Below are positions 1 through 64,000 of a stretch of 64,000 bases of DNA, piece after piece. Below the pieces are notes generated by a model, which searched no databases, was not told the origin of the DNA, and saw nothing but the letters and a program-made list of their open reading frames with translations. Origin of the DNA: Candidatus Hydrogenedentota bacterium (GTDB taxonomy: Bacteria > Hydrogenedentota > Hydrogenedentia > Hydrogenedentales > SLHB01); contig BTWA01000004.1 of assembly GCA_045863295.1 (NCBI GenBank), positions 1-64,000 on the forward strand. The letters run 5' to 3'. Within the stretch, counting starts at the first letter, position 1, and every line of letters begins with the position of its first letter. Position numbers and translations under genes: made by a program.

Positions 1-165
1 AAGACTGAAGTACAGTCTCCGTGGTGCAAAATGCTCACGCAGAATAGTCTGGGCTAGAAACGCTGAGGATATTGCACGTGCACACTGTAAGTGCGCCAGT
101 ATGGGTAACAGGCCGGTTGAATGGTTGTTACACAGTTAATTGGACAAAGTCGTGAAATATCCGGC
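1..165 (-). mobile_element. MITE-like repeat, copy 1 (cut by the window start)
   Basis: Colinear reverse complement of 24959-25123. Bases 1-48 and 139-164 are identical and the centre is diverged. It abuts CTAA at 166-169 (TTAG on minus). Confidence 0.8.
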
Positions 166-957
166 CTAACGGAATCCCTCGACCAACCCCGAGATCAGCA
201 GAAACCACCCGTCCGCCAGGACGAACATGATGATCTTGAACGGCAGCGACACAAATACCGGTGGCAACATCATCATCCCCATGGCCATGAGCGTGCTGGC
301 AACCACCATGTCGATAATGAGGAATGGAATGTAAATCAAGAACCCGATCATGAACGCGACGCGCATCTCGTTCAGCATGAACGCCGGTATCAACACCTGC
401 GTCGGGATGTCATCGAGCGATTGTGGTCTCGGGTAGCCGCCGATGCGCAAAAACAGCGCCACGTCCGTATCCCCTTTGGAACTTTTCTGCACTTGGCGGA
501 ACATGAACTCGCGCAACGGCGCCATTCCACGATTGAATGCTTCCTGCGTCGAGTCGATCTCGCCGTCCATGTATGGACGCAGTCCCTCGTCGTATACCCT
601 TTGATAGGTCGGCATCATAATGAAAAACGTGAGGAACAACGCCAATCCAACTAAGACTTGATTGGGAGGCGACTGCTGCGTCGCCATGGCTTGCCTCAGG
701 AATCCTAACACCACGATGATTCGGACGAAGCTCGTCGTCATTACCAACATGGCCGGGGCGATGGACAAAACGGTGAGGAGAATGAAGACCGTCATTGTCG
801 TGCCGATGCGGTCTGGCGAAATCGCCTCGCCTGCGCTTTGCACAAACGACGTCAGCCCGTCGGGTTCCGCCTCAGCCCCCTCTTGCGCGAACGCAACGCC
901 GACGGAACAAAAAAGGAAGATAATCGCGGCCAGCCGCTGCAGCCTATTCCACCTCAC
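166..957 (-). CDS. fliP: Flagellar export apparatus protein FliP
   Basis: Motifs TSFVRIIVVLGFLRQA, QQSPPNQVL, PAFMLNE, GMMMLPP, PFKIIMFVLADGW. GTG start at 957 inferred; the ORF track extends to 1053. Confidence 0.95.
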   Translation of the reverse strand: MRWNRLQRLAAIIFLFCSVGVAFAQEGAEAEPDGLTSFVQSAGEAISPDRIGTTMTVFILLTVLSIAPAMLVMTTSFVRIIVVLGFLRQAMATQQSPPNQVLVGLALFLTFFIMMPTYQRVYDEGLRPYMDGEIDSTQEAFNRGMAPLREFMFRQVQKSSKGDTDVALFLRIGGYPRPQSLDDIPTQVLIPAFMLNEMRVAFMIGFLIYIPFLIIDMVVASTLMAMGMMMLPPVFVSLPFKIIMFVLADGWFLLISGLVEGFR

Positions 958-1666
958 GGGCCGTTTCCCGCAGGTAATCCTGCAACCGCTCAATGTCTTT
1001 CCGCAGCGAACTAATCTCGTCGACTTCCGGCGAACCACCCGGCAGCGAAACATCCAGCGCTTTTTCCTGCGCCTTTAGCTGCTCCAGAAAAGGCGAGACC
1101 GCGACCGGGGCCTGTATGGCGTCATCCAGCTCTGCCACACGGTATACGCCGTTGGGGCCTACCGCGACAACGAGAATGGTGTCCTTGACTCGAAGAAAAT
1201 GCAGCGCCGTCTTCGGATCCAGCGCCACCCTTCCCAGTCGCTTCACAAAATCCGGATCAGAAACCGCCTGAAACAAGGGCGTCTGTTTTCCAAATCGTTT
1301 CCAGAACGCGAACAGCAACAGCATCAACGCCAATACGACAGCCAAGGCCATCACGGACCGAAGCAATTGCCGCATCGTGTCAGAAAGTGGCCCCGCTTGC
1401 GTGGGTGCCTCGGCGGTCGACTCCTCGCCGGCGTCGCCCATGGCCTTACCCACGTTGGAAAGGAATTCCGCGCTGTCTGCTTCGTCTGCAGGTGTCGGGG
1501 AGGCGTCTTCGGCGGGCGGCGTTTCCGGTTCCGTGGGGGCAGGCTCGCCGGTCGTCTCGGGATACTCCACGGCAGGCGGATCCGTCTCTTCGAATCCGGT
1601 GGAATCATCGGGTGCTTGCGCGATCCACGGCATGGCCAGCAATACGCATAGCGCCAGCCGCGTCAT
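944..1666 (-). CDS. fliO: FliO/FliZ family protein with signal peptide and acidic/Pro-rich N-terminal region
   Basis: Position between fliN and fliP; one TM helix followed by FliO-like 'LGRVALDPKTALHFLRVKDTILVVAVG'. Confidence 0.8.
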   Translation of the reverse strand: MTRLALCVLLAMPWIAQAPDDSTGFEETDPPAVEYPETTGEPAPTEPETPPAEDASPTPADEADSAEFLSNVGKAMGDAGEESTAEAPTQAGPLSDTMRQLLRSVMALAVVLALMLLLFAFWKRFGKQTPLFQAVSDPDFVKRLGRVALDPKTALHFLRVKDTILVVAVGPNGVYRVAELDDAIQAPVAVSPFLEQLKAQEKALDVSLPGGSPEVDEISSLRKDIERLQDYLRETAREVE

Positions 1667-2031
1667 GACCCATCCCCATCCAGCAGATCCATCTCGCCGC
1701 CTTTGTCTTCCTGCCCAACGATTTCGCCGATACGCACATGCAGCATATCGCCTATCACGACCACTTCCCCACGGGCCAGGTGCAATCCATTTACGTAGAT
1801 GTCCGTCATCTCGCCGGCAAGTTTGTTCAGCTGGACGATGGAGCCCCTTCGCAACTCCAGGATCTCGCGCACTTTCATCACGCGAAACCCAAGGGCGGCG
1901 CTCATCGTCAGCCGGACATCCTTGAGATCGTCCACTCGCAGGTGCTCGGTGGGCGGCGATGCCCGCTCGATCACCTCCTCAAACTGATGGCCCTGTGGAG
2001 GATTCCCGGACCGATCCTGCGCGGCCGCCAT
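1663..2031 (-). CDS. fliN: Flagellar motor switch protein FliN (SpoA domain)
   Basis: ILELRRGSIVQLNKLAGE...YVNG..LARGEVVV motif. Confidence 0.9.
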   Translation of the reverse strand: MAAAQDRSGNPPQGHQFEEVIERASPPTEHLRVDDLKDVRLTMSAALGFRVMKVREILELRRGSIVQLNKLAGEMTDIYVNGLHLARGEVVVIGDMLHVRIGEIVGQEDKGGEMDLLDGDGS

Positions 2032-2573
2032 CAGGGATCCACCGGGAAGAATTTAAGGTGCAGCACTTCAATGATTTTGGGAGGACCGCCCTCGCCTCCG
2101 GCCGGATCCGGGAGCCGGAGCAACAACTGATTGGCTTCCTGAAGGATTTGCCTCCGTATGCTTTCCTCAACCATGGGATGCTGCAACTCTTCACGTGTCT
2201 TGTAACTGTGCAACCGGCGGGCTAGATCCACAAACCGGCTCTTGTTGTCATTGACCATCTGCTCCGTACGCGCGTCCGCACACACCAGCGCCACTTGGTA
2301 CTGCAAAATTGACGCTTGGTATTCCGTGCTTGGCATGATGATGGTCGTATTCGATTCCGGAAGATCCACAGTGCGTGAATCGATTGGGATCATGTCGTCC
2401 GGTGGCGGTGGCGGTTCTTCCGCGTTCAGCATGGGCTTCAAAACAAAGGCCCACAACACAAGTCCGCAAATTGCGGCAATCAGGATCGGCGCCAGGATCA
2501 GGACCAACCACTTGATCAATGGCGAACCCTTGCCTGCCTCCTTGGCCTTGGTGTCCTTATCCCCTTCCGCCAT
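2031..2573 (-). CDS. fliL: Flagellar basal body-associated protein FliL
   Basis: Single N-terminal TM, size 180 aa, position after motB, FliL-like C-terminus. Confidence 0.8.
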   Translation of the reverse strand: MAEGDKDTKAKEAGKGSPLIKWLVLILAPILIAAICGLVLWAFVLKPMLNAEEPPPPPDDMIPIDSRTVDLPESNTTIIMPSTEYQASILQYQVALVCADARTEQMVNDNKSRFVDLARRLHSYKTREELQHPMVEESIRRQILQEANQLLLRLPDPAGGEGGPPKIIEVLHLKFFPVDP

Positions 2574-2576
2574 GAT

Positions 2577-3386
2577 TTACGGTGTGACCTCCTGTGTGCC
2601 TTCCGCTGTTTCTTCCACCACCCTGGGGGCGCTGATTTCCTGTATCATCGTGCCGATGGTTTGCTCGGTCTCATCCGCGAAATCACCGCGAATAAACAAC
2701 TCCACCCGCCGGTTTGCCGACCGGCCTTCTTCGGTGGCGTTGTCTGCCATGGGCTGCGACGGTCCGCACGCCACCACCTCGAATTCCTCTTGCGGAACTC
2801 CCGATTGCTGAACGAGATTGAGCATAACATTTTTGGCACGCTCATAGCTTAGGTCGTAGTTATCCCGGAAGTTCGATGCGCTTCGTATGGGCTGATCATC
2901 CGTATGGCCTCGGATCTCTACAAATTTCTGCGGCACCTCAGCAATGATTGCCGCCAACTCTCCCATAAAGCCCGACGCGTCCGGCAACAATTCCGCGCGG
3001 CCGACGTCAAACAAGATGTGGCTGGGCAGGCTGATTTTCAGCCCACCTTCTTTGGGATCGTATTCGACACCAATCTCTTTCTCACGTCCCATGATCTGCA
3101 TTCGGCGTTTAATCTGCCTCGCCGCTTTCTCGATCGTGGACGGCACGCCTTCGTCTCGCCGTGATCCGGAATTACTTGGGCCGATTAGTGAATTGCTCAT
3201 TGGCAGTACGCCAAACGAACCCGTCTTGAAATATTCGAGTGCCTGACTAATCTTTTTGGTGTCCATCACGGAAAATGAAAGCAGCAAAATGAAGAATGTA
3301 AGAAGCAGCCCCATCAGGTCGCCATAGGTCACCATCCAAAGCGGCGCTCCCGGCTCGGCCTCGGGCTGCTTTTTCTGTCGTGCCAT
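2577..3386 (-). CDS. motB: Flagellar stator B subunit (MotB/PomB type)
   Basis: TM WMVTYGDLMGLLLTFFILL; OmpA-like domain with GHTD, NYDLSYERA, NRRVE. Confidence 0.95.
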   Translation of the reverse strand: MARQKKQPEAEPGAPLWMVTYGDLMGLLLTFFILLLSFSVMDTKKISQALEYFKTGSFGVLPMSNSLIGPSNSGSRRDEGVPSTIEKAARQIKRRMQIMGREKEIGVEYDPKEGGLKISLPSHILFDVGRAELLPDASGFMGELAAIIAEVPQKFVEIRGHTDDQPIRSASNFRDNYDLSYERAKNVMLNLVQQSGVPQEEFEVVACGPSQPMADNATEEGRSANRRVELFIRGDFADETEQTIGTMIQEISAPRVVEETAEGTQEVTP

Positions 3387-3400
3387 CGGCGCCGCCTCCG

Positions 3401-4174
3401 TTACTTGCCGCCGGCTTCCAGCTTCGCGCGAATCAAGGGGCTCACGAACGCCTTCAACTTCTGCTCGACCACGCGTGGATTGTCGCCCGACTGTATGGAG
3501 AGAATGCCTTCAATGATTACTTCCTTGGCCAGAAGTTCGTTGGCCGTGCGCACTTTCAATTTGCCCGCCGCGGGAAGGCAGAAGCAATTCGCGATAAGCG
3601 CCCCGTATAACGTGGTCAACAAAGCTACCGCCATGGCGCCGCCAATCTGGCTCGGGTCGGTCATCGCGGTCAACATCTGCACAAGTCCAATTAGCGTGCC
3701 GATCATGCCGAACGCGGGAGCAAACGTACCCATGCCCGTGAGCATCGCTTGACCCACGGAGTGCCGGTTCTCGGTGAAGGCCAGTTCTGTCGAAAGAATA
3801 TCTTTGATCAACTCAGGGGCCGTACCGTCGATTGCAAGCTGTATTCCCTTGCGAAGAAATTCGTCGCCGGCATCCGCGGCATAATTCTCCAGCGCAAGTA
3901 TTCCTTCACGCCGCGCCACGGTTGCAAACTCCACCAACTTCAGTATGAGAGTCTCCGGATTTTTCTCCTCGTGGAAGAACGCGTTCTTCACCGTCCCCAT
4001 GACGCTCAGCACTTCACGCAGTGGATAATTGATAAGCGTCGTGGCGACCGTGCCGCCAAACACAATGAGAATAGACGGAATGTTGATGAAGATGAGCGGA
4101 TTCGGGCCGATAAGAATGGATACGACTACCAATCCGAAGCCGGATACCAATCCAATTACGGTTGCGATATCCAT
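3401..4174 (-). CDS. motA: Flagellar stator A subunit (MotA/PomA type)
   Basis: ARREGILALE, APAFGMIGTLIGL, AVALLTTLYG, IQSGDNP. Confidence 0.95.
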   Translation of the reverse strand: MDIATVIGLVSGFGLVVVSILIGPNPLIFINIPSILIVFGGTVATTLINYPLREVLSVMGTVKNAFFHEEKNPETLILKLVEFATVARREGILALENYAADAGDEFLRKGIQLAIDGTAPELIKDILSTELAFTENRHSVGQAMLTGMGTFAPAFGMIGTLIGLVQMLTAMTDPSQIGGAMAVALLTTLYGALIANCFCLPAAGKLKVRTANELLAKEVIIEGILSIQSGDNPRVVEQKLKAFVSPLIRAKLEAGGK

Positions 4175-4247
4175 CTACCGTCACCTACCCAATCGCATGT
4201 CTTGAAGGTTAAAACCCAATATCTAGACATAATCCTTCGCAGGCAAC

Positions 4248-4277
4248 ACTATATATCGAGTCTCACTGCAAAGTCTA
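4248..4277 (-). promoter_or_regulatory. Possible sigma-70 promoter for motA
   Basis: TAGACT-N18-TATAGT on minus, between the flgE terminator and motA. Confidence 0.35.
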
Positions 4278-4298
4278 GTAAATGGCCGGTTCATCGGC

Positions 4299-4335
4299 AA
4301 AAAAAAAGAGGCGTGGGGATCGAAACCCCCACGCC
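4299..4335 (-). terminator. Intrinsic terminator after flgE
   Basis: GGCGTGGGG/CCCCACGCC stem followed by a T9 tract on minus. Confidence 0.85.
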
Positions 4336-4373
4336 ATGCCCGAAGGCTCTCCGTGGTTTAGCGAATCAAGGAA

Positions 4374-5618
4374 CTATCGAATCAGGTTAACCGTTTCCTG
4401 GAGCAACGTGTCGGCCGTGGTGATGGTCCGGGCGTTGGCTTGGAATCCGCGCTGGGTGATGATCAGATTGCTGAACTCCGTGCCCAGATCAACGTTGGAG
4501 TTTTCCAGCACCCCTCCGGTGACCGTCCCACGGCCTCCCGTGTTCGGAATTCCCACCTGGGGCAGACCCGAGCCTGGGCTGTCCCGGAACAGGTTATTCC
4601 CGTACCGGATAAGACCGCCGTTGTTGGAGAAGGTGGCCAAGGCCACCTGTCCCAACTCGCGGGTCAGGCCGTTCGTGAAGATGCCGTTGATAATGCCGTC
4701 CGCGCCGATATTGAACGATTCCAGCACACCGCGCGGGAATCCGTCTTGCGTGGAAACCACCACGTCACTCTCCGCGGCGAGCTGTGTCACCGACGAAAAG
4801 TCGAGGTCAAACGCAAATGGTTGCACGGGCGTGGCCGGTAGTCCTGCGACAAACGTCATACTTACGTTGCCGACACCGCCCGCTGTCACGTTGCCGCTGG
4901 CATCAAAAGTAATGCTGCCCGCGCCGGTGATGGTGGCGACATCAGGATCGGTTGTGGTGGCCGCCCAATCCCATTGGTTTGTCGTGGCCGACTTGGTGAA
5001 TGTGATGGTGATATCCCGGGCCGTGCCAAGGGAGTCGAATACCCGCACGGTTCGCACCACGGTGTCGCCGGTGGCCGCATCGGAGTTCACGTTGCCTATC
5101 AGCGTTGCTTCGGTAGTTGCCCGCACGATGGCCGTCGCACCAACCGGGATCACGATGTCAGTGATGGGTCCGTTCGGGTCGATGACCCCGGTGTCGTCCG
5201 CGAGCACGCCTTGGACCACAAGGCCGGTGCCCGGATCGACCAACGCGCCGGCATTATTAATGTTAAATGTGCCGTCTCGCGTATAGAACCGGTCGGTTCC
5301 GTTCGCGAGGATGAAGAATCCAGATCCCTGGATAGCCAGATCCGAAGCCACACCCGTGGTCGTGAGCGCGCCTTGAGTATGGTTCACGTCAATGGCGCCA
5401 ATGCGCACGCCAAGCCCAATCTGGCCGGGGTTGGTCCCGCCAAACGTATTGACGGGGGCGCGGGGGCCAAACAAGGTCTGGCTGAATAGATCCTGGAACA
5501 GCATTCGCGAACCGCGAAAGCCGGTGGTGTTTACGTTGGCGATGTTGTTGGCGATGACGTCAATCCGGCGCTGGTGCACCTGGAGTCCGGTCACGCCGGT
5601 GAAAAGCGCTGTGCCCAT
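4374..5618 (-). CDS. flgE: Flagellar hook protein FlgE
   Basis: IANNIANVNTTGF, DLAIQGSGFF, YTRDG, LENSNVDL, QRGFQANAR; 414 aa. Confidence 0.95.
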   Translation of the reverse strand: MGTALFTGVTGLQVHQRRIDVIANNIANVNTTGFRGSRMLFQDLFSQTLFGPRAPVNTFGGTNPGQIGLGVRIGAIDVNHTQGALTTTGVASDLAIQGSGFFILANGTDRFYTRDGTFNINNAGALVDPGTGLVVQGVLADDTGVIDPNGPITDIVIPVGATAIVRATTEATLIGNVNSDAATGDTVVRTVRVFDSLGTARDITITFTKSATTNQWDWAATTTDPDVATITGAGSITFDASGNVTAGGVGNVSMTFVAGLPATPVQPFAFDLDFSSVTQLAAESDVVVSTQDGFPRGVLESFNIGADGIINGIFTNGLTRELGQVALATFSNNGGLIRYGNNLFRDSPGSGLPQVGIPNTGGRGTVTGGVLENSNVDLGTEFSNLIITQRGFQANARTITTADTLLQETVNLIR

Positions 5619-5714
5619 TCAAGCACTCCTTATTCGTTCGTGACGCCGCGTCCGTCAATCGGCGGCATCGTGGGCATCCCCTGTGGGTCCGGCCCAGTTT
5701 CGTGTAATTTGCAG

Positions 5715-6137
5715 CTACAGATACGGGGCAGTCAGCCCCGACTTTGGTGCCGTCGGCTGCCCGAGGAATACGGCACTGTCAATGTGGGTGAATACCGCAT
5801 CGTTCAATTCGTCCGAAGGCAGAGCGGTAATAACCGTTCTGTTCGGCACGCTGACGATGAGCGCTGCTTTGTCCATAATCACGAGGGATTCCTTGGAGCC
5901 CTTGGCCGATGCCTTGTCGACGGCTGATTCAATCTGCCGAAGATCGGAGGCGGACAAGTGTATCCGGCGTTCCAGCAACCGTTGTTCGGCATGAGCCGAG
6001 AATCGAACCGCATTGGGGGTTCCCATGGCGGCTTGAAGACTCTCGGAAAACCGGGTCCGGCTTGCGGGAGGTCCCAGTGATCGGGTGCCCAGGGGTTCGC
6101 GATTCCCCTGAACGGGACTGAGATCAATTGGTGTCAT
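5715..6137 (-). CDS. Flagellar operon protein (TIGR02530-like)
   Basis: FSAHAEQRL..R.I, KGSKESLV, VSVPNRTVIT, VFTHIDSAV; lies between flgD and flgE. ATG at 6137 chosen. Confidence 0.85.
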   Translation of the reverse strand: MTPIDLSPVQGNREPLGTRSLGPPASRTRFSESLQAAMGTPNAVRFSAHAEQRLLERRIHLSASDLRQIESAVDKASAKGSKESLVIMDKAALIVSVPNRTVITALPSDELNDAVFTHIDSAVFLGQPTAPKSGLTAPYL

Positions 6138-6675
6138 CAAGGGTCTTGATCCCCATGACACCGGCCATTGACACGGTCTGTTCGCCCACCGTTAGGTAGA
6201 CGATTCCGTCGTCCATGTGAACGCCTTCAACCACGCCTTCAACGGACTCGCCATCCACGTCCAGACCGGTGATGGTCCGCCCGAGCAGAAGACTGCCTGT
6301 GATGAAGTTATTCTGATCCATGTTCGACGAAAGCCGCTCAAAGCTCTCGTTCAAGTTGTTCATCTGTTCCAGCGACGTAAACTGAGCCAACTGCGCGAGC
6401 ATGTCGGCATTGTCGGTCGGTTCAAGGGGGTCCTGGTATTGAATCTGGCGCACCAGCAATTCCAGAAACGCGTCCTTGCCCAACTCGCCGCCAGCGATGC
6501 TGCCTACGCCACCGGATTCGCCGTCGGCCTTGGTTTCCGCGGCCTTCAACGCTTTAAGCAACGAAGCCTGTTGGGGTTCCGTGATTGACGAACTTTCGCT
6601 TCGCAATCGCGGATCGACCCAGGGTTGCAGCAGCTTCTCCGTCAGGGAGTCGAGCGCTGCCAGTGGATTGATCAT
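6124..6675 (-). CDS. flgD: Flagellar hook capping protein FlgD
   Basis: LGKDAFLELLVRQIQYQDPLEP...AQLAQFTSLEQM. Confidence 0.95.
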   Translation of the reverse strand: MINPLAALDSLTEKLLQPWVDPRLRSESSSITEPQQASLLKALKAAETKADGESGGVGSIAGGELGKDAFLELLVRQIQYQDPLEPTDNADMLAQLAQFTSLEQMNNLNESFERLSSNMDQNNFITGSLLLGRTITGLDVDGESVEGVVEGVHMDDGIVYLTVGEQTVSMAGVMGIKTLDDTN

Positions 6676-6690
6676 GGTATCTCCTTTACA

Positions 6691-7947
6691 TCATGCGAAC
6701 ATGTTGAGTGATCCGGCGTACCAAGCGCCCCGGCGGTTCTGTCCGCCGGACTGCGAATGGCTTGCGGTGCCGCCTCTCGGCGGTGCTCCGCCATAGTCAT
6801 TGCTGTACGCCTGACTCAAGGGCGGCCGCGGGGTGTTTGGATTGTGGCCCTGTTGTGGGGCCGCTTCCGCTGTGACGGTGATGCGCGAGACATCCACGCC
6901 GCTCTGCAAAAGCGCGTCACGCAACAGATGCACCTGGTTCTGAAGCACATCGCGGACGCCTGCGTTCGGACTGCTCATCCGTACAACCAACGCTTCCCGT
7001 TGGCTCGTGACTTCCACATGCACTTCACCAAGCGACTCTGGAACGAGCCGCACACGAACGCTGGATTCGTTCTGATCCACGAGATAGCGGATACTGCGTA
7101 CCGCATTCTCCGGCAATGCATCGATCGTGCTTTGAATCGTCCCCAAGCCTGCTCCCGCCTCCGAGTCTGTTCCGACTTGAGTAGCTTTCAAGGCGTGATG
7201 CGTGGGCGTTGTGGTCACGTCCACCCCTTGAACGCGGGCAGGCGCGAATTCGGTTACCGGCTGCCGGTGTGAAACGGCAACTTCCAACTCGTGGGATTGC
7301 ACATTCGGGTCGACGATCTTGGCAGCCTTTTCCGGTTTCTCCTTCGATACATCCTTGGATAGAGACTCGGAGGCCTGCGAATCAACCGGATCGCCATCGA
7401 ACGAGACTTCATCGTCGACCGATACTGGCTGAACTGCACTCGCCGGAGGCGTCTGCGGCGGATGTCGATCGGCCTTGACGGTCAATGCCTCTGCATTCTC
7501 AACGATGGGCTTGACCGCGACCGGCAACGTCACGCCGGGCGCATCCGCCGTCGCATCTTCGACAGGCAATTCCGCTTCGGCCGCAGGCACAACCGGGTTT
7601 TGAGTCGTCACTCTTGCAAGTTGCGAACTCAACTCCGTATCCACGGCGTCAATGCTGGGGGATGGATCCCCTTCCAACAGTGGCACCGGCGGATTTACCG
7701 GTACGGGTGTAATTAATCCAGCGATGAGCGCCGACGCGTCCCCGGAGGGTTGATCGCCCTCTGCGGTCTCCGGTGGCGGTGCAGCGCCTTCGAGCTGAAT
7801 CGTGCCATCCTGTGCCGCCTGCCCCTGTAAAAGGGCTAGCAGCACCGCAAACAAACCGCCCGAACCCGGTGGTGAAGTTGCCGAGACTGCTGTAGCCGAC
7901 TGCGCTGCTTCAGCGCCGGGCGCCTTTATGGACTGTATAGCTTGCAC
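6691..7947 (-). CDS. fliK: Flagellar hook-length control protein FliK
   Basis: Low-complexity A/P/D N-terminus plus C-terminal 'VRLVPESLGEVHVEV' domain. GTG at 7947 lies 8 nt from GGAGG. Confidence 0.85.
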   Translation of the reverse strand: MQAIQSIKAPGAEAAQSATAVSATSPPGSGGLFAVLLALLQGQAAQDGTIQLEGAAPPPETAEGDQPSGDASALIAGLITPVPVNPPVPLLEGDPSPSIDAVDTELSSQLARVTTQNPVVPAAEAELPVEDATADAPGVTLPVAVKPIVENAEALTVKADRHPPQTPPASAVQPVSVDDEVSFDGDPVDSQASESLSKDVSKEKPEKAAKIVDPNVQSHELEVAVSHRQPVTEFAPARVQGVDVTTTPTHHALKATQVGTDSEAGAGLGTIQSTIDALPENAVRSIRYLVDQNESSVRVRLVPESLGEVHVEVTSQREALVVRMSSPNAGVRDVLQNQVHLLRDALLQSGVDVSRITVTAEAAPQQGHNPNTPRPPLSQAYSNDYGGAPPRGGTASHSQSGGQNRRGAWYAGSLNMFA

Positions 7948-8092
7948 ATAGTTCACCTCCTTTCAATTCCTTGGGTATACTCACGCGGATCCGTTCCGCG
8001 TTTGAGTCAAAGGATAGAAATGACTTTCAGCGTGGGATTGGGAAAGGAAACAGGATGAAGGGGGCCGGATACGGCGTTCTAGAACGCGATGC

Positions 8093-8644
8093 TCAGGTGC
8101 CGAGTTTTTGAATCGCCTGCAAGAATCGGCTGGCTATTTCGGGATCAAGACCGTCGAGAATTGCGCCCCGTTGCCGTTCGCCCATCAGGAGTAAAACGCG
8201 GGCCGCATCTTCCGGAGTCCATGTCTCGATGGTCAACGCCGCCTGTTTCGCCTTCATTTTTTCCAACGATTTCGAAACTTCCTGCAATTGCGCCTGTTTG
8301 GCAGCGTCGGCTTCGTCCAACGAGGTGGACATCTGGGCAATCAATTGGGAGACTTCGTCGCGTAGTTCTTCGTTCTGTTGAATCAACTCTTTCAATCGAT
8401 CTTCCTGTGCCTTTAATTGCGCAGCCTTGGCTTCGACTTCTTCTTCGCGCTTCTTCAGGCTGAGAGCCTTTTCCCCAACTTCATCGGCCTTTTCAACCGC
8501 TTCAAGTGCGACGGCCGGCTCCTGCTTGCCCATCAGTTTCTTCAGCGTTTCCTGATTCAAATTGCCCGTCAAGGAAAGCGCGCCGAGAATTGTTCCCGCG
8601 AAAGCGAGAATGAACAGCATCAAAATCGTGATGAATTTGGCCAT
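8093..8644 (-). CDS. MotE/YlxF/FlbB-like flagellar protein (TM, coiled coil, MgtE-N-like domain)
   Basis: Position between fliJ and fliK; 'MKAKQAA..IE...AARVL..M.ERQRGAIL..LDPE.A'. Confidence 0.75.
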   Translation of the reverse strand: MAKFITILMLFILAFAGTILGALSLTGNLNQETLKKLMGKQEPAVALEAVEKADEVGEKALSLKKREEEVEAKAAQLKAQEDRLKELIQQNEELRDEVSQLIAQMSTSLDEADAAKQAQLQEVSKSLEKMKAKQAALTIETWTPEDAARVLLLMGERQRGAILDGLDPEIASRFLQAIQKLGT

Positions 8645-8646
8645 GG

Positions 8647-9105
8647 TCAGGTCTTCAGGGTGCGCGCGCGGCTCGCGCGATTGGACCCGGTTTCGTCAAT
8701 CCGTTTCTGTTCGACTTTCGACGACTCCAACTGATAAGCGGCGTCGCGGCGTTCTTTTAATCGTTCCAGCATCCGGCGCTTTTTATATGCTTCCACCAAC
8801 TCCTGCCGCCGCTGATCTTCGATGCCCTTCAAGCGCGCAATTTCCGCGTCCTTTTCGACGCTCAACCGCGCCAAATACCGCTCGTACTGGTAATACGCCT
8901 TTACCTGGCGGGGGTCAATCTGTTTCTTTGACTTTTCGGCAATCGTTTCCAACGTATGAATCTGTTCGACTTCAATCTGGTTGCGCTGCACTACATTCGA
9001 TTGGATTTCGCGATGCACTTCGGCCAGCCGCTGCGCCTTCAAATCCTCCTGCCGCTTGCGTACCCGAAGCAGTGTACCGTACTCAAAGGCTTTCGACTTG
9101 GCCAT
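8647..9105 (-). CDS. fliJ: Flagellar export chaperone FliJ
   Basis: Coiled coil directly after fliI; LLRVR...E, LERLKER, EQKRIDE. Confidence 0.85.
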   Translation of the reverse strand: MAKSKAFEYGTLLRVRKRQEDLKAQRLAEVHREIQSNVVQRNQIEVEQIHTLETIAEKSKKQIDPRQVKAYYQYERYLARLSVEKDAEIARLKGIEDQRRQELVEAYKKRRMLERLKERRDAAYQLESSKVEQKRIDETGSNRASRARTLKT

Positions 9106-9111
9106 GCTCCG

Positions 9112-10434
9112 CTATCCTTTCACCACGCCGCGCATATGGGACTCGATCTCGGCAAATACCGCAGCTTCTGAGAGTCCCTGTTGCAAGAATTTGCGCACCT
9201 TTGGCATCAGCCGAAGTGCGCGATCGATCTCGGGATTGCTGCCTTCCACATATGCGCCAATGTTGACTAGATCTTCCGCTTCCCGGTACACCGCGAGGAT
9301 GGACCGGATCTGCCCCGCCAATTCCTGGTGTGGCGCCGCCGTAACATCGATCATACAACGGCTTACGCTTTCGAGAATGTCTATGGCCGGATAGTGATTG
9401 CGCGATGCCAAATCGCGCGACAACGACACGTGCCCATCCACAATGCTTCGAACCGCATCGCCGACTGGATCGTTCAAATCGTCGCCTTCCACAAGAACGG
9501 TATAAATTCCCGTTATGCTTCCGTTCGCCGAGTTGCCCGCGCGTTCCAACAGTCTGGGCAGTATCGCGTAGACCGAAGGAGGATACCCCTTCGTAGTCGG
9601 CGGTTCGCCAATGGCAAGGCCCACTTCGCGTTGGGCCATGGCGAATCGCGTCACCGAGTCCATCATCAGAAGGACGTCCGCGCCCTGTTCCCTAAACCAT
9701 TCGGCAATGGCGGTCGCGAGATACGCACCCTTGATACGCAACAGCGCAGGCTGATCCGATGTTACGGCTACAACGACAGATCGGCGCAATCCGTCGGGAC
9801 CCAAATCGTTCTCCACAAACTCCCGTACTTCCCGGCCGCGCTCGCCAATCAGCGCGATCACATTTATATCCGCCGACGTATTGCGCGCCATCATCCCGAG
9901 CAGTTTGCTTTTGCCCACCCCACTGCCGGCCAGTATCCCAATGCGCTGACCCTTGCCGCACGTCATGCACGCGTCAACCGCGCGCACGCCCGTGGACAAG
10001 GCTTCCGTGATGCGCCGCCGCTCCATCGGCTTTGGGGGCGCGGCCAACAACTGCACGCGATCCACACCCTGGGGGTGTGTTCCGCCGTCAATCGCATTGC
10101 CCAAACTATCGATGACCCGGCCCAGGATATCCATTCCCACGCGCACCATTTGCGGTTTGTACGTGGGGATCACCGAGCTTCGAGGCGAGATGCCTGCCAT
10201 GTCGCCCAGCGGCATCAGCAAGACTCGGCTGCCGCGAAACCCCACCACTTCCACAGGAATACGCTGGGCCGACCGAGGCGGCACGATGTAACACAAATCC
10301 CCGATGGACATCGCAGGCGCCGTAGCTTCGATTGTCAGTCCCACCACATCACACACTTTCCCGCAACTCCGGATGGGATTCACCCGAAGTGCGCGCTCCG
10401 TATGGGCGTCAAGGACAATGTGGGCCATGGTCAC
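9112..10434 (-). CDS. fliI: Flagellar export ATPase FliI
   Basis: Walker A GSGVGKS, IGERGREV, DSVTRFAMAQRE, GEPPTTKGY. Confidence 0.97.
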   Translation of the reverse strand: MTMAHIVLDAHTERALRVNPIRSCGKVCDVVGLTIEATAPAMSIGDLCYIVPPRSAQRIPVEVVGFRGSRVLLMPLGDMAGISPRSSVIPTYKPQMVRVGMDILGRVIDSLGNAIDGGTHPQGVDRVQLLAAPPKPMERRRITEALSTGVRAVDACMTCGKGQRIGILAGSGVGKSKLLGMMARNTSADINVIALIGERGREVREFVENDLGPDGLRRSVVVAVTSDQPALLRIKGAYLATAIAEWFREQGADVLLMMDSVTRFAMAQREVGLAIGEPPTTKGYPPSVYAILPRLLERAGNSANGSITGIYTVLVEGDDLNDPVGDAVRSIVDGHVSLSRDLASRNHYPAIDILESVSRCMIDVTAAPHQELAGQIRSILAVYREAEDLVNIGAYVEGSNPEIDRALRLMPKVRKFLQQGLSEAAVFAEIESHMRGVVKG

Positions 10435-11099
10435 TCCGTCAGCGACTCGAATATACGTTCCAGTTGTTCGTCAAGCCGGGCGTCCACGCTGAGTATGTCG
10501 GTCTCGATGGCACATCCTCCCTTGGCCACGCTTTCGTCGGGCTTGATCTCAAAATGCTGTATACCTTTGAATTCGTCCTGCAACCGGATTTGAAAACGGC
10601 TCATCGATTCCATGTCCTGAGGATTGAGATGCAGCACAAGCCGTTCCCGATCGATGAGATTCTGCAGGGCGGCGCGGACGGTCCGGTAAATCAGTTCGTC
10701 GTCGGTCAAGGATTCCCGGTGGAGAATGCGCTTCAAAATCACTTTGGTCAGCGCGAGCACCTGGGGCTCAAGCGCCGCCAGAAACTGTTCGCGCGCGCGC
10801 AACAACGCCTCGCTTGCATTCCGGATGGCTTCGGTGCATGTCCCGACGCTCTCTTCAATCGCCCGCCGCGCATCTTCTTCCCCCCGGCGCAATCCTTCCT
10901 GATATCCTTCGACCAATTGCTGCTCTGCCAACCGGTGCGCCTCGGCGATCATTCGCTCGGCCTGCTGCTCGGGGGTCAGAACGCGATCAAAGGCGGCCAG
11001 CGACTCGTCTCCGGCCAGCGCGCCCTCTTCAAGCATTCCCCGCTGAAACGGAGCCCACTCCCGCGCATCGGGATCGGAGGATTTGATGATTTTGCCCAT
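10431..11099 (-). CDS. fliH: Flagellar assembly protein FliH
   Basis: GxxxG repeat GYQEGLRRG, LNPQD, GGCAIET; overlaps fliI. Confidence 0.9.
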   Translation of the reverse strand: MGKIIKSSDPDAREWAPFQRGMLEEGALAGDESLAAFDRVLTPEQQAERMIAEAHRLAEQQLVEGYQEGLRRGEEDARRAIEESVGTCTEAIRNASEALLRAREQFLAALEPQVLALTKVILKRILHRESLTDDELIYRTVRAALQNLIDRERLVLHLNPQDMESMSRFQIRLQDEFKGIQHFEIKPDESVAKGGCAIETDILSVDARLDEQLERIFESLTE

Positions 11100-11117
11100 G
11101 GTGGCAGCGGGCCTCGG

Positions 11118-12131
11118 TTAAACCACAATTTCGTCTTGGTTGCCGCCGCCCCGGCCTTGAATAATAACTTCGCCGGATTCCTCCAGCCGCCGGATGATAC
11201 TTACGATCTTCTGCTGCGCCTCTTCCACATTGCGCAGGCGAACCGGGCCCATGAACTCCATCTCTTCGGTGATCATCTGGCGCGCGCGTTCGGACATGTT
11301 CCGCAGTATCTTGTTTCGGACTTCCTCGTTCGCGGTCTTCAACGCCAGCGCCAAATCCTTCTGCTCTACCTCGCGCAGCGCTTTCTGTATGCCGCCGTCG
11401 TCCACGTACACCAAATCTTCAAACGTGAACATCAGCCGCGCGATTTCATCCGCGAGTTCGGGATCCCGCTCCTCCAATTCGGACATAATCGCTTTTTCCG
11501 TGGCTCGATCGATGTTGTTCATGATCTCCGCCACTTCCTTCACGCCGCCCGCAAAGGTAAAGCCCTGGCTGAACACAGATGCCATCTTCCGCTCCAGCAC
11601 CCGCTCCACCTCCCGCACGATTTCTGGAGGCGTTCGATCCATCGTCGCAATGCGCATGACCACATCCGGACGTATGTCCTGCGGCAGCGCCGAGAGCACA
11701 ATGCTGGCCACGTTTGAATTCAGATGGGCCAAAATGAGGGCAATTGTCTGGGGGTGTTCATCTTGAATGAAACTGCAGATCTGCGACGCATCCGCGCGCT
11801 TCAAGAATTCGAACGGCACTTCCTGCAGGCTGCTCTGAAGCCGCGTCAACACTTCCATCGCCCGTTCCGGCCCCAGCGCCGATTCCAAGAGGTGCCGGGC
11901 ATACTCCACGCCGCCTGCCGTCATATACCGGTTCGCAAGATGCATCGAATGAAATTCTTCGATAATCCCCTCGCGCGTTTCAGGCTCGACCGGACCGAGA
12001 TTGGATAGATCGATGGTAAGTTGCTCGATCTCCTCTTCCGACAACTTACCCAAGACGCGGCCGGCCACTTCCGGCCCTAGACAAGCCAGAAAAACGGCCG
12101 CTTTCATTCGTCCCGTGATTTCCGAAGCCAC
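11118..12131 (-). CDS. fliG: Flagellar motor switch protein FliG
   Basis: GGVEYA, EHPQTIALIL, MFTFED, GPVRL..VE.AQ. Confidence 0.97.
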   Translation of the reverse strand: MASEITGRMKAAVFLACLGPEVAGRVLGKLSEEEIEQLTIDLSNLGPVEPETREGIIEEFHSMHLANRYMTAGGVEYARHLLESALGPERAMEVLTRLQSSLQEVPFEFLKRADASQICSFIQDEHPQTIALILAHLNSNVASIVLSALPQDIRPDVVMRIATMDRTPPEIVREVERVLERKMASVFSQGFTFAGGVKEVAEIMNNIDRATEKAIMSELEERDPELADEIARLMFTFEDLVYVDDGGIQKALREVEQKDLALALKTANEEVRNKILRNMSERARQMITEEMEFMGPVRLRNVEEAQQKIVSIIRRLEESGEVIIQGRGGGNQDEIVV

Positions 12132-12181
12132 GAATTCACACTTCCTCGGGCTGTTGCCGCGTCACGCCGCCTCGCTGGATG

Positions 12182-13762
12182 TCATTGCGATTCCGGTTCG
12201 CTCATCCACGTGCGCAAGAGGGCGGCGACTTGCTCGGGCTGTTCCTTGGCCACGCGCTCCACTTCGGTCGCGATCTCCATCTTCCGGAGTTCCGCGGGCG
12301 ACGCGCGCGGCACATCAATCGTAACTTCCTGTTCGGAAAACTCTTCGCCGGTACGTATCGACCGTAGCAGAAACCGGCGCACCAACAGGAAACCAATGGC
12401 TACCAATATGATTTTACCCAATAACGTGCCGATTTCCATCAATTGATCGCGCCAAGCCGCCTGCTCAAACTGCTCAAACGTCGCGGCAGCCGCCTGCAAT
12501 TCCACTGGATTCAGTACTTGATCGCGTATTTCCACCTGTTCCAACGGCAGGTTTAACGCATTGGCGGCAACCAACTTCAAGTCATCGAGCCGCACCGGAT
12601 CGCCGGGTACATAATTCTTTTCGCCGGAAGGTTCGCCGTCCTCGCCAAGGACGTCTTCAAACCGGCCCGCCTCCACCAAGACCGCCGCCGAAATCAGCGT
12701 CACTTCGCCCGGTTCCTTGGTGGTTTCAGTCACCTTGCGGCCGGTTTCAAAGTTCTCCAGGCTCGATTCCGTACTCTCTACGGTCTGTACTCCGCCCGAA
12801 GGCGCGGCGTCGGCCGGCAGGTTCTGCGTGCTCCCGGTCGGACCCGCCGGCAATGAATCCTGGGTCGTCAGCGTGCGGGTCTGTGTGTACGTGCTGACGG
12901 GCTGTCCTTCCAACGCTTCTTCCGTTATCTCGCGCGACCGATCAAAATTCACATCCAGGTTTAGCGTGACCACACTGCGCACACCGGCTTTCATCAACGC
13001 ATTTTCCGCAGTGCGAACATATTCGTCGCGCACTTCGCGGTGGTAGTCCAGGCGATCGCTGGCGGCATAGGCAGTTCCGTCGCCATTGGGACCATGCAAC
13101 TGGAATCCTTCTGTCGTTGCAAGCGTAATGTTGTCCGGCGTCAGGTGCGCTCCGCCAAACGAGGCGATGATATTGACCATCGCCTCCACTTCCGACTTCG
13201 AGGGCCGCCGGTTCACATCAAGCGTGACCGCCGCCGTCGATGGCCGCTGATCATCCAGAAGCAATTCATCCTCGGATTCGCGAATCATCACATAGGACCG
13301 ATTGACATATTCGAACTCGTTCAACATCCTCTGCAACTCGCCTTGCAACGCGCGCTGGAACCGAATCTTTTGCTCGCTCTGGTTCATCATAATGTTGCTG
13401 GTGTCAAACACCTCGAACCCGGACACGTTGCCATGTGACTTGGGTATCCCCTGCGATTGCAAGGCCACGCGAACGTCGCTCAAGCGATTCGTCGGCACTT
13501 CGATCGCCGTGCCGCCGCCGGAGGTCTCGTACGGTATCCCCTCTTCGGCAAGATACTGTTGGACGGCCGTGAAATCGCTGGCGGAGAGATTGTCGAACAG
13601 TGTCACGAATTGGGGCCGGCTGCCCATGTACACCACCGCGCCGATGAACGCCACCGCGAGCAGCGCCGTGACCGCAATGTTCACACGGGCGCTGGCGGAA
13701 AGCTTGCGCCACGTGTCAACCGCGTTTTGGGCAAGGGAACTGAAATATTCCAGAATGGACAC
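12182..13762 (-). CDS. fliF: Flagellar MS-ring protein FliF
   Basis: Two TMs; GFEVFD, RALQGEL, PSTAAVTL; C-terminal PEQVAALLRTWM; directly upstream of fliG. Confidence 0.92.
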   Translation of the reverse strand: MSILEYFSSLAQNAVDTWRKLSASARVNIAVTALLAVAFIGAVVYMGSRPQFVTLFDNLSASDFTAVQQYLAEEGIPYETSGGGTAIEVPTNRLSDVRVALQSQGIPKSHGNVSGFEVFDTSNIMMNQSEQKIRFQRALQGELQRMLNEFEYVNRSYVMIRESEDELLLDDQRPSTAAVTLDVNRRPSKSEVEAMVNIIASFGGAHLTPDNITLATTEGFQLHGPNGDGTAYAASDRLDYHREVRDEYVRTAENALMKAGVRSVVTLNLDVNFDRSREITEEALEGQPVSTYTQTRTLTTQDSLPAGPTGSTQNLPADAAPSGGVQTVESTESSLENFETGRKVTETTKEPGEVTLISAAVLVEAGRFEDVLGEDGEPSGEKNYVPGDPVRLDDLKLVAANALNLPLEQVEIRDQVLNPVELQAAAATFEQFEQAAWRDQLMEIGTLLGKIILVAIGFLLVRRFLLRSIRTGEEFSEQEVTIDVPRASPAELRKMEIATEVERVAKEQPEQVAALLRTWMSEPESQ

Positions 13763-13873
13763 GGGCGAATCCTCGTTGCCGGCATGTATCTCCGCAGGCT
13801 GATCCGGTCCACCCGGAAACGCCGACGAATCACGCCGGGAAATTGCTCATTCGGCCTCGAAAACAGGCAAAGG

Positions 13874-14302
13874 CTAACGCGACAGTCCCAGATACTCATC
13901 ATTGGAACGAGTCGGGTCCGAGGGCATCAGGGCCACCGGATACCACAAAACCGGGGGAACCAGACGCGTCATCATCTCCCGCGTCTCTCCGGTTGCCAAT
14001 GAGGCCGATTCAATTGTCATCTCCGCGCCGTGCGACGGTCCGCCGATGAAGGATCGGCCGCCGCTATCGAATAAGGACCTCGCCTGCCGCACCCGCTCGT
14101 GGTTGGCCGTATCGGATGCGTACCCGGATACGGTGTCGGGCTGTTGTGCCGCTTCCATGGCCAACAAGATGGCCATGGGCACCGTAAAACCGAGAATTGC
14201 GCATCGATACCGATCCGAAAGATCCAGTTTTTCCCACGACCTTACGGCGGTGGCAGCGAGCTGACGGAGATTACCCACTGACCTTGCCCCTGAAACGTAC
14301 AT
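13874..14302 (-). CDS. Hypothetical protein between fliE and fliF
   Basis: 142-aa co-oriented ORF filling most of a ~580-bp gap; one hydrophobic segment; weak RBS. Confidence 0.4.
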   Translation of the reverse strand: MYVSGARSVGNLRQLAATAVRSWEKLDLSDRYRCAILGFTVPMAILLAMEAAQQPDTVSGYASDTANHERVRQARSLFDSGGRSFIGGPSHGAEMTIESASLATGETREMMTRLVPPVLWYPVALMPSDPTRSNDEYLGLSR

Positions 14303-14341
14303 CCAACGAACGGCCCGCGCGTTCAGCGCGCCGGCCTTCCG

Positions 14342-14659
14342 CTAGACTTGCATGCGCATCACTTCCTCGTACGCCGCGACGATCTTGTTGCGAACCGCCA
14401 TCATGGTCTGAAACGACATATCTGCGCGTTCCACCGCCACCATGGCCTCAGTCACATCCTTGATCTCCCCGGCAACCAACTGCTTGATCGTGTTGTCCGC
14501 TTCGCCCTGCAGTCGCTGAACCTCGCCGATGCTCTCCATCAGCAGTTCCTTGAAGGACTGCCCCCCTTCGGTCGGGCTGGTCCGGGCCGGGAGCATCTGA
14601 CGGGGATCCACCTCGATTCGCTGAGGTCGTAGCCCTTGTATTTTCATGTCATCGCTCAA
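14342..14659 (-). CDS. fliE: Flagellar hook-basal body protein FliE
   Basis: SFKELL...VRNKIVAAYEEVMRMQV. Confidence 0.95.
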   Translation of the reverse strand: MSDDMKIQGLRPQRIEVDPRQMLPARTSPTEGGQSFKELLMESIGEVQRLQGEADNTIKQLVAGEIKDVTEAMVAVERADMSFQTMMAVRNKIVAAYEEVMRMQV

Positions 14660-14673
14660 AACCCGTTACCCTC

Positions 14674-15096
14674 TTAGCGCTGCAATAGTTCCAATGCCTT
14701 GTTGGACATGCTTCTTGACGATGCGATTACCGCCAAATTGGCTTCATAGGCGCGTTGCGCGGACACCAAATCAACCATTTCCACGGCGATATTGACGTTG
14801 GGGTAGGCCACATATCCATCTTCATTGGCCAGCGGATGGCTCGGATTGTAGGTCAAGCTGAACGGGGAAGGATCCTCGGCTATCCGAGAGACCTTTACCC
14901 CCACCATGCTCGGATCCACAACCGGGCCAATTTGCTCCCCACGGAAAATCGCCAGTTGCCTCCGGAACGGTTCCCCGGTCTCGCGAGTCCTCAAGGTTTG
15001 CGCATTCGCGATGTTGTTCGCGATCACGTTCATCCGTGTGCGCTGCGCCCGAAGGCCACTTACGGCAATTTCGCGTGCCGAAATCCGGTCAAACAT
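14674..15096 (-). CDS. flgC: Flagellar rod protein FlgC
   Basis: SGLRAQRTRMNVIANNIANA, YNPSHPLA..GYV.YPNVN, RAYEAN. Confidence 0.95.
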   Translation of the reverse strand: MFDRISAREIAVSGLRAQRTRMNVIANNIANAQTLRTRETGEPFRRQLAIFRGEQIGPVVDPSMVGVKVSRIAEDPSPFSLTYNPSHPLANEDGYVAYPNVNIAVEMVDLVSAQRAYEANLAVIASSRSMSNKALELLQR

Positions 15097-15141
15097 TCCT
15101 AAACCACTGGCTTTCTTTGGTTTGTATAGCCTTCAACACAC

Positions 15142-15537
15142 TCATCGGAGCGTGCTCAGCATGTTCCGGTATGCGCTGAATTGTTTGGCCAACAAACTAC
15201 CATATGTTGTGTATTTTCCGGTATTTTCCGCCAAATCAGCCATTTCCTGGTCTAAGTCGACCTTATTGTAGTCGTTCTTAGAAGAAAGCGCAAGACGTAA
15301 AAACGACGGATTCGCCACAGATGCATCCAGGTGCTTGGGCCGGGTCTTGCGGAGGCCGACGTGGCCCGAGCCCTGAATCTCGCTCTGTAACGTCGCCTGA
15401 AAATCCAGGCGCGTCGGGTTGTAGTTCGGCGTGTCGATGTTCGCAATGTTGTTGGCAATCAGCACATGATTCGCCTGTGCGGTCTTCATGCCTGCTACCA
15501 ACACACGACTTACGTCAATTCCGCCGAACGCAGACAA
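15142..15537 (-). CDS. flgB: Flagellar rod protein FlgB
   Basis: IANNIANIDTPNY, NDYNKVDLDQEM. TTG start at 15537 lies 9 nt from AAGGAGG. Confidence 0.92.
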   Translation of the reverse strand: MSAFGGIDVSRVLVAGMKTAQANHVLIANNIANIDTPNYNPTRLDFQATLQSEIQGSGHVGLRKTRPKHLDASVANPSFLRLALSSKNDYNKVDLDQEMADLAENTGKYTTYGSLLAKQFSAYRNMLSTLR

Positions 15538-15589
15538 GCAGTGGTTCCTCCTTTCTCTCGGTTGTACATTCTCCGTCGAAAGAGAGGGA

Positions 15590-15605
15590 AGCAACCCGCG
15601 TGCCG
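15590..15605 (-). promoter_or_regulatory. Sigma-54 (-24/-12) promoter of the flgB operon
   Basis: CGGCAC-GCGGG-TTGCT versus consensus TGGCAC-N5-TTGCW. Confidence 0.7.
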
Positions 15606-15719
15606 AAGCTCTACCCGAGTTAAACAGGCCAATTTGAAAGAGTTATGGGACGATTTCCAAGCGCCTGTCGGGAAGGAAATGCATGCCGATGGTCATTTCC
15701 TGCCTAGTCACCCTGACCC

Positions 15720-18700
15720 TTATGGTCCGGTGATGCGGCAATTGGGGAGGTCGTATTGCAGCAGGCTAAGCCCCTCGCGAGATACCCGGGTGCCCTGAAT
15801 GGTGAGCGTCGTCAGTCCGGTGAGGCGCTTGATCTCGTCCAAGCCCTGATTGGAAACCCCGCACTGGGTCAGCGTCAAGCTGGTGAGGCGGGGGAAGTGG
15901 CGAAGTACTGCGAGTCCCGCGTCGGCGATGTCCACCCCGGAGAGGCTCAAATACTCCATCTGCCGCAAGCGCTTGAGTTCCAAGAGGCTGGCGTCGGTCA
16001 TTTGCGCGTCGCGCACGGTAAGCTGCTGGATGCGGGTCAGGTTGCGCAACGCCCGGATGCCCTCGTCGGTGACGGTAGGGCTGTTGATAATGACGCCCTT
16101 CAGGCTGGCCATGCCTTCGAGCGATTTGAGGCTGGCGTCGGTCACGTTGCGGCCGTTCATCGCGATGTAGTCCAACCCGTTTTCGCCGAGCGCCACCAGC
16201 GGCGACAGATCCGCGGCAGCGTCGTAATCGACCTCCAGCCGGACATATTGGCCGGCTGGAATGGAGACGTTGCCCTGCGCGGAGCCCTTGTTCTGCCACG
16301 ACGCGGCCGGATTATCCCATGCACGTACCGTAACGGCGCCCAGGGTGCGCCCCCCAAAGGCAAGGGTGCGCGCGGGCGGCGCCGTGGGAGGCGCGGGCGG
16401 TTCAATCTCCGCATCCAGCTTCACCTTGGGTAACGCATCTGTCATGGCGAAATAGAAATCCTCGGACACCTTGCCTTCGGTCACCGAGAGGGCTTGGAGA
16501 GCGCCGAACGATTTCAGGGTCTCAATAGCGCCCAAGTTTGCGTAAGGTGCGCGCACATCGAGCACATTGACGTGCGGTGCAATGACTTTCAACACCTCCG
16601 GCGCGGCCGGTACGTCCCGATCAAGTGCAATCCGGATTAGCACATTGCGCGGCAATTCGACGATACCCTGGGCCGGCGCGTGCTGAATCCATTTCGTGGC
16701 GCCGTCCTGATCCACCGACTGCGTGTACACCATGCCGATGGATTGATCCGCTGGGAAAGTCAGGGTGAGCGGCGCGCTCGCGCCCGGGCTCACCGTATCC
16801 TGCACCGGCGATGACCCCAGTTTCTTCCCGCCCGCAAACTGCCACACGGCATAGCCGCCGCCGCCCATCGCGGCCAGGACAATCACCGTGGCAATCAATC
16901 GGACCACCGAAGGCCCGCGCGAGGTGCCGAAAACCTCCTGACGTTTCTGCAGGCGCTCGACCATTTTGTCCCGCTCGCCAAGCGCTTCGCGCAATTGCTC
17001 CACTTCGGCCTGGGCGGTCTTCAACTCGGAGGCCTTCTCGCGTTCAGTCTTGCGGAGGCTGTCGAGTTCATGCGTCAGGGCCGACTCAGATGCCGCCGCA
17101 GATTCCGCCTGCACACGAAGGTGACGCATCTCATCCTGCATGGACGTAATGGCTTGTTCGTTCTGCGAACTCCCGTGGGCGGCGTTCTTCAGCGCCATTT
17201 CCTGTTGGCTCAACGCCTGACGCAATGCCTTCACTTCCTGCTGGGCCAACTCCAGAGACCGCGTCTTGTTGGACTCATTCACGCGAAGGTGTTCCAATTC
17301 CTCCGCCAGTGCCAACTCAGACGCCGAAGCCGCCTCCGATCGCCGTTTGATCAATTCCAGTTCCGACTTCAATGACGAAATTACGCCTTCGCTCTCAGAA
17401 CTCGTTTGCGCGGCATCGGCCATTGCCTGTTCGCGTTGGCCAAGGGCCTGGCGCAACCGCTCCACTTCGGCCTGCGCCGCATGCAACTGGCCCGCCATCG
17501 CCTGCCCGTTCTCGCGCAATTGCTCCAGTTCCACCGCAAGGGCATGTTCGGAATGCGCGGCTTGATCGGCCCGGCCGCGAATGAGTTCCAGTTCCCCCTG
17601 CAACTGCGCCACTTTGGCTTCGTGCTCTTTGCTCTGTTTCGCCGCGGACGCCACCGCGTCTTCGCGATCGGAAAGGGCGCTCTTCAGGTTTTGCAATTCC
17701 GCCCGCGCGTCTTCCAGCGCTGTCGATTTCGCGTTTTCGCGCTGGCGCAATTGCTCCACTTCAGACGACAAATCCTGTTCGGATTGCGCGGCGTGTTCCG
17801 CCCGTTTTCGCAGGGCTTCCAATTCGTGCTCAAGTTTCTTAAGCGAATCTTCGGATTCGGAATTATCCCGGCTGGCGTCCCAAAGAGCCTTCTCTCGCTT
17901 CTCCAACTCCTTGTGCATCTGCTTCAATTCGGCGCGGGCTTGTTCCAGCGTGCGGCTCTTTAGTGTCTCCTTCGACCGCAACTCGTCCAATTCGTCCGCC
18001 AACTGCTTTTCCGAAGCCGAAGCATGGTCCGCCTGTTGGCGAAGACCTTCCACTTCCGTTCGCAATGACGTCAACGCTCGCTCGTTCTCCGCGTTTCGCG
18101 CTTCCGCCGAAGCAATGGCTTTCTCCCGGTCCACCAACGTAGTGCGAAGCGACTCCAATTCGTTGCGCGCGTCTTCCAACGCGGATGTTTTTTCTTTCTC
18201 GTTTGCCCGCAACCGGTGTAATTCGGCACTCAGCGCGGACTGGGCCGTCGATGCCGTGTCGGCCTCGGTGCGCAATGTATCGAGTTCGCCGCGGAGTGAC
18301 TCGATCAACGCTTCGCTTTCCTGGCTCCGCCGAGTGGCCTCCGCGATGGCCTGTTCGCTCGATTCCAGATTCTTGCGAAGGGCATCCAACTCGCCGCGCG
18401 CCCGCTCAAGATCTGTGGACTTCGATGTTTCCTGCGCGCGAAGCAGCTCGACTTCGTGCGCGAGTTGCTTTTCGGACTGCGTCATTTGATCCGCTTGGGA
18501 ACGCAGTTCAGTCAACTGCCCCCGTAGTGACGCGACCAACTCATCTTGTTCCGCCTTCTCGCGCGCCGCCACCGCAATCGCCGCCTCGCGCTGCACCAGT
18601 GTCTCCTGCAACGAATCCATCTGCGCCCGCGCCGATTCGAGTGCCGCCGCCTTGGCGCTTTCCTTTTTGCGCAGCGAATCCAGTTCTTCTTTCAGATCTT

Positions 18701-19148
18701 CGTGCGAGGCGTGTGCCTGTTCGGCTTTGCGATGTGCTTGCTGCAACTGAGACTGGAGATCGGTCAGCTTCTTTTCGAGTTCGGCCTTGTCGGCCTGCGC
18801 CGAAGCCGCGGCGACTACCTTGACCTTGATGGTCTTGGCGACGGTGTCTTGTTTCACCAGCAGCGCACGAAGCGACTCCACTTCGTCCGCGGCCATGCCC
18901 GCGGGCGAAATCGCCTCCAGATCCTCGCGCAGCCGGCGTGTATGACGCTCCAGAACCTCGCACGCCGCGCGCGTGTCGTCGTCCAATCCCAGATTTGCGT
19001 AACATTGCGCGCGCAACGCCAACAGCGGCAATGCCGTCGGAAAACGACGCGACAACTCATCCACCGCCGAAAGAGCCTCGATGTATTGGCTGGACTGGTA
19101 CAGAGTCTGCGCCTCCTGGAGACGCGCCGATGCTGTTTCCGGGCTCAT
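15720..19148 (-). CDS. TPR-like / 77-aa-repeat coiled-coil / TM / leucine-rich-repeat protein (1142 aa)
   Basis: ATG at 19148 after AGGAAAGGA; heptad repeats; TM LIATVIVLAAMGGGGYAVW; C-terminal LRRs such as VTDEGIRALRNLTRIQQL. Confidence 0.85.
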   Translation of the reverse strand: MSPETASARLQEAQTLYQSSQYIEALSAVDELSRRFPTALPLLALRAQCYANLGLDDDTRAACEVLERHTRRLREDLEAISPAGMAADEVESLRALLVKQDTVAKTIKVKVVAAASAQADKAELEKKLTDLQSQLQQAHRKAEQAHASHEDLKEELDSLRKKESAKAAALESARAQMDSLQETLVQREAAIAVAAREKAEQDELVASLRGQLTELRSQADQMTQSEKQLAHEVELLRAQETSKSTDLERARGELDALRKNLESSEQAIAEATRRSQESEALIESLRGELDTLRTEADTASTAQSALSAELHRLRANEKEKTSALEDARNELESLRTTLVDREKAIASAEARNAENERALTSLRTEVEGLRQQADHASASEKQLADELDELRSKETLKSRTLEQARAELKQMHKELEKREKALWDASRDNSESEDSLKKLEHELEALRKRAEHAAQSEQDLSSEVEQLRQRENAKSTALEDARAELQNLKSALSDREDAVASAAKQSKEHEAKVAQLQGELELIRGRADQAAHSEHALAVELEQLRENGQAMAGQLHAAQAEVERLRQALGQREQAMADAAQTSSESEGVISSLKSELELIKRRSEAASASELALAEELEHLRVNESNKTRSLELAQQEVKALRQALSQQEMALKNAAHGSSQNEQAITSMQDEMRHLRVQAESAAASESALTHELDSLRKTEREKASELKTAQAEVEQLREALGERDKMVERLQKRQEVFGTSRGPSVVRLIATVIVLAAMGGGGYAVWQFAGGKKLGSSPVQDTVSPGASAPLTLTFPADQSIGMVYTQSVDQDGATKWIQHAPAQGIVELPRNVLIRIALDRDVPAAPEVLKVIAPHVNVLDVRAPYANLGAIETLKSFGALQALSVTEGKVSEDFYFAMTDALPKVKLDAEIEPPAPPTAPPARTLAFGGRTLGAVTVRAWDNPAASWQNKGSAQGNVSIPAGQYVRLEVDYDAAADLSPLVALGENGLDYIAMNGRNVTDASLKSLEGMASLKGVIINSPTVTDEGIRALRNLTRIQQLTVRDAQMTDASLLELKRLRQMEYLSLSGVDIADAGLAVLRHFPRLTSLTLTQCGVSNQGLDEIKRLTGLTTLTIQGTRVSREGLSLLQYDLPNCRITGP
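16940..18686 (-). repeat. Intragenic tandem repeat, 231-bp (77-aa) period, 7 full units plus 1 partial
   Basis: Units begin E[LV]xxLR at 18686 and every 231 bp down to 17069, with no indels. Confidence 0.9.
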
Positions 19149-19582
19149 GATTCCTTTCCTGGAACGTTCTCCGTCCTCGAATCCGGCCGTGCCGGACAAA
19201 GGCAATGACAACGCAAAGTCGTACCTAACACCTTGGACAAAGACAACGCGGAACACTTCGCTCCCCACAATCGCCGCGCCAAGTGTAGCACAGCGCGAAA
19301 TGCATTTCTTGCCGGGGTCCGAGGTCTCACACCAACACCCTGCCATCAACCAAGGGCAACCGCAACTGCCCCAAACGGAAAAGCGTTCGCGGCCGCGGGC
19401 TACTGCGACGCATGGGTGATCCTCAAATCCCAGTTCCATCCCTTTTGATCCTTGTGCCTATTTTGTTCTTTTCGTCCCTTCTGACCCTGGACTCCACGCC
19501 CCTTCGCCTGTCCAAATCAGGTACAGGAGCGCGACGAGCCCGGCAGGCGCGCGTAATCGCGGATACGGACTATTTCGAGAGG

Positions 19583-19611
19583 TTGACCCGTACCCACGGG
19601 AAGGCTACAGT
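19583..19611 (+). promoter_or_regulatory. Sigma-70 promoter candidate
   Basis: TTGACC-N17-TACAGT upstream of 19691. Confidence 0.5.
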
Positions 19612-19690
19612 GCGCAGTGGTACACCCACTTTACTGAATGGGGCACGCCGCAGACCGGAATCGGCAAAGTGAAGCGGGCAAGAGGGAATC

Positions 19691-21433
19691 ATGCGCACAT
19701 TGAACCGGCGGAGTTTTTTAGAGGTAGCGGCAGCGTCGACGTTTGCTTTTCAGACCCGCGCGGCGACGGTAGGATCCAAGCCGGAAAAACCGGCTTTGCG
19801 AGTGCGGATGGATGCCCCAAACGAGGGGTTGTCCGCGCGGACGCTCGCAATTCTGAAAGATCGCATTGAGTACCGTTGCAGCGCGCCGGTCGTCACTGTG
19901 GATTCGAATGCGGAAGTCCTGCTGGCATTGGACAGTCAATTGCCGGCGGAATCCTTTCGATTCGACGAAGTAGAGCAAGCAGTGCGGATCGCGGGCGGCT
20001 CTCCGCAGGGCTTGTTGTACGGCGTAGGCAAGCTGCTTCGCACGAGTAATTACCGGGACGGCGCGCTTGAGATATCCCGGTGGCGAGGCCTGTCGACGCC
20101 ACGCGGTACACTGCGTGGAATGTATTTCGCCTCGCACTTCCACAACTGGTATCACCAGGCATCTCCGGCGGAAATCGCGCGATACATGGAAGACCTCGCG
20201 CTATGGGGTGTCAACGCCGTCAAAGTAATCTTTCCGTTGATCAACCTGCAGGGATGGGACGATCCCAAAGCGGACCCGGCGATGGAGTTTGTCCGTCAAT
20301 ACGCGCGTTCGGCACGCGAATTGGGCCTTCAATTCGCCACCGGGTTAAACAATGCCTTCTTCAGCGGCGCACCCAAAGAGATTCGCGCGACGCCCCTCCC
20401 GGACCCGCTGAAGCGGCGTGGCAACAGCGGCCACCCGATCTGTCCAAGCATCCCGGAGGGGCACGCATACATCATGGAAAATACGCGTGCTGTGTTCGAA
20501 AGACTGGCGGATGTTGGGCTGGATATCCTCGTGTTGTGGCCCTATGACGAAGGCGGCTGCGCATGCGACACGTGTGCTCCCTGGGGCAGCAACGGGTATT
20601 TGCGCATCTCGCGCGATCAGGTGGAACTCGGGCGGAAGTATTTCCCAAACCTAAAATCGGTGCTGAGCACCTGGATGTTCGATACGCCCGAGGAAGGCGA
20701 ATGGCAAGGTTTGACCCGCTATATGGATCCGGATGGTCAATGGATCGATTACATCCTTGCCGATGCGCACGAGGACTATCCCCGCTACCCGCTCGACCAC
20801 GGTGTGCCCGGAAAGCGGCCTCTGTTGAATTTCCCTGAGATCAGCATGTGGGGAAACAGTCCATGGGGCGGATACGGCGCGAATGTCTTACCCGCCCGGT
20901 ACCAACGCCTCTGGGATCAGGTGAAGCACGTCGTGGAGGGAGGTTTCCCGTACAGCGAAGGCATTTACGAAGACATGCATAAAGCGATTGTGGCGCAATT
21001 CTATTGGGACCTCGATCGCACGGCCCTGGATACGTTGCGGGAATATATCGCTTACGAATTCGGGGTGTCTCGCGCCGAGACGGTAAACGATCTTCTTGAA
21101 ATGATCGCGCTGCTGGAGCAGGCCTCGTCGAACAGTTATCAGAAGAATCCCGTGAACAAAGACGGCGTTGTTCGCGCGGCCGGATTGGCCGAAGACATCC
21201 AGCAACATCTGCCGGATTGGGGACGGCAAAATTGGCGTTGGGAAATTCTGTATCTTCGCGCGGTCATTGACCGGGAACGATTCGCGGGCGGCGGCATCGA
21301 TTCGCCCGCCGCCCAAACGGCCATGCTTCGCCTCGTGGACCTTTACCACTGCGAACTTGATACCGAGGATCCGTACCACCACCGCGTGCGCCCTCCCCTG
21401 AAAAGCGCCATCGACCGCCAGGGCCGCAAGTAA
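19691..21433 (+). CDS. Tat-exported glycoside hydrolase-like protein (GH20/GH67-type N-terminal domain plus TIM barrel)
   Basis: Tat motif NRRSFL; 'ESFRF...IAGGSPQGLLYGVGKLLR'; WPYDEGGC. Confidence 0.65.
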   Translation: MRTLNRRSFLEVAAASTFAFQTRAATVGSKPEKPALRVRMDAPNEGLSARTLAILKDRIEYRCSAPVVTVDSNAEVLLALDSQLPAESFRFDEVEQAVRIAGGSPQGLLYGVGKLLRTSNYRDGALEISRWRGLSTPRGTLRGMYFASHFHNWYHQASPAEIARYMEDLALWGVNAVKVIFPLINLQGWDDPKADPAMEFVRQYARSARELGLQFATGLNNAFFSGAPKEIRATPLPDPLKRRGNSGHPICPSIPEGHAYIMENTRAVFERLADVGLDILVLWPYDEGGCACDTCAPWGSNGYLRISRDQVELGRKYFPNLKSVLSTWMFDTPEEGEWQGLTRYMDPDGQWIDYILADAHEDYPRYPLDHGVPGKRPLLNFPEISMWGNSPWGGYGANVLPARYQRLWDQVKHVVEGGFPYSEGIYEDMHKAIVAQFYWDLDRTALDTLREYIAYEFGVSRAETVNDLLEMIALLEQASSNSYQKNPVNKDGVVRAAGLAEDIQQHLPDWGRQNWRWEILYLRAVIDRERFAGGGIDSPAAQTAMLRLVDLYHCELDTEDPYHHRVRPPLKSAIDRQGRK

Positions 21434-21768
21434 ATCAAACCCATTGGAGACCGCTGTGACAGAATTGGAAGCTGCCGACACCGCTTTCGTTCTTTGACGC
21501 CGTGATATGTATGCTTTTTTCGCTTGGCCCTCAAGAACAGCTCCTGCACCGAATTGCCAACGTGCTACCGCACTCCCGATTTTGGGGGATCCTTCGGGCA
21601 CGGTCCCTATGAAGCGAATCGCAGGACTGGAAAATCCGCCAGGTTTGGGATTCCATTCCTTGCGCCGGGCGACATCCGTGGCCGAAAACCGGTATACTAT
21701 AGGATGTGGCCTGATGGCGGCCCCGCGTCTCCGGGGCCGTTCTTTATTGAAAAGGCGGGAGTTGTGCA

Positions 21769-23295
21769 TTGAGTGAGAAGGAAGCCACATTGGTCGTGAC
21801 CTGCTCGTGCGGGCAAAAGATGAAAGTTGCCGAGGAAGCCCGGGGCAAGTCGATCAAGTGTTTGCGATGCGGAGCGGCGGTGCCGGTGGATGCGGCGCAC
21901 CAAGCCGTGGCAAGCGCGACGTCAGCCAAGAGTGGCGCCGCGCATCAATGGAGCCGGGTAGTTTCGGTATTAACCGAAGAAGGCCTGGTAAACGACGCGC
22001 AATTGGGCGAGGCGCTGGGCAAGTGCGTTCCGGAATCGGTCGGACTGTTTCAGGCCTTGGTGGACCTGGGCCACCTCGACGCGGCGGCCTTTCATCAGTC
22101 CGCGTCGAAGCAACACGGCATCGCGAGCATTGACATTGCGAATTACCAGGTGGCCAAGGATTTGCTCGCGCTGGTGCCCTCGAGTTTCGCCAGGGAACGG
22201 TTGGTTGTGCCGATTGACAAGCTTGGCCGCCTGTTGACCGTGGGAATGGCGTGTCCCCTGGATCAGGGCAGCCTCGAAGAACTGACTGCATCCACAGGGC
22301 TGCGCGTGAAACCCATGCTCTGTAAGTACGAAGATCTGGTTTCGGCTTTGCACAAGTACTATCCCGAATCCGCGCTGGAAAAGGAACAGTCGGTCCTCTC
22401 GTTGGAGACGTTCGGGTTGGCGCCCGTACCCGACAAGAAGAAGCCGGCCGCACCCGAAGTCAAAGCCGTCGCGAAACCCGGCGAAGCAGAGGCGGGGATA
22501 CGCCAGATTTCCGCGTTGCCGATAGCGCCCGATACGCTGGCCAGACTGGAAGCGGCGGAACGGGACGGTCAAACCGGTGTGCGTCGTATCGTTCATATCG
22601 TGCAACAAGATCCGGCGCTGGCCTTTGTACTGGTCGCTTACGCAAATCTGCCTGTGTTCGGCTCGCCGGGGAAGATGGCCGGACTGACGGCCGCCGTCAC
22701 GCTACTGGGTGCGGAAGGCGTCAAAACGGTTGCCCGGTCAGCGGGGAATTCCGATGAACTCGGCGACGCATGGGACTGGCCTTCGTTTGTAAAACGCGGC
22801 ACCTTCGCAGCGTGCGCGGCCGCCGAGCTGGCTTCGGACGGAGGCAAAATGGATCCGGATTCGGCTTGCATGGGCGGACTCGTGCATGAGACCGGCCGGC
22901 TCGCGCTTGCAATGGTAATGGGGGATCGGTTTCAATCCGCGCCTGAATCCATGGATCACGCGGCGCTGTGCGCCACGGAGGATCAGTTGTATGCGTTGAA
23001 TCACGGCCAGGCGGGGTATCTGCTGGCGCAGCGGTGGGGATTTCCGAACGGTCTCCCCGAAGCGATCCGGTTTCACGGAAATCCGGCAGCCACAAAAGAG
23101 TCGCGCGATTTCGTGAATCTGGTGGCGCTGGCTGCCGCGATGGCGGAAGCTTTCCTTGCGCAAGGGGAACAACGTACCGCGGCGCTGAAACGATGTGAGC
23201 CGCTATTGGCGCCGTCCGGAGCGGAGACGCGCGACATCCGCCTGCTGTTCGATCGGTCGATGGCGGCCTACGCGCGGGTGACCGAAGGAAACTGA
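21769..23295 (+). CDS. Zn-ribbon + MshEN/T2SSE-N + HDOD domain protein
   Basis: CSCG...CLRCG; 'VPIDKLGRLLTVGMACPLD'; HDOD motifs QDPALA..AN, GLVHETGRL, NHGQAG.LLAQRWGFP, IRFH. Confidence 0.8.
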   Translation: MSEKEATLVVTCSCGQKMKVAEEARGKSIKCLRCGAAVPVDAAHQAVASATSAKSGAAHQWSRVVSVLTEEGLVNDAQLGEALGKCVPESVGLFQALVDLGHLDAAAFHQSASKQHGIASIDIANYQVAKDLLALVPSSFARERLVVPIDKLGRLLTVGMACPLDQGSLEELTASTGLRVKPMLCKYEDLVSALHKYYPESALEKEQSVLSLETFGLAPVPDKKKPAAPEVKAVAKPGEAEAGIRQISALPIAPDTLARLEAAERDGQTGVRRIVHIVQQDPALAFVLVAYANLPVFGSPGKMAGLTAAVTLLGAEGVKTVARSAGNSDELGDAWDWPSFVKRGTFAACAAAELASDGGKMDPDSACMGGLVHETGRLALAMVMGDRFQSAPESMDHAALCATEDQLYALNHGQAGYLLAQRWGFPNGLPEAIRFHGNPAATKESRDFVNLVALAAAMAEAFLAQGEQRTAALKRCEPLLAPSGAETRDIRLLFDRSMAAYARVTEGN

Positions 23296-23416
23296 TGGCC
23301 GGTAGAATCCGCGGGGATGGCTCGCCGTCAAAGGCGCAGCACTCCAGTACAACTCAACAACTTCTTCAGCACGCGGATCGGGCTGGCTGCCTGTCGCGAT
23401 TGAAAGCAACGGACAC

Positions 23417-24784
23417 TTGACAGACTCAACAGGCAAATCGCAGGCGGTGGACCCGGCCGGCGTGTCGCGCACGCGGCACGTCATGGGAATCGTGTTCGTC
23501 ACACTGCTGCTCGATCTCGCAGGCTTTTCCATCATCTTTCCACTGTATCCAAGCCTGCTTGAGTACTACATGGAAACCGGTCACGACAGCGGACTCTTGA
23601 CGGCCGTCCTGGCAGGAATCGACTGGTTCGCGCATGTCACCGGAGCGGGCGCCGGCCGCCAAGTCGTCTTGTTCGGTGGTTTGTTGGGCTCGTTGTACAG
23701 CCTGCTGCAGTTCGTGTTCACGCCGTTGCTGGGCACGCTCTCCGACCGTTACGGACGCAGGCCGATTCTGCTGTTCTCCATAGGCGGCATCGTGGTGTCG
23801 TACGCATTGTGGTGCGTTTCCGGCCGGTTTGAATTGCTCATTGTGTCGCGGTTGATTGCAGGCATCATGAGCGCCAATATTTCGACCGCGAGTGCGGCCA
23901 TCGCGGATGTGACCACGGGCAAAGGCCGCTCCAAAGGCATGGCGCTCGTAGGCGCAGCCATTGGTCTGGGCTTTATCCTGGGACCGGCCATCGGCGGGAT
24001 CTTTTCGGAAGTAAATCTCCTGGACGCGCATCCGGAATGGGCGCGGTTCGGCGTTAATCCATTTACCGTCCCCGCGGCGGCGGCGCTGGTGTTGAGTCTT
24101 GCGAATTGGATATGGGTCTTTCTTCGATTCGAGGAAACGTTGGGACTGCAGCAGTCCGCTGTTCCGGGCGTGCGTCGAACGGTAAATCCGTTGCGCTTGT
24201 TCAAGGCGGAACGATATCCCGGCGTGACCGGCGCAAACGTGGCCTACTTTGTTTACCTCACCGCGTTTTCCGGAATGGAATTCACGCTGGCCTTCCTTGC
24301 CGCGGAGCGATTCGGATATAGCCCCCGCGAAATCAGCTATATGTTTCTCTTCACCGGCATCACGCTGGCGCTGATGCAAGGGTCCTACGTGCAGATGCGC
24401 AGCGGGGTAATCGGCCCGAGGCGCATGGCATTGCACGGGCTCGTTCTGGTCATTCCCGGACTCTTGCTAATCGGATTCTCGCACGGATGGCTAACGCTGT
24501 ATGCCGGGCTGCTTGTATTGGCCCTGGGCACGTCGCAAGTATTGCCGTGTCTTACAACGCTGGTCTCGTTGTACACGCCACCGTTTGATCAAGGACGTGT
24601 ACTCGGCGTCTTCCGATCCCTCGGGGCATTGGCCCGCGCAGTGGGACCCATTCTCGCCTGCCTTTTGTATTGGCGGCTCGGCTCCACGTCAGTCTATGTT
24701 ATTGCCGCGGCTGCGGTGGCAGTGCCGCTGTATCTCGCGTACGGACTACCCGTGCCTGCGTCTGAGCCCGATTCGGACGCGTAA
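23417..24784 (+). CDS. MFS transporter (TetA/DHA1-like)
   Basis: Motif A GTLSDRYGRRP; motif C GFILGPAIGG; about 12 TMs. Confidence 0.9.
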   Translation: MTDSTGKSQAVDPAGVSRTRHVMGIVFVTLLLDLAGFSIIFPLYPSLLEYYMETGHDSGLLTAVLAGIDWFAHVTGAGAGRQVVLFGGLLGSLYSLLQFVFTPLLGTLSDRYGRRPILLFSIGGIVVSYALWCVSGRFELLIVSRLIAGIMSANISTASAAIADVTTGKGRSKGMALVGAAIGLGFILGPAIGGIFSEVNLLDAHPEWARFGVNPFTVPAAAALVLSLANWIWVFLRFEETLGLQQSAVPGVRRTVNPLRLFKAERYPGVTGANVAYFVYLTAFSGMEFTLAFLAAERFGYSPREISYMFLFTGITLALMQGSYVQMRSGVIGPRRMALHGLVLVIPGLLLIGFSHGWLTLYAGLLVLALGTSQVLPCLTTLVSLYTPPFDQGRVLGVFRSLGALARAVGPILACLLYWRLGSTSVYVIAAAAVAVPLYLAYGLPVPASEPDSDA

Positions 24785-24829
24785 CAGTCGCTGGTTTCGC
24801 GGTTAGTTCGTATCAAGGAATATCCGACA

Positions 24830-24952
24830 ATGAAACGCCACATTCTGTGTCTGACGAAATCCCGCCGCGCGCCCATACCCGCCGAGAGCATTCAAGCACC
24901 CACGGACTGGTGGGGCATCCTGTCTCAAAAGATGGGTTGGAAAGTGTTTTGA
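24830..24952 (+). CDS. Small 40-aa ORF MKRHILCLTKSRRAPIPAESIQAPTDWWGILSQKMGWKVF
   Basis: AAGGA upstream of ATG; fills the gap between the MFS gene and the MITE; below the ORF-track size cutoff. Confidence 0.5.
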   Translation: MKRHILCLTKSRRAPIPAESIQAPTDWWGILSQKMGWKVF

Positions 24953-24958
24953 ATTTAG

Positions 24959-25157
24959 CCCGGATATTTCACGACTTTGTCCAATGAGCAATGTAACGAC
25001 AGTTCCATATAACCATTGTCGAATGCGATGCAAGTACGGTGCGCATGTGAAATATCCTTAGCGTTTCAAGCTCAAACTATTCTGCGTGAGCATTTTGCAC
25101 CACGGAGACTGTACTTCAGTCTTCCATGCACGCTATAAGCGTGGTGCAAAATGCGGG
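24959..25157 (+). mobile_element. MITE-like element, copy 2 (complete, 199 bp)
   Basis: Imperfect TIRs CCCGGATATTTCACGAC / CCCGCATTTTGCACCAC; TTAG on both sides (24955-58, 25158-61); no coding capacity. Confidence 0.8.
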
Positions 25158-26369
25158 TTAGATGGCGCCTGACGCCGCGAGCCTGTCGATTTCCGGTTCG
25201 CTGTAGCCGATCGAGTGAAGAATTTCCCGGGTATGCTGGCCCAGCGCGGGCGGCGCGGTGCGCAGTTCGCCCGGTGTGGCGGAAAGTTTGATGGGGATTC
25301 CAATCTGCTGGATAACCCCTTCGGTTGGATGTTCCATGGTCTGCGCCATGGCGCGGGCCCGATTGTGCGGGTCGATCAAGGCCTCGTCGATCCGATAGGA
25401 AGGCCCTACGCACACGTTTTTGTCTTCAAAGAACTCGATCCACTCGGAACGGGTGCGTTGAAGAAAGATTTGGCGGAAATCATCGAACACGGCTTCAGGA
25501 CTGTCGAAGCCAAACTGTGTGCCGGCGTACAGGTTCCGATCGAGCGCCGCGCACAGGTTCGCCCAGAAATGTGGTTCAAGACAGCCCACCGTAATATGCA
25601 GTCCGTCCCGCGTCTCATACACGGCATAGCACGGAAACTGGCCAAGCAAAACGTGTTGTCCTCCGCGCGGACTTTGGCCGGTTCCAAATTGCCATGCGGC
25701 AAACAAAGTCAACCACGCCATGGCTCCGTCCGTCATTGCAATGTCGACGTGTTGACCGCGGCCGGTTCGGTGGCGCGCGTGTAATGCGGCGAGTATACCA
25801 ATGACGGCATTTTGTGCTCCGCCACCGAGGTCGGCGATCGTCAGTCCTGGCGGGTCCGGGGTATGTCCGGGAGGCGCAAACAACTCCAGTGCACCGGCGA
25901 CGCCCATATAATTAAGATCGTGTCCGGGCCTGCGGGCATAGGGGCCGGTCTGGCCGTAGCCGGTGATGGAGCAATAGATCAGGCGCGGGTTGATCTCGCT
26001 GAGGTTGCTGTAACCGAGGCCCAACTTGTCCATGACGCCGGGCCGGTTGCCTTCGACCAGTACGTCGGCGGTTGCGGCCAGAGTGCGCAGAACCTGTTTC
26101 CCATCTTCATGTTTTAGATTCAGGGTAAGACTGCGTTTGTTGCGGTTGATCGCAAGGTACATGTGGCTTTCCACTCGATTAAACGGTGGATAGGATCGAA
26201 TGTAGTCCCCGGTGCCCGGCTCTTCGATTTTGATGACGTCGGCGCCAAGATCGCCGAGTACCATCGTGCAGTATCCGCCCGGCAACAGCCGGCTGCAATC
26301 AAGAACGGTTACGCCGTGCAGCGCGCCGTGGGCATCGGTAGTTTCGCATGGACTGGGCCGCGCTTCCAT
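25158..26369 (-). CDS. CaiB/BaiF family III CoA-transferase
   Basis: LGADVIKIEEPGTGD, NRNKRS, EGNRPGVM, SITGYGQTGP, GHDLNY, APPALGQHT. Confidence 0.95.
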   Translation of the reverse strand: MEARPSPCETTDAHGALHGVTVLDCSRLLPGGYCTMVLGDLGADVIKIEEPGTGDYIRSYPPFNRVESHMYLAINRNKRSLTLNLKHEDGKQVLRTLAATADVLVEGNRPGVMDKLGLGYSNLSEINPRLIYCSITGYGQTGPYARRPGHDLNYMGVAGALELFAPPGHTPDPPGLTIADLGGGAQNAVIGILAALHARHRTGRGQHVDIAMTDGAMAWLTLFAAWQFGTGQSPRGGQHVLLGQFPCYAVYETRDGLHITVGCLEPHFWANLCAALDRNLYAGTQFGFDSPEAVFDDFRQIFLQRTRSEWIEFFEDKNVCVGPSYRIDEALIDPHNRARAMAQTMEHPTEGVIQQIGIPIKLSATPGELRTAPPALGQHTREILHSIGYSEPEIDRLAASGAI

Positions 26370-26379
26370 CAGTTGCGGA

Positions 26380-29300
26380 TTACTCCTTGGAATCGAGCGC
26401 GGGTTCCGGTTCCGCCTCTGCGGCCGCCAACTCGGCGTACATCAGGCCAACGTCGTAGCGGGCCTTTCCGGCCGCCGCGATGACGCGCTGCGTCCATCCG
26501 AATTCGTCGACCATGACGGCGAGGGCGGTGTCGGTGGGAAAGCGGTGGTCCGCGAACACATGTACGACTTCCGCGAGCAATCGCCAATACAGGTAGGTGG
26601 CCAGTTGCTCTTTGACAATGTAATCATGGCCTTGGTGGTGATTAAGACCGAGGAACCGCCGGACGGGTTCAGGCTCTATCAATTTTCTAAACCGGCTGAC
26701 GTCCTCGTCCAAGGCGGTGATTTCGCCCTCGTGGGTATCCAACAGCAATTTCACGAGCGCCGCGTCTTCATGGGCCTGCCACCACTCACGGCCCATGTCG
26801 TGAAACGCGGCGACGACGCGATCGGAGAGCAGCCACTCTTCGAGCCAATTGGGATGGCCGGCCTTCTTGAGAATCCGGTCCAATGGCTTGAGAAGCGTCC
26901 ACGCGGTGATGATACGCCAGTTGTATCCCAGCGTGACGGTGGAATCCTGGATGCGTTCGAGGAAACATGCGGCGACATCATCCGGAACGCCGACCGCCTT
27001 GAGATTGCCGGGCAGTTCCATGGCGGCATCCATGTATTCGCGCGCGTCGGGCCCTTCGCCTTGGGCGTCCAGCGAAAAGCCCGCGATTTGGCTGAACAGC
27101 AGTGTGAAGGCTTGCATGTCGACTTCCGCGCTTTCGCGGCGGTCTTCGCGTTCCTCTTCGCTGTAGTCGGAGTCCATGAGGCCGGTAAGCGTTGCGGCAT
27201 TGAATACGGCACGAAAGGCGTCAAGCAAGGGTTCGAGCATCAGTTCGCGTCGTTCCCTGTCGATGCTGGGCGTTCCGCGCCCGTCGAGTTTCGCGGCAAG
27301 TCTGGCCCACGTTCCGTCCGTATCTTCGACCTCGCGGAAGTCAAGCAACGCATAATACTGGTAGCCATGCAATTGAAAGAAAAGGCCCTCGTCGCGGATC
27401 TTCCTTCCTTCTCGAATGTAGTCGAGTCCTTCGCGATGATCGCGGTAGACACAATACCAGTTGGCCTCGCTTCGTATACCCAACGCGTCCGCGAGCGGGG
27501 AGCTGACCAGGTTGGGAGAATCGGCGCTGCCCTTGTTGATCGGCGTTGATCCCTTAATCCAGCCCTGCGTCGTGTTGTAGGCGTTGTTGTACAGAAACAA
27601 CGAGCGCTCGTTCCCGTGCCGGTTTGAATAGGCGAACACATTCTCGTCGACATATCCGTGGGGCGTGTAGAAGTCGTAAAACGCAAACTGCTCGGCACTG
27701 CTGAAGAGATAGCGGCGGCGCAACAATGGAAAGATTTCGCGGTGATGGCGTTGCACAAGGCCTTCGTCCGCGGTTTCGTCCCAGTAGGCGCGCCGGTATT
27801 CCATGCCGTATTTTTCGCGCAGTCCTTCGATCTGGCCGTGACCAAACATGGGAAGGCCCGGAATCGTGGCCATCATGGCGGCGACCCCAAAGTACTTGTC
27901 GCCCACGCCGAATTGTTCCGCGGCGGTCATTTCGTCGGGGTTGTTCATGAAATTGACGAAGCGGCGCAGAATTCCTGGGCTGTATTCGATGACGTTTTTA
28001 ATGGTTTGCCGGTACTTTTGGTTCTCTTCCATTTTCATCATGTTCATGAATGCGCTGTTGTACACGCGATGCATGCCGAGCGTACGCACGAAGTAGCCTT
28101 CCATAAGCCAGAACGCTTCGGCGAGCAAAAGGGTGTCGGGGGCCTCGGCGGCCACGCGATCCACCACTTCGCGCCAGAACTCCACGGGGAAGACTTTGTC
28201 GAATTCCTCCTTGGTCATGCCGTGTTCGGCGCGGGACGGAATAGCGCCCGCATCGCCGGCCTTTGGAAACCAGAGGCGCTGATAGTGTTTCTTGGCAAGT
28301 GTCATGGCCGCGTCGAATCGGATGATGGAGAACATCCGGGCGACATGCAGAATAGTCTGGATGACGGCTTCCCGCACTTCGGGCAGGAGATAATTCAGCT
28401 GGGCGGTGTCGTTCCACGGCATGCTGGTGCCGTCGTTGCCGTGATAGATGTAGCGCGTGTCGCCGGACCATTTGTCCACCCGCTTGAACACGACCGCGGC
28501 ATCCCGCCGGTCCCAGTAACCGTCTTCGATCTGAATGGACACGCGTTCATCGCGGGACAGATTTCCTCCGCTGAAGGAATAAGACGGATACGGAGGATGA
28601 TTGAGCTGCACAAACCAGTTGGGGTGTTCGACAACCCATCGAGAATAAATGCCCATGTGGTTGGGCACCATGTCACTGGCCAGTCGAATACCTCGGCTTC
28701 GCGCGCGTTCGTTGAGGGAACGATAGGCATCGTCGCCGCCGAGGTCGGCCGCGATGGTGTAGTCAAAAAGGGAGTAGGCGGAGGCGATGGCCTCGGGGTT
28801 GCCGGTCCAGCGTTTGATGTCCTCTGAAGCTGGGGATCGTTCCCACACGCCGATGAGCCACAATCCGTTGAACCCGCGGCGTGCGAGTTGATCGAGTTCA
28901 TCGTCGGGGATCTGATCCAGGCGGTGAATGTGCCTCTGGTACTTCTTCGACAGTTGATCCAGCCACACGTAGGCGGTCTTGGCGATTAAGACGACATTGG
29001 CCATCCAGTCGGCATCGGGAGAATAGCGCTCCGGTTCGGGGTACTCGTCGAAACCGGCGGCCTTGCCGGAGCGAAAATCGAGCACGGACAGATTGGGCCC
29101 GTCGCCCATGCCGCGCGTCGCGGTTTCTTCGCGCACGATGCCTTGCACCATGAGAACGCGGCGCAACAACGATTTCGGCAACAGGCGGCCCCAGTGACGC
29201 CGGATGTACTCCAATTGATCTTCGAGGGAATCCGGACAGTTCTTCATGGGGAGTCGCAAACATTCGAACAAGGTCTCGCCGATCTCATCGACGGGGGGTT

Positions 29301-29955
29301 GGTTGGCAAAGAAGGTCTCGAAGTCGTGAATGATTTCGACGTAGGGCACTTCATGACGGAGAAGTTCGTCGTTAAAGAGCCGCACGAACGGCCGTAGCGC
29401 CGGGTTGGACATCGCCAGGCGCAACAGGATCATTTCGATGTGGGCGGTGACGCGGGCTTCCATGTCCTCGCGGGTTTTTTGCGCGAATTCGCGATCGGAA
29501 CTTCTATCGACGGCAACCGGCTCCGGTGGGAAGCGCCTGACAAACGCGCCGAGGGTGTTCTGCAATACATCGCTGGTCTTAATGGAGCGATTCCATTCCA
29601 GACACTTATCCAGAATGCCTGGGATCTGGCGCGAGACGTAGTATGCCGCGACATAGCGAAGGATGTCTGAAAGCAATCCCAAGGAGAGCAACTGCCCCGC
29701 ACCGACGTAGGGCCAGCCGTGGGTTTCCGGCGAGTCGATTTCGTTCATGGACTTTGCCAGATGGCGAATCGCACGCACTTCGTCGGGGGTACGTCCCTCC
29801 TCACCTCCTTTCAACAATTGGGCGAGCCGGTACCTTTCCCAAGCTTCCCGGCTGAGATGGAGCCCGAGTGGGCTGTAATACCGTAACCGCATTTCGAGGT
29901 CGGAAGCGTCGGACACGGAGGCGCCGACGCTGGAAATCGTTTCTTTCTCGTGCAT
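26380..29955 (-). CDS. Large GH13 alpha-amylase family protein
   Basis: DMVPNH, catalytic RFDAAM (D), AEAFW (E), NNPDE (D); 1191 aa. Confidence 0.9.
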   Translation of the reverse strand: MHEKETISSVGASVSDASDLEMRLRYYSPLGLHLSREAWERYRLAQLLKGGEEGRTPDEVRAIRHLAKSMNEIDSPETHGWPYVGAGQLLSLGLLSDILRYVAAYYVSRQIPGILDKCLEWNRSIKTSDVLQNTLGAFVRRFPPEPVAVDRSSDREFAQKTREDMEARVTAHIEMILLRLAMSNPALRPFVRLFNDELLRHEVPYVEIIHDFETFFANQPPVDEIGETLFECLRLPMKNCPDSLEDQLEYIRRHWGRLLPKSLLRRVLMVQGIVREETATRGMGDGPNLSVLDFRSGKAAGFDEYPEPERYSPDADWMANVVLIAKTAYVWLDQLSKKYQRHIHRLDQIPDDELDQLARRGFNGLWLIGVWERSPASEDIKRWTGNPEAIASAYSLFDYTIAADLGGDDAYRSLNERARSRGIRLASDMVPNHMGIYSRWVVEHPNWFVQLNHPPYPSYSFSGGNLSRDERVSIQIEDGYWDRRDAAVVFKRVDKWSGDTRYIYHGNDGTSMPWNDTAQLNYLLPEVREAVIQTILHVARMFSIIRFDAAMTLAKKHYQRLWFPKAGDAGAIPSRAEHGMTKEEFDKVFPVEFWREVVDRVAAEAPDTLLLAEAFWLMEGYFVRTLGMHRVYNSAFMNMMKMEENQKYRQTIKNVIEYSPGILRRFVNFMNNPDEMTAAEQFGVGDKYFGVAAMMATIPGLPMFGHGQIEGLREKYGMEYRRAYWDETADEGLVQRHHREIFPLLRRRYLFSSAEQFAFYDFYTPHGYVDENVFAYSNRHGNERSLFLYNNAYNTTQGWIKGSTPINKGSADSPNLVSSPLADALGIRSEANWYCVYRDHREGLDYIREGRKIRDEGLFFQLHGYQYYALLDFREVEDTDGTWARLAAKLDGRGTPSIDRERRELMLEPLLDAFRAVFNAATLTGLMDSDYSEEEREDRRESAEVDMQAFTLLFSQIAGFSLDAQGEGPDAREYMDAAMELPGNLKAVGVPDDVAACFLERIQDSTVTLGYNWRIITAWTLLKPLDRILKKAGHPNWLEEWLLSDRVVAAFHDMGREWWQAHEDAALVKLLLDTHEGEITALDEDVSRFRKLIEPEPVRRFLGLNHHQGHDYIVKEQLATYLYWRLLAEVVHVFADHRFPTDTALAVMVDEFGWTQRVIAAAGKARYDVGLMYAELAAAEAEPEPALDSKE

Positions 29956-30434
29956 TCACTTTAGCCCTATGCGAATGCGCCTCAGGCGATTCGCAAGTTT
30001 CACTCAAAGGAGAGTTTGCCCCATGGCGACGCATTCTACCTGATGAAACGGGTGGTCCTCTAACCGGGCTATTTCTAGACGATTAACCGGGCGTTTGGCC
30101 ATGGGAGTTCCGTAACCCATATGTCGGGGGCCACATATCGTCGAAGTCCATAAATGATTCGCTTCTTAATAGAGCGCACATTGTCCTGTGTGAGTCCGTA
30201 TATCGTCACGCGGCCCGTATGGGATCAATTCAGTGCGGGTGGATTCGGGGTGCCGGGTCCACCCGTCGAGACCCGCGAGAACGTGGGACTACGTACTGAC
30301 GGTGGTATGATACAGGTTGTACTTAACTAGCGGGACACACACGCTTCTAAGTGCGATGTAACCTATTCATATTGAATAGCTTATAAACAAAGCGGGCATC
30401 GGCGCATAGCTAGTAATTTGGCCGATAATTCATG

Positions 30435-30463
30435 TTGCCAAGAAATCGGGCTCCGTCTATACT
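30435..30463 (+). promoter_or_regulatory. Sigma-70 promoter of DUF1559 gene A
   Basis: TTGCCA-N17-TATACT; the same boxes occur upstream of paralog B. Confidence 0.8.
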
Positions 30464-30469
30464 TACGGT

Positions 30470-30621
30470 TACTGGTGTATTGAACTTCGGGTGTCGACAA
30501 GCAGGCTGTCGGAGAAAGGAGGGGTTTCGTAACTATCTACCGAAAGGTAGAGACCGGTGGAGGCTTTCTGCGCGTTGGTGTGTGTCGGAAAGTCGCTGCC
30601 TTTAACTGGAGTTCTAGTTTC
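30470..30621 (+). ncRNA. Candidate structured 5' leader RNA (copy A)
   Basis: Aligns with 31850-31996; CTACC-GAAA-GGTAG hairpin; orphan GAAAGGAGG. Confidence 0.5.
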
Positions 30622-31500
30622 ATGAAGAAACGCGGTTTTACTCTCATTGAATTGCTCGTAGTAATTGCAATCATTGGTATCCTTGCAGCTATCCTTCTTC
30701 CGGCTCTGGCCCGTGCCCGCGAAGCGGCGCGCCGTGCCAGTTGCCAGAACAATCTGAAGCAGATGGGCCTTGTGTTCAAGATGTACTCGAACGAGGCCTT
30801 CAATGCGTTGTACCCGGTCATGAAGCATGCGGGCGACGACCTGTGCGACAATTTCTCCCTGGGCTTCTGGTTCCAGGGCGACTTGGTCTATCCGGAATAC
30901 CTGACGGATCCGGAAATTCAGTTCTGCCCGTCCGCTCCGTTTAACGACTCCGTGGAATTTCGTTGCGGCGATGTCGAAACGAATCCCTGGTGCCCGTGCG
31001 AATTCGGTGAATCCACCTACGTGTACACGGGCTTCGCGCTTGCGCTGAAGCACTATGTGACGGCCGGTGCGAACCCGAATGCTCCGAACGGCGCTTCGTT
31101 GCTTCCGGGCTTCCTGACGGTGTCGGGCACGACGCCGACGGGCGGCGCGCTGGCGGTCTATGCGGCGACGATTGACGCGCAAACGACGCGCGCCAACGCG
31201 TTCAACCAGACCGAAAAGTCCAGCCTGAACATTGCCGGCACGGAACGCGCCGAGCGCACCCGTGAAGGCATTGAGCGGTTCTTCATCACGAACATCAACG
31301 CGGCGGCTTCGGGTTCGAAGGCGCAGAGCGAAGTGGTCGTGATGTGGGATCAGCCCAGCACGGACATCGCGGAATACAACCACGTGCCGGGCGGCTGCAA
31401 CGTGCTGTACATGGACGGCCATGTCGCGTTCCGCCGTTATCCGAGCACGGACCACCCCGTCAATGGCACGATGGCCTTCTTGAACGGCGAGATTTTCTAA
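30622..31500 (+). CDS. DUF1559 / prepilin-type N-terminal cleavage domain protein A
   Basis: [47 protein letters not shown] (H-X9-DG-type C-terminus). Confidence 0.93.
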
Positions 31501-31535
31501 TTCTCCCCGGTTGACATTTGAGTTTGTACATCAGT

Positions 31536-31574
31536 CGCGGGCCGCATTCGCAAGAATGCGGCCCGTGTTTTTTT
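31536..31574 (+). terminator. Intrinsic terminator
   Basis: GCGGGCCGCATTC-GCAA-GAATGCGGCCCGT followed by T7. Confidence 0.9.
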
Positions 31575-31814
31575 GTTAATGATTCTGTAAGAAATGCCGC
31601 TGAGTTAAGATTCGTGGGGATTGTCGTGGGTATGTAAACTGAGTCCATTTGTGGGGCATTTTTGGTGGGCCGTCCCTGGCGACAAATATGACTGAAACAC
31701 TACACTACAACTCGATATTTTAAGCCTCCTTGTCACACAAGCTGTTTATTCTGAATGGGTTATAGGCAAAGAGCGGATTCATCTTTTATTCACTATCTAC
31801 GTTAAACGAGGGTC

Positions 31815-31843
31815 TTGCCAAGAATTGATTTGCTTTATATACT
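31815..31843 (+). promoter_or_regulatory. Sigma-70 promoter of DUF1559 gene B
   Basis: TTGCCA-N17-TATACT. Confidence 0.8.
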
Positions 31844-31849
31844 GGACTT

Positions 31850-31996
31850 CCAGTGCAAGGTGGTTTCGGTGTCTATCAAGTTGGCTATCGGGAAGGGAGG
31901 GGTGTCTTAACAGCTACCTACGGGTAGAACGAGCGGCGTTCTCCACATTGGTGTGTGTGCGCGAAACGCTGTCTCTCAACTGGGAGCCTATTCATC
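31850..31996 (+). ncRNA. Candidate structured 5' leader RNA (copy B)
   Basis: CTACC-TACG-GGTAG hairpin; orphan GAAGGGAGG; homologous to leader A. Confidence 0.5.
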
Positions 31997-32875
31997 ATGA
32001 AGAAACGCGGTTTCACTTTGATCGAATTGCTCGTAGTAATAGCAATCATTGGTATCCTTGCAGCTATCCTTCTTCCGGCTCTGGCCCGTGCCCGCGAAGC
32101 GGCGCGCCGTGCCAGTTGCCAGAACAATCTGAAGCAGATGGGCCTTGTGTTCAAGATGTACTCGAACGAGGCCTTCAATGCGTTGTACCCGGTCATGAAG
32201 CATGCGGGCGACGACCTGTGCGACAATTTCTCCCTGGGCTTCTGGTTCCAGGGCGACTTGGTCTATCCGGAATACCTGACGGATCCGGAAATTCAGTTCT
32301 GCCCGTCCGCTCCGTTTAACGACTCCGTGGAATTTCGTTGCGGCGATGTCGAAACGAATCCCTGGTGCCCGTGCGAATTCGGTGAATCCACCTACGTGTA
32401 CACGGGCTTCGCGCTTGCGCTGAAGCACTATGTGACGGCCGGTGCGAACCCGAATGCTCCGAACGGCGCTTCGTTGCTTCCGGGCTTCCTGACGGTGTCG
32501 GGCACGACGCCGACGGGCGGCGCGCTGGCGGTCTATGCGGCGACGATTGACGCGCAAACGACGCGCGCCAACGCGTTCAACCAGACCGAAAAGTCCAGCC
32601 TGAACATTGCCGGCACGGAACGCGCCGAGCGCACCCGTGAAGGCATTGAGCGGTTCTTCATCACGAACATCAACGCGGCGGCTTCGGGTTCGAAGGCGCA
32701 GAGCGAAGTGGTCGTGATGTGGGATCAGCCCAGCACGGACATCGCGGAATACAACCACGTGCCGGGCGGCTGCAACGTGCTGTACATGGACGGCCATGTC
32801 GCGTTCCGCCGTTATCCGAGCACGGACCACCCCGTCAATGGAACCATGGCCTTCTTGAACGGCGACATCTTCTAA
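31997..32875 (+). CDS. DUF1559 / prepilin-type protein B (near-identical to A)
   Basis: Protein differs from A only by E/D in the third-last residue. Confidence 0.9.
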
Positions 32876-32909
32876 GATTCGTCGAGGACACGTGAAAGCA
32901 CCTGCACTG

Positions 32910-32950
32910 CGCGGGCCGCTCCCGAAGGGGATGCGGCCCGCGATTTTTTT
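32910..32950 (+). terminator. Intrinsic terminator
   Basis: CGCGGGCCGC...GCGGCCCGCG followed by T7. Confidence 0.9.
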
Positions 32951-33006
32951 GTATTGCTTCTGTCTCCGGGACGAGTATGCTGTGTGTGGCCCCCCTATTG
33001 CCAGAA

Positions 33007-33174
33007 ATGGAACCCTTGGAGACGTTTGGAATGAGTCTTCTGGAAATTTTCACCCTTGCGTATGTGAACCCGACAGAAGGTCCGTTTTCGCTGGCGGCGG
33101 CGGTATTCTTTGGGGCTTTTTGGCCTGCGATTGTCTTCATACAGTTGTTCTTTGGGCTGGCTGCCGGTCAATGA
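33007..33174 (+). CDS. Small putative membrane protein (55 aa)
   Basis: MEPLETFG...LAAAVFFGAFWPAIVFIQLFFGL hydrophobic segment; lies between a terminator and the kor promoter; start uncertain. Confidence 0.45.
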   Translation: MEPLETFGMSLLEIFTLAYVNPTEGPFSLAAAVFFGAFWPAIVFIQLFFGLAAGQ

Positions 33175-33203
33175 AGGCTCCAGGCCCGGGGATAGAATAC
33201 TCA

Positions 33204-33232
33204 TTGACGAAATCGGACTTAAGGTATAGACT
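33204..33232 (+). promoter_or_regulatory. Sigma-70 promoter of kor operon
   Basis: TTGACG-N17-TAGACT. Confidence 0.55.
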
Positions 33233-33342
33233 TTAGATATCTTTACTGCGGTAGTAAGCGGTATCGTTCGAAGTTTCGGGGGAAACCATTCGAAGGACAC
33301 GTTGCGCCCTTTGGCGTGCGTGGAGGGGGGGCCGCTCATCCA

Positions 33343-33636
33343 ATGGACGCACCATCTCGTGCGCCGAAGGATACGTCTTCGGCGCATGTGCCACACGGTC
33401 ACGTTTTCATCATTCCGAACCGGTGCAAGGGCTGCAAGTTTTGCGTCGAATTCTGCCCGACGCATGTACTGGACTACTCCGCCGAAATCAACGCCAAGGG
33501 ATACCACTATCCCGTAATTGCCGAAGGCAAGGAATTGGCGTGCGTGCACTGCAACTTCTGCGACCTTGTATGCCCTGAGATGGCGATCTTTACTCGAGAG
33601 GGCGATGCCACGGCGGTAACGGGAGGTGCATTGTGA
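33343..33636 (+). CDS. korD: 2-oxoacid:ferredoxin oxidoreductase delta subunit (2x[4Fe-4S])
   Basis: CKGCKFCVEFCP and CVHCNFCDLVCP, NAKGYHYP. Confidence 0.9.
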   Translation: MDAPSRAPKDTSSAHVPHGHVFIIPNRCKGCKFCVEFCPTHVLDYSAEINAKGYHYPVIAEGKELACVHCNFCDLVCPEMAIFTREGDATAVTGGAL

Positions 33637-34811
33637 GCGCCGCGGCGACCCCCACACCGGCGAGCACTGAACTCCGCGTGATGGCTGGAAATCACTTCAT
33701 GTTGGGCGATCACGCCTGCGCGGAAGGCGCTCTGGCCGCGGGGCTCGATTTCTTCGCGGGCTATCCCATTACACCCTCCACCGAGGTCATGGAAAGATTG
33801 GCGCACCGCTTGCCGCGCGTGGGTGGACGTTTTGTCCAGATGGAGGATGAGATAGCCAGCGTGGCGGCGATTATCGGCGCATCGGCCGCTGGAGCACGCA
33901 GCATGACAGCGACTTCGGGGCCCGGATTCAGCCTGATGATGGAGAATATCGGTCTCGCTGCGATGATGGAAGTGCCTATTGTGGTGGTGGACGTGCAGCG
34001 CGCCTCTCCTTCGACCGGTCTTCCCACGTCAGTTGGACAAGGCGATATTCTTCAGGCGCGTTGGGGTTCGCACGGCGATTATGGGGTGGTCGTCTATTGT
34101 CCTGCTTCTCCACAGGAATGCTTCGATTTGACGGTCGAAGCGTTCAATACAGCCGATCGGTATCGCGTCCCTACGTTTGTGCTCATGGACGAAATCATTG
34201 GCCACATGACCGAGCGTGTGACCATTCCGGCGGCGGAATCGATTCGCCGGATTGGCCGAAAGCGGCCACTGCAGGCACCGGGCGAGGGCGAGCATTTTCC
34301 GTATAAAGCCGACGCCGATTTGGTGCCCCCGATGGCCCACGCGGGCGAAGGGTATAAAGTGCATATGACGGGCCTGACTCACGATGAACGCGGGTATCCC
34401 GCGTTGAACGCGGCGGCGCACGAGAAGCTAATCCACCGGATAGTAGACAAAGTGCGCCTGAACGCGGCGGACATCGTCCGATACGAAGCGGTCATGGTGG
34501 ACGATGCGGAGACGGTTGTGGTGGCATTTGGGTGCACTTCTCGATCGGCGCGCCGTGCGGTTGCCATGGCGCGGGAACGCGGTGTTCGCGCGGGCTTTTT
34601 GAGGCCCATCACGGCCTGGCCATTTCCCAAGAAGGCGATACAGGATTTGGCAGGGCGTGGGGTGATGAAGCGCCTGATTGTGCCTGAGATTAATCTGGGG
34701 CAGATGGGCCGAGAGGTGGAGCGGGTGGTTTCGTTTCCAGTCCACCGTATCAACCGCGCTGGGGGTGCGATGATCACGCCGGACGTCATCCTGGAGGAGA
34801 TTCTTCGATGA
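33633..34811 (+). CDS. korA: 2-oxoacid:ferredoxin oxidoreductase alpha subunit
   Basis: AGYPITPSTE, QMEDE, TATSGPGFSLM, PSTGLPT. Confidence 0.95.
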   Translation: MSAAATPTPASTELRVMAGNHFMLGDHACAEGALAAGLDFFAGYPITPSTEVMERLAHRLPRVGGRFVQMEDEIASVAAIIGASAAGARSMTATSGPGFSLMMENIGLAAMMEVPIVVVDVQRASPSTGLPTSVGQGDILQARWGSHGDYGVVVYCPASPQECFDLTVEAFNTADRYRVPTFVLMDEIIGHMTERVTIPAAESIRRIGRKRPLQAPGEGEHFPYKADADLVPPMAHAGEGYKVHMTGLTHDERGYPALNAAAHEKLIHRIVDKVRLNAADIVRYEAVMVDDAETVVVAFGCTSRSARRAVAMARERGVRAGFLRPITAWPFPKKAIQDLAGRGVMKRLIVPEINLGQMGREVERVVSFPVHRINRAGGAMITPDVILEEILR

Positions 34812-35722
34812 GTTTGCCTGCGGTGCGCGAAACGCATGTGGAATCACATCCAATAGACCATCTGCTTCGGGCGGATCGACTGCCTCATATCTTGTGTCCG
34901 GGTTGCGGCATTGGTTCCGTCATTCATTGCTACGTGGACGCAATCGCGGCTTCGGGCATTCCCGTGGATCAACACGTATGCGTATCGGGTATTGGTTGCA
35001 GCGGCCGTGCGGCAGGATACGTGAACGTGGATTCGTATCATACGACGCACGGACGCGCACTACCCTTTGCCTTGGGCATTGCCGTGCACCGGCCTGATCT
35101 GAAAGTAACCGTGATCAGCGGCGACGGCGATCTCACTTCGATTGGCGGGAATCATTTTATCCACGCGGCGCGGCGCAGCGTGGCGTTGCTGGTCATTTGC
35201 ATCAACAATTTCAATTACGGCATGACCGGAGGCCAGGCCGGTCCGACGACACCTTTGAGCGCACATTCGAGTACCACGCCATTCGGCTGCTGGGAGCGGC
35301 CGTTCAATCTGCCGCACCTGGCGGAGGCCGTAGGCGCTTCCTTCGTGGCGCGTTGGACCGTGCTTCATGTCCGTCAATTGCGGGATTGCCTTGTGCACGC
35401 GATGCACTTGGAGGGGTTCCGGTTTATTGAAGTTCTCTCTCTGTGCCCGACAGGATTTGGCCGGCCAAACGATATCGGCGATGGCTTGATGGAAATGCAA
35501 AATTACATGCGCCGCTGCGTTGCCGAGGATGGCGCGGACCTGCGCAGTATCGACATCGATCTGACCCGCAGCGATTCGCCGATTGTCGTAGGAAATTTTG
35601 TAGACACCAAGCGGCCTTCGTTCCGTCCCTCCATTGCGGATACTCCTCCCCCGCCTCCGAGCCCCGCGACGTGGGCGGAGGTACGGCCGACGCAATTCAA
35701 GGAGGACTCCAATGGCGACTGA
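34808..35722 (+). CDS. korB: 2-oxoacid:ferredoxin oxidoreductase beta subunit (TPP-binding)
   Basis: CPGCG, SGIGCS, HGRA, GDGD, NNFNYGMTGGQ. Confidence 0.95.
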   Translation: MSLPAVRETHVESHPIDHLLRADRLPHILCPGCGIGSVIHCYVDAIAASGIPVDQHVCVSGIGCSGRAAGYVNVDSYHTTHGRALPFALGIAVHRPDLKVTVISGDGDLTSIGGNHFIHAARRSVALLVICINNFNYGMTGGQAGPTTPLSAHSSTTPFGCWERPFNLPHLAEAVGASFVARWTVLHVRQLRDCLVHAMHLEGFRFIEVLSLCPTGFGRPNDIGDGLMEMQNYMRRCVAEDGADLRSIDIDLTRSDSPIVVGNFVDTKRPSFRPSIADTPPPPPSPATWAEVRPTQFKEDSNGD

Positions 35723-36272
35723 AGGCGGTGTCCTGACCAAGTCCACCGAGATCCGGGTGAGCGGGTATGGCGGACAGGGAGTCGTGCTGGCCGGAATGCT
35801 GTTGGGGAAGGCGGCGGCACTATACGACGGCAAAGAGGCGGTCTTCACGCAGTCGTACGGCCCCGAGGCGCGAGGCGGGGCTTCATGCGCGGACATCGTG
35901 GTATCGGATGGGCCAATCGATTACCCGCTGGTTTCCAGTCCGGACATCCTTGTCACGCTGTTTCAAGAGGCGTATGTGAAATACCGCCCAACGCTTCGCG
36001 ACGGCGGGTTGCTAATACTGGAGAGCAGTCTTGTGCATCCGTCGAAGGAGGTGCATCCGTATTCCGCGATCGATGCGACGGCGATGGCCGACGGTCTTGG
36101 AAAACGTCTTGTGATGAACGTCATCGTACTGGGCTTTTTGGTAGGCAAAACGGGCGTTGTCAGCGTTGAATCCATGCAGAAGGCGATTGAGTCGACGATG
36201 AAGAGCAAAACGGTGGAACTGAATTTGCGGGCGTTTGAGGCGGGCCTTGAGCGGGCCACGAAGGCGGCGTGA
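35712..36272 (+). CDS. korC: 2-oxoacid:ferredoxin oxidoreductase gamma subunit
   Basis: SGYGGQGVV, QSYGPEARGG; ATG at 35712 after GGAGG. Confidence 0.93.
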   Translation: MATEGGVLTKSTEIRVSGYGGQGVVLAGMLLGKAAALYDGKEAVFTQSYGPEARGGASCADIVVSDGPIDYPLVSSPDILVTLFQEAYVKYRPTLRDGGLLILESSLVHPSKEVHPYSAIDATAMADGLGKRLVMNVIVLGFLVGKTGVVSVESMQKAIESTMKSKTVELNLRAFEAGLERATKAA

Positions 36273-37684
36273 TTATGTACGGCAATGTGCTGGTGATCGG
36301 GGGTGGCATCGCAGGGATACGGGCGGCGCTGGATCTGGCCGAGAGCGGCGTAGGCGTGGTGCTCGTGGAGACCGAGCCGGTCATCGGCGGGACGATGGCC
36401 GCGCGCCTTTCCGAAGCGGGCGAGACGTTTCATGTGGGACCGGGCAACCAAGTGCCTCATCCGCTGCCGGTCTCGCAGCACCCAAACATTGAGCTTCTAA
36501 CGTTGAGCGATTTGGTTTCGTTGGAAGGAACGCCGGGACGTTTCGTGGCTACAATACGGCGGCGGGCCCGTTTTGTAAGTGATGCCTGCACGCAATGCAA
36601 CCGGTGTCACGTGGCGTGTCCTTCGGTGGTGCCGAACGAGTATCAGTCCGGCCTGGTATATCGCAAGGCCATCTACACGCCCTTTCATGGAGCGGTTCCC
36701 CCGACGTATGCCATCGATATCGAGCATTGTCTGAACACTCCTCCCAACTACCTTCCATGCCGCAGGTGCATCGATGTGTGCGAAGACCATGCCATACGAT
36801 TTGACGGGGCGTTGGAGACGGTGGTTCGGCGCGAAGTATCGGCGGCGATTGTATGCGTGGGATACAGCCTTGCCGATTCGACGCCTTTAAAGGAATTTGG
36901 GTATGGGGAACAGCCGGACATTCTGACATACATGGAACTGGAACGACTGACTTCTTCGGTCGGGCCTACGGGCGGGTACTTGGAAAAGATATCGAACGAG
37001 GCGACGCCGGAGAATGTGTTGTACGTGATTGCGGACTCTTCTCGCTGGTCTTGTTTGTGCGCGGCCGCGCAGACAGACCGGCTCGTGGCTCAGGGGATCA
37101 CGGACATTACCGTATTGCATCCCGCGAGTACCCTGTTTGGGGATACGTTCGAACATTTCTGGAGTACGCACACGAAGCACCCGGTGCGGTTGACGGAAGG
37201 AACACTGGACCGGCTGGCCCCCATTGAGGACGACATGATGCGGGCGCACTACCGGCGCAACGGCGATGCGGCCATGGCTACACAGGACTTTGACATGGTG
37301 GTGTTTACGACGGCCGTACAGCCCAGTCCGGGCCTTGACGCGCTTGCGCATGCGTTGCGCATCGATTTGGATGACTGCGGCTTCATCAAGCGCGGGTCAC
37401 CCGAAAACGGCATGAATGCGACGACGCGGCCGGGCGTGTACGCGGCGGGGTGCGCGTGCGGTCCCAAGGATGTGGCGGACAGCATCGCGGAGAGCAAGGC
37501 GGCCGCGATCTATGCGTTACGCCATTTAGACCGGCGGCGCGAGGCCACTCCCCTTCCCGAACTTGCGATGGGCGGCACTGAACCTGCGTCGAGCCATTCC
37601 ACGTCCTCTAGCGACGAGATCCGCGGACGGATAGAGCGGGTTGTCGTGCGCCTTATGGAAATGGGTGGCGGGTCGATTGGCTGA
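36269..37684 (+). CDS. HdrA-like FAD/Fe-S flavoprotein (degenerate)
   Basis: GGGIAGI..ALDLA, HPNIEL, CTQCNRCHVACP, RKAIY.PF..AVP, ELER...GPTGG, GPKDV.DS. Confidence 0.85.
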   Translation: MIMYGNVLVIGGGIAGIRAALDLAESGVGVVLVETEPVIGGTMAARLSEAGETFHVGPGNQVPHPLPVSQHPNIELLTLSDLVSLEGTPGRFVATIRRRARFVSDACTQCNRCHVACPSVVPNEYQSGLVYRKAIYTPFHGAVPPTYAIDIEHCLNTPPNYLPCRRCIDVCEDHAIRFDGALETVVRREVSAAIVCVGYSLADSTPLKEFGYGEQPDILTYMELERLTSSVGPTGGYLEKISNEATPENVLYVIADSSRWSCLCAAAQTDRLVAQGITDITVLHPASTLFGDTFEHFWSTHTKHPVRLTEGTLDRLAPIEDDMMRAHYRRNGDAAMATQDFDMVVFTTAVQPSPGLDALAHALRIDLDDCGFIKRGSPENGMNATTRPGVYAAGCACGPKDVADSIAESKAAAIYALRHLDRRREATPLPELAMGGTEPASSHSTSSSDEIRGRIERVVVRLMEMGGGSIG

Positions 37685-37829
37685 TCCCACACCCGCGATT
37701 TACGATTACACTTTCCGGTTCTGATAATCCTGCTCGTCTGCCATTATGTGTTGCCCACCTGTTGTGGTAGGATGGGGAAACATTCTTGGGTGTGCATTGA
37801 GGGCGGTTATTTCTTGGAGGATTACGGGC

Positions 37830-38744
37830 ATGAATCGCAGGCAGTTTGTGGCGGCGGGCTTGGGGACGGCGGCGGCAGTGGCGGGTGCGGCGCTGGGATC
37901 GAAGGATGTGGCGCAGGCGGCACCTCAACGCACTTTCAAACTGAAATACGCGCCCCACTTTGGCATGTTCAAAGAGAGCGCGGGCGAGGATCTGATCGAT
38001 CAGTTGAAGTTCATGGCGGATCAGGGATTCACGGCGCTGGAAGACAACGGCATGCGAGGGCGGCCGGTGGACGTGCAGGAAAAGATTGGCCAGGAGTTGA
38101 GCCGTCTGGGTATGACGATGGGGGTGTTTGTTGCAACGGGCGACTTCAAGAATGTCACGTTTGCCACGGACAGCGAAGAGGCGCGCGCCAAGATTCTGGC
38201 GGATATGAAAGATTCACTTGAGGTGGCCAAACGCGTGAACGCGAAGTGGGCGACGGTGGTGCCGGGACGTTATGACGAAGGCCTGGAATGGGATTATCAG
38301 AATGTGCACGTCATCGACAATTTGAAGCGGTGCTGCGAATTGCTGGAACCGGCGGGTCTGGCGATGGTGTTGGAGCCGCTGAATCCCTGGCGGGATCACC
38401 CCGGGCTGTTCCTGACGAAAATTCCGCAGGCATACATGATTTGCCGCGGTGTGGGCAGTCCGTCGTGCAAGATTCTCTTTGACATTTATCATCAACAGAT
38501 CACCGAAGGCAATCTGATTCCCAACATGGAAAAGGCATGGGACGAGATTGCGTATTTCCAGGTGGGCGACAATCCGGGCCGCAAAGAGCCCACCACCGGC
38601 GAGATTAATTATTTAAACGTGTTCAAGTACATCCACGGTCGCGGGTTCAACGGGGTCGTGGGGATGGAACACGGCAATTCCAAGCCGGGCAAGGAAGGCG
38701 AACAAGCGGTCATTGACGCGTATGTAGTGAGCGACCAATTCTAA
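37830..38744 (+). CDS. Tat-exported hydroxypyruvate isomerase-like TIM-barrel protein
   Basis: Tat motif NRRQFV; LEPLN, FDIYHQQITEGN, GDNPGRKEP.TGEINY. Confidence 0.9.
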   Translation: MNRRQFVAAGLGTAAAVAGAALGSKDVAQAAPQRTFKLKYAPHFGMFKESAGEDLIDQLKFMADQGFTALEDNGMRGRPVDVQEKIGQELSRLGMTMGVFVATGDFKNVTFATDSEEARAKILADMKDSLEVAKRVNAKWATVVPGRYDEGLEWDYQNVHVIDNLKRCCELLEPAGLAMVLEPLNPWRDHPGLFLTKIPQAYMICRGVGSPSCKILFDIYHQQITEGNLIPNMEKAWDEIAYFQVGDNPGRKEPTTGEINYLNVFKYIHGRGFNGVVGMEHGNSKPGKEGEQAVIDAYVVSDQF

Positions 38745-38844
38745 CAGTGCGATATTTCGGCGGCCCATGCGATGGTCTGAAGACAGCGTGGGCCGCCGAT
38801 TGACTGCAAGCTGGTGAGCACAGTACCCCAATGGGAGGACTTGT

Positions 38845-40881
38845 GTGATGATACGACTTGCTGTTTGTTTGTCAATCCCACTGATTGTGTATTTCCTTCT
38901 GCCCCCCCTGCAAGCGCGGGCGCAAGAGCTTGCGCACGTGCCCTTCCCAAGGACTACTTCGGGCACTGAGTACCGTGAAGATATTAACCAGTATTTCTGG
39001 AACAAGAATTTCGCGGCGCTTGAAGATATCGTGCGACAGATTTATGCGCGAGACGGGCAACACCTGCCGGATGGCACTTCCCTACTTGGCGTGTACTACG
39101 CGGTGCTTGGCATCGACAGTCTGGACGATTCAGTGCGGGATAAGAAGATCGCGATCGCGAAGGAATGGCGAGAATCTTTTCCCAACTCAGCCACTGTTCG
39201 GATTTTGCTCGCCCAAATGCATATCAGTCTGGCGTGGCAATCGCGCGGCAGCGGCTGGGCAAGCAGTGTGACGCTTGCGGGATGGCAAGAATTTCGCGAC
39301 AACATCGATTCGGCCGAAACGCTACTGGAGGAAGCAGAGGCTTTGGGGGTGCGCGACGCAGAATTGCACAGCAACAAGATCACCGTGGCGATGGCCAAGA
39401 ACGGCTCCGCGTCGGCCATCCTCTCGGAATTCCACAAGGGCATTTCGATACTGCCTGAACATCATGATCTGTATATTGCCGCTACGAATGCGTTGTTGCC
39501 CCGTTGGGGCGGTTCGCGGGATTCTGTCGAATCGTTTGCCGACGATGCGGTGAAACGTACTTCCGAGGCGTTGGGCGAGGGCGCGTACTACTGGATTACC
39601 AGCCTTGTGGAATCCATGGAAACCGAGCGGGACTACCGCCGGTACCAGTTGCCTTGGGTTCGGGTAAAGAAAGCCTATCTGGATCTCAAGGAGCGTGGCT
39701 TTGCCTTCAACTACACCGCAAACTACATGTGTTACTGGTCGGGGCGGGAAAACGACCGAGAGTTCATGAGGGCGTGCATGCGGGATATGGGAGGTATCGT
39801 GCATGCGACGGTCTGGTCGCAGGCTACGTACGAACGTTGGAAGGTCTGGGCCGAAGGGGCCGGAGAATTCCCGGGAATGAAGCCTATCCACCGTGCCGTA
39901 TTGGAAGGGGATCTACAAGGGGTCAAACTGTTGCTGGACGAGGGCGTGGATGTGAACACGCGCGACGACAAAATGCGTACGCCGCTTTTGCTGGCGGTAA
40001 CAGGCGACAAATGGCCGATTGTGTCCTTGTTGTTGGAAGCGGGCGCCGACCCGAATGCCCAGCGTGACGAGGGCTGGAGCCCGTTTCACTATGTGCTGTA
40101 TGAGATGATTCCGGAATGGTCCGAGTCCGAGCCGAAGTCAAGTTCGCCAACCGGGCTGCTGGAGAGTGTGCAATCGGCCGCGATGAATCTCCTCGACACC
40201 GGGGCGCGTTACCAAGAAGAACAGATGGATAGTCGATTGCGGGCGGCGAAAGAGATGATCGAACGCGGCGCGGACCTGACAGTAGTCACAGAAGGCGGCA
40301 CAACCGCGCTCCAGCTTCTCGCCTGCGTGGGTGATGCAACGCTGATGAAGGAGGCGATGGAGAAGTCCGACGCGGATGTCAACGCACGCAACAGGAATGG
40401 ATCGACGGCACTCGGAATCGCGGCGGATTATTCGCACTGGGATGTGGTGGCCCTGCTGCTGGAGCGCAAGGCCGATCCTAACATTGGAACGAACAACGGC
40501 TGGACACCGCTCTGTTGCGCAGTTGACCGTGGGCACGGCGAGACGGTCTCGCTGTTGCTGAAGCATGGCGCGGATGTGAATCTGGCCGATCAGACGGGGT
40601 GGACTCCGCTGCATATGGCGGCGATGGAAGGCAACGCGGAGATGACGACGATTCTGCTGGCACAGCAGGGAGTCGTGGTCGATGCTATCGGCGAGTCGGG
40701 GCGTACGCCTTTGTTGACCGCGGCACGCAACGGGCATGCGGAGGTTGCCCGGTTGCTGATTGACGCAGGAGCGAATGCGACGCTGAAAGACATGAAAGGC
40801 AAGTCCGCCCTTGATCTGGCGACGGCCAGGAGCCACACGGCGGTGATGGAATTGTTGAAGGGGAAACCACGCAGCAACTAA
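38845..40881 (+). CDS. Secreted DUF4034-like domain + ankyrin repeat protein
   Basis: Signal peptide; AWQSRGSGWASSV, LLPRWGGS; multiple TPLH/TPLL ankyrin repeats. Confidence 0.85.
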   Translation: MMIRLAVCLSIPLIVYFLLPPLQARAQELAHVPFPRTTSGTEYREDINQYFWNKNFAALEDIVRQIYARDGQHLPDGTSLLGVYYAVLGIDSLDDSVRDKKIAIAKEWRESFPNSATVRILLAQMHISLAWQSRGSGWASSVTLAGWQEFRDNIDSAETLLEEAEALGVRDAELHSNKITVAMAKNGSASAILSEFHKGISILPEHHDLYIAATNALLPRWGGSRDSVESFADDAVKRTSEALGEGAYYWITSLVESMETERDYRRYQLPWVRVKKAYLDLKERGFAFNYTANYMCYWSGRENDREFMRACMRDMGGIVHATVWSQATYERWKVWAEGAGEFPGMKPIHRAVLEGDLQGVKLLLDEGVDVNTRDDKMRTPLLLAVTGDKWPIVSLLLEAGADPNAQRDEGWSPFHYVLYEMIPEWSESEPKSSSPTGLLESVQSAAMNLLDTGARYQEEQMDSRLRAAKEMIERGADLTVVTEGGTTALQLLACVGDATLMKEAMEKSDADVNARNRNGSTALGIAADYSHWDVVALLLERKADPNIGTNNGWTPLCCAVDRGHGETVSLLLKHGADVNLADQTGWTPLHMAAMEGNAEMTTILLAQQGVVVDAIGESGRTPLLTAARNGHAEVARLLIDAGANATLKDMKGKSALDLATARSHTAVMELLKGKPRSN

Positions 40882-40938
40882 ACGTTGCCTCCTGGGATTG
40901 GATCGCGAGACGAACTTCGAGTGGAGGTTTGGTCCTGT

Positions 40939-41247
40939 ATGCGATACGCGACTTTTCTTGCTTTGTGCTTTGCCGCCGTTTCAACGTTGAGCCTTGATAC
41001 GCAGCCTCTCCAAGACCGGATTCCTGTCAGGAACCGGGACGGGTTCAAGAAGGCAATGGTGGACACGTTGAATGCGCGCGACTTCGACTCCCTCGATCAA
41101 TTGGCCGCCGATATTGAGTCTGGCGCGTTTCCGTTTCGGCTGGATACCCTTCAGCGGACCATGGACGTGTACTACGGCGCACTGGGCATCTGTGGGCTTA
41201 ACGAAGCCGAGACCGCCGCGCGATTGTGGCCTCCTTGGGACCGGTGA
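40939..41247 (+). pseudogene. Truncated paralog of the upstream DUF4034-like protein
   Basis: GGAGG RBS and signal peptide; DFDSLDQLA...DVYYGALGI matches NFAALEDIV...GVYYAVLGI; stops after 102 aa. Confidence 0.6.
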
Positions 41248-41341
41248 AAAACGTACCGTTGTTGGGGTCGGATTTCGAGCGTCTGTTTACAGGCAGGAAG
41301 TTCAGATGCAAAAGGATACCGCCGTCTGCTGCGAGAAAAAA

Positions 41342-41416
41342 TGGTAGCCCGTAGGGGAGTCGAACCCCTGCGACAGGACTGAGAACCCTGCATCCTAACC
41401 ACTAGATGAACGGGCC
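41342..41416 (-). tRNA. tRNA-Glu (CTC)
   Basis: GGCCCGT...CAGGG-TT-CTC-AG-TCCTG...GGTTCGACTCC...ACCA cloverleaf. Confidence 0.95.
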
Positions 41417-41454
41417 ACGCTTCAACAGGCCTTCGTGGAAAGCCCGGATTGAGC

Positions 41455-41530
41455 TGGTTGCCGGACTAGGACTCGAACCTAGAATCTCCTGAGTCAGAGT
41501 CAGGCGCCTTACCAATTTGGCTATCCGGCA
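41455..41530 (-). tRNA. tRNA-Gln (CTG)
   Basis: TGCCGGA...CCTGA-CT-CTG-AC-TCAGG...GGTTCGAGTCC...ACCA cloverleaf. Confidence 0.95.
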
Positions 41531-41553
41531 AAATCTGCTAACGGCGACTTGGG

Positions 41554-41582
41554 ATCGTAGCGAAATATGGCGAAACAGTCAA
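41554..41582 (-). promoter_or_regulatory. Sigma-70 promoter of tRNA pair
   Basis: TTGACT-N17-TACGAT. Confidence 0.7.
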
Positions 41583-41819
41583 GTTTTGCGGTTTTGATCC
41601 ATGTGCCAACCTTGGCTGCATGACAATTTCGTAACGGATTGCACGGAATGGTTGTCATGCTGCGTCGGCATACTCCAAATAGGAAATGACCTGCGGGCCA
41701 AGGAGTTGCCGGTATGGAGCAAAATCACGGATTGGGCGCGCTGTTGTGCAAGCTGGGGGTTGCCTGCGATGGCCGGTGGGAGGCCATGGCGGAGGCGTCA
41801 GAGCGGCGTGACCGGGACG

Positions 41820-41862
41820 AAAATAAACTCCCCGCTCCGCATTTGCCGCGGAGCGGGGAGCT
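41820..41862 (-). terminator. Intrinsic terminator after groEL
   Basis: CTCCCCGCTCCGC/GCGGAGCGGGGAG stem followed by TTTATTTT on minus. Confidence 0.85.
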
Positions 41863-41899
41863 GAATAGCGCCGATTAGACGCCGCGCGAGCGGGGTCGA

Positions 41900-43579
<1,680 letters not shown>

Positions 43580-43591
43580 TTAAACCCTTCG

Positions 43592-43882
43592 TTACTTCTC
43601 GATGACCGCCAACACATCGTCTTCGCGCATGATGATGTGTTCGTCGCCGTCGATCTTCACTTCCGTGCCGGAATACTTGCCCATAAGGATGCGGTCGCCC
43701 TTTTTGACTTCGAGGGGCACGCGTTTGCCGTTTTCGTCCAAGCGGCCGGGGCCGACTTCGATGACTTTGCCTTCTTGGGGCTTTTCCTTGGCCGTGTCGG
43801 GGATGATGATTCCCCCGCGGACGGTTTCACTGGGCTCTTCGCGCTTCACGAGAATGCGATCTGCAAGCGGTTTCACTTTCAT
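43592..43882 (-). CDS. groES: Co-chaperonin GroES
   Basis: [27 protein letters not shown]. Confidence 0.99.
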
Positions 43883-43979
43883 GGTCTAACTCCCTCACCT
43901 TGTTACCGTTACCAAGTTGTTTCCGAATTTTGTTTTCGATGGCCGGTCATACAATCCGGGCATCGTGCCTTGCTTTGAA

Positions 43980-43995
43980 AGCAACCTGTATACCA
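43980..43995 (-). promoter_or_regulatory. Sigma-54 promoter candidate for groESL
   Basis: TGGTAT-ACAGG-TTGCT; IHF-like site at 44012-44024. Confidence 0.6.
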
Positions 43996-44142
43996 ATTGA
44001 CCTCGATCACATAACTTGTTTATATAAATGGGCTTACACCCACAACTCAGCAATTGACATTTAGGCTGATTGCCCATCTGACAAGGCCTGGGTCCCGTGG
44101 AGGCCATTTTGACCTGTTTGCTGCTGCCAAAATGGCAGTCTA

Positions 44143-44169
44143 TTAGCAGCCAGCCGTGTCGAGTGCCAA
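44143..44169 (-). promoter_or_regulatory. CIRCE (HrcA operator)
   Basis: TTGGCACTC-N9-GGCTGCTAA versus TTAGCACTC-N9-GAGTGCTAA; upstream of groES. Confidence 0.75.
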
Positions 44170-44289
44170 AATAGCAAACAATCGCAAAAAGGTCAAGTGT
44201 GCCGCGCGCAACGCTCGCTGGCCTCCGAGATCGTGCTCGTGTCAGAATGGAGGCTGGGCACCATCGTCGAAACTTTGCGAGAGTCCTCT

Positions 44290-45018
44290 GTGCAACTTCT
44301 GGTCGTCTCCGATCTCCACTACAGTCTGAAACAGTACGATTGGATCTACGAGCGCCGCCGCCCCGATGAATTGCTGGTAATCGCGGGCGACCTGCTGGAC
44401 ATCGCGGGACACGTGGACCTCGACACGCAGATAGTCGTGGTGGAGAAGTATCTGCGGCGTCTGGCCGTCTCGGGCGCCCTTGTGGTTTGTTCGGGCAACC
44501 ACGACCTGGATGCGGAATCCCCGGAAGGCGAGCCGTATGCGGAGTGGTTGCAGGGGTTGCGCGGGGCGGGCATCAGCGTGGACGGGCAAGGCCTCACGAT
44601 CGACGGCACGCGGATCAGCGTGTGTCCCTGGTGGGAAGGCGAATCCGGCCGGCTTGACGTAGAGACTTTCCTTCGCGATGAGGGCGATTCGAAATCCGAA
44701 AATCGGTGGATCTGGATATATCATGCGCCTCCTTCCGGGTCGAAGACATCATGGAACGGCAAGAAGTTTTCCGGCGATGAGTTCTTGCGCCGGATGATTG
44801 GCGAAATGCGTCCGGACATTGTGATTGGGGGCCACATTCACAATTCGCCATTCTATGGCGAGGGTTCATGGTTTGATCGCGTGGACGGCACATGGGTGTT
44901 CAATCCGGGCCGGCTGATGGCATCCACTCCGACATGTATTCGCGTGGATCTGGATGCCATGCGAGCGACGTGGGAATCGCCCGAGGGAGATGAGCACATC
45001 GCCTTGTCTGCGACTTGA
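44290..45018 (+). CDS. Calcineurin-like metallophosphoesterase (Icc-related)
   Basis: SDLH, AGDLLD, SGNHD, YHAPP, GHIH; start uncertain. Confidence 0.9.
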   Translation: MQLLVVSDLHYSLKQYDWIYERRRPDELLVIAGDLLDIAGHVDLDTQIVVVEKYLRRLAVSGALVVCSGNHDLDAESPEGEPYAEWLQGLRGAGISVDGQGLTIDGTRISVCPWWEGESGRLDVETFLRDEGDSKSENRWIWIYHAPPSGSKTSWNGKKFSGDEFLRRMIGEMRPDIVIGGHIHNSPFYGEGSWFDRVDGTWVFNPGRLMASTPTCIRVDLDAMRATWESPEGDEHIALSAT

Positions 45019-45020
45019 GT

Positions 45021-45494
45021 TTACTCCCCTGCGCGGGAGCGCGCCCGAATCTGTCTTGGATGACGGTTCATCAATGCGCCGAGCACATCATCCACCATGC
45101 TTACATGACCCTCGTGTTCGCGCAATTGCGCTTTCACATCGATGAGGTACCGGTTGAGCGATTCCAGTCGTTGGGCAAGAATACGGCTTACATACAGCAT
45201 GACGTCCGGATTGGACTGCAGATAGAATTCCGGTTCGTCCGCCACGCGGCATGTGGTTTCTTCGCATGCAATCACCGAGGCCGTGTGTGGACACCTCAAC
45301 AACACGGACATTTCGCCGAACATGGCCCCTCGTTCGCGAACCGTGGTCAACGTCACGCCGTCTTTTACGACTTCCACACCACCCTGATCGAAGAAGAGCA
45401 ACACAGAGGCCGCCGTGCTTTCGGATAAGAGGATCTCGCCCGTATTGAAGGTCACCGTGGGCAATTTCCAAATGGCTTCCGGAGGTACGAACAT
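45021..45494 (-). CDS. Stand-alone cyclic nucleotide-binding domain protein
   Basis: G.VEV.KDG, GAMFGEMSVL...HTASV; ATG at 45494 after AAGGAG; no HTH evident. Confidence 0.85.
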   Translation of the reverse strand: MFVPPEAIWKLPTVTFNTGEILLSESTAASVLLFFDQGGVEVVKDGVTLTTVRERGAMFGEMSVLLRCPHTASVIACEETTCRVADEPEFYLQSNPDVMLYVSRILAQRLESLNRYLIDVKAQLREHEGHVSMVDDVLGALMNRHPRQIRARSRAGE

Positions 45495-45712
45495 GGCATG
45501 ACTCCTTGAATTTCCAGGACGGCATTGTACGCGCTTGCTGATTGTGGAGACCATCGCCGGACACTGGACCACAATCCCGAGACCGAAATTGGACGTTGCT
45601 ATAGGGCTCATGTTCAATTACGCGAATATCGATACGCACAATAAAATGTTTACAATACCGTATAAATCGTAATAGTTACATAAGAATTATCGATTTGACA
45701 TCCCGATTCTCC

Positions 45713-45741
45713 TTGACACCCCTCAAAAACAATGCTAGTTT
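45713..45741 (+). promoter_or_regulatory. Sigma-70 promoter about 475 nt upstream of DUF1559 gene C
   Basis: TTGACA-N17-TAGTTT with extended TG; AT-rich upstream region. Confidence 0.6.
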
Positions 45742-46217
45742 ATGTCCTAGGCTTCCATGGTACTAGTTCAAAAGTCGGTACGGGTTAAGTGGCGCGCCTT
45801 GTTGGAGTTGGGCTGACGATCAGGGCGTCATCGCGTGGGCACGTAAGCTTGGACGGGATGCGGTGCGGTACTTGCCCCGTTGAAGTGCGGTTCCTGACGA
45901 GTCGGAATTCTCCGACCGTTAAAGGTTGCTTTGAGCTATCCAATTTGCGCCAACCGGATCCGTCTTTCGGTGTGAGGGCGGTCCGTTGCGAGGGGGCGAA
46001 TTAGAGCGGATCCGTAATCCGCTGCACGCGTAGGCAAGTTGAACAGGGCCGAAGTTCATAACGTTGGGAAAGGAGGACATCCGCAGTCTGGACATAAATC
46101 GAATCGTTGGCAATCGATATCGGCGGAATCGCCCCCCAATTTCGGTGTGAGATTACCCAACGAGGGGACTGTGTTGGCCGCTCGGTAGATACAGTTCAGC
46201 TCAAGGAGCACGGACAC

Positions 46218-47192
46218 ATGAGATCACGAGAGCGAGGGTTCACCCTCATCGAGCTTCTTGTAGTAATCGCGATCATTGGCATCCTTGCCGCTATTTTGCT
46301 TCCCGCCCTTGCACGAGCGCGCGAAGCTGCGCGTCGTGCGTCTTGTCAGAACAATCTCAAACAATTTGGCTTGATACATAAGATGTTTGCTGACGAACAC
46401 AAGGGTCTGTGGGTTGGGCGGCCGGTGCGCTACGACGGCAACTTCGCGGCGGACGGATCGAACCGCGTGTGGCACGGATTCAACGCGCCCGAGTTGCACC
46501 CAGAATATCTAACGGATCTGAATATCATGTTCTGTCCTTCGGATTCATCGAGTCCGAATCAGACATTGCAGAATTATCTCATTTCGAGCGATCAGGGCGG
46601 TATCCTTCGGCGCGTAGGCACAGGGTGGAACACCCCCGCAGCCCAACCCAACCCTGTGGCCACGTTCACTTCAATGGCGAGCCATAACGATTGCAACACA
46701 CAACCGGCCAACTGCTGGATCATGGGCTACGATTGGTCCTATGCGTACTGGGCGGTCATGATCGATCCGGCTTGGGTGGCGAGCCCGCTGGATTCGGCGG
46801 CCATGTTTAACTACCTGCATGACGGCAGCGTGAACGGCATGGGCCGTTATTCAAAGTTATACGAAGACGGTGAGATCGCCCTGCCGGCATTCGGGCAGAC
46901 GGTCGATGTTCACCACTTGAAGGAAGGCATCGAACGTTTCCTTATCACGGACATCAACAACCCGGGCGCGTCGACCAAGTCGCAGTCGACGATAATTGCG
47001 ATGTGGGACACCATACGTACCCGGTCGAACAACGCGGTGTTTGCTGACGACTTCAGCCACGTGCCCGGTGGCGCCAATGTGCTCTTTATGGATGGGCACG
47101 TGGAGTTCGCAAAGTTCCCGCAAAGCACGGGATCGAAAATGTGGATTGCCACGACGGAGATTCTGACGGACGGCGTTGAATATTCGCCGTGA
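46218..47192 (+). CDS. DUF1559 / prepilin-type protein C
   Basis: [56 protein letters not shown]. Confidence 0.93.
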
Positions 47193-47279
47193 CGTTCTGA
47201 TTCGGCTGCGAGGGGCCGTGCAGGGTTTGCGGCCCCTCGCACGCCCTCAACAACTCGATGCCGGGTACACCATGGGAGT

Positions 47280-47672
47280 ATGGTTTCCGTGATAAACGTG
47301 AATCTGACAAAACGTGGGGCCTTGGCCTTCGCGATAGTTTTGCTGGGCGCGACGTGGATCGTGGGGTGTGGCGGCGGAGGTTCGGCGGAAACGGAAACGG
47401 GAAGCGTTTACGACGCAGCCGCGGCAGGTGATTTGTCTGTCGTTACCGCTCAAATCCGTGCGGGGTTTGACGTGAATGAACCGGACCCGCAAGGGCGCAC
47501 GTTGGCGCACTATGCGGCCATGGGCAATCACGTGAGTATTCTCGAGTACCTGACCGAGGAGTTTAACGCCTCGGTGGGAAAGGCGGACAGCGGCGGCAAA
47601 ACGCCACTGGATCTGGCCCGGGAACACAATGCCGCGGACGCGGCCACATATTTGCAGGGCGAAGGCGGGTGA
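47280..47672 (+). CDS. Ankyrin repeat lipoprotein
   Basis: Lipobox IVGC; GRTLAHYAA, GKTPLDLA. Confidence 0.85.
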   Translation: MVSVINVNLTKRGALAFAIVLLGATWIVGCGGGGSAETETGSVYDAAAAGDLSVVTAQIRAGFDVNEPDPQGRTLAHYAAMGNHVSILEYLTEEFNASVGKADSGGKTPLDLAREHNAADAATYLQGEGG

Positions 47673-47739
47673 TTGGAACGATTTGGATTCCCATTCCTTT
47701 CGGCCTTACTTCTTTGGCAGGTTGGAGTTCGCGAAATGC

Positions 47740-47769
47740 AAAACGCCCCGGCATTTGCCGGGGCGTTTT
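47740..47769. terminator. Bidirectional intrinsic terminator
   Basis: AAAACGCCCCGGC-ATTT-GCCGGGGCGTTTT between convergent genes. Confidence 0.85.
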
Positions 47770-47799
47770 GGGTATGCAGTAGGTAGCGCGATAGCTCCC

Positions 47800-49719
47800 T
47801 TACTTTGCGATGGCGTGCTCTTCCTCGTGCGCTTCTTTGTTTTCGGCATGTCGCCAGTTCACGGGGAAGTCGTTGTAAACACCCCAGATCATCCAGTCAT
47901 ATTTTCCACCCATAAGCGATTTCGCGGTTTCGTTGTAAGCGCGGTTGTGATTCTTCTTTACCGCTTTGAAGTGTGCGGCAATGCGAGCCCGGGCGTTCTT
48001 GCAGAACAAATCGGCCAGTTCCTGCGGGCTGGTGTCCTTCGGGTTCTTCTTCAATTGAAGTTCGGCATACGCGAGGCAGCAGCCCATGACGAACAGGTCA
48101 ACGCCGATTTCCACGAACTCGCCGAGGATGACCTGTTCGAATTCCATTTTCGGTCCAAACTTCGCCATGGTGTGGAATATGGTGCGCGCCATCTTGCGCG
48201 AATTGCGTTCGATGAAGGATAAGTGATCCAGGTTTGCACCATTAAGGTATTGCACGTTGTAGCTCTGGCCCGAGGGGAAGAAGGTGCCTGGGTACCACTT
48301 GGCGTAGAACTTCGCGGCATTGAGCAGAAGAGAGAACTTGCTTTCCTTCTGGCCGGGCTTGGGCTGCATGATGGGCATCACGAGTTTGAAGTGCGTATCG
48401 AGCGCTTCTCGTGCCATGATCAAGTGCATGACCTGGCTGGAGCCTTCGAAAATGCGGCCGATGCGGCTGTCGCGCAGGAACCGCTCCGCGGGAATGGGGT
48501 CTTCACCGCGTTCGTAAAGGGAGATTTCGGTTTCGAAACCGCGGCCGCCGCGCACCTGGATGTAATCATCGATCATGCGCCACGACGTTTCGGTGCAGAA
48601 GTATTTGGCGATGGCAGCCTCAAGACGAATGTCCGCACTTTCGTTATCCGCGAACGCACAGCACTGCCACACCAGAGCATCCATGGCGAATGTGTCCGCG
48701 GCATGATTGCTTACCAATTTGGCAATCGCCTGATGTTTGCCGATGGGCACGCCCCACTGCACGCGCTCGTTGATCCAGTTTTTCACATGCTTCAGTAGAA
48801 GCTTGGCGGCACCGGTGGACGCGGCCGGTATGCCGAGACGGCCGGTGTTGAGCGTGGTGAGCGCGATTTTTAATCCCTCGCCGGGCTTGCCGATGATGTT
48901 TTCCGCGGGCACCTTTACGTTTTCAAACAGCAACACGCCGTTTGATAGACCTTTCAAACCCATGAACTTGCACCGGTGCTTGACGCTGTAGCCGGGCATG
49001 GTACTCTCAACAATAAACGCCGAAATTTGGGTGCGCTCCTTGCCGTTCACAACCTTGGGCGGGGTCTTCGCCATCACAACGAGGATGTCTGCGTCAGGAC
49101 CATTTGTGCACCAGAGTTTCTCGCCATTCAGCAAATAATACGATCCGTCTTCGGAAGGCGTTGCAGTCAATTCCATTTTGGCGGGATCGGAACCCACGTT
49201 GGCTTCCGTCAGCGCGAATGCGGAGATTTCGCCTGCGGCGAGTCTGGGTAGATACTTCTTCTTTTGTTCTTCCGTGCCGAAGATCTTGAGCGGTTGCGGG
49301 ACGCCGATGCTTTGGTGCGCGGAAATCCAAGTCACGGTACTTTGACAATAACTGCCGACAAATTGCAGCACGCGCGCATAGTTCGTAACGGAGAAGCCGA
49401 GACCGCCGTACTCCTTGGGAATCTTCATACCGAAGATGCCGATTTCCGCGAGCGCCTTTAATGCTTCCTTGGGATACTCGCCGGTGCGATCAATCTCGAT
49501 TGGATCGACATGCTTGTCGAGGACTTCCTTGAGTTTGAGGAGGTAGTCATCGCCAATCTTTTTTTCTTCGGGCGTTTGTTCCGCATAGGGGTGCAACAAA
49601 TCCCATCGGAAATTGCCGCGAAACAATTCTGCGGTAAAACTTGGGAACTTCCATTCGGCCTCGCGTGCGGCTTCCGCGAGTTCCATGGCCTTGTCTTTAT
49701 CGGTGTTATTTACGCTCAT
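47800..49719 (-). CDS. Acyl-CoA dehydrogenase, VLCAD/ACAD9-like (paralog 1)
   Basis: AFALTE..VGSD, NGEKLWCTN, QVRGGRG, IFEGSSQ. Confidence 0.95.
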   Translation of the reverse strand: MSVNNTDKDKAMELAEAAREAEWKFPSFTAELFRGNFRWDLLHPYAEQTPEEKKIGDDYLLKLKEVLDKHVDPIEIDRTGEYPKEALKALAEIGIFGMKIPKEYGGLGFSVTNYARVLQFVGSYCQSTVTWISAHQSIGVPQPLKIFGTEEQKKKYLPRLAAGEISAFALTEANVGSDPAKMELTATPSEDGSYYLLNGEKLWCTNGPDADILVVMAKTPPKVVNGKERTQISAFIVESTMPGYSVKHRCKFMGLKGLSNGVLLFENVKVPAENIIGKPGEGLKIALTTLNTGRLGIPAASTGAAKLLLKHVKNWINERVQWGVPIGKHQAIAKLVSNHAADTFAMDALVWQCCAFADNESADIRLEAAIAKYFCTETSWRMIDDYIQVRGGRGFETEISLYERGEDPIPAERFLRDSRIGRIFEGSSQVMHLIMAREALDTHFKLVMPIMQPKPGQKESKFSLLLNAAKFYAKWYPGTFFPSGQSYNVQYLNGANLDHLSFIERNSRKMARTIFHTMAKFGPKMEFEQVILGEFVEIGVDLFVMGCCLAYAELQLKKNPKDTSPQELADLFCKNARARIAAHFKAVKKNHNRAYNETAKSLMGGKYDWMIWGVYNDFPVNWRHAENKEAHEEEHAIAK

Positions 49720-49785
49720 GGCATGTCACCTCGACCCCGTTTCTTCCCAGCCCTTGCAATGACCTACCGGTGAGTAGGTATAGAA

Positions 49786-49814
49786 AGTATAAACGAGATT
49801 CTACTTTTTGCCAA
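49786..49814 (-). promoter_or_regulatory. Sigma-70 promoter of ACAD paralog 1
   Basis: TTGGCA-N17-TATACT. Confidence 0.6.
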
Positions 49815-50001
49815 CCCCCCGTTTGTGCGATCACCCCGGTACACGCCGATTGGGGCAACCATGCGAGCACGTGGCGTCAAAGTCGGGCAAGCGGGATGTA
49901 TCACACCCGGTCCTTTCGGTACGGGTTAATACGCTGAAAAAGAACAGCTTATCACAGCGCTGTGAAATCAGAAACAAGAACTGCGCTTTAAAGAGGACCG
50001 G

Positions 50002-50030
50002 TTGACAAAGAGAGAGGGTTGCTCTAGGCT
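50002..50030 (+). promoter_or_regulatory. Sigma-70 promoter of ACAD paralog 2
   Basis: TTGACA-N17-TAGGCT. Confidence 0.6.
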
Positions 50031-50167
50031 GAAGGCTACCTTCCAGGCAATATCGGATAGTCATGCGTTTGCGGTTTATCTTTACTGAAGAGTCGGTATG
50101 GAAGTGCGGCGGAGCCGTCGCAACGTCCAAAATCGACGCCAGGGCGTAAGCTAAGAGGTGTCCCTCC

Positions 50168-52165
50168 ATGAGCGATCTCGATCACAAGGCCAAACAGGCG
50201 GCAATGGATCTGGCGGAAGACTCCCGCGAAAAAGAGTGGGCGTCGGCCAGCATCGTGGCGGAGATTTTCCGCGGCCGCTTTCGTTGGGATTTGATTAGCT
50301 TGTATCCCGAGCAGGATCCGGATGACAAGAAGATAGGCGATGCCTATATCGAAAAGCTGAAATCCGTGTTAGAGAAGACCCTGGATCCGGAGAAGGTCGA
50401 TCGCGAAGGCAAAATTCCGCCGGAGGCGATCGCGGCCTTGGGCGAAATTGGCGCATTCGGCATCAAGATCCCCAAGGAGTACGGCGGACTCGGATTCTCG
50501 CAGATGAACTACACGCGCGTCGTTGCCTTCCTGGCCAGTTATTGCGCCTCCACCGCGTCGCTGGTATCCGCGCATCAGAGCATCGGCGTGCCGCAGCCGT
50601 TGAAGCTTTTTGGCACACCGGAGCAAAAGAAGAAGTATTTGCCGCGTCTGGCCAAGGGCGAGATTTCGGCCTTCGCTCTCACGGAGCCGGGGGTCGGATC
50701 CGATCCCGCGAAGATGAGTACGACGGCGATGCCGACCGACGATGGAAAACACTACATCATCAACGGCGAAAAACTTTGGTGTACCAATGCTCCCATGGCC
50801 GATGTGCTTGTGGTGATGGCGGTGACGCCTCCGAAGATGGTAAATGGCAAGGAGAAGAAACAAGTCTCTGCCTTTATCGTCGAGGCCGATACCCCAGGTT
50901 TCGAGATTCTTCATGAGTGCTCCTTCATGGGTTGCCGGGGAATTCGAAATGCGTGGCTCCGGTTCACGGACGTCAAGGTGCCAGCGGAGAATTTGATCGG
51001 TCAGCCCGGTGAGGGGCTGAAAATTGCCTTCACTACTTTGAATGCCGGCCGGTTGAGCCTGCCCGCAACGGCGGCAGTAGGCGGCCGAGGCGCCATTGAG
51101 GAGTTACAAGATTGGGTGAATGAGCGAGTGCAATGGGGCGCGCCCATCGGCAAGCACCAGGCGGTGGCCAAGAAAATTGCGAACATTGCCGCGGACACAT
51201 TCGCCATGGACAGCATCAACGGCATCGCGTGCATGTTTGTGGACAAGGGCGACATGGATGTGCGGCTGGAGGCTGCGATTGCCAAGTATTACTGCACGGA
51301 GGTTGGCTGGCGCATCTGCGACGACTGGCTTCAAGTAAAAGGCGGACGCGGGTATGAGACCTCGGAATCGCTCCGCAAGCGCGGCGAAAACCCGGCGCCG
51401 GTCGAGCGTGCGATTCGCAATGCGCGCATAGCGCGAATTGTCGAGGGGACCAGCGAAGTCATGCAGTTGTTCATCGCGCGCGAAGCCATGGACATGCACA
51501 TGAAATTTGCGATGCCCATTTTCATGGGCAAGGGCTCGGCAATGAGCAAACTGCCGATGATACTCAAGGCAGCCTTGTTCTACTTGCGGTGGTATCCGAC
51601 CACGTGGCTGCCCGCGGGGCGATGCCATGCACGCAACCTGAACAACGCGAACCAGGATCATCTCAATTACATCGGCAAAACGGCCAAACGGCTGGCCCGC
51701 ACCATGTTTCACACCATGGCGAAATTCGGCCCGAAACTGGAATTTGAGCAATTGCGGCTGGCCTGCTTTGTGGACATCGGCACGGAACTGTTCGCCATGG
51801 CGGCATCGCTTTCGCATGCCGATCGCCAATTGGATCGAAACCGCGAGAATGACGATTTGCAGCATCTAGTCGATTTGTTCTGCACCAACGCGCGTCTGCG
51901 GATCGAAGAAAATTTCAGGGCCGTGAAGCGGAAGAACCCGAACGCGTTGATAAACAAGGTTTCTCGCGCGTTCATGGACAAGAAGTATGCGTGGATGGTG
52001 CAGGACGTGTATGTGGACGATCCGCCGCTGTCGGCCAATGCGCCAGGCGCCAAGACGCCGACAGGAAAACGCTTCCCTCGCCCCAGCGAATGGGTAAAGG
52101 AAAATGCGGTTACCAAAATCATGCAACCGCTTCGTGAAGAAGCGACGGAACAAATTCCGAAATAG
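50168..52165 (+). CDS. Acyl-CoA dehydrogenase, VLCAD/ACAD9-like (paralog 2)
   Basis: AFALTEPGVGSD, NGEKLWCTN, QVKGGRG, IVEGTSE. Confidence 0.95.
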   Translation: MSDLDHKAKQAAMDLAEDSREKEWASASIVAEIFRGRFRWDLISLYPEQDPDDKKIGDAYIEKLKSVLEKTLDPEKVDREGKIPPEAIAALGEIGAFGIKIPKEYGGLGFSQMNYTRVVAFLASYCASTASLVSAHQSIGVPQPLKLFGTPEQKKKYLPRLAKGEISAFALTEPGVGSDPAKMSTTAMPTDDGKHYIINGEKLWCTNAPMADVLVVMAVTPPKMVNGKEKKQVSAFIVEADTPGFEILHECSFMGCRGIRNAWLRFTDVKVPAENLIGQPGEGLKIAFTTLNAGRLSLPATAAVGGRGAIEELQDWVNERVQWGAPIGKHQAVAKKIANIAADTFAMDSINGIACMFVDKGDMDVRLEAAIAKYYCTEVGWRICDDWLQVKGGRGYETSESLRKRGENPAPVERAIRNARIARIVEGTSEVMQLFIAREAMDMHMKFAMPIFMGKGSAMSKLPMILKAALFYLRWYPTTWLPAGRCHARNLNNANQDHLNYIGKTAKRLARTMFHTMAKFGPKLEFEQLRLACFVDIGTELFAMAASLSHADRQLDRNRENDDLQHLVDLFCTNARLRIEENFRAVKRKNPNALINKVSRAFMDKKYAWMVQDVYVDDPPLSANAPGAKTPTGKRFPRPSEWVKENAVTKIMQPLREEATEQIPK

Positions 52166-52182
52166 TTGGAAGCTTGAATTGC

Positions 52183-52222
52183 GCGGCCCATGCATCCGCA
52201 AGGACTGCATGGGCCGCTTTTT
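52183..52222 (+). terminator. Intrinsic terminator
   Basis: GCGGCCCATGCA...TGCATGGGCCGC followed by T5. Confidence 0.8.
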
Positions 52223-52229
52223 GTCTGGC

Positions 52230-53555
52230 TTATACGGCGCGCAGGTCCTCGATGTCTTTGGAAAAACCTGCGATAGTATTTTCCTGTAGCGTGTTGTCGC
52301 CTGCCTCCTTGCCAATGCGTATGGCCACGCGCTGGGCAGGGGCGCGTGATTCCACGATTTCATTCTTCGCGAGCAGATTGCCCGCAGTGACACCTTGAAT
52401 GTCCACGGCAGCCGCCGCCTCTCCCCCGCTGTCCGCAATGCGGTTCAGTTCGATCCGGTTGCCTTCGGCGGTAAACCCTTCGCCGCGCTCCGGGCGGAAC
52501 AGCAATCCCACCTCGCCGCTTCGCTCTACGATATTTCGGACTACCCAGTTAAAATTGTCGCGATGTCCTATGGAAACGCCGGTCTTGTTCTCCCGTACGA
52601 TGTTCTTTTCCGCGAGACCGTATTTCACGCCCCAACAGAAAAAAATGCCGATGGTGTTGCCCTCGATGTGGTTGCTTCGCATTATCGGGCGTTGCGATCC
52701 GGACCCGGGATGCAGGCCAAGATCGGCATTATTCAGGCTCCGGCAGTTCTCCACGGCCACATCGTGGCAGATCTGCCAACTGATGCCGTCGCCGTTGTTA
52801 TTGCGCGCCTCGACATTGCGCATAAGAATCCGGCTGTTGTCCTGAAACCAGATGCAGCCCCCGTAGTTGCCGTCGAGATGCGCGTTATTGGCCTTGTTTC
52901 CGTCAATCGCGATGTCGGCGATTTCCATATCAGTCGCGCCTTCTTCAGCCGTGACGACCGGAAACAGCGACGAAACCGTGGGGGATTCGCTGGTCCAGAA
53001 ATTTTCGCGCAATGCCTTGTCGATCTTGAACCGGTTTCCGCTGCGCGCGACGAGGGTGCGCTTGAGCACCATCATACCGCCGTGATGTGCGTTCTTGGAT
53101 CGAAGGCAAATGCCATCGCCCACTTCAAAACCGGACGCATCGTCGAGCGTGATTTCCTGGTCGTACCAGTCCGAGTCGGCGGACAACGTAGTCTCCATCG
53201 AAGGCTCTTTGATCAGAATGGTCTCGACGCCGCCTCCCAGCAGCCGGACACCCGTTCGAAGAAACAGCGAATTACGCATGCGGTACGTACCCGGAAGTAC
53301 TTTCACCGTCCCTCCTCCGAGCCGGTACACGTAATCCACAGCGGCTTGCAGCGCTTTGTCGGTGGTCCCGACGATGTCGGCGTCTTTATGCCCCACCGAA
53401 ATGTCCACACGCACATCCCAGTCGGGTTCCACGGCCGTATCGCCCGACGTTGCCCTGGGATGGGTTACGTCCGGCATGGCGCTTGATGCCTTTGCTGTCC
53501 ACATTACTCCGGCACCGGCGATGGCGCGGATCCAGGTTCTGCGAGTACAGGTCAT
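52230..53555 (-). CDS. Tat-exported right-handed parallel beta-helix (pectate lyase-like) protein
   Basis: TRRTWI Tat-like signal; ALQAAVD...GGGTV...GTY; Asn-ladder repeats; ATG at 53555 after GGAGGT. Confidence 0.85.
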   Translation of the reverse strand: MTCTRRTWIRAIAGAGVMWTAKASSAMPDVTHPRATSGDTAVEPDWDVRVDISVGHKDADIVGTTDKALQAAVDYVYRLGGGTVKVLPGTYRMRNSLFLRTGVRLLGGGVETILIKEPSMETTLSADSDWYDQEITLDDASGFEVGDGICLRSKNAHHGGMMVLKRTLVARSGNRFKIDKALRENFWTSESPTVSSLFPVVTAEEGATDMEIADIAIDGNKANNAHLDGNYGGCIWFQDNSRILMRNVEARNNNGDGISWQICHDVAVENCRSLNNADLGLHPGSGSQRPIMRSNHIEGNTIGIFFCWGVKYGLAEKNIVRENKTGVSIGHRDNFNWVVRNIVERSGEVGLLFRPERGEGFTAEGNRIELNRIADSGGEAAAAVDIQGVTAGNLLAKNEIVESRAPAQRVAIRIGKEAGDNTLQENTIAGFSKDIEDLRAV

Positions 53556-53688
53556 GGGAAACCTCCTTGGATGGTCGAAACGCATGGTTCCACCGGGGGT
53601 GGCCGGTTTTCAAGTGGACGCTTCTGCCGATTTGGGCTCTCCTTCAGCGAGGATCCGGGGATACCGGCCAGTTTGGCGGAAGTTGTGT

Positions 53689-53714
53689 GAACATTTCTCC
53701 GTCTCGTGTGTCTA
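53689..53714 (+). promoter_or_regulatory. ECF-type promoter candidate
   Basis: GAAC-N17-GTCTA directly upstream of the ECF sigma gene. Confidence 0.5.
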
Positions 53715-53741
53715 TTCCAGGCAAAGCGATAGAATGGAACC

Positions 53742-54305
53742 ATGACAGGCTCATATGAGGCGGCATTGACAGGCCAAACGGATGGGTTGCCGGATCAGGC
53801 AGCGCTTCGAGGCCAGTTCGAGGAACTGGCCCCGCGCATCATACCGCGCCTGCGGGCCTTGGCATGGAAATTCGGTCTGCCACCCGATGAATGGGACGAC
53901 GCCGTGCAGGATGTACTAACCAAAGCGTGGAATGGGCTCGACCGATTTCGCGGTGACGCGAAACTGGAGACCTGGCTGATTCGAATCGCGGTGCATGCAT
54001 ACACATCGCGGAAGCGAGCCGTCGCTCGTCGCCTTTGGCGCATGGTCCGGCGACAGGGTGAGTTGGATTTGGAAGACTCGCCAATCGCCTTGACCCCTGA
54101 GAAAAACGAAGCATATCGCCACGCTCATGCGTGCATTCGGGCCCTGCCGCCGAAGCTACGAGCGGTATTCGTGCTGCGATACCTCGAGGAATTGCCGTGC
54201 GCCGCAGTGGCGGCAATGCTGGGCATACCGGAGGCGACCGTGCGAACCCGAATATTTCACGCGCGAAAGAAGCTGCGAGCCATGATGAAGGAGTTCGACC
54301 CGTGA
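53742..54305 (+). CDS. ECF RNA polymerase sigma factor
   Basis: DAVQDV, FRGDAKLETWLIRIA, LPPKLRAVFVLRYLE, TVRTRIFHARKKL. Confidence 0.93.
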   Translation: MTGSYEAALTGQTDGLPDQAALRGQFEELAPRIIPRLRALAWKFGLPPDEWDDAVQDVLTKAWNGLDRFRGDAKLETWLIRIAVHAYTSRKRAVARRLWRMVRRQGELDLEDSPIALTPEKNEAYRHAHACIRALPPKLRAVFVLRYLEELPCAAVAAMLGIPEATVRTRIFHARKKLRAMMKEFDP

Positions 54306-54952
54306 AAAATTGCCGCGGTCGGGAAGAGGCCCTCGTACGCTATGCCGACAACGACCTGCCGCCGCAGGATGTGCCGGAGTTGGAACAGCACCTTGGGGTA
54401 TGCGAAGTATGCGCGCGGGTCTTGCGCGAACACCGGAAAGCGCTGTTACACATGACAAGCGCCTTCGCTTCCCCTTCGGTATATGTAGATCAGACGCAAA
54501 CCATCTTTGAACGTCCGACGAAGAATTCCCGGTGGCGGACGGCGATGGCCTTGGGTGCCGTTCTACTGGTGGCGGGCGCAATGGCTGGATACATCGGCAC
54601 GCGCAATGCCGGACGGACCGCGCCAACGGAGAGCGAAGTTGTCATTTCCGCGGACGAGGTGATAGCGCTTAAACAGCGGATCGCGGATCTGGAAGATCGA
54701 TTGGCCAGAATGGACAAGGCGCGGGCCGCGGCAAGGGAACGGGCTGTGCAGCAGGCCTTGGACGAGCAGGAACAGGTTGCCGCTATCCTGCTTGCGGCCG
54801 GCTTGCAATTGGAGCGGCACGGTGACTTGCCGAACGCCGTCCAGCGATACAGGTTCGCGGCCAGCCAATACTCGGAAACACGATCCGGAAAGCTGGCCAA
54901 AGAAAGACTCGACGCGGCAGCCGCCGCCGAAAGCACAGACTCGCAAACGTAA
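54302..54952 (+). CDS. Zinc-binding (ZAS/zf-HC2) membrane anti-sigma factor
   Basis: GTGA overlap with the sigma gene; HLGVCEVC (HxxxCxxC); one TM; coiled-coil/TPR-like C-terminus. Confidence 0.85.
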   Translation: MKNCRGREEALVRYADNDLPPQDVPELEQHLGVCEVCARVLREHRKALLHMTSAFASPSVYVDQTQTIFERPTKNSRWRTAMALGAVLLVAGAMAGYIGTRNAGRTAPTESEVVISADEVIALKQRIADLEDRLARMDKARAAARERAVQQALDEQEQVAAILLAAGLQLERHGDLPNAVQRYRFAASQYSETRSGKLAKERLDAAAAAESTDSQT

Positions 54953-54999
54953 GTACGAATAAAGTCAGTTGTCAATTCGAGATATTGGAGCATACGAAA

Positions 55000-56103
55000 A
55001 TGAAGACTCTCGTTCGCCTCTCCTTGTTGACGGCATTCACGGCGGGTTTGTTCCTTCAGCTATCGCACGCCGAGGAGGATGCGGTTTTGTTTCTCGACTT
55101 CCGGTCGCCCATCAAACTTGAAGAGTACCAAGCGTGGGTAGCCGACGCTGATTTCGAAGCCATCGTCCACCGGTATGGATGGACCTGGACAGATGAAATG
55201 GAAGCATGGCTCGAATCCAATGTTCGGACGGTCACTGTGCGCGACTACGGCACACATCGCGGAGTAGTAGTGCCCGCCAAAGGCTTCGACCAACTTCAGG
55301 GTGTCCTCGTGGTCATAGTCAAAGCGTATAGAAGCGCTGAGATTGAGCGGGAAATACAAGACTTGACTCGTACACAGGAGGAATTAGCGACCAAGAAGTC
55401 CGACTACGAGAAGATGGTGGAGGGTCTAACGCTAGATTACAGGCAAAGTGCGGCCGGGCGGCCGGTCGAGGTGCTGTCGAACATGCTCAACGCGTGTGAG
55501 ACCGCTAGACTGGAAAACGATTTGCGTATCGCGGAATTGGAAGCCCGCCTGGATTCCATTCGCGATAATTTGAAGAAGGAAGAGCACATCATGGCTACCA
55601 CCGGCGCTCAATCGGCAGGGCAGGCAGCGGTACTTCGATCCCAACTTGAGGAACAGCTCAAGAATGCGGAGAGCGACTTGGTCCGGGCTGAGGAAGCAAA
55701 ACAAGCTGGAGCGTTATCCATCAGCGAGTTTGGCGCTATCCGAAGGATGCTGGAGGGGGCCAAGGTGGAGTTAGCCGAGTTTGACGCTCAGTCCCAAGCG
55801 GTTCAACCTAGTCCTGTGTATCAGCGGCTGCGGGAGATGCTAATCGAGTCCGAAACGGATTTTGCGGCGGCAACCCGAAAAGCCGATTTCCTGGAAAAGC
55901 GCATCAGGGAAGAATACGTGCGCATCGAGGAGGCCATGTCCATTTACGGAAAACTGGAGTCCGCAAAGGGTAGTTTGCAGGCTACGATAGATGCATTGGC
56001 GGAGGCGGGAAGACGATTGGAGAACGCGAATCAGCGCATGGAAGACCTGCAGCAGGCCGAATTACCCTCCTTCCCCGGTGGGGACCCCAAATTGTTCGGA
56101 TAA
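55000..56103 (+). CDS. Secreted coiled-coil protein
   Basis: Signal peptide ending in SHA-E; long heptad-rich region. Confidence 0.75.
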   Translation: MKTLVRLSLLTAFTAGLFLQLSHAEEDAVLFLDFRSPIKLEEYQAWVADADFEAIVHRYGWTWTDEMEAWLESNVRTVTVRDYGTHRGVVVPAKGFDQLQGVLVVIVKAYRSAEIEREIQDLTRTQEELATKKSDYEKMVEGLTLDYRQSAAGRPVEVLSNMLNACETARLENDLRIAELEARLDSIRDNLKKEEHIMATTGAQSAGQAAVLRSQLEEQLKNAESDLVRAEEAKQAGALSISEFGAIRRMLEGAKVELAEFDAQSQAVQPSPVYQRLREMLIESETDFAAATRKADFLEKRIREEYVRIEEAMSIYGKLESAKGSLQATIDALAEAGRRLENANQRMEDLQQAELPSFPGGDPKLFG

Positions 56104-56123
56104 GGCAACCATCAAATATCCCC

Positions 56124-56183
56124 TTGACAACACCTTGTAGTTCGAGGTATCCTATGCCTAGAAGACCAAAGTATAGGATACCT
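56124..56183 (+). promoter_or_regulatory. padR promoter with inverted-repeat operator
   Basis: TTGACA-N18-TATCCT; AGGTATCCTAT-N17-ATAGGATACCT perfect 11-bp IR. Confidence 0.7.
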
Positions 56184-56188
56184 TCGCC

Positions 56189-56515
56189 ATGAACGAAAAA
56201 GAGCTGATGGGGGCCTCTACGGCCCTGCTGGTCCTGGGGTTGCTCGCCAAAGACCCGAGTTACGGCTACGAACTCGTCAAACGCGTCAACGACGCTGCGG
56301 ACGGCGCGCTGGAATGGCAGGAGGGGACCATCTACCCCATCCTCCACAAGCTGGAAAAAGAAGGCCACGTCCGCACCCAATGGCAACAGGCCGACACCGG
56401 CCGCCAGCGCAAGTATTACTACATCACCGCCGAAGGCAGGGATTCCCTCTCGCAACAAACCGAACGCTGGCACATGTTTCACGGAATCGTGTCCCGCGTG
56501 GTGGAGGCATCATGA
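56189..56515 (+). CDS. PadR family transcriptional regulator (short subfamily)
   Basis: YGYEL, EGTIYPILHKLE, RQRKYYYIT.EGR. Confidence 0.95.
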   Translation: MNEKELMGASTALLVLGLLAKDPSYGYELVKRVNDAADGALEWQEGTIYPILHKLEKEGHVRTQWQQADTGRQRKYYYITAEGRDSLSQQTERWHMFHGIVSRVVEAS

Positions 56516-57456
56516 TGCACATCGAACTTAGCGATACAACCCAAAGAGAGATTGACGGCCTCGCCAGCCGGATTGCACGAGCACAGGGGCTGGAGGAAGA
56601 CGTCGCGCTTGAATTGCATCATCACATCGAAGACAAGGTGATCGGCTATCTGTCCAGCGAAGTGCCCGTGAGCGAGGCGGATGCGCTGTTGTTGGCTTCG
56701 AACCATTTTGGGGATTCAAGGCTGGTCAAGGACCTGCTTGGGGTGGCGCACGACCATGAGGCGAGCAAGACGTTCACACAGCGTCTGTTTGCCGTCGCTA
56801 CCGCGAGCTTTCTTGCCATGTACTTGCCCAAGCTCATCAATGCCGCGCTGGGCCCCGTGTTCCGCTGGGCCGATATACAGCGGCAGGAGGCCTTCGTCTT
56901 CACATGGAGCGGCCTCTATACGTTGGGCACCGCGTTTTCGGTCTTTTTAATCTGGCGGCTGCTGAAGCGCTGGAAGGCCCGAGAACAACAGCCCGGCGGT
57001 TCATGGTACCAGCGTCTGAAAATCGGATGGCTGATGCTGGTACTAGCGGCCTTATTCGCCGGTCTGCCGTTCGCCGCATCTCAATACAACAAGACCATGC
57101 ATTCCTTGATGCCCAATATAGTCGAACTGCCCCAACGCGGGTATGTGTACGGCACCATGGCCCAACTCGGATTGATGGCTCTTTCGGCATTCGTCCTGAT
57201 CGTAATGTGGCCATGGTGGTGCGACCGTGAACCACGCACAAACCGCGTCATATACCGCTCCTGCGCATGGGCGGCCTCGTGGCTTGCCATGGTTCTCATC
57301 GTGTCGGTTCCTATGCAGCCGTCCAATTTGCTGGCGCTTTCACCCAGCATTCTGGCGGTCGCGGGATTTGGGTTGGTGGCATATGTGAGTTACAGATTTG
57401 CCCGATGGATGCAAGATCAATCAAATGAGCATGCATTAAACATGAATTCAAAATGA
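56512..57456 (+). CDS. PadR-associated membrane protein 1 (HAAS/permease-prefix-like N-terminus plus about 6 TMs)
   Basis: ATGA overlap with padR; ELHHHIED...EADA...HFG. Confidence 0.8.
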   Translation: MMHIELSDTTQREIDGLASRIARAQGLEEDVALELHHHIEDKVIGYLSSEVPVSEADALLLASNHFGDSRLVKDLLGVAHDHEASKTFTQRLFAVATASFLAMYLPKLINAALGPVFRWADIQRQEAFVFTWSGLYTLGTAFSVFLIWRLLKRWKAREQQPGGSWYQRLKIGWLMLVLAALFAGLPFAASQYNKTMHSLMPNIVELPQRGYVYGTMAQLGLMALSAFVLIVMWPWWCDREPRTNRVIYRSCAWAASWLAMVLIVSVPMQPSNLLALSPSILAVAGFGLVAYVSYRFARWMQDQSNEHALNMNSK

Positions 57457-57543
57457 GCAGACCAGGATACAATGATAGGGGATGTCCCACGCGGCGTATA
57501 ACGCATTGCTTTCATGCACGTTTAGGCGTGCGGGAGCACTTCG

Positions 57544-58584
57544 ATGCAGACGAACAACGAATTGTCTCGCGATATCCAGAATCAAATAGACGACCTCACC
57601 AACCGTATTGCACGGGCACAAGGTTTGGATGAGGACGTGGCACGTGAATTGTATCAGCACATTGAAGACAAAGTCTTCGGCTATTTGTCCGGAGAAGTGC
57701 CCGTGAGCGAGGCGGATGCTATGTTACTTGCAGCCAAGCATTTCGGAAATGCACAAACAATCAAATCCCTCTTGGGCGACGTGCACCAGGCCGACGCCAA
57801 CCGTGTGTTCAATCGACGGCTTATCGCCGTGGCACTGGCCAGTTTTATCACGGTATATCTGCCCACCGTGCTGTCGCTGGTGGCCGTGCCTCTCTTCGCG
57901 GTCCTGTCGTTCGAGTCTTTCAACACCTACATTGCCGCATGGTCCATGGTACGCGTTGTCACGACCGGCATCGGTGTGTGGGCCATGTGGCGTTTGCTGC
58001 GTTTCTGGCAGGACAGGAAGGCCACAACGGGATCGGTTTGGTACGAGGACGCTCGCATGACAGTCCCCGCGGTGCTGTTGGTTGTCTTGTTCGCGGCGGT
58101 GCCGCTCAGGAGTATGGCGGACCACTACTTCATGACGGTCTCGGCACCCGATCCGGTGTTGACGCTCAACCCCGGCACGGGGCTTGTCACACTCATTGCG
58201 GCCGCCGCATCGTTTGGGCTTGCCATAGGCCATCTCATGCTTTGGCCGTGGTGGTGTGACCGTACCCCACGGATTCCACGCGTCGTCTACAAGACCTGCG
58301 GCTGGTCCGCCACCTGGCTATCCGGCATTGTGCTGATGAGCTCATTGGTTCGCGCGCAATATGCTCCAGAGGCCACATCAGTCAATCGCTCCCTTGAGGG
58401 TGCGCTTCAGATGCAGTTTGGCCCACAAGAATGGGTGATCGCCTCGCCGCTACAAGCCGCCTTCTGGACCAGTTTCGGAGCCGGTGTGCTCATGGCCGCC
58501 GCCCTGGGCATTGCCGCATGGGTCGGCTATCGGATATTGCGGCGCTTCTGGCATGGCGAAAAAGAATTACATATCGCTCACTAA
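57544..58584 (+). CDS. PadR-associated membrane protein 2 (paralog)
   Basis: ELYQHIED...EADA...HFG; WPWWCDR motif shared with paralog 1. Confidence 0.8.
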   Translation: MQTNNELSRDIQNQIDDLTNRIARAQGLDEDVARELYQHIEDKVFGYLSGEVPVSEADAMLLAAKHFGNAQTIKSLLGDVHQADANRVFNRRLIAVALASFITVYLPTVLSLVAVPLFAVLSFESFNTYIAAWSMVRVVTTGIGVWAMWRLLRFWQDRKATTGSVWYEDARMTVPAVLLVVLFAAVPLRSMADHYFMTVSAPDPVLTLNPGTGLVTLIAAAASFGLAIGHLMLWPWWCDRTPRIPRVVYKTCGWSATWLSGIVLMSSLVRAQYAPEATSVNRSLEGALQMQFGPQEWVIASPLQAAFWTSFGAGVLMAAALGIAAWVGYRILRRFWHGEKELHIAH

Positions 58585-58631
58585 GTTTGTGCGACCCTCG
58601 AAGCGGACGTAGTTCACCGGTAAGTCGCAAA

Positions 58632-59639
58632 CTACTTGCCGCGCTTCATCGCTGCAAACGCTTCGTATTGGTCCGTTGCGACAAAATCGACACCGGCCTC
58701 GATCGCGGCCTCCCACCGCACACGTGCGGCCTCCTCGGAACCGAAGTTGTATCCCGCGCCCCAGCCGCTGTTGGATGGCTCCTTAAACCCGTCCAGGGTG
58801 TAGAAGCGAATCCAGTAGCCGAGGGCATGGGCGTGATCGACAAGCGCCCTCAACCGCGCTTCTTCCTCGGGAGTCCAAGATTCCGCGACGCGCTGGCCGC
58901 CCATTTCGACCACGCTCCAGGGATGATTCCACCAGCGGCGATAGTTGGTCGCTTTCTCGGTCAACACGCGCGCGGGATCAAAGGTGACATTTTGCTTCGC
59001 TCGTTCCGCTCCGCTGAGACCTTCACCGTTCATGGGATTCGTTCGCGCCTGACCGAATACACGTAGCTTCGCGCCTACGGGCACTTCGTCGTGAAACACG
59101 CGCTGTTGCTCGGCGCCGCCGCCGGCCAACACCAACACTGGTCCCACGGTCAGCGGAGTCACCTCAGCCTCACGGGTTGTGCGCACGGCCGTCGTCAAAC
59201 ACGGCTCATACTCGCCCAGCACGTCCCAGATGGCCCGCACGTGTTCCGGTTCATCATCTTTGAAATCCAGATTCAACGTTACGAGGGGCCAATCCGTTCT
59301 GTCGCCGCTCGCCAGCGCCGTTTCCACGACGCCGCGAATACGCTCAAAGAAGTATTCCTTTAGCGTAGGCTCCTTGCCGTTAAACGGTTTGCCATGGGAG
59401 ACAATCGACCACGACTTCCCCGATCCGGGATCGGTATACCAGACGAGATCCTGTTCAATGGCCAGTGGCACGCCGGTTCCGAGAGCGCGGTCGATGCGAT
59501 CCGTCCACATACCGGTGTAGGGATAGCAGTTGTGCGCGTCGAGCAGCACGCGCTGGCCCGGCAGAAAATCTGCATGGGCGTACAGCGTGGAAATAGAAAC
59601 GGCCAACACGTTTACGGCAACCAGGTATGATCGAATCAC
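58632..59639 (-). CDS. Secreted PLC/GDPD-like phosphodiesterase-fold protein
   Basis: Signal peptide; DAHNCY, IEQDL, LDFK, GVDFVATDQY; GTG start at 59639 inferred. Confidence 0.65.
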   Translation of the reverse strand: MIRSYLVAVNVLAVSISTLYAHADFLPGQRVLLDAHNCYPYTGMWTDRIDRALGTGVPLAIEQDLVWYTDPGSGKSWSIVSHGKPFNGKEPTLKEYFFERIRGVVETALASGDRTDWPLVTLNLDFKDDEPEHVRAIWDVLGEYEPCLTTAVRTTREAEVTPLTVGPVLVLAGGGAEQQRVFHDEVPVGAKLRVFGQARTNPMNGEGLSGAERAKQNVTFDPARVLTEKATNYRRWWNHPWSVVEMGGQRVAESWTPEEEARLRALVDHAHALGYWIRFYTLDGFKEPSNSGWGAGYNFGSEEAARVRWEAAIEAGVDFVATDQYEAFAAMKRGK

Positions 59640-59743
59640 AGCGAACTCCCTCGCGCACCATGGGTGCGGACATCTCCACAAATGGCGTTAGCCCTTTTGA
59701 ACAAGGATATGCTGAACTGAGTTACGGCAAGATTAGGTCGCGT

Positions 59744-61117
59744 CTACTTGATATAGACAGTTTTGATATTTACCAACTCATGGATGCCATGCTGGCTCAA
59801 TTCCCGTCCGTAGCCGGAATCCTTGGTACCACCAAAAGGCAGCCGCGGATCCGATTTCACCAACTCGTTGACAAAGCAACTTCCAGCCTGCAATTCCTCC
59901 ACCGCGATACGTTCACCACGCGCAATATCCCGTGTAAATATGGCCGCTCCCAGTCCAAAAGGCGTGTCATTCGCCACAGCAATGGCGTCGGCTTCGTCGC
60001 TGGCCCGGATCAACGCGGCGACGGGACCAAACAACTCCTCATCAAACGCAGGCATTCCTTTTCGAACGTTGGTGAGTACGGAAGCCGGATAATACGCGCC
60101 CTCCCGTTTGGGAATCTCGCATCCCACCAACGGCTCGGCGCCCAACGCTATGCTCGAGTCGACTTGATTGTGCAAATCGTCGCGCAGGTCCAATCGCGCG
60201 AGCGGTCCCAGTCGGGTGGCCGGATCGAGCGGATCGCCCATTTCAATGGCTCGCATCCGTTCGACCATTTTCTGTTCAAACTCGTCGAACACGGCCCCCA
60301 CCGCGATGAACCGCTTCGCCGAAATACAGCTTTGCCCGTTGTTGATCATCCGGCTTGCCACCGCGGTTTCCACCGCCGCATCGACGTCCGCATCGTGCAG
60401 CACAATGAACGGATCGCTGCCTCCCAACTCCAAAACCGTCGGTTTGAGCGCATCGCCGGCAATCGATGCGACGGACCGGCCCGCGGGCGTGCTACCGGTG
60501 ATGCTGATCGACTTAACGATGGGATGCCGAATCACGCGCCCCACTTCCCCACTTCGAATCAGCACCAAACGAAATACATCCGCTGGAAAATCCGCGTCGC
60601 GAAAGAGCGCTTCGATGGCCAGCGCGCACCCCGGCACATTGCTCGCATGCTTCAGCACGACGCTGTTCCCCGCCATTAACGCCGGCGCGGCAAACCGGAA
60701 CACCTGCCAGAGTGGAAAATTCCATGGCATGATGGCAAGCAGCACACCAAGCGGCTGGTAGGTCACATAGCTCTTACGCGCGTCCGTCTCAACGATCTGC
60801 GGCGCAAGAAACGCCTCCGCGTGGCTGGCAAAATACTCGCACGCCCACGCACACTTCTCCGCTTCCCCCGTGCCCGCAGACACGGGTTTGCCCATCTCCA
60901 GCGCCATCAGGCGCGCCAGTTCTGGAGCCCTCGCTCTCAGCAGACTCGCCACCCGCCGCATCCATTCCGACCGCTGCGAGAAACTCGTTCGGCTCCACGG
61001 CTGTTGCGCCTCGGCCGATGCCGACAATATCGCATCGACATCGCTCCGGGTGTGGGACGGGTATTGCTGGATAGGCTGGCCTGTGGCTGGATTGATCGAT
61101 TGGATCATACCGGGCAT
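59744..61117 (-). CDS. NAD(P)-dependent succinate-semialdehyde dehydrogenase (Sad/GabD1-like)
   Basis: IMPWNFP, LKHASN, ITGS, LELGGSD, GQSC, EELFGP. Confidence 0.93.
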   Translation of the reverse strand: MPGMIQSINPATGQPIQQYPSHTRSDVDAILSASAEAQQPWSRTSFSQRSEWMRRVASLLRARAPELARLMALEMGKPVSAGTGEAEKCAWACEYFASHAEAFLAPQIVETDARKSYVTYQPLGVLLAIMPWNFPLWQVFRFAAPALMAGNSVVLKHASNVPGCALAIEALFRDADFPADVFRLVLIRSGEVGRVIRHPIVKSISITGSTPAGRSVASIAGDALKPTVLELGGSDPFIVLHDADVDAAVETAVASRMINNGQSCISAKRFIAVGAVFDEFEQKMVERMRAIEMGDPLDPATRLGPLARLDLRDDLHNQVDSSIALGAEPLVGCEIPKREGAYYPASVLTNVRKGMPAFDEELFGPVAALIRASDEADAIAVANDTPFGLGAAIFTRDIARGERIAVEELQAGSCFVNELVKSDPRLPFGGTKDSGYGRELSQHGIHELVNIKTVYIK

Positions 61118-61174
61118 TCCATGGTTGTGTTGATGAATAGTGCGACCGGACCAGTACGAAACCGCGGAACGGAT

Positions 61175-62182
61175 TTACCGTCCGAAACGAATCTTTTGCG
61201 CGCGATCCGAGAGCCACCCGCATTGAAACGCGAGGCGCTCCATCCAGTCGGAAGCCGGATGGCCCGCCACCATGCCGTTGTGCTGCAACCCTTGATAGGA
61301 TACCGTCGCAATGTGCTTCACGCCCACTGCGTAGTACAACGCCGCTTCTTCGTAGAATGAAAGGCTCCTGTGCTTGGAGTACCTTTCCAACAAAATCTCC
61401 GTGCGCTTTTCCAAACGTTCCAACCGCGTCGTCGTGCGAACGCACAGATTTGATATCGCATACGCGAGGTCTTCCAGGTAACAGCCGTCGCCGGCAAATT
61501 CCAAATCCACCACGGCGGCGAGCCGCTCTCCGCGAAAGATCAGATTGCCGCTGTGCCAATCGCCGTGGATAAGCCCCGTCTCGAACCGGTTGCGTTGCTC
61601 GAAGCTCAGCATCTCCCCCGCGTCGCGCAAGAACAACGCGATCCGGTTGCAGTGTTGGTTCACTTTGTCGGTGTCACCCTGGCCCTTTGCCAATTCATAG
61701 AATTGGGCAAAGACGGTGCGAGGCACTTCGCTGAACCGCCACATGCGCGCGTCCCGTTCGGGCCGGGGAAAATCCCGGCATACCTCGTGAAACCGGCCAA
61801 GGATTTGCGCTGAGATGGCCAGCGAGTCCTTGGCAACCACCATCGGCTCGCCTTCGACAAATTCCTGCAACTCCAACGCCCAGGAATCCTGCTCCACAAT
61901 GCGCTTGCCATTGGTCGACGGCTGAATCTTTGCCACCGGCACGCCATTAGACATCAGGTGATCCGACAGCCGGTGTTGAAACCGCAATTCGTCGAGCACA
62001 TACGGATCGCGCCGGTAGGTCTTCGCCAGAAACCGCCCCAACGCCGTGTTCACCACCAGCTTCCGGTGGCGCCGCTGGTGCGCCATCGGCATGTGCTCGG
62101 GCTTGTCGACACGGCCAAGGCTGTAATTCGCGCGAATTACATCCGCGATGAGATCGAGGCTGTCTTTGGCTTGGGCCGTCAC
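61175..62182 (-). CDS. APH/choline kinase-fold phosphotransferase (homoserine kinase type II-like)
   Basis: HGDWHSGN, VVDLE; GTG at 62182 overlaps the acylase TGA. Confidence 0.85.
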   Translation of the reverse strand: MTAQAKDSLDLIADVIRANYSLGRVDKPEHMPMAHQRRHRKLVVNTALGRFLAKTYRRDPYVLDELRFQHRLSDHLMSNGVPVAKIQPSTNGKRIVEQDSWALELQEFVEGEPMVVAKDSLAISAQILGRFHEVCRDFPRPERDARMWRFSEVPRTVFAQFYELAKGQGDTDKVNQHCNRIALFLRDAGEMLSFEQRNRFETGLIHGDWHSGNLIFRGERLAAVVDLEFAGDGCYLEDLAYAISNLCVRTTTRLERLEKRTEILLERYSKHRSLSFYEEAALYYAVGVKHIATVSYQGLQHNGMVAGHPASDWMERLAFQCGWLSDRAQKIRFGR

Positions 62183-64000
62183 GGGGCGGTTAATACCTTC
62201 TCCGACGCAATATTCGGGGTCAGCGCTTCCTTGCTCCACCACGTGGACTTCAGCTCGCGCTTGGAATACAACTTTTCACCCTGGTCCATGTAGTGCGGCG
62301 ATTCCGGGTCCGCGCTCTGGCCCCACGGGGTCACCGTCCAGGATTCCACCCGATCCGGATGGAATTGCATCAGCATCAGCGCCATCGTGCCGTTGTCCGC
62401 GATGTAATACCCCGGCTTCTCTTTGTCCTCCGAACAGCGCACGTCGAACAGCGTCTCGGAAAAATTGGGACCGGAAGTCGATCCGCCGAAGTCCGCGCCG
62501 GGCACTGGATAGTATTTGCCGCCCCGGCCGACGCGATGCACTTCGCCCCAGGCAATATCCCACTTCCCATATTTCGTCTTCATTTCGGCAATGGTATCGG
62601 ACAGCAACTGGAGGAACACGGCCTGATCCATGATGGCCAACTCTTCCCCGTTCCTGATCGCCCCGACATTCACCTTGTCGTTGCACTTCAACCGCCAGAA
62701 TTTGTACAGCACCGTGGCCGTCGCATCCGTTGTGAATTCGCCATCCCACGCCAGAATGTCCGTAACCGCCGCTGCGAACTCCGGATCCTTCATCTTTTCC
62801 GCACCCACGTTTTTCACGGCCGTGCGCAACGCGGATTGCCAAGGCGCAGCCAGCAAATCGTGAATGTCAGTCGCCAATGCCTTGGCTTCCTCGACCGTAA
62901 TGGAATCGTCGCCATGCAATACCGCCGTGCTGCGATCGCCGCGCGGGTTGGTCGTGTCCCACGATACGTTGTAAATGTAACTGGGATACTTGTCCGGCGT
63001 CATCGGCGAATCAACCATCATATTCGCCGGGCTGATGTTGCAATTCTGCATGTAGCCCGCCGCGGGATTGATCGCCTGCACCAGGTCCCCAATCGGGTGA
63101 ATGCCTTTCCATGCCGTGCGCGAAGAATCACCCGGCACCGGCGCGTTCCAGTCGTATCCTTCCGGACGAATCGGCGTCGCCCCGTTGCGCACGTAGCCAA
63201 TCGTGCCTTTCGTGTCGGCAAACATCAGGTTTTGTTCCATCAACTGAAGCATGCCGATGGCCTCGTACATCTCATCCGCGTCCTTGGCCATGCACATCTT
63301 GTAGGACTGCTCGAACAACTCGTATTTCTCAAAGTACGGCGACGCGCCGACAATCGCCGTCATCGTGGCCGTATCCGGCTCGCTCATCACCGGCCCAAGA
63401 TGCGTATACGCCGCGGGCCGCGTCACCGGTTCGCCGTCTTTCACGTTGATCTTGATCAATTTTACCTGCGCATTGCGCCATTCGCCGTCGTATTCGTATT
63501 TGGGAATCAACTTGTTGTCCAGGTTCACTTTGATCTTGTAGGCGTCGCCCGTGTCGGGTCCGCCCGTCGTGGGGGCAAAGCCCACATTCATGTTGTGGCC
63601 CAACCCCATCAACGGCGATCCCACCAGGAAATAGCCGTTCATGTGCAGATCGCCGCCATGCACGCGCGCTTCGTAAAATACGGCCAGCCCTTCCCAACTC
63701 AAGTGCGGATCGGTCAGCAGAAACGGGGTATTGTCCGCCGTGCGCGAAGGCGCCACGGACCACTCATTCGACTGCATCGGCGGACGCTGCGGATCGCCGC
63801 TGCGCTTGTCGTTCTTGATGTCATCCTGGATCGTGCCCAACGGCCACCGCATGATCATCGCGCGCCCGATGGTCAGAATGTGCCACGGCTCAATATCCAT
63901 CGCATGCGCGGGAACCTTATCCGGATGCTCCGTGCTGTACGCCTTCACGCCCGCCACGAAATTCGTCAGCATCGCCTGCAGGTTGGCCGGCAACTTGGCA
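62179..64000 (-). CDS. Penicillin/glutaryl-7-ACA acylase family Ntn hydrolase (5' end outside window)
   Basis: Beta-chain nucleophile SNEW, DPHL, QNCN, GQS..P.SPHY.DQ. Confidence 0.92.
   Translation of the reverse strand, partial: AKLPANLQAMLTNFVAGVKAYSTEHPDKVPAHAMDIEPWHILTIGRAMIMRWPLGTIQDDIKNDKRSGDPQRPPMQSNEWSVAPSRTADNTPFLLTDPHLSWEGLAVFYEARVHGGDLHMNGYFLVGSPLMGLGHNMNVGFAPTTGGPDTGDAYKIKVNLDNKLIPKYEYDGEWRNAQVKLIKINVKDGEPVTRPAAYTHLGPVMSEPDTATMTAIVGASPYFEKYELFEQSYKMCMAKDADEMYEAIGMLQLMEQNLMFADTKGTIGYVRNGATPIRPEGYDWNAPVPGDSSRTAWKGIHPIGDLVQAINPAAGYMQNCNISPANMMVDSPMTPDKYPSYIYNVSWDTTNPRGDRSTAVLHGDDSITVEEAKALATDIHDLLAAPWQSALRTAVKNVGAEKMKDPEFAAAVTDILAWDGEFTTDATATVLYKFWRLKCNDKVNVGAIRNGEELAIMDQAVFLQLLSDTIAEMKTKYGKWDIAWGEVHRVGRGGKYYPVPGADFGGSTSGPNFSETLFDVRCSEDKEKPGYYIADNGTMALMLMQFHPDRVESWTVTPWGQSADPESPHYMDQGEKLYSKRELKSTWWSKEALTPNIASEKVLTAP

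What the first reader, a model, noticed from the sequence alone, without database searches (positions are those of the whole stretch)
15720..19148. Giant membrane-anchored rod protein with exact 77-aa (11-heptad) repeats heads the flagellar cluster
Seen: an N-terminal TPR-like pair, then 7 full and 1 partial repeats with an indel-free 231-bp period (consensus E[LV]xxLRxxExxKxxxLxxAxxE...S[EQ]xxL), a single TM, then LRR domains. There is no signal peptide. The gene is co-oriented and 182 bp upstream of flgB. Known: coiled coils rise about 0.15 nm per residue. Inference: about 600 residues give a cytoplasmic rod of roughly 90 nm. The strict super-repeat suggests in-register filament assembly, a ruler or a polar scaffold linked to a periplasmic LRR. 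I do not recognise this architecture.
Basis: partly seen in the sequence, partly recalled or inferred. Interest (0 to 1): 0.7.

Follow-up and report, generated by a model that had tools for sequence, protein, structure and literature searches.

The report
Membrane-anchored rod with dedicated adaptor partner
This is a real, unnamed bacterial membrane protein with a roughly 100-nanometre rod built from 77-residue units; it has nothing to do with the flagellar genes beside it, but is kept and lost together with one small adaptor protein, which suggests a new two-part scaffold for organising the cell.

Summary
Window 15720-19148(-) encodes a 1142-aa protein with a TPR-like head, 7 full and 1 partial 77-residue units, one transmembrane helix and two periplasmic beta-cap/LRR modules. 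The units are pure heptads, 34-49% identical to each other, with no indels. The flagellar reading fails. Only this genome, of 72, has flgB/flgC/fliF in the fetched flank. flgB has its own sigma-54-type promoter (35 of 35 loci). 15 of 71 rod-bearing genomes lack FliG, and 28 flagellated genomes of the same family lack the rod. The family appears confined to the window's phylum (a homologue is labelled Ca. Hydrogenedentota); 5-13 units are detected, 7 most often. Its true partner is a divergently transcribed Zn-ribbon-MshEN-HDOD gene (window 21769-23295), adjacent in 51 of 72 genomes. That partner clade is present in 71 of 71 rod genomes, even where unlinked, and in 1 of 34 rod-less ones. A complex prediction gives weak support (0.55; best control 0.00). 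Best reading: an inverted FimV/HubP-like landmark that holds this adaptor away from the membrane, plausibly serving pilus machinery. That last step is inferred, and the partner's c-di-GMP motif is degenerate.

The parts
18900..19148 (-). N-terminal TPR-like head and helical hairpin (residues 1-83), cytoplasmic; likely docking site for the partner
   Evidence: Model helices 3-18, 22-35, 40-52, 56-83; weak TPR Foldseek hits; TPR-type Pfam hits in 2-3 of 39 members per family; residues 1-160 used in complex prediction
18690..18890 (-). Lead-in helix (residues 87-153), continuous with the rod
17073..18689 (-). Seven full 77-residue (231-bp, 11-heptad) coiled-coil units, residues 154-692; net charge -32
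16944..17072 (-). Partial eighth unit (residues 693-735)
16839..16904 (-). Single transmembrane helix (about residues 749-770), N-in/C-out
   Evidence: net charge +2.9 before vs +0.3 after the helix, higher before in 57 of 68 homologues; one TM in 67 of 68
16413..16775 (-). Periplasmic module A: beta-rich cap plus short LRR; absent in some orthologues
15723..16376 (-). Periplasmic module B: beta-rich cap plus LRR array. The same cap lies near the N-terminus, behind signal-peptide-like leaders, in other proteins and C-terminal of a BlaR1-type M56 domain in P0005
15591..15604 (-). Sigma-54-type -24/-12 promoter motif that starts the flagellar operon at flgB, separating it from the rod gene
   Evidence: Only match in the window (about 1 expected by chance somewhere in it); same motif upstream of flgB in 35 of 35 loci and 0 on the opposite strand
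21769..23295 (+). Divergent partner gene: Zn-ribbon + MshEN + HDOD, 508 aa; c-di-GMP motif degenerate in this copy
19691..21433 (+). 580-aa gene without Pfam match that lies between rod and partner in this genome only; elsewhere the gap is 101-667 bp

Best explanation
A two-protein landmark module of this phylum. SHOWN BY SEQUENCE OR COMPUTATION: a type II inner-membrane protein whose cytoplasmic part is a long, pure-heptad coiled coil of 77-residue units capped by a TPR-like head, and whose periplasmic part is an exported-type beta-cap/LRR module. It is kept and lost together with one clade of Zn-ribbon-MshEN-HDOD proteins. INFERRED: the rod forms a parallel in-register homo-oligomer, because the conserved positions are the core and its flanks, with g-e' E/R pairs and polar core residues that fix the register. 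The LRRs grip a periplasmic or envelope partner and so fix the anchor's place. The head binds the MshEN-HDOD protein, a probably non-catalytic adaptor, about 100 nm into the cytoplasm. MORE SPECULATIVE: the client is the type IVa pilus / PilB-MshEN network, making this an inverted, non-homologous counterpart of FimV/HubP and FrzS-SgmX. Odds by step: functional pair about 0.85; direct binding about 0.6; landmark or scaffold role about 0.55; pilus as client about 0.35.
For: Divergent partner in 51 of 72 genomes, in 12 of the 13 families sampled, and in 47 of 61 loci with an intact 5' end and 2 kb or more upstream. On trees of MshEN-HDOD proteins the adjacent genes form one clade (66 of 120 sequences, support 0.994, Zn ribbon excluded; 72 of 141, support 0.93). 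All 71 verified rod genomes have an adjacent or clade gene, including 13 where 2 kb or more upstream shows no partner, against 1 of 34 rod-less genomes (G013). Rod-less genomes fall in about nine separate places on a FliF+FliG tree (counted by eye), some in 10-80-contig assemblies. Other frequent neighbours are not co-lost: pilM 100 of 109, SPASM gene 100 of 109. Complex prediction of 2x rod 1-160 with the partner: score 0.55, best of 3 controls 0.00; runs share at least 94% of contacts; partner pLDDT at least 74. The mark was reached by 116 of 157 solved and 2 of 215 mismatched pairs, but at 0.60 or under by only 18 solved and both mismatches, so this is weak support. Conservation over 561 units: a 0.67, d 0.78, e 0.56, g 0.57 vs b 0.35, c 0.32, f 0.22. 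Pilus pointers: pilM in the fetched flank of 17 of 72 genomes in 5 families; the partner's MshEN matches the PilB N-terminus; some soluble proteins fuse a recognisable 77-unit to a C-terminal MshEN domain (L043 34/77, L048 29/77 identity to consensus). FimV/HubP share the layout periplasmic binder - TM - long acidic cytoplasmic region - TPR (PMC12918733, abstract). The FrzS coiled coil suffices for polar localisation and FrzS recruits the TPR protein SgmX (PMC11580455, passages).
Against: No localisation, binding or phenotype data exist here. The complex score lies in the band that the tool calls more often wrong than right without a prior, the job differed from its calibration, and no interface was given. 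pilM is retained in rod-less genomes, so pili do not need the rod. The riboflavin/nusB operon flanks the gene more often (27 of 72) than pilM does (17 of 72, 10 of them one family), so pilM adjacency may be inherited gene order. The partner's c-di-GMP motif is degenerate: first-motif Arg 4 of 39, Gly 22 of 39 (Val in this window), second-motif Gly 0 of 39, and mutating the first Gly abolishes binding in V. cholerae MshEN (PMC5013675, passages). G013 keeps the partner without a rod. Two partial sequences from rod-less genomes (G078, G067) fell outside the clade but scored about equally against in-clade and out-of-clade profiles. 30 of 91 matches in the 36 initially rod-less genomes covered one domain only and were not placed. 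Kin are not independent, and many genomes are fragmented. This genome's own coiled-coil-MshEN protein has no recognisable 77-unit (19/77).
Confidence: 0.45

Rival explanations
1. A structural tether or cytoskeletal element unrelated to pili. The membrane-anchored rod bundles or spans about 100 nm to shape the cell, space membranes or hold the nucleoid, and the MshEN-HDOD protein regulates or cross-links it.
For: Length and pure-heptad build; length tolerance from 743 to 1660 residues; the co-loss data fit equally; weak sub-threshold Pfam likeness to crescentin rod and tropomyosin, which is compositional.
Against: No cell-division, shape or partition gene was labelled or noticed among the conserved neighbours. 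It is repeatedly lost within one family. An MshEN domain points to pilus/secretion or c-di-GMP circuits.
Confidence: 0.25
2. A transmembrane receptor. The periplasmic LRRs bind a ligand, and clustering or a register shift travels along the coiled coil to release or activate the HDOD adaptor, which acts like SadB on a downstream regulator.
For: The beta-cap/LRR module also sits on a BlaR1-type protein and on secreted-type proteins. Short TPR-TM-cap/LRR proteins without a rod exist in 7 of the loci inspected. The core has polar and small residues at conserved positions. An HDOD domain serves in a ligand-independent adaptor in SadB (PMC12075610, passages).
Against: About 650 to over 1500 residues of helix, with variable unit number and some long insertions, is a poor conformational relay (inference). 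No kinase, cyclase or DNA-binding output was found in either protein.
Confidence: 0.18
3. A tropomyosin-like ruler or lattice binder: the 11.4-nm unit matches a periodic polymer, and the rod binds along it once per unit.
For: 464 of 489 unit spacings are exactly 77 and 13 are 154. 25 of 64 homologues have 743-752 residues before the TM.
Against: The outward-facing b, c and f positions are the least conserved (0.35, 0.32, 0.22), apart from a general acidic bias. The total length is not fixed.
Confidence: 0.07
4. A flagellar accessory or polar scaffold co-transcribed with flgB.
For: Co-oriented, 182 bp upstream of flgB in this genome; no terminator-like site was found in the gap.
Against: Flagellar gene in the flank in 1 of 72 genomes. 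In the three relatives where rod and fliF share a contig they are 0.28-2.4 Mb apart. flgB has its own sigma-54 motif in 35 of 35 loci with varying upstream genes. Family f11 has the rod in 14 of 17 but FliG in 2 of 17, and flagellin in 0 of 5 rod-bearing f11 genomes tested. 28 FliG-positive genomes of family f1 lack the rod.
Confidence: 0.03

Closest known systems
FimV / HubP polar landmark proteins (gammaproteobacteria)
   Same: Single-pass inner-membrane protein with a periplasmic binding module, a long acidic cytoplasmic region and a terminal TPR that recruits clients (PMC12918733, abstract).
   Different: Opposite polarity (TPR at the N-terminus, periplasmic part C-terminal); LRR modules instead of LysM/Ig; the cytoplasmic part is a strictly periodic coiled coil; no FimV family match.
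FrzS-SgmX(-SopA) type IVa pilus regulators of Myxococcus xanthus
   Same: A large coiled coil as polar beacon working with a TPR protein upstream of PilB (PMC11580455, passages).
   Different: FrzS has an N-terminal pseudo-receiver domain; here a TPR-like head, the rod, a TM anchor and periplasmic LRRs are one chain; no receiver match.
Crescentin, FilP, Scy and other bacterial coiled-coil-rich filament proteins
   Same: Long repetitive coiled coil, possible self-assembly (search listings only; Scy's repeat structure is recalled).
   Different: This protein has a TM anchor and periplasmic domains; Rod_CreS 22 bits vs cut-off 100; uninterrupted 11-heptad unit.
MshEN c-di-GMP receptors and SadB-type HDOD adaptors (for the partner)
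   Same: Pfam MshEN and HDOD above cut-off; one orthologue passes the NCBIfam c-di-GMP motif model (52.7 vs 38).
   Different: Extra Zn ribbon, no ATPase; second binding motif degenerate in all 39 aligned and the first degenerate here. The MshEN+HDOD text search listed only 2 papers, which I did not open.

Membership tests
FimV/HubP | Periplasmic LysM domain | tested here: not met
   No LysM in Pfam scan; the periplasmic part models as beta-cap/LRR
FimV/HubP | Single TM with long acidic cytoplasmic region | tested here: met
   net charge -32 over 539 residues
FimV/HubP | C-terminal FimV TPR domain | tested here: not met
   The TPR-like part is N-terminal; no FimV model among NCBIfam hits; TIGR03504 0 of 5 genomes, though the control set held no strong positive
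FimV/HubP | Polar localisation and client recruitment | not testable with these tools
   Needs imaging; only a weak complex prediction
Flagellar operon component | Linkage to and co-occurrence with flagellar genes | tested here: not met
Crescentin / IF-like proteins | Family profile score; no transmembrane helix (recalled) | tested here: not met
   Rod_CreS 22.2 bits vs 100; TM present
Crescentin / IF-like proteins | Self-assembly into filaments | not testable with these tools
FrzS/AglZ-type coiled-coil regulators | N-terminal (pseudo-)receiver domain | tested here: not met
   No receiver match; all-helical head
SMC/Rad50, HmpF | Curated family cut-offs; ATPase heads for SMC | tested here: not met
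   SMC 73 vs 567 bits, HmpF 19.5 vs 200, matches only within the coil
MshEN c-di-GMP receptor (partner gene) | Two tandem RLGxxLxxxGLxxxxxLxxxLxxQ-type motifs | tested here: not met
   Window copy lacks the first-motif Gly; second-motif Gly 0 of 39; no NF053729 hit for the window copy, hit for one orthologue
MshEN c-di-GMP receptor (partner gene) | MshEN fold/profile | tested here: met
   PF05157 58.5 bits vs 23.1

The most novel reading that the evidence does not exclude
The 77-residue unit is a modular, register-coded zipper. Membrane-anchored rods, and soluble proteins that fuse the same unit to an MshEN domain, assemble in register or staggered by whole units into a phylum-specific mast or filament about 100-200 nm long. 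This structure ties a periplasmic LRR anchor to MshEN adaptors deep in the cytoplasm: an undescribed trans-envelope cytoskeleton that positions pilus motors or c-di-GMP signalling at a tunable distance set by unit number.
Probability: 0.12. Interest if true: 0.82.

Novelty: new variant of a known kind. Interest (0 to 1): 0.52.

Why it matters
Landmark proteins that organise bacterial cells are known from a few model lineages. This is an unnamed family, present in about two thirds of the sampled genomes of a little-studied phylum, that seems to have reached a FimV/HubP-like layout independently, with inverted polarity and an unusually regular 11-heptad rod. It comes with a specific partner identified by gene order, co-loss and a weak complex prediction, so the next experiment is concrete: purify the head and the partner. 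It also assigns a likely context to an MshEN-HDOD fusion. The 561 natural units define which polar core residues a 600-residue coiled coil conserves, which is useful for coiled-coil design.

Tried and rejected
Flagellar link: rejected. Hendecad reading of 77 = 7 x 11: rejected, period 3.50. Pfam ATG16 hit above its cut-off (47.2 vs 33.7, no stretch passing alone) and SMC/Rad50/tropomyosin hits: compositional coiled-coil matches. The solved-structure search with the repeat profile gave 3 weak coiled coils, E 0.0018 or worse. Fold searches of the periplasmic part gave generic LRR proteins only; the common rows spanned residues 141-358, so module A and the cap were barely tested and no claim of a new fold is made. 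The ESM Atlas gave only generic LRR clusters or unrelated short clusters. The search for related loci found one unrelated weak coiled coil, so no organism title came from it. The tree of the 110-residue cap/LRR module (85 of 96 sequences) was unresolved, so whether the short TPR-TM-LRR proteins are rod-deleted orthologues or paralogues is open. The heptad-shuffle null for 77-unit homology did not discriminate (most unrelated coils also beat it), so I relied on score and identity instead. A Fisher test was computed but is not used because kin are not independent. SPASM and pilM neighbours were tested as partners and are not co-lost. No RNA holder listed; the two low-share runs laid were uninformative. 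Earlier findings of the scan: nothing shown. G021 was labelled rod-positive; its hit is a coiled-coil-MshEN protein, so I count it rod-less. G067 was treated likewise (no TM in the stretch seen).
Full report
OBSERVATION. Window 15720-19148(-) translates to 1142 aa. The start is supported by a ribosome site and by orthologue N-termini. Self-identity is 0.41, 0.40 and 0.38 at lags 77, 154 and 231, against a maximum of 0.17 in 200 shuffles. Seven full units span residues 154-692 without indels, and a partial unit follows. Units are 34-49% identical to each other, so 'exact' means length only. The hydrophobic period is 3.50: 11 heptads. There is one hydrophobic helix near 749-770 and none at the N-terminus. 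flgB begins at 15537, 182 bp downstream (read).

ANATOMY. AlphaFold on a 39-row alignment models residues 1-83 as short paired helices plus a hairpin, then a single helix from residue 87 onward (pLDDT 95). Foldseek gives only weak TPR hits (best E 6.8e-3). The C-terminal 358 residues model as two tandem beta-cap + LRR modules (pLDDT 92) and match generic LRR structures. The same cap occurs near the N-terminus of other proteins behind signal-peptide-like leaders (judged by eye), and downstream of a BlaR1-type M56 domain, so it is an exported module. Charge around the TM is +2.9 before and +0.3 after, higher before in 57 of 68 homologues with 6 ties, and 67 of 68 have one TM. The rod is therefore cytoplasmic and the LRRs periplasmic (inferred). 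Residues 87-735 would span about 96 nm (rise per residue recalled).

FAMILY. The gene is single-copy in its genome. No curated family passes its cut-off except a compositional ATG16 hit. A repeat profile hit 73 of 109 phylum genomes at 85% completeness or more. On inspection 71 hold the full gene, and two hits (G021, G067) are other coiled coils. Three more genomes hold its C-terminal part in broken assemblies and one an 81-residue tail. One homologue is labelled Candidatus Hydrogenedentota. Among 1.84 billion representatives 14 proteins scored E 1e-30 or better; those with recognisable units have the family's architecture or are fragments of it, and the rest are generic coiled coils. Across 73 loci from 72 genomes (two of them below the 85% cut) 561 units were found. 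464 of 489 spacings are 77 and 13 are 154; the other 12 are 151 (5), 447 (2), 70, 74, 134, 158 and 222. Detected unit number is 7 in 29 loci and 5-13 in nearly all others; one orthologue (G017) has none. The N-terminus-to-TM length is 743-752 in 25 of 64 and reaches 1660. Conservation sits on the coiled-coil core and flanks (a 0.67, d 0.78, e 0.56, g 0.57), not the outer face (b 0.35, c 0.32, f 0.22). It includes three E-L-x-x-L-R-type motifs per unit and charged or small core residues. This pattern fits register-specific parallel self-association better than a repeated external binding site (inference).

NOT FLAGELLAR. Only this genome of 72 has fliF, flgB or flgC in the fetched flank. Where rod and fliF share a contig in relatives (G004, G035, G039) they are 0.28-2.4 Mb apart. 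The gap before flgB holds a sigma-54-type motif at 15591-15604, the only match in the window. The same motif lies upstream of flgB in 35 of 35 loci with at least 150 bp upstream, never on the opposite strand, and the gene upstream varies. FliG was found in 90 of 109 genomes. 15 of the 71 rod genomes lack it, 12 of them in one family (rod 14 of 17, FliG 2 of 17), and 0 of 5 of those tested have flagellin. Conversely, 28 of the 29 rod-less genomes of the window's family have FliG.

THE REAL PARTNER. The conserved neighbour is a divergently transcribed Zn-ribbon-MshEN-HDOD gene, in this window at 21769-23295 behind an inserted 580-aa gene. It is adjacent in 51 of 72 genomes, with start-to-start gaps of 101-667 bp in the other 50, and in 12 of 13 families. 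MshEN-HDOD proteins are near-universal in the phylum (104 of 109), so I separated paralogues on trees. The rod-adjacent genes form one clade (66 of 120 sequences, support 0.994, with the Zn ribbon cut away; 72 of 141, support 0.93, with a different alignment). All 71 rod genomes have an adjacent or clade gene. That includes 13 in which at least 2 kb upstream of the rod shows no partner, so retention is not just linkage. Of 34 genomes with no trace of the rod, one (G013, 650 contigs) has a clade gene. G049, also in the clade, has a rod tail at a contig edge. Of the 91 matches in the 36 initially rod-less genomes I fetched 61 for the trees; the 30 left out cover a single domain. Two partial sequences (G078, G067) lay outside the clade but were ambiguous by profile score. 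On a FliF+FliG tree of 41 genomes the rod-less ones fall in about nine places (counted by eye, some nodes weak, G021 relabelled), several from assemblies of 10-80 contigs. Other frequent neighbours act as negative controls and persist without the rod: pilM 100 of 109 and a SPASM-domain gene 100 of 109.

BINDING. Two copies of rod residues 1-160 with the partner scored 0.55 (0.54, 0.55, 0.59), best of 3 controls 0.00, runs agreeing in at least 94% of contacts, partner pLDDT at least 74. In the tool's calibration 116 of 157 solved and 2 of 215 mismatched pairs reached the mark, but only 18 solved pairs and both mismatches did so at 0.60 or under. This is weak support; it counts mainly because the pair was predicted beforehand from gene order and co-occurrence.

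WHAT THE PARTNER IS. Its MshEN domain resembles the PilB N-terminus, but the c-di-GMP motif is worn. First-motif Arg is present in 4 of 39, first-motif Gly in 22 of 39 (not in this window), and second-motif Gly in 0 of 39. In V. cholerae MshEN two motifs cooperate and loss of the first Gly abolishes binding (PMC5013675, passages). The HD dyad is also mostly lost (His 20 of 39, Asp 5 of 39). SadB shows that an HDOD protein can act as a ligand-independent adaptor (PMC12075610, passages). I read the partner as an adaptor, with nucleotide sensing at most in some lineages.

POINTERS TO THE CLIENT. pilM lies in the fetched flank in 17 of 72 genomes from 5 families, followed by pilN/O/P and, where checked, a secretin. 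Soluble proteins exist that end in MshEN and, in some cases, carry a recognisable 77-unit (L043 34 of 77 and L048 29 of 77 identical to the consensus, against 15-21 for unrelated coils). A related coiled-coil-MshEN gene without a clear unit lies directly downstream of the rod gene in 4 genomes of one genus. Against a pilus link: the riboflavin/nusB operon flanks the gene more often (27 of 72), pili genes persist without the rod, and this genome's own coiled-coil-MshEN protein has no clear unit.

MECHANISM. Most likely the rod self-associates in parallel and in register. Its LRRs bind an envelope partner, and its head holds the MshEN-HDOD adaptor about 100 nm inside the cell, marking a site for downstream machinery, plausibly type IVa pili. 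Architecture and co-inheritance are shown; oligomer state, binding, localisation and client are inferred, in falling order of confidence. The rivals are a pilus-independent structural tether (0.25), a transmembrane receptor (0.18), a lattice ruler (0.07) and a flagellar accessory (0.03).

COMPARISON. It works most like FimV/HubP: periplasmic binder, TM, long acidic cytoplasmic region, TPR (PMC12918733, abstract and outline). It also recalls the FrzS coiled coil acting with the TPR protein SgmX (PMC11580455, passages). It is a member of neither: no LysM, inverted polarity, no receiver domain, no family hit. For crescentin, FilP and Scy I saw search listings only. I also opened PMC13580157 (abstract) and bioRxiv 10.1101/2022.07.08.499144 (passages); neither bore on the claims.

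NOVELTY. No description turned up in these searches: Hydrogenedentes + coiled-coil (2 papers listed); 77-residue-repeat phrases (none among 25 listed); MshEN + HDOD (2 listed, not opened); MshEN + coiled-coil + type IV pili + polar (4 listed); phylum names + motility terms. The library omits most subscription papers, and I read no supplements; domain-architecture tables in MshEN papers could list the partner. Verdict: real, not flagellar, an undescribed phylum-level rod-adaptor module, and a new variant of the membrane-anchored landmark kind. Interest 0.52.

Noticed in passing
window 15591-15604 (-); L145-L184: A sigma-54-type promoter motif precedes flgB in 35 of 35 loci with enough upstream DNA, so the flagellar basal-body operon of this phylum looks sigma-54-driven; in two relatives an NtrC-like C-terminus (by eye) lies just upstream.
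   Followed up: yes
L026:4816-5583 (+) with L026:5688-6080 (-); own genome C6:203578-204267: A 250-aa SPASM-domain protein that by eye lacks the radical-SAM CxxxCxxC motif is single-copy in 100 of 109 genomes and often converges on a Nif11-domain peptide gene next to the partner gene; possibly a degenerate or split peptide-modifying system.
   Followed up: partly
L045:7442-9178, L270, L137-L139, L143, L144: Short TPR - linker - TM - beta-cap/LRR proteins without the rod occur in rod-less genomes (G013, G021, G008, G104, G113, G112, G003); their relation to the rod family is unresolved.
   Followed up: partly
L043:6622-9126, L048:8012-11839, L022:11728-13077, L100:6115-7602; P0032, P0033, P0037: A family of soluble proteins with a shared N-terminal helix, a variable coiled coil (some with 77-units) and a C-terminal MshEN domain; its distribution was not surveyed.
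   Followed up: partly
L036:7461-12199 (G039): The rod gene is split into two overlapping frames (1057 + 535 aa) in a single-contig genome, while three close relatives have an intact 1578-1579-aa gene; sequencing error or recent frameshift.
   Followed up: no
L041:7171-10797 (G017): Orthologue with head, coil, TM and both LRR modules but no detectable 77-residue units.
   Followed up: partly
window 19691-21433 (+): 580-aa protein with a twin-arginine-like leader (by eye) and no Pfam match, inserted between rod and partner in this genome only.
   Followed up: partly
window 13874-14302 (-): 142-aa ORF between fliE and fliF with no Pfam match; may not be a gene.
   Followed up: no
P0024, P0026, P0027, P0039, P0051, P0058: Apparently unrelated coiled-coil proteins also show a 77-residue period (self-identity 0.17-0.33) but score far below true units; 11 heptads may be a recurrent duplication unit.
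   Followed up: partly
G000 whole genome: 12 MshEN-domain proteins, 7 with a PilB/GspE-type P-loop, one apparently fused to a protein kinase (by eye).
   Followed up: partly
family f11 genomes: FliG was found in only 2 of 17 genomes, both of one genus, while pilM was found in 15 of 17: a largely non-flagellated, probably piliated family.
   Followed up: partly

Follow-up and report, generated by a model that had tools for sequence, protein, structure and literature searches.

The 5′ untranslated region (UTR) of ompA in Escherichia coli is said to act as an mRNA stabilizer, with a hairpin right at its 5′ terminus as the key element, a result attributed to Emory, Bouvet and Belasco in 1992 and to Arnold, Yu and Belasco in 1998. 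In Bacillus subtilis, CsrA and FliW reportedly control the mRNA of flagellin (hag), as described by Mukherjee et al. in 2011. Riboswitches upstream of pilin genes are also known, for example those of the c-di-GMP classes. A different kind of leader element is the STAB-SD in the 5′ UTR of Bacillus thuringiensis cry3A, a Shine–Dalgarno-like box that starts no translation, binds the 30S ribosomal subunit and stabilizes the mRNA (Agaisse and Lereclus 1996 and Mathy et al. 2007, in the summary that PMC4113751 gives of them). For RNase E, PMC9943677 reports that bound ribosomes or proteins hinder its scanning from the 5′ end, and that the base pairing that obstructs it is pairing coaxial with its path.

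Here we describe the leaders of two tandem genes in a window of 64,000 nucleotides from a Candidatus Hydrogenedentota bacterium (contig BTWA01000004.1); all positions given are those of the window, and all features lie on its + strand. The genes encode DUF1559 / H-X9-DG prepilin-like proteins; few families in Planctomycetota-like and candidate phyla are as expanded or as poorly understood. Judged by title and abstract, none of four papers found to name DUF1559 deals with leaders.

Tandem DUF1559 genes with identical coding cores and diverged leaders

Copy A (30622..31500) encodes a prepilin-type protein of 292 amino acids in which an N-terminal cleavage/methylation motif, a DUF1559 region and a C-terminal H-X9-DG motif are all present. 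Its matches to Pfam (N_methyl, PF07963, 37.2 bits; SBP_bac_10, PF07596, 44.4 bits) and to NCBIfam (TIGR02532, 37.5 bits; TIGR04294, 25.6 bits) all exceed their cut-offs. Copy B (31997..32875), also of 292 amino acids, differs from it by the single residue change E290D, and 800 nt of coding core are 100% identical between the two. Judged by this sequence pattern, the identical cores are the product of gene conversion. A paralog with 91% protein identity has a leader unrelated to those of A and B.

Both genes are preceded by promoter-like boxes, TTGCCA and TATACT separated by a 17-nt spacer (30435..30463 in A and 31815..31843 in B, with 10/12 matches in each). As a sequence-only reading of the locus had stated, these boxes begin 187 nt (A) and 182 nt (B) upstream of the ATG at 30622 and 31997, respectively. 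Both hexamers are kept, and within the spacer the first four bases are common to the two copies and the rest has diverged. From the position of the −10 box, transcription of copy A would start at around 30470, giving a putative 5′ UTR at 30470..30621; the corresponding start for copy B would lie at around 31850, with a 5′ UTR at 31850..31996.

RNA-library contigs from run X5 cover 30488-30680 (leader A) and 31867-32010 (leader B), a contig from run X8 covers 30545-30678, and contigs from runs X8 and X17 covering 31942/31947-31994 are continuous with the coding sequence (CDS) of copy B. These runs consist of assembled contigs, from which 5′ ends cannot be read; the contigs of both leaders include the hairpins described below, and a transcription start downstream of the hairpins is not what they point to. 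The longest contigs begin at aligned sites in the two copies (30488 and 31867), in a single run, and this may reflect low depth. No RNA-library contig was found over 30200-30443 or 31542-31846, and DNA run X2 covers 30361-30595 and 31595-31875; as gaps between contigs prove nothing, we did not use the absence of RNA contigs as evidence for where a transcript starts or ends.

An intrinsic terminator follows each CDS. That of copy A (31536..31576) has a 14-pair stem, the loop GCAA and a U run (z −6.86), and that of copy B (32910..32950) has a stem with one bulge, the loop GAAG and a U run (z −5.02), with compensatory changes relative to terminator A. Each tandem gene would form its own transcription unit, composed of a promoter resembling those of sigma-70, around 135-150 nt of 5′ UTR, the CDS and the terminator.

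The leaders have diverged yet remain alignable, as had been claimed: of 148 columns aligned without gaps, 101 hold the same base (68%). Upstream of the −35 box identity is 47%, the 3′ flanks give 32% and 39%, and the terminator stands at 76%. With coding cores identical and the other flanks at 32-47%, these values indicate that the leader is conserved. Identity does not increase toward the CDS; its maxima are at the orphan box described below and at the apex of hairpin P4, and the last two 20-column windows before the CDS hold 12 of 19 identical columns each, fewer than mid-leader. A plain gradient of gene conversion therefore cannot account for the likeness of the leaders. The longest identical run between them is 11 nt, which by calculation is about what 68% identity over 150 columns would give. 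DNA run X2 contained no sequence variants within the leaders, so strain variation adds no covariation data. The locus is a clean natural experiment: conversion has wiped out the divergence of the coding cores while promoter, leader and terminator went on evolving, so that constraint on the non-coding parts is directly readable.

Two leader hairpins seem to be maintained by selection

High pair probability in both copies is confined to two helices, P3 and P4. P3 is predicted as UCUACC-GAAA-GGUAGA in copy A (30536..30551; mean pair probability 0.91) and as CUACC-UACG-GGUAG in copy B (31914..31927; mean pair probability 0.77). The CTACC/GGTAG stem is kept around a swapped loop, just as the sequence-only reading had it (CTACC-GAAA-GGTAG at 30537-30550, CTACC-TACG-GGTAG at 31914-31927), and three of the four loop letters differ. 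P4 comprises 18 predicted pairs with the loop UUGGUG in copy A (30556..30600; mean pair probability 0.96) and 17 pairs in copy B (31931..31975; mean pair probability 0.84), where the apex is as in copy A and the lower stem is shifted in register. Of the 18 pairs in copy A, 10 are kept by copy B at the same alignment columns, with one G-C to C-G exchange.

The preserved pairing of CGCG or CACA with TGTG that had been noticed earlier corresponds to the apical part of this longer hairpin and involves two G-U to A-U changes. An AGA...TTCT stem, also suggested, can be drawn in both leaders but is in competition with P4, the dominant helix of the predicted ensemble. The threefold occurrence of GGTGT in each leader was counted correctly, but the positions are homologous for no more than two of them. 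In mononucleotide shuffles (n = 5000) the mean number of GGTGT was 0.44 for A and 0.31 for B, with at least three in 0.6% and 0.3% of shuffles, respectively.

P3 and P4 together form a 70-nt module with a predicted stability of −30.8 kcal/mol in copy A (z −4.24), which none of 200 shuffles equalled, and −26.7 kcal/mol in copy B (z −2.71), which 2 of 200 did. When substitutions in the observed number were placed at random, the module was as stable as the real one in 9 of 1000 trials from A to B and in 4 of 1000 from B to A, for test windows that had been picked after the folds were known. As controls, the same placement gave 0 of 2000 in both directions for the terminator and was not significant upstream of the −35 box or in the 5′ part of the leader; in the P2 region (30494-30512), retention of stability was likewise not significant (531/2000 and 163/2000). 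Whole leaders fold ordinarily (z −1.44 for A and 0.00 for B), and their single folds of −51.1 and −47.3 kcal/mol compare with an RNAalifold consensus of only −21.7 kcal/mol. Column-wise covariation between A and B, a comparison of n = 2 sequences, was not significant, with 262 of 500 shuffles reaching it.

The predicted stability of P4 is −22.5 (A) and −19.3 kcal/mol (B) in the sense strand versus −6.4 and −14.3 kcal/mol in antisense, and such strand-specific folding points to RNA rather than to a DNA palindrome. On these predicted folds, P3 and P4 seem to be maintained by selection on sense-strand RNA folding. The presence of GAAA and UACG loops on an unchanged stem argues for stability over loop recognition. 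The swap between two extra-stable tetraloops had been taken as the mark of structured RNAs; the terminators of the same two genes swap their loops in the same way (GCAA versus GAAG), which suggests instead that the hairpins are selected for stability, rather than as a riboswitch or a recognition loop. We found no terminator-like site in either leader that could serve as an intrinsic attenuator; directly after P4 come UUUAAC in A and UCUCAAC in B.

The hairpin module is known from a single genome

The sequence-only reading had proposed a post-transcriptional control element that matched no recognised riboswitch. Indeed, a search of positions 29000-34000 against Rfam release 15 on both strands at E ≤ 10 returned nothing relevant; the sole match, to AS-traI (20.8 bits, with a gathering score of 99), is a chance one inside the CDS. 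When the two leaders were compared with the complete assembly by BLAST, each recovered the other (74% over 124 nt) and otherwise only chance matches of 15-20 nt, and 20 other DUF1559 leaders of the genome, compared by eye, showed no likeness. A DNA search of 60 related genomes gave a best E of 0.09, with matches of 12-20 nt on either strand, none of them before a prepilin gene. A covariance model (R1) had two matches at E 0.7-0.8 in 53 same-family genomes, neither before a prepilin gene, and zero matches in 156 loci encoding related proteins. One of the two matches in the same-family genomes looks like a terminator-type hairpin.

The checks for homologs and for covariation came out against an element shared across the family, with only two copies found and no significant covariation. 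The proposal of a post-transcriptional control element stands in so far as the leader is transcribed and conserved and its hairpins look selected, but not as something common to DUF1559 leaders. Across the sequences searched, one genome alone carries the hairpin module.

An orphan Shine–Dalgarno-like box recurs in DUF1559 leaders

Both leaders also contain an orphan Shine–Dalgarno-like box, GAAAGGAGG in copy A (30514..30522; 100-108 nt upstream of the ATG) and, aligned with it, GAAGGGAGG in copy B (31892..31900). GAAAGGAGG and GAAGGGAGG fit the canonical anti-Shine–Dalgarno sequence; 16S rRNA, including its 3′ end, was not found in the assembly, so the complementarity rests on the canonical sequence. 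Neither sequence has an ATG, GTG or TTG 3-13 nt past the box, which, by sequence, would not direct initiation. We rejected a two-codon mini-gene or upstream open reading frame after the box, which is followed by GTT-TCG-TAA without a start in A and by GTG-TCT-TAA, 1 nt from GGAGG, in B; this reading also fails in other DUF1559 leaders, which show no consistent open reading frame. In copy A the orphan box is predicted to be mostly unpaired (0.82).

The likely Shine–Dalgarno sequence of copy A is GGAG at 30608..30611, 10 nt upstream of the ATG, and that of copy B is GGAG at 31983..31986, with AGGAG or GGAG at a similar place in other DUF1559 genes of the genome. In both leaders, GGA is present over the Shine–Dalgarno sequence and within the orphan box.

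Seven-mers of AAGGAGGTGA at −160..−40 were present in sense in 17 of 135 non-redundant DUF1559 leaders, compared with 4 in antisense; shuffles (n = 200) averaged 4.3 and never exceeded 11. The same motif set gave a replication in leaders of five other genomes (14 of 89, with 2 in antisense; shuffles mean 2.6, maximum 8), and the genome background for the motif before other genes was 18 of 1303. The boxes of A and B are at the modal position of other DUF1559 leaders. In a follow-up of 18 listed leaders, reading stopped at an earlier GGAGG in 5; among the remaining ~13, in which the orphan box itself was read, 10 lacked a start codon 3-13 nt downstream. The orphan-box class recurs in DUF1559 leaders of other genomes.

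An exposed standby site was considered for the box and rejected: its mean unpaired probability was 0.36 versus 0.44 for the rest of the leader, and 10 of 32 leaders were above their own mean. The stretch past the box is not generally structured, with a mean z of −0.19 (n = 31) versus −0.48 in 60 leaders that have no box.

Alternative explanations

We give slightly less than an even chance to the reading that P3, P4 and the box make up a lineage-private 5′ UTR module that sets mRNA lifetime or translation, akin to STAB-SD or the ompA leader and not a ligand riboswitch. A new ligand-sensing riboswitch, or the family-wide cis-regulatory RNA of DUF1559 genes proposed at the outset, would suit a leader that is long and transcribed, has stable hairpins and matches nothing in Rfam. 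We nevertheless consider it very unlikely: there is no conserved aptamer, nothing comparable in the genome's other DUF1559 genes, the 53 family genomes or the 156 related loci, and no terminator-like site in either leader, the register of the lower P4 stem differs between copies, and conserved unpaired nucleotides in a junction or internal loop are absent beyond the P4 apex. Hardly any probability falls to a DNA operator, in which a dimeric transcription factor would bind CTACC-N4-GGTAG and block elongation. The palindrome is perfect in both copies and has a variable centre, as operators allow, but it occurs five times in 6.3 Mb, where composition-matched control palindromes occur 1-12 times, and none of the three other sites is seen near a DUF1559 gene or has flanks like the A and B leaders. 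It also lies around 65 nt downstream of the inferred start with no regulator gene adjoining, and its neighbour P4 relies on G-U pairs and is strand-specific.

If the leader had no function, its likeness between copies would be left over from an ancient tandem duplication, possibly renewed by earlier tracts of conversion, and chance would have produced the hairpins in G+U-rich sequence. Two copies only, with homologs nowhere among the places searched, a longest identical run about as 68% identity predicts, ordinary whole-leader z-scores and test windows selected after folding are all as this explanation would have it. Flanks that have decayed to 32-47% on both sides of a leader still at 68% are not, nor is an identity that is lower beside the CDS than mid-leader, the opposite of a conversion gradient; the strand-specific stability retained by P3 and P4 (9/1000 and 4/1000; z −4.24 and −2.71) and an orphan box at the modal position of other DUF1559 leaders also make absence of function distinctly unlikely. 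A regulated translational switch, which we regard as unlikely though worth keeping in view, would have the true ribosome-binding site occluded by upstream leader pairing, and/or an RNA-binding protein such as CsrA bridging the GGA of the orphan box and that of the Shine–Dalgarno sequence, with P3 and P4 shortening the distance. The GGAG before the ATG is predicted to be mostly paired in both leaders, but its pairing partners are non-homologous (30485-88 in A; 31847-50 or 31885-88 in B) and depend on the 5′ end. CsrA is encoded in the genome (91.7 bits), GGA occurs five times in leader A and, of four listed in B, three times in the transcribed part (that at 31844 precedes the inferred start), and with P3 and P4 folded around 13 + 4 + 7 single-stranded nt would separate box and Shine–Dalgarno sequence. 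However, the usual place for a CsrA site is a hairpin loop, and GGA is present neither in that of P3 (GAAA/UACG) nor in that of P4 (UUGGUG); the recurring box of other leaders extends as GGAGGTG, a better fit to the 16S 3′ end than to a CsrA site; and the CsrA gene adjoins FliW, an arrangement used for flagellin control.

Proposed mechanism and comparison with known systems

In the lineage-private 5′ UTR module that we favour, the parts have a fixed order, with the orphan box around 100 nt before the start codon, then the short hairpin P3 with its extra-stable tetraloop, then P4, of 17-18 bp, ending 7 nt before the real ribosome-binding site. The module would be constitutive and would determine how long the mRNA of a highly expressed structural protein lasts and/or how much protein is translated from it. 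The box would dock a 30S subunit (or a protein) and start no translation, and P3 and P4, selected for stable folding alone, would hold it spatially close to the true start region. The transcription start, the binding of a 30S subunit or protein, and the consequences for stability or translation are inferred.

More broadly, and doubtfully, the orphan box found around 100 nt upstream in roughly one-seventh of DUF1559 leaders, in several families of the order, might represent a widespread and undescribed control of pilin-like genes, a 30S or protein docking site held by the true start via lineage-specific hairpins. If so, the output of the abundant DUF1559 proteins, whose function is not known, would be coupled to ribosome availability or to filament assembly. 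A first handle on DUF1559 gene expression would come from long transcribed leaders that, at the present locus, appear to be selected for RNA folding; a second is the strong ribosome-binding-site-like box that recurs around 100 nt upstream, with no start codon, in two independent leader sets.

The leaders resemble Rfam leader families and riboswitches in their long 5′ UTR position and stable hairpins, and differ from them in a conservation limited to two copies. The likeness to hag would lie in a control of filament-subunit translation through two GGA-containing sites, one upstream and one over the Shine–Dalgarno sequence, and the genome encodes both CsrA and FliW; here, however, no GGA is in a hairpin loop and the candidate sites are around 88 nt apart in sequence. 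With ompA the leaders share a 5′ UTR of around 130-150 nt, a ribosome-binding site preceded by hairpins and single-stranded stretches, a monocistronic mRNA and an abundant envelope protein, whereas the key ompA hairpin is right at the 5′ terminus and the well-supported hairpins here occupy the central and 3′ portions of the leader. The genome encodes RNase E/G; as the pairing that obstructs RNase E is, according to PMC9943677, coaxial with its path, simple side hairpins like P3 and P4 would hinder it only weakly.

The comparison with STAB-SD spans different phyla, the present organism not sharing that of the cry3A host Bacillus thuringiensis. STAB-SD acts by blocking RNase J1, whereas RNase J was not found in the present genome (best TIGR00649 match 45.7 bits, with a cut-off of 400, in an assembly that is 96% complete). 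STAB-SD lies near the 5′ end of a processed mRNA, whereas the box here would be around 26-47 nt from the likely 5′ end: a start at around 30470 would place it at about +45, and the longest RNA contig, of a kind blind to 5′ ends, begins at 30488, 26 nt before it. In both systems, a strong Shine–Dalgarno-like box stands around 100-130 nt before the start codon, has no start codon after it and belongs to the leader of a highly expressed structural protein. The cry3A box presumably has the same nine letters as that of leader A, GAAAGGAGG.

Tandem DUF1559 genes with an identical coding core and constrained leaders

The window contains two tandem DUF1559 prepilin-like genes, copy A (ATG 30622, stop 31500) and copy B (ATG 31997, stop 32875), each encoding a 292-aa protein with a prepilin-type N-terminal methylation motif, a DUF1559 region and a C-terminal H-X9-DG motif (Pfam; NCBIfam); all coordinates of the pair are on the + strand, and a single residue, E290D, distinguishes the two proteins. 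Each copy has its own promoter-like boxes, TTGCCA-17-TATACT (30435–30463 in A, 31815–31843 in B), and its own strong intrinsic terminator (31536–31576, z −6.9; 32910–32950, z −5.0). The sequence confirmed that the boxes lie 187 and 182 nt before the ATG, as an earlier sequence-only reading had proposed, and what that reading said about the sequence proved right throughout. The pair is flanked upstream by a divergent 1191-aa alpha-amylase-family gene and downstream by 2-oxoacid:ferredoxin oxidoreductase genes, and inspection of the neighbouring genes identified no regulator gene adjoining it. Around 7 kb upstream, 21769–23295 (+) encodes a 508-aa protein with HDOD and MshEN domains, the latter a c-di-GMP-binding domain of pilus ATPases. 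The assembly of this genome, G000 (6.3 Mb, 88 contigs), carries ~24 DUF1559 genes.

Aligning both units showed that the coding core is 100% identical over 800 nt (30667–31466 versus 32042–32841), with nine coding differences, eight of them synonymous, all confined to the first 45 and last 34 nt. The flanks are nearly unalignable, with identities of 47% upstream of the −35 box and of 32% and 39% in the 3′ flanks around the terminator. This combination is a signature that points to recent gene conversion within an old tandem duplication. The terminators are 76% identical and the leaders 68%, with leader identity peaking around an AGGAGG-like box and the apex of a long hairpin (P4) and dropping next to the coding sequence, the reverse of the expected conversion gradient. 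A third paralog (G000 contig C2, gene start 216020, − strand) is 91% identical in protein and 84% in coding DNA, yet the similarity is confined to the coding sequence, the leader being unrelated to those of A and B. Judged from these identity patterns, the leader is constrained at the tandem locus, but the protein can do without it. A tandem duplication with a converted core thus provides a natural experiment on non-coding constraint.

Both leaders were found in contigs of three RNA libraries from two studies. Contigs of library X5 covered 30488–30680 and 31867–32010, which include an orphan Shine-Dalgarno-like box, P4 and a short hairpin (P3) of both copies; those of X8 covered 30545–30678 and also 31942–31994 joined to coding sequence, and X17 covered 31947–31994, likewise joined. 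Because such contigs cannot reveal 5′ ends and RNA libraries may contain DNA, we infer from the −10 boxes that transcription starts near 30470 (A) and 31850 (B).

Two predicted hairpins are retained in both leaders

Predicted ensembles contained only two strong helices common to both copies: P3 (30536–51 in A, mean pair probability 0.91; 31914–27 in B, 0.77) and the adjacent P4 (30556–30600, 18 pairs, probability 0.96; 31931–75, 17 pairs, 0.84), whose 3′ end lies 7 nt before the likely Shine-Dalgarno GGAG. Of the smaller elements described from sequence, the CGCG/CACA…UGUG pairing is present and GGTGT does occur three times per leader; the AGA…TTCT stem can be drawn, but competes with the far more probable long hairpin. 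Compared with dinucleotide shuffles, the 70-nt P3+P4 module was unusually stable in A (z −4.24, 0/200 as stable) and B (z −2.71, 2/200); whole leaders did not go beyond shuffles (z −1.44 and 0.00, respectively), and the RNAalifold consensus of −21.7 kcal/mol fell far short of the single folds in stability. In the alignment, 10 of the 18 pairs in A's P4 have counterparts at identical columns in B; one pair has switched from G-C to C-G, four changes affect one side only, and the lower stem is in a shifted register beside a 4-nt deletion.

Because column-wise covariation was not significant with two sequences, we placed the observed number of substitutions at random and counted the trials as stable as the real fold. 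The windows for P3 and P4 were picked with the folds already in view, which makes the tests supportive rather than conclusive; the counts (A to B and B to A, respectively) were 9/2000 and 20/2000 for P3, 66/2000 and 13/2000 for P4, and 9/1000 and 4/1000 for both together. The terminator, as positive control, gave 0/2000 in both directions; the P2 region (30494–30512) gave 531/2000 and 163/2000, the stretch upstream of the −35 box 958/1000 and 476/1000, and the 5′ part of the leader 267/1000 and 706/1000.

As the sequence-only reading had noted, the CTACC/GGTAG stem of P3 carries GAAA in A (30537–50) and UACG in B (31914–27), three of four loop letters having changed on an unchanged stem; closed by C-G, both loops receive a stability bonus in nearest-neighbour tables. 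That reading took the interchange as a mark of structured RNAs. The terminators of the same genes swap loops too. Their lower stems are kept, their upper stems have changed in a compensatory way (ATTC/GAAT versus TCCC/GGGA) and their C-G-closed loops are GCAA and GAAG; the hairpin analysis could use them as an internal positive control. Since the terminator loops change likewise, the P3 swap is, on this sequence comparison, a product of selection for a stable hairpin at the tandem locus. The pattern argues against a P3 loop recognised by its sequence.

The leader is private to the tandem pair

BLAST of the leaders in their own genome returned the other copy only, and 20 other DUF1559 leaders of the genome, compared by eye, showed no resemblance. 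A DNA search of 60 related genomes produced chance words only. A covariance model of the leader core detected just the two copies in G000 and nothing credible in 53 same-family genomes or at 79 + 77 loci, from genome and metagenome collections, encoding the closest protein relatives (best protein identities 46–55%). Rfam gave no match; the sequence-only reading had recognised no riboswitch either. Judged by title and abstract, none of four papers mentioning DUF1559 deals with leaders. The proposed cis-regulatory RNA of DUF1559 leaders survives in part: the leader is transcribed, constrained and structured, but neither further homologs nor significant covariation (n = 2) emerged from the own genome, related genomes or relatives' loci. 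It is private to the tandem pair and does not qualify as a novel family of DUF1559-associated RNAs.

An orphan Shine-Dalgarno-like box recurs in DUF1559 leaders

The orphan box, judged against the canonical anti-Shine-Dalgarno sequence (the 16S rRNA 3′ end was not found in the 88 contigs of G000), reads GAAAGGAGG in A (30514–22) and GAAGGGAGG in B (31892–900), lying 100–108 nt before the ATG with no start codon 3–13 nt downstream. A two-codon mini-gene after the box is not supported, since a start codon is lacking in leader A. Similar boxes, often GAAAGGAGGTG, occur at about −80 to −130 in leaders of protein relatives. Counting 7-mers of AAGGAGGTGA at −160..−40 in a discovery set of 161 leaders (135 clusters) gave 17 in sense and 4 in antisense, against a mean of 4.3 and maximum of 11 in 200 shuffles and 3 in sense at −260..−160. 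As the motif set was fixed only after this set had been seen, we fetched a separate replication set. From 150 DUF1559 matches listed in five other genomes, we picked, in listing order, 100 that had a long open frame and began at profile position 2 (G010, 40; G051, 30; G047, 10; G076, 17; G015, 3); 95 leaders were extractable, and dropping 2 redundant with the discovery set left 89 clusters. These gave 14 in sense and 2 in antisense (200 shuffles, mean 2.6, maximum 8; 2 in sense at −260..−160), and 1303 other G000 genes with an ORF-free upstream region gave 18 and 16. The enrichment having repeated, recurrence of the box is real; it is present in about 13–16% of DUF1559 leaders in the same order, and its placement in A and B is the modal one.

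Three results do not fit a straightforward interpretation of the box: predicted folds leave it no more exposed than the remainder of the leader (mean unpaired probability 0.36 versus 0.44; 10 of 32 above the leader mean), it is predicted to pair with an upstream pyrimidine stretch in several leaders, and the box-to-ATG stretch showed no general structure across leaders. In DUF1559 leaders L172, L234, L248 and L275 and at 99006 on G000 contig C19, the box forms the downstream arm of a small hairpin, with an anti-Shine-Dalgarno-like run of pyrimidines as its upstream arm (for example, UUCC-GAAA-GGAG), and in these predicted folds the box may be masked rather than exposed.

Other leaders carry different arrangements. 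Further along the window, a third DUF1559 gene (46218–47192, +) has its own orphan box, GGGAAAGGAGGAC, ~146 nt before its ATG. Leaders of two of the closest protein relatives (L100, 26–100; L101, about 1130–1200) contain an 11-nt perfect Shine-Dalgarno complement, AAGGAGGTGAT, and an ATG 2 nt after it opens a frame of 24 or 22 codons with an in-frame 6-nt indel between the relatives, which might encode a leader peptide or have arisen by chance. The DUF1559 pair starting at 97505 and 99006 (−) on C19 shares another motif, an operator-like palindrome (GGTTATCGATAACC / GGTTATCAATAAACC) right after a promoter-like −10 box, with the word GGCGCAAC further on.

Candidate functions and known systems

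A regulated switch, acting through Shine-Dalgarno occlusion or CsrA, seems unlikely: G000 does encode CsrA, but CsrA adjoins FliW (contig C46, 30925–31477, +), the arrangement of flagellin control in Bacillus, and the occluding partners are non-homologous between A and B. That the leader is a functionless remnant we consider slightly less probable still. A ligand riboswitch is very improbable; the tetraloop swap alone is no mark of one. Least credible is a DNA operator, as the palindrome does not occur elsewhere in the genome beyond chance; moreover, P4 relies on G-U pairs and its predicted fold differs between sense (−22.5/−19.3 kcal/mol in A/B) and antisense (−6.4/−14.3 kcal/mol), which favours an RNA over a DNA palindrome.

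We tentatively favour a constitutive module that would set mRNA lifetime and/or translation yield, given the precedent of STAB-SD, the presence of RNase E/G in G000 and the behaviour of RNase E, which starts scanning at the 5′ end and is hindered where ribosomes or proteins are bound (excerpt of PMC9943677). In such a module docking would take place at the orphan box; P3 and P4, as stability-selected spacers, would bring the box to within ~24 single-stranded nt of the true start region. The recurring box is the more general, testable lead. The closest precedent, STAB-SD of cry3A, is a Shine-Dalgarno-like box in a 5′ UTR from which no translation starts; 30S subunits bind there, and the mRNA gains stability because RNase J1 is halted (excerpt of PMC4113751). 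Unlike in that setting, no RNase J is recognisable in G000, and the tandem-pair leader would represent a variant among 5′-UTR stabiliser or translation-tuning leaders.
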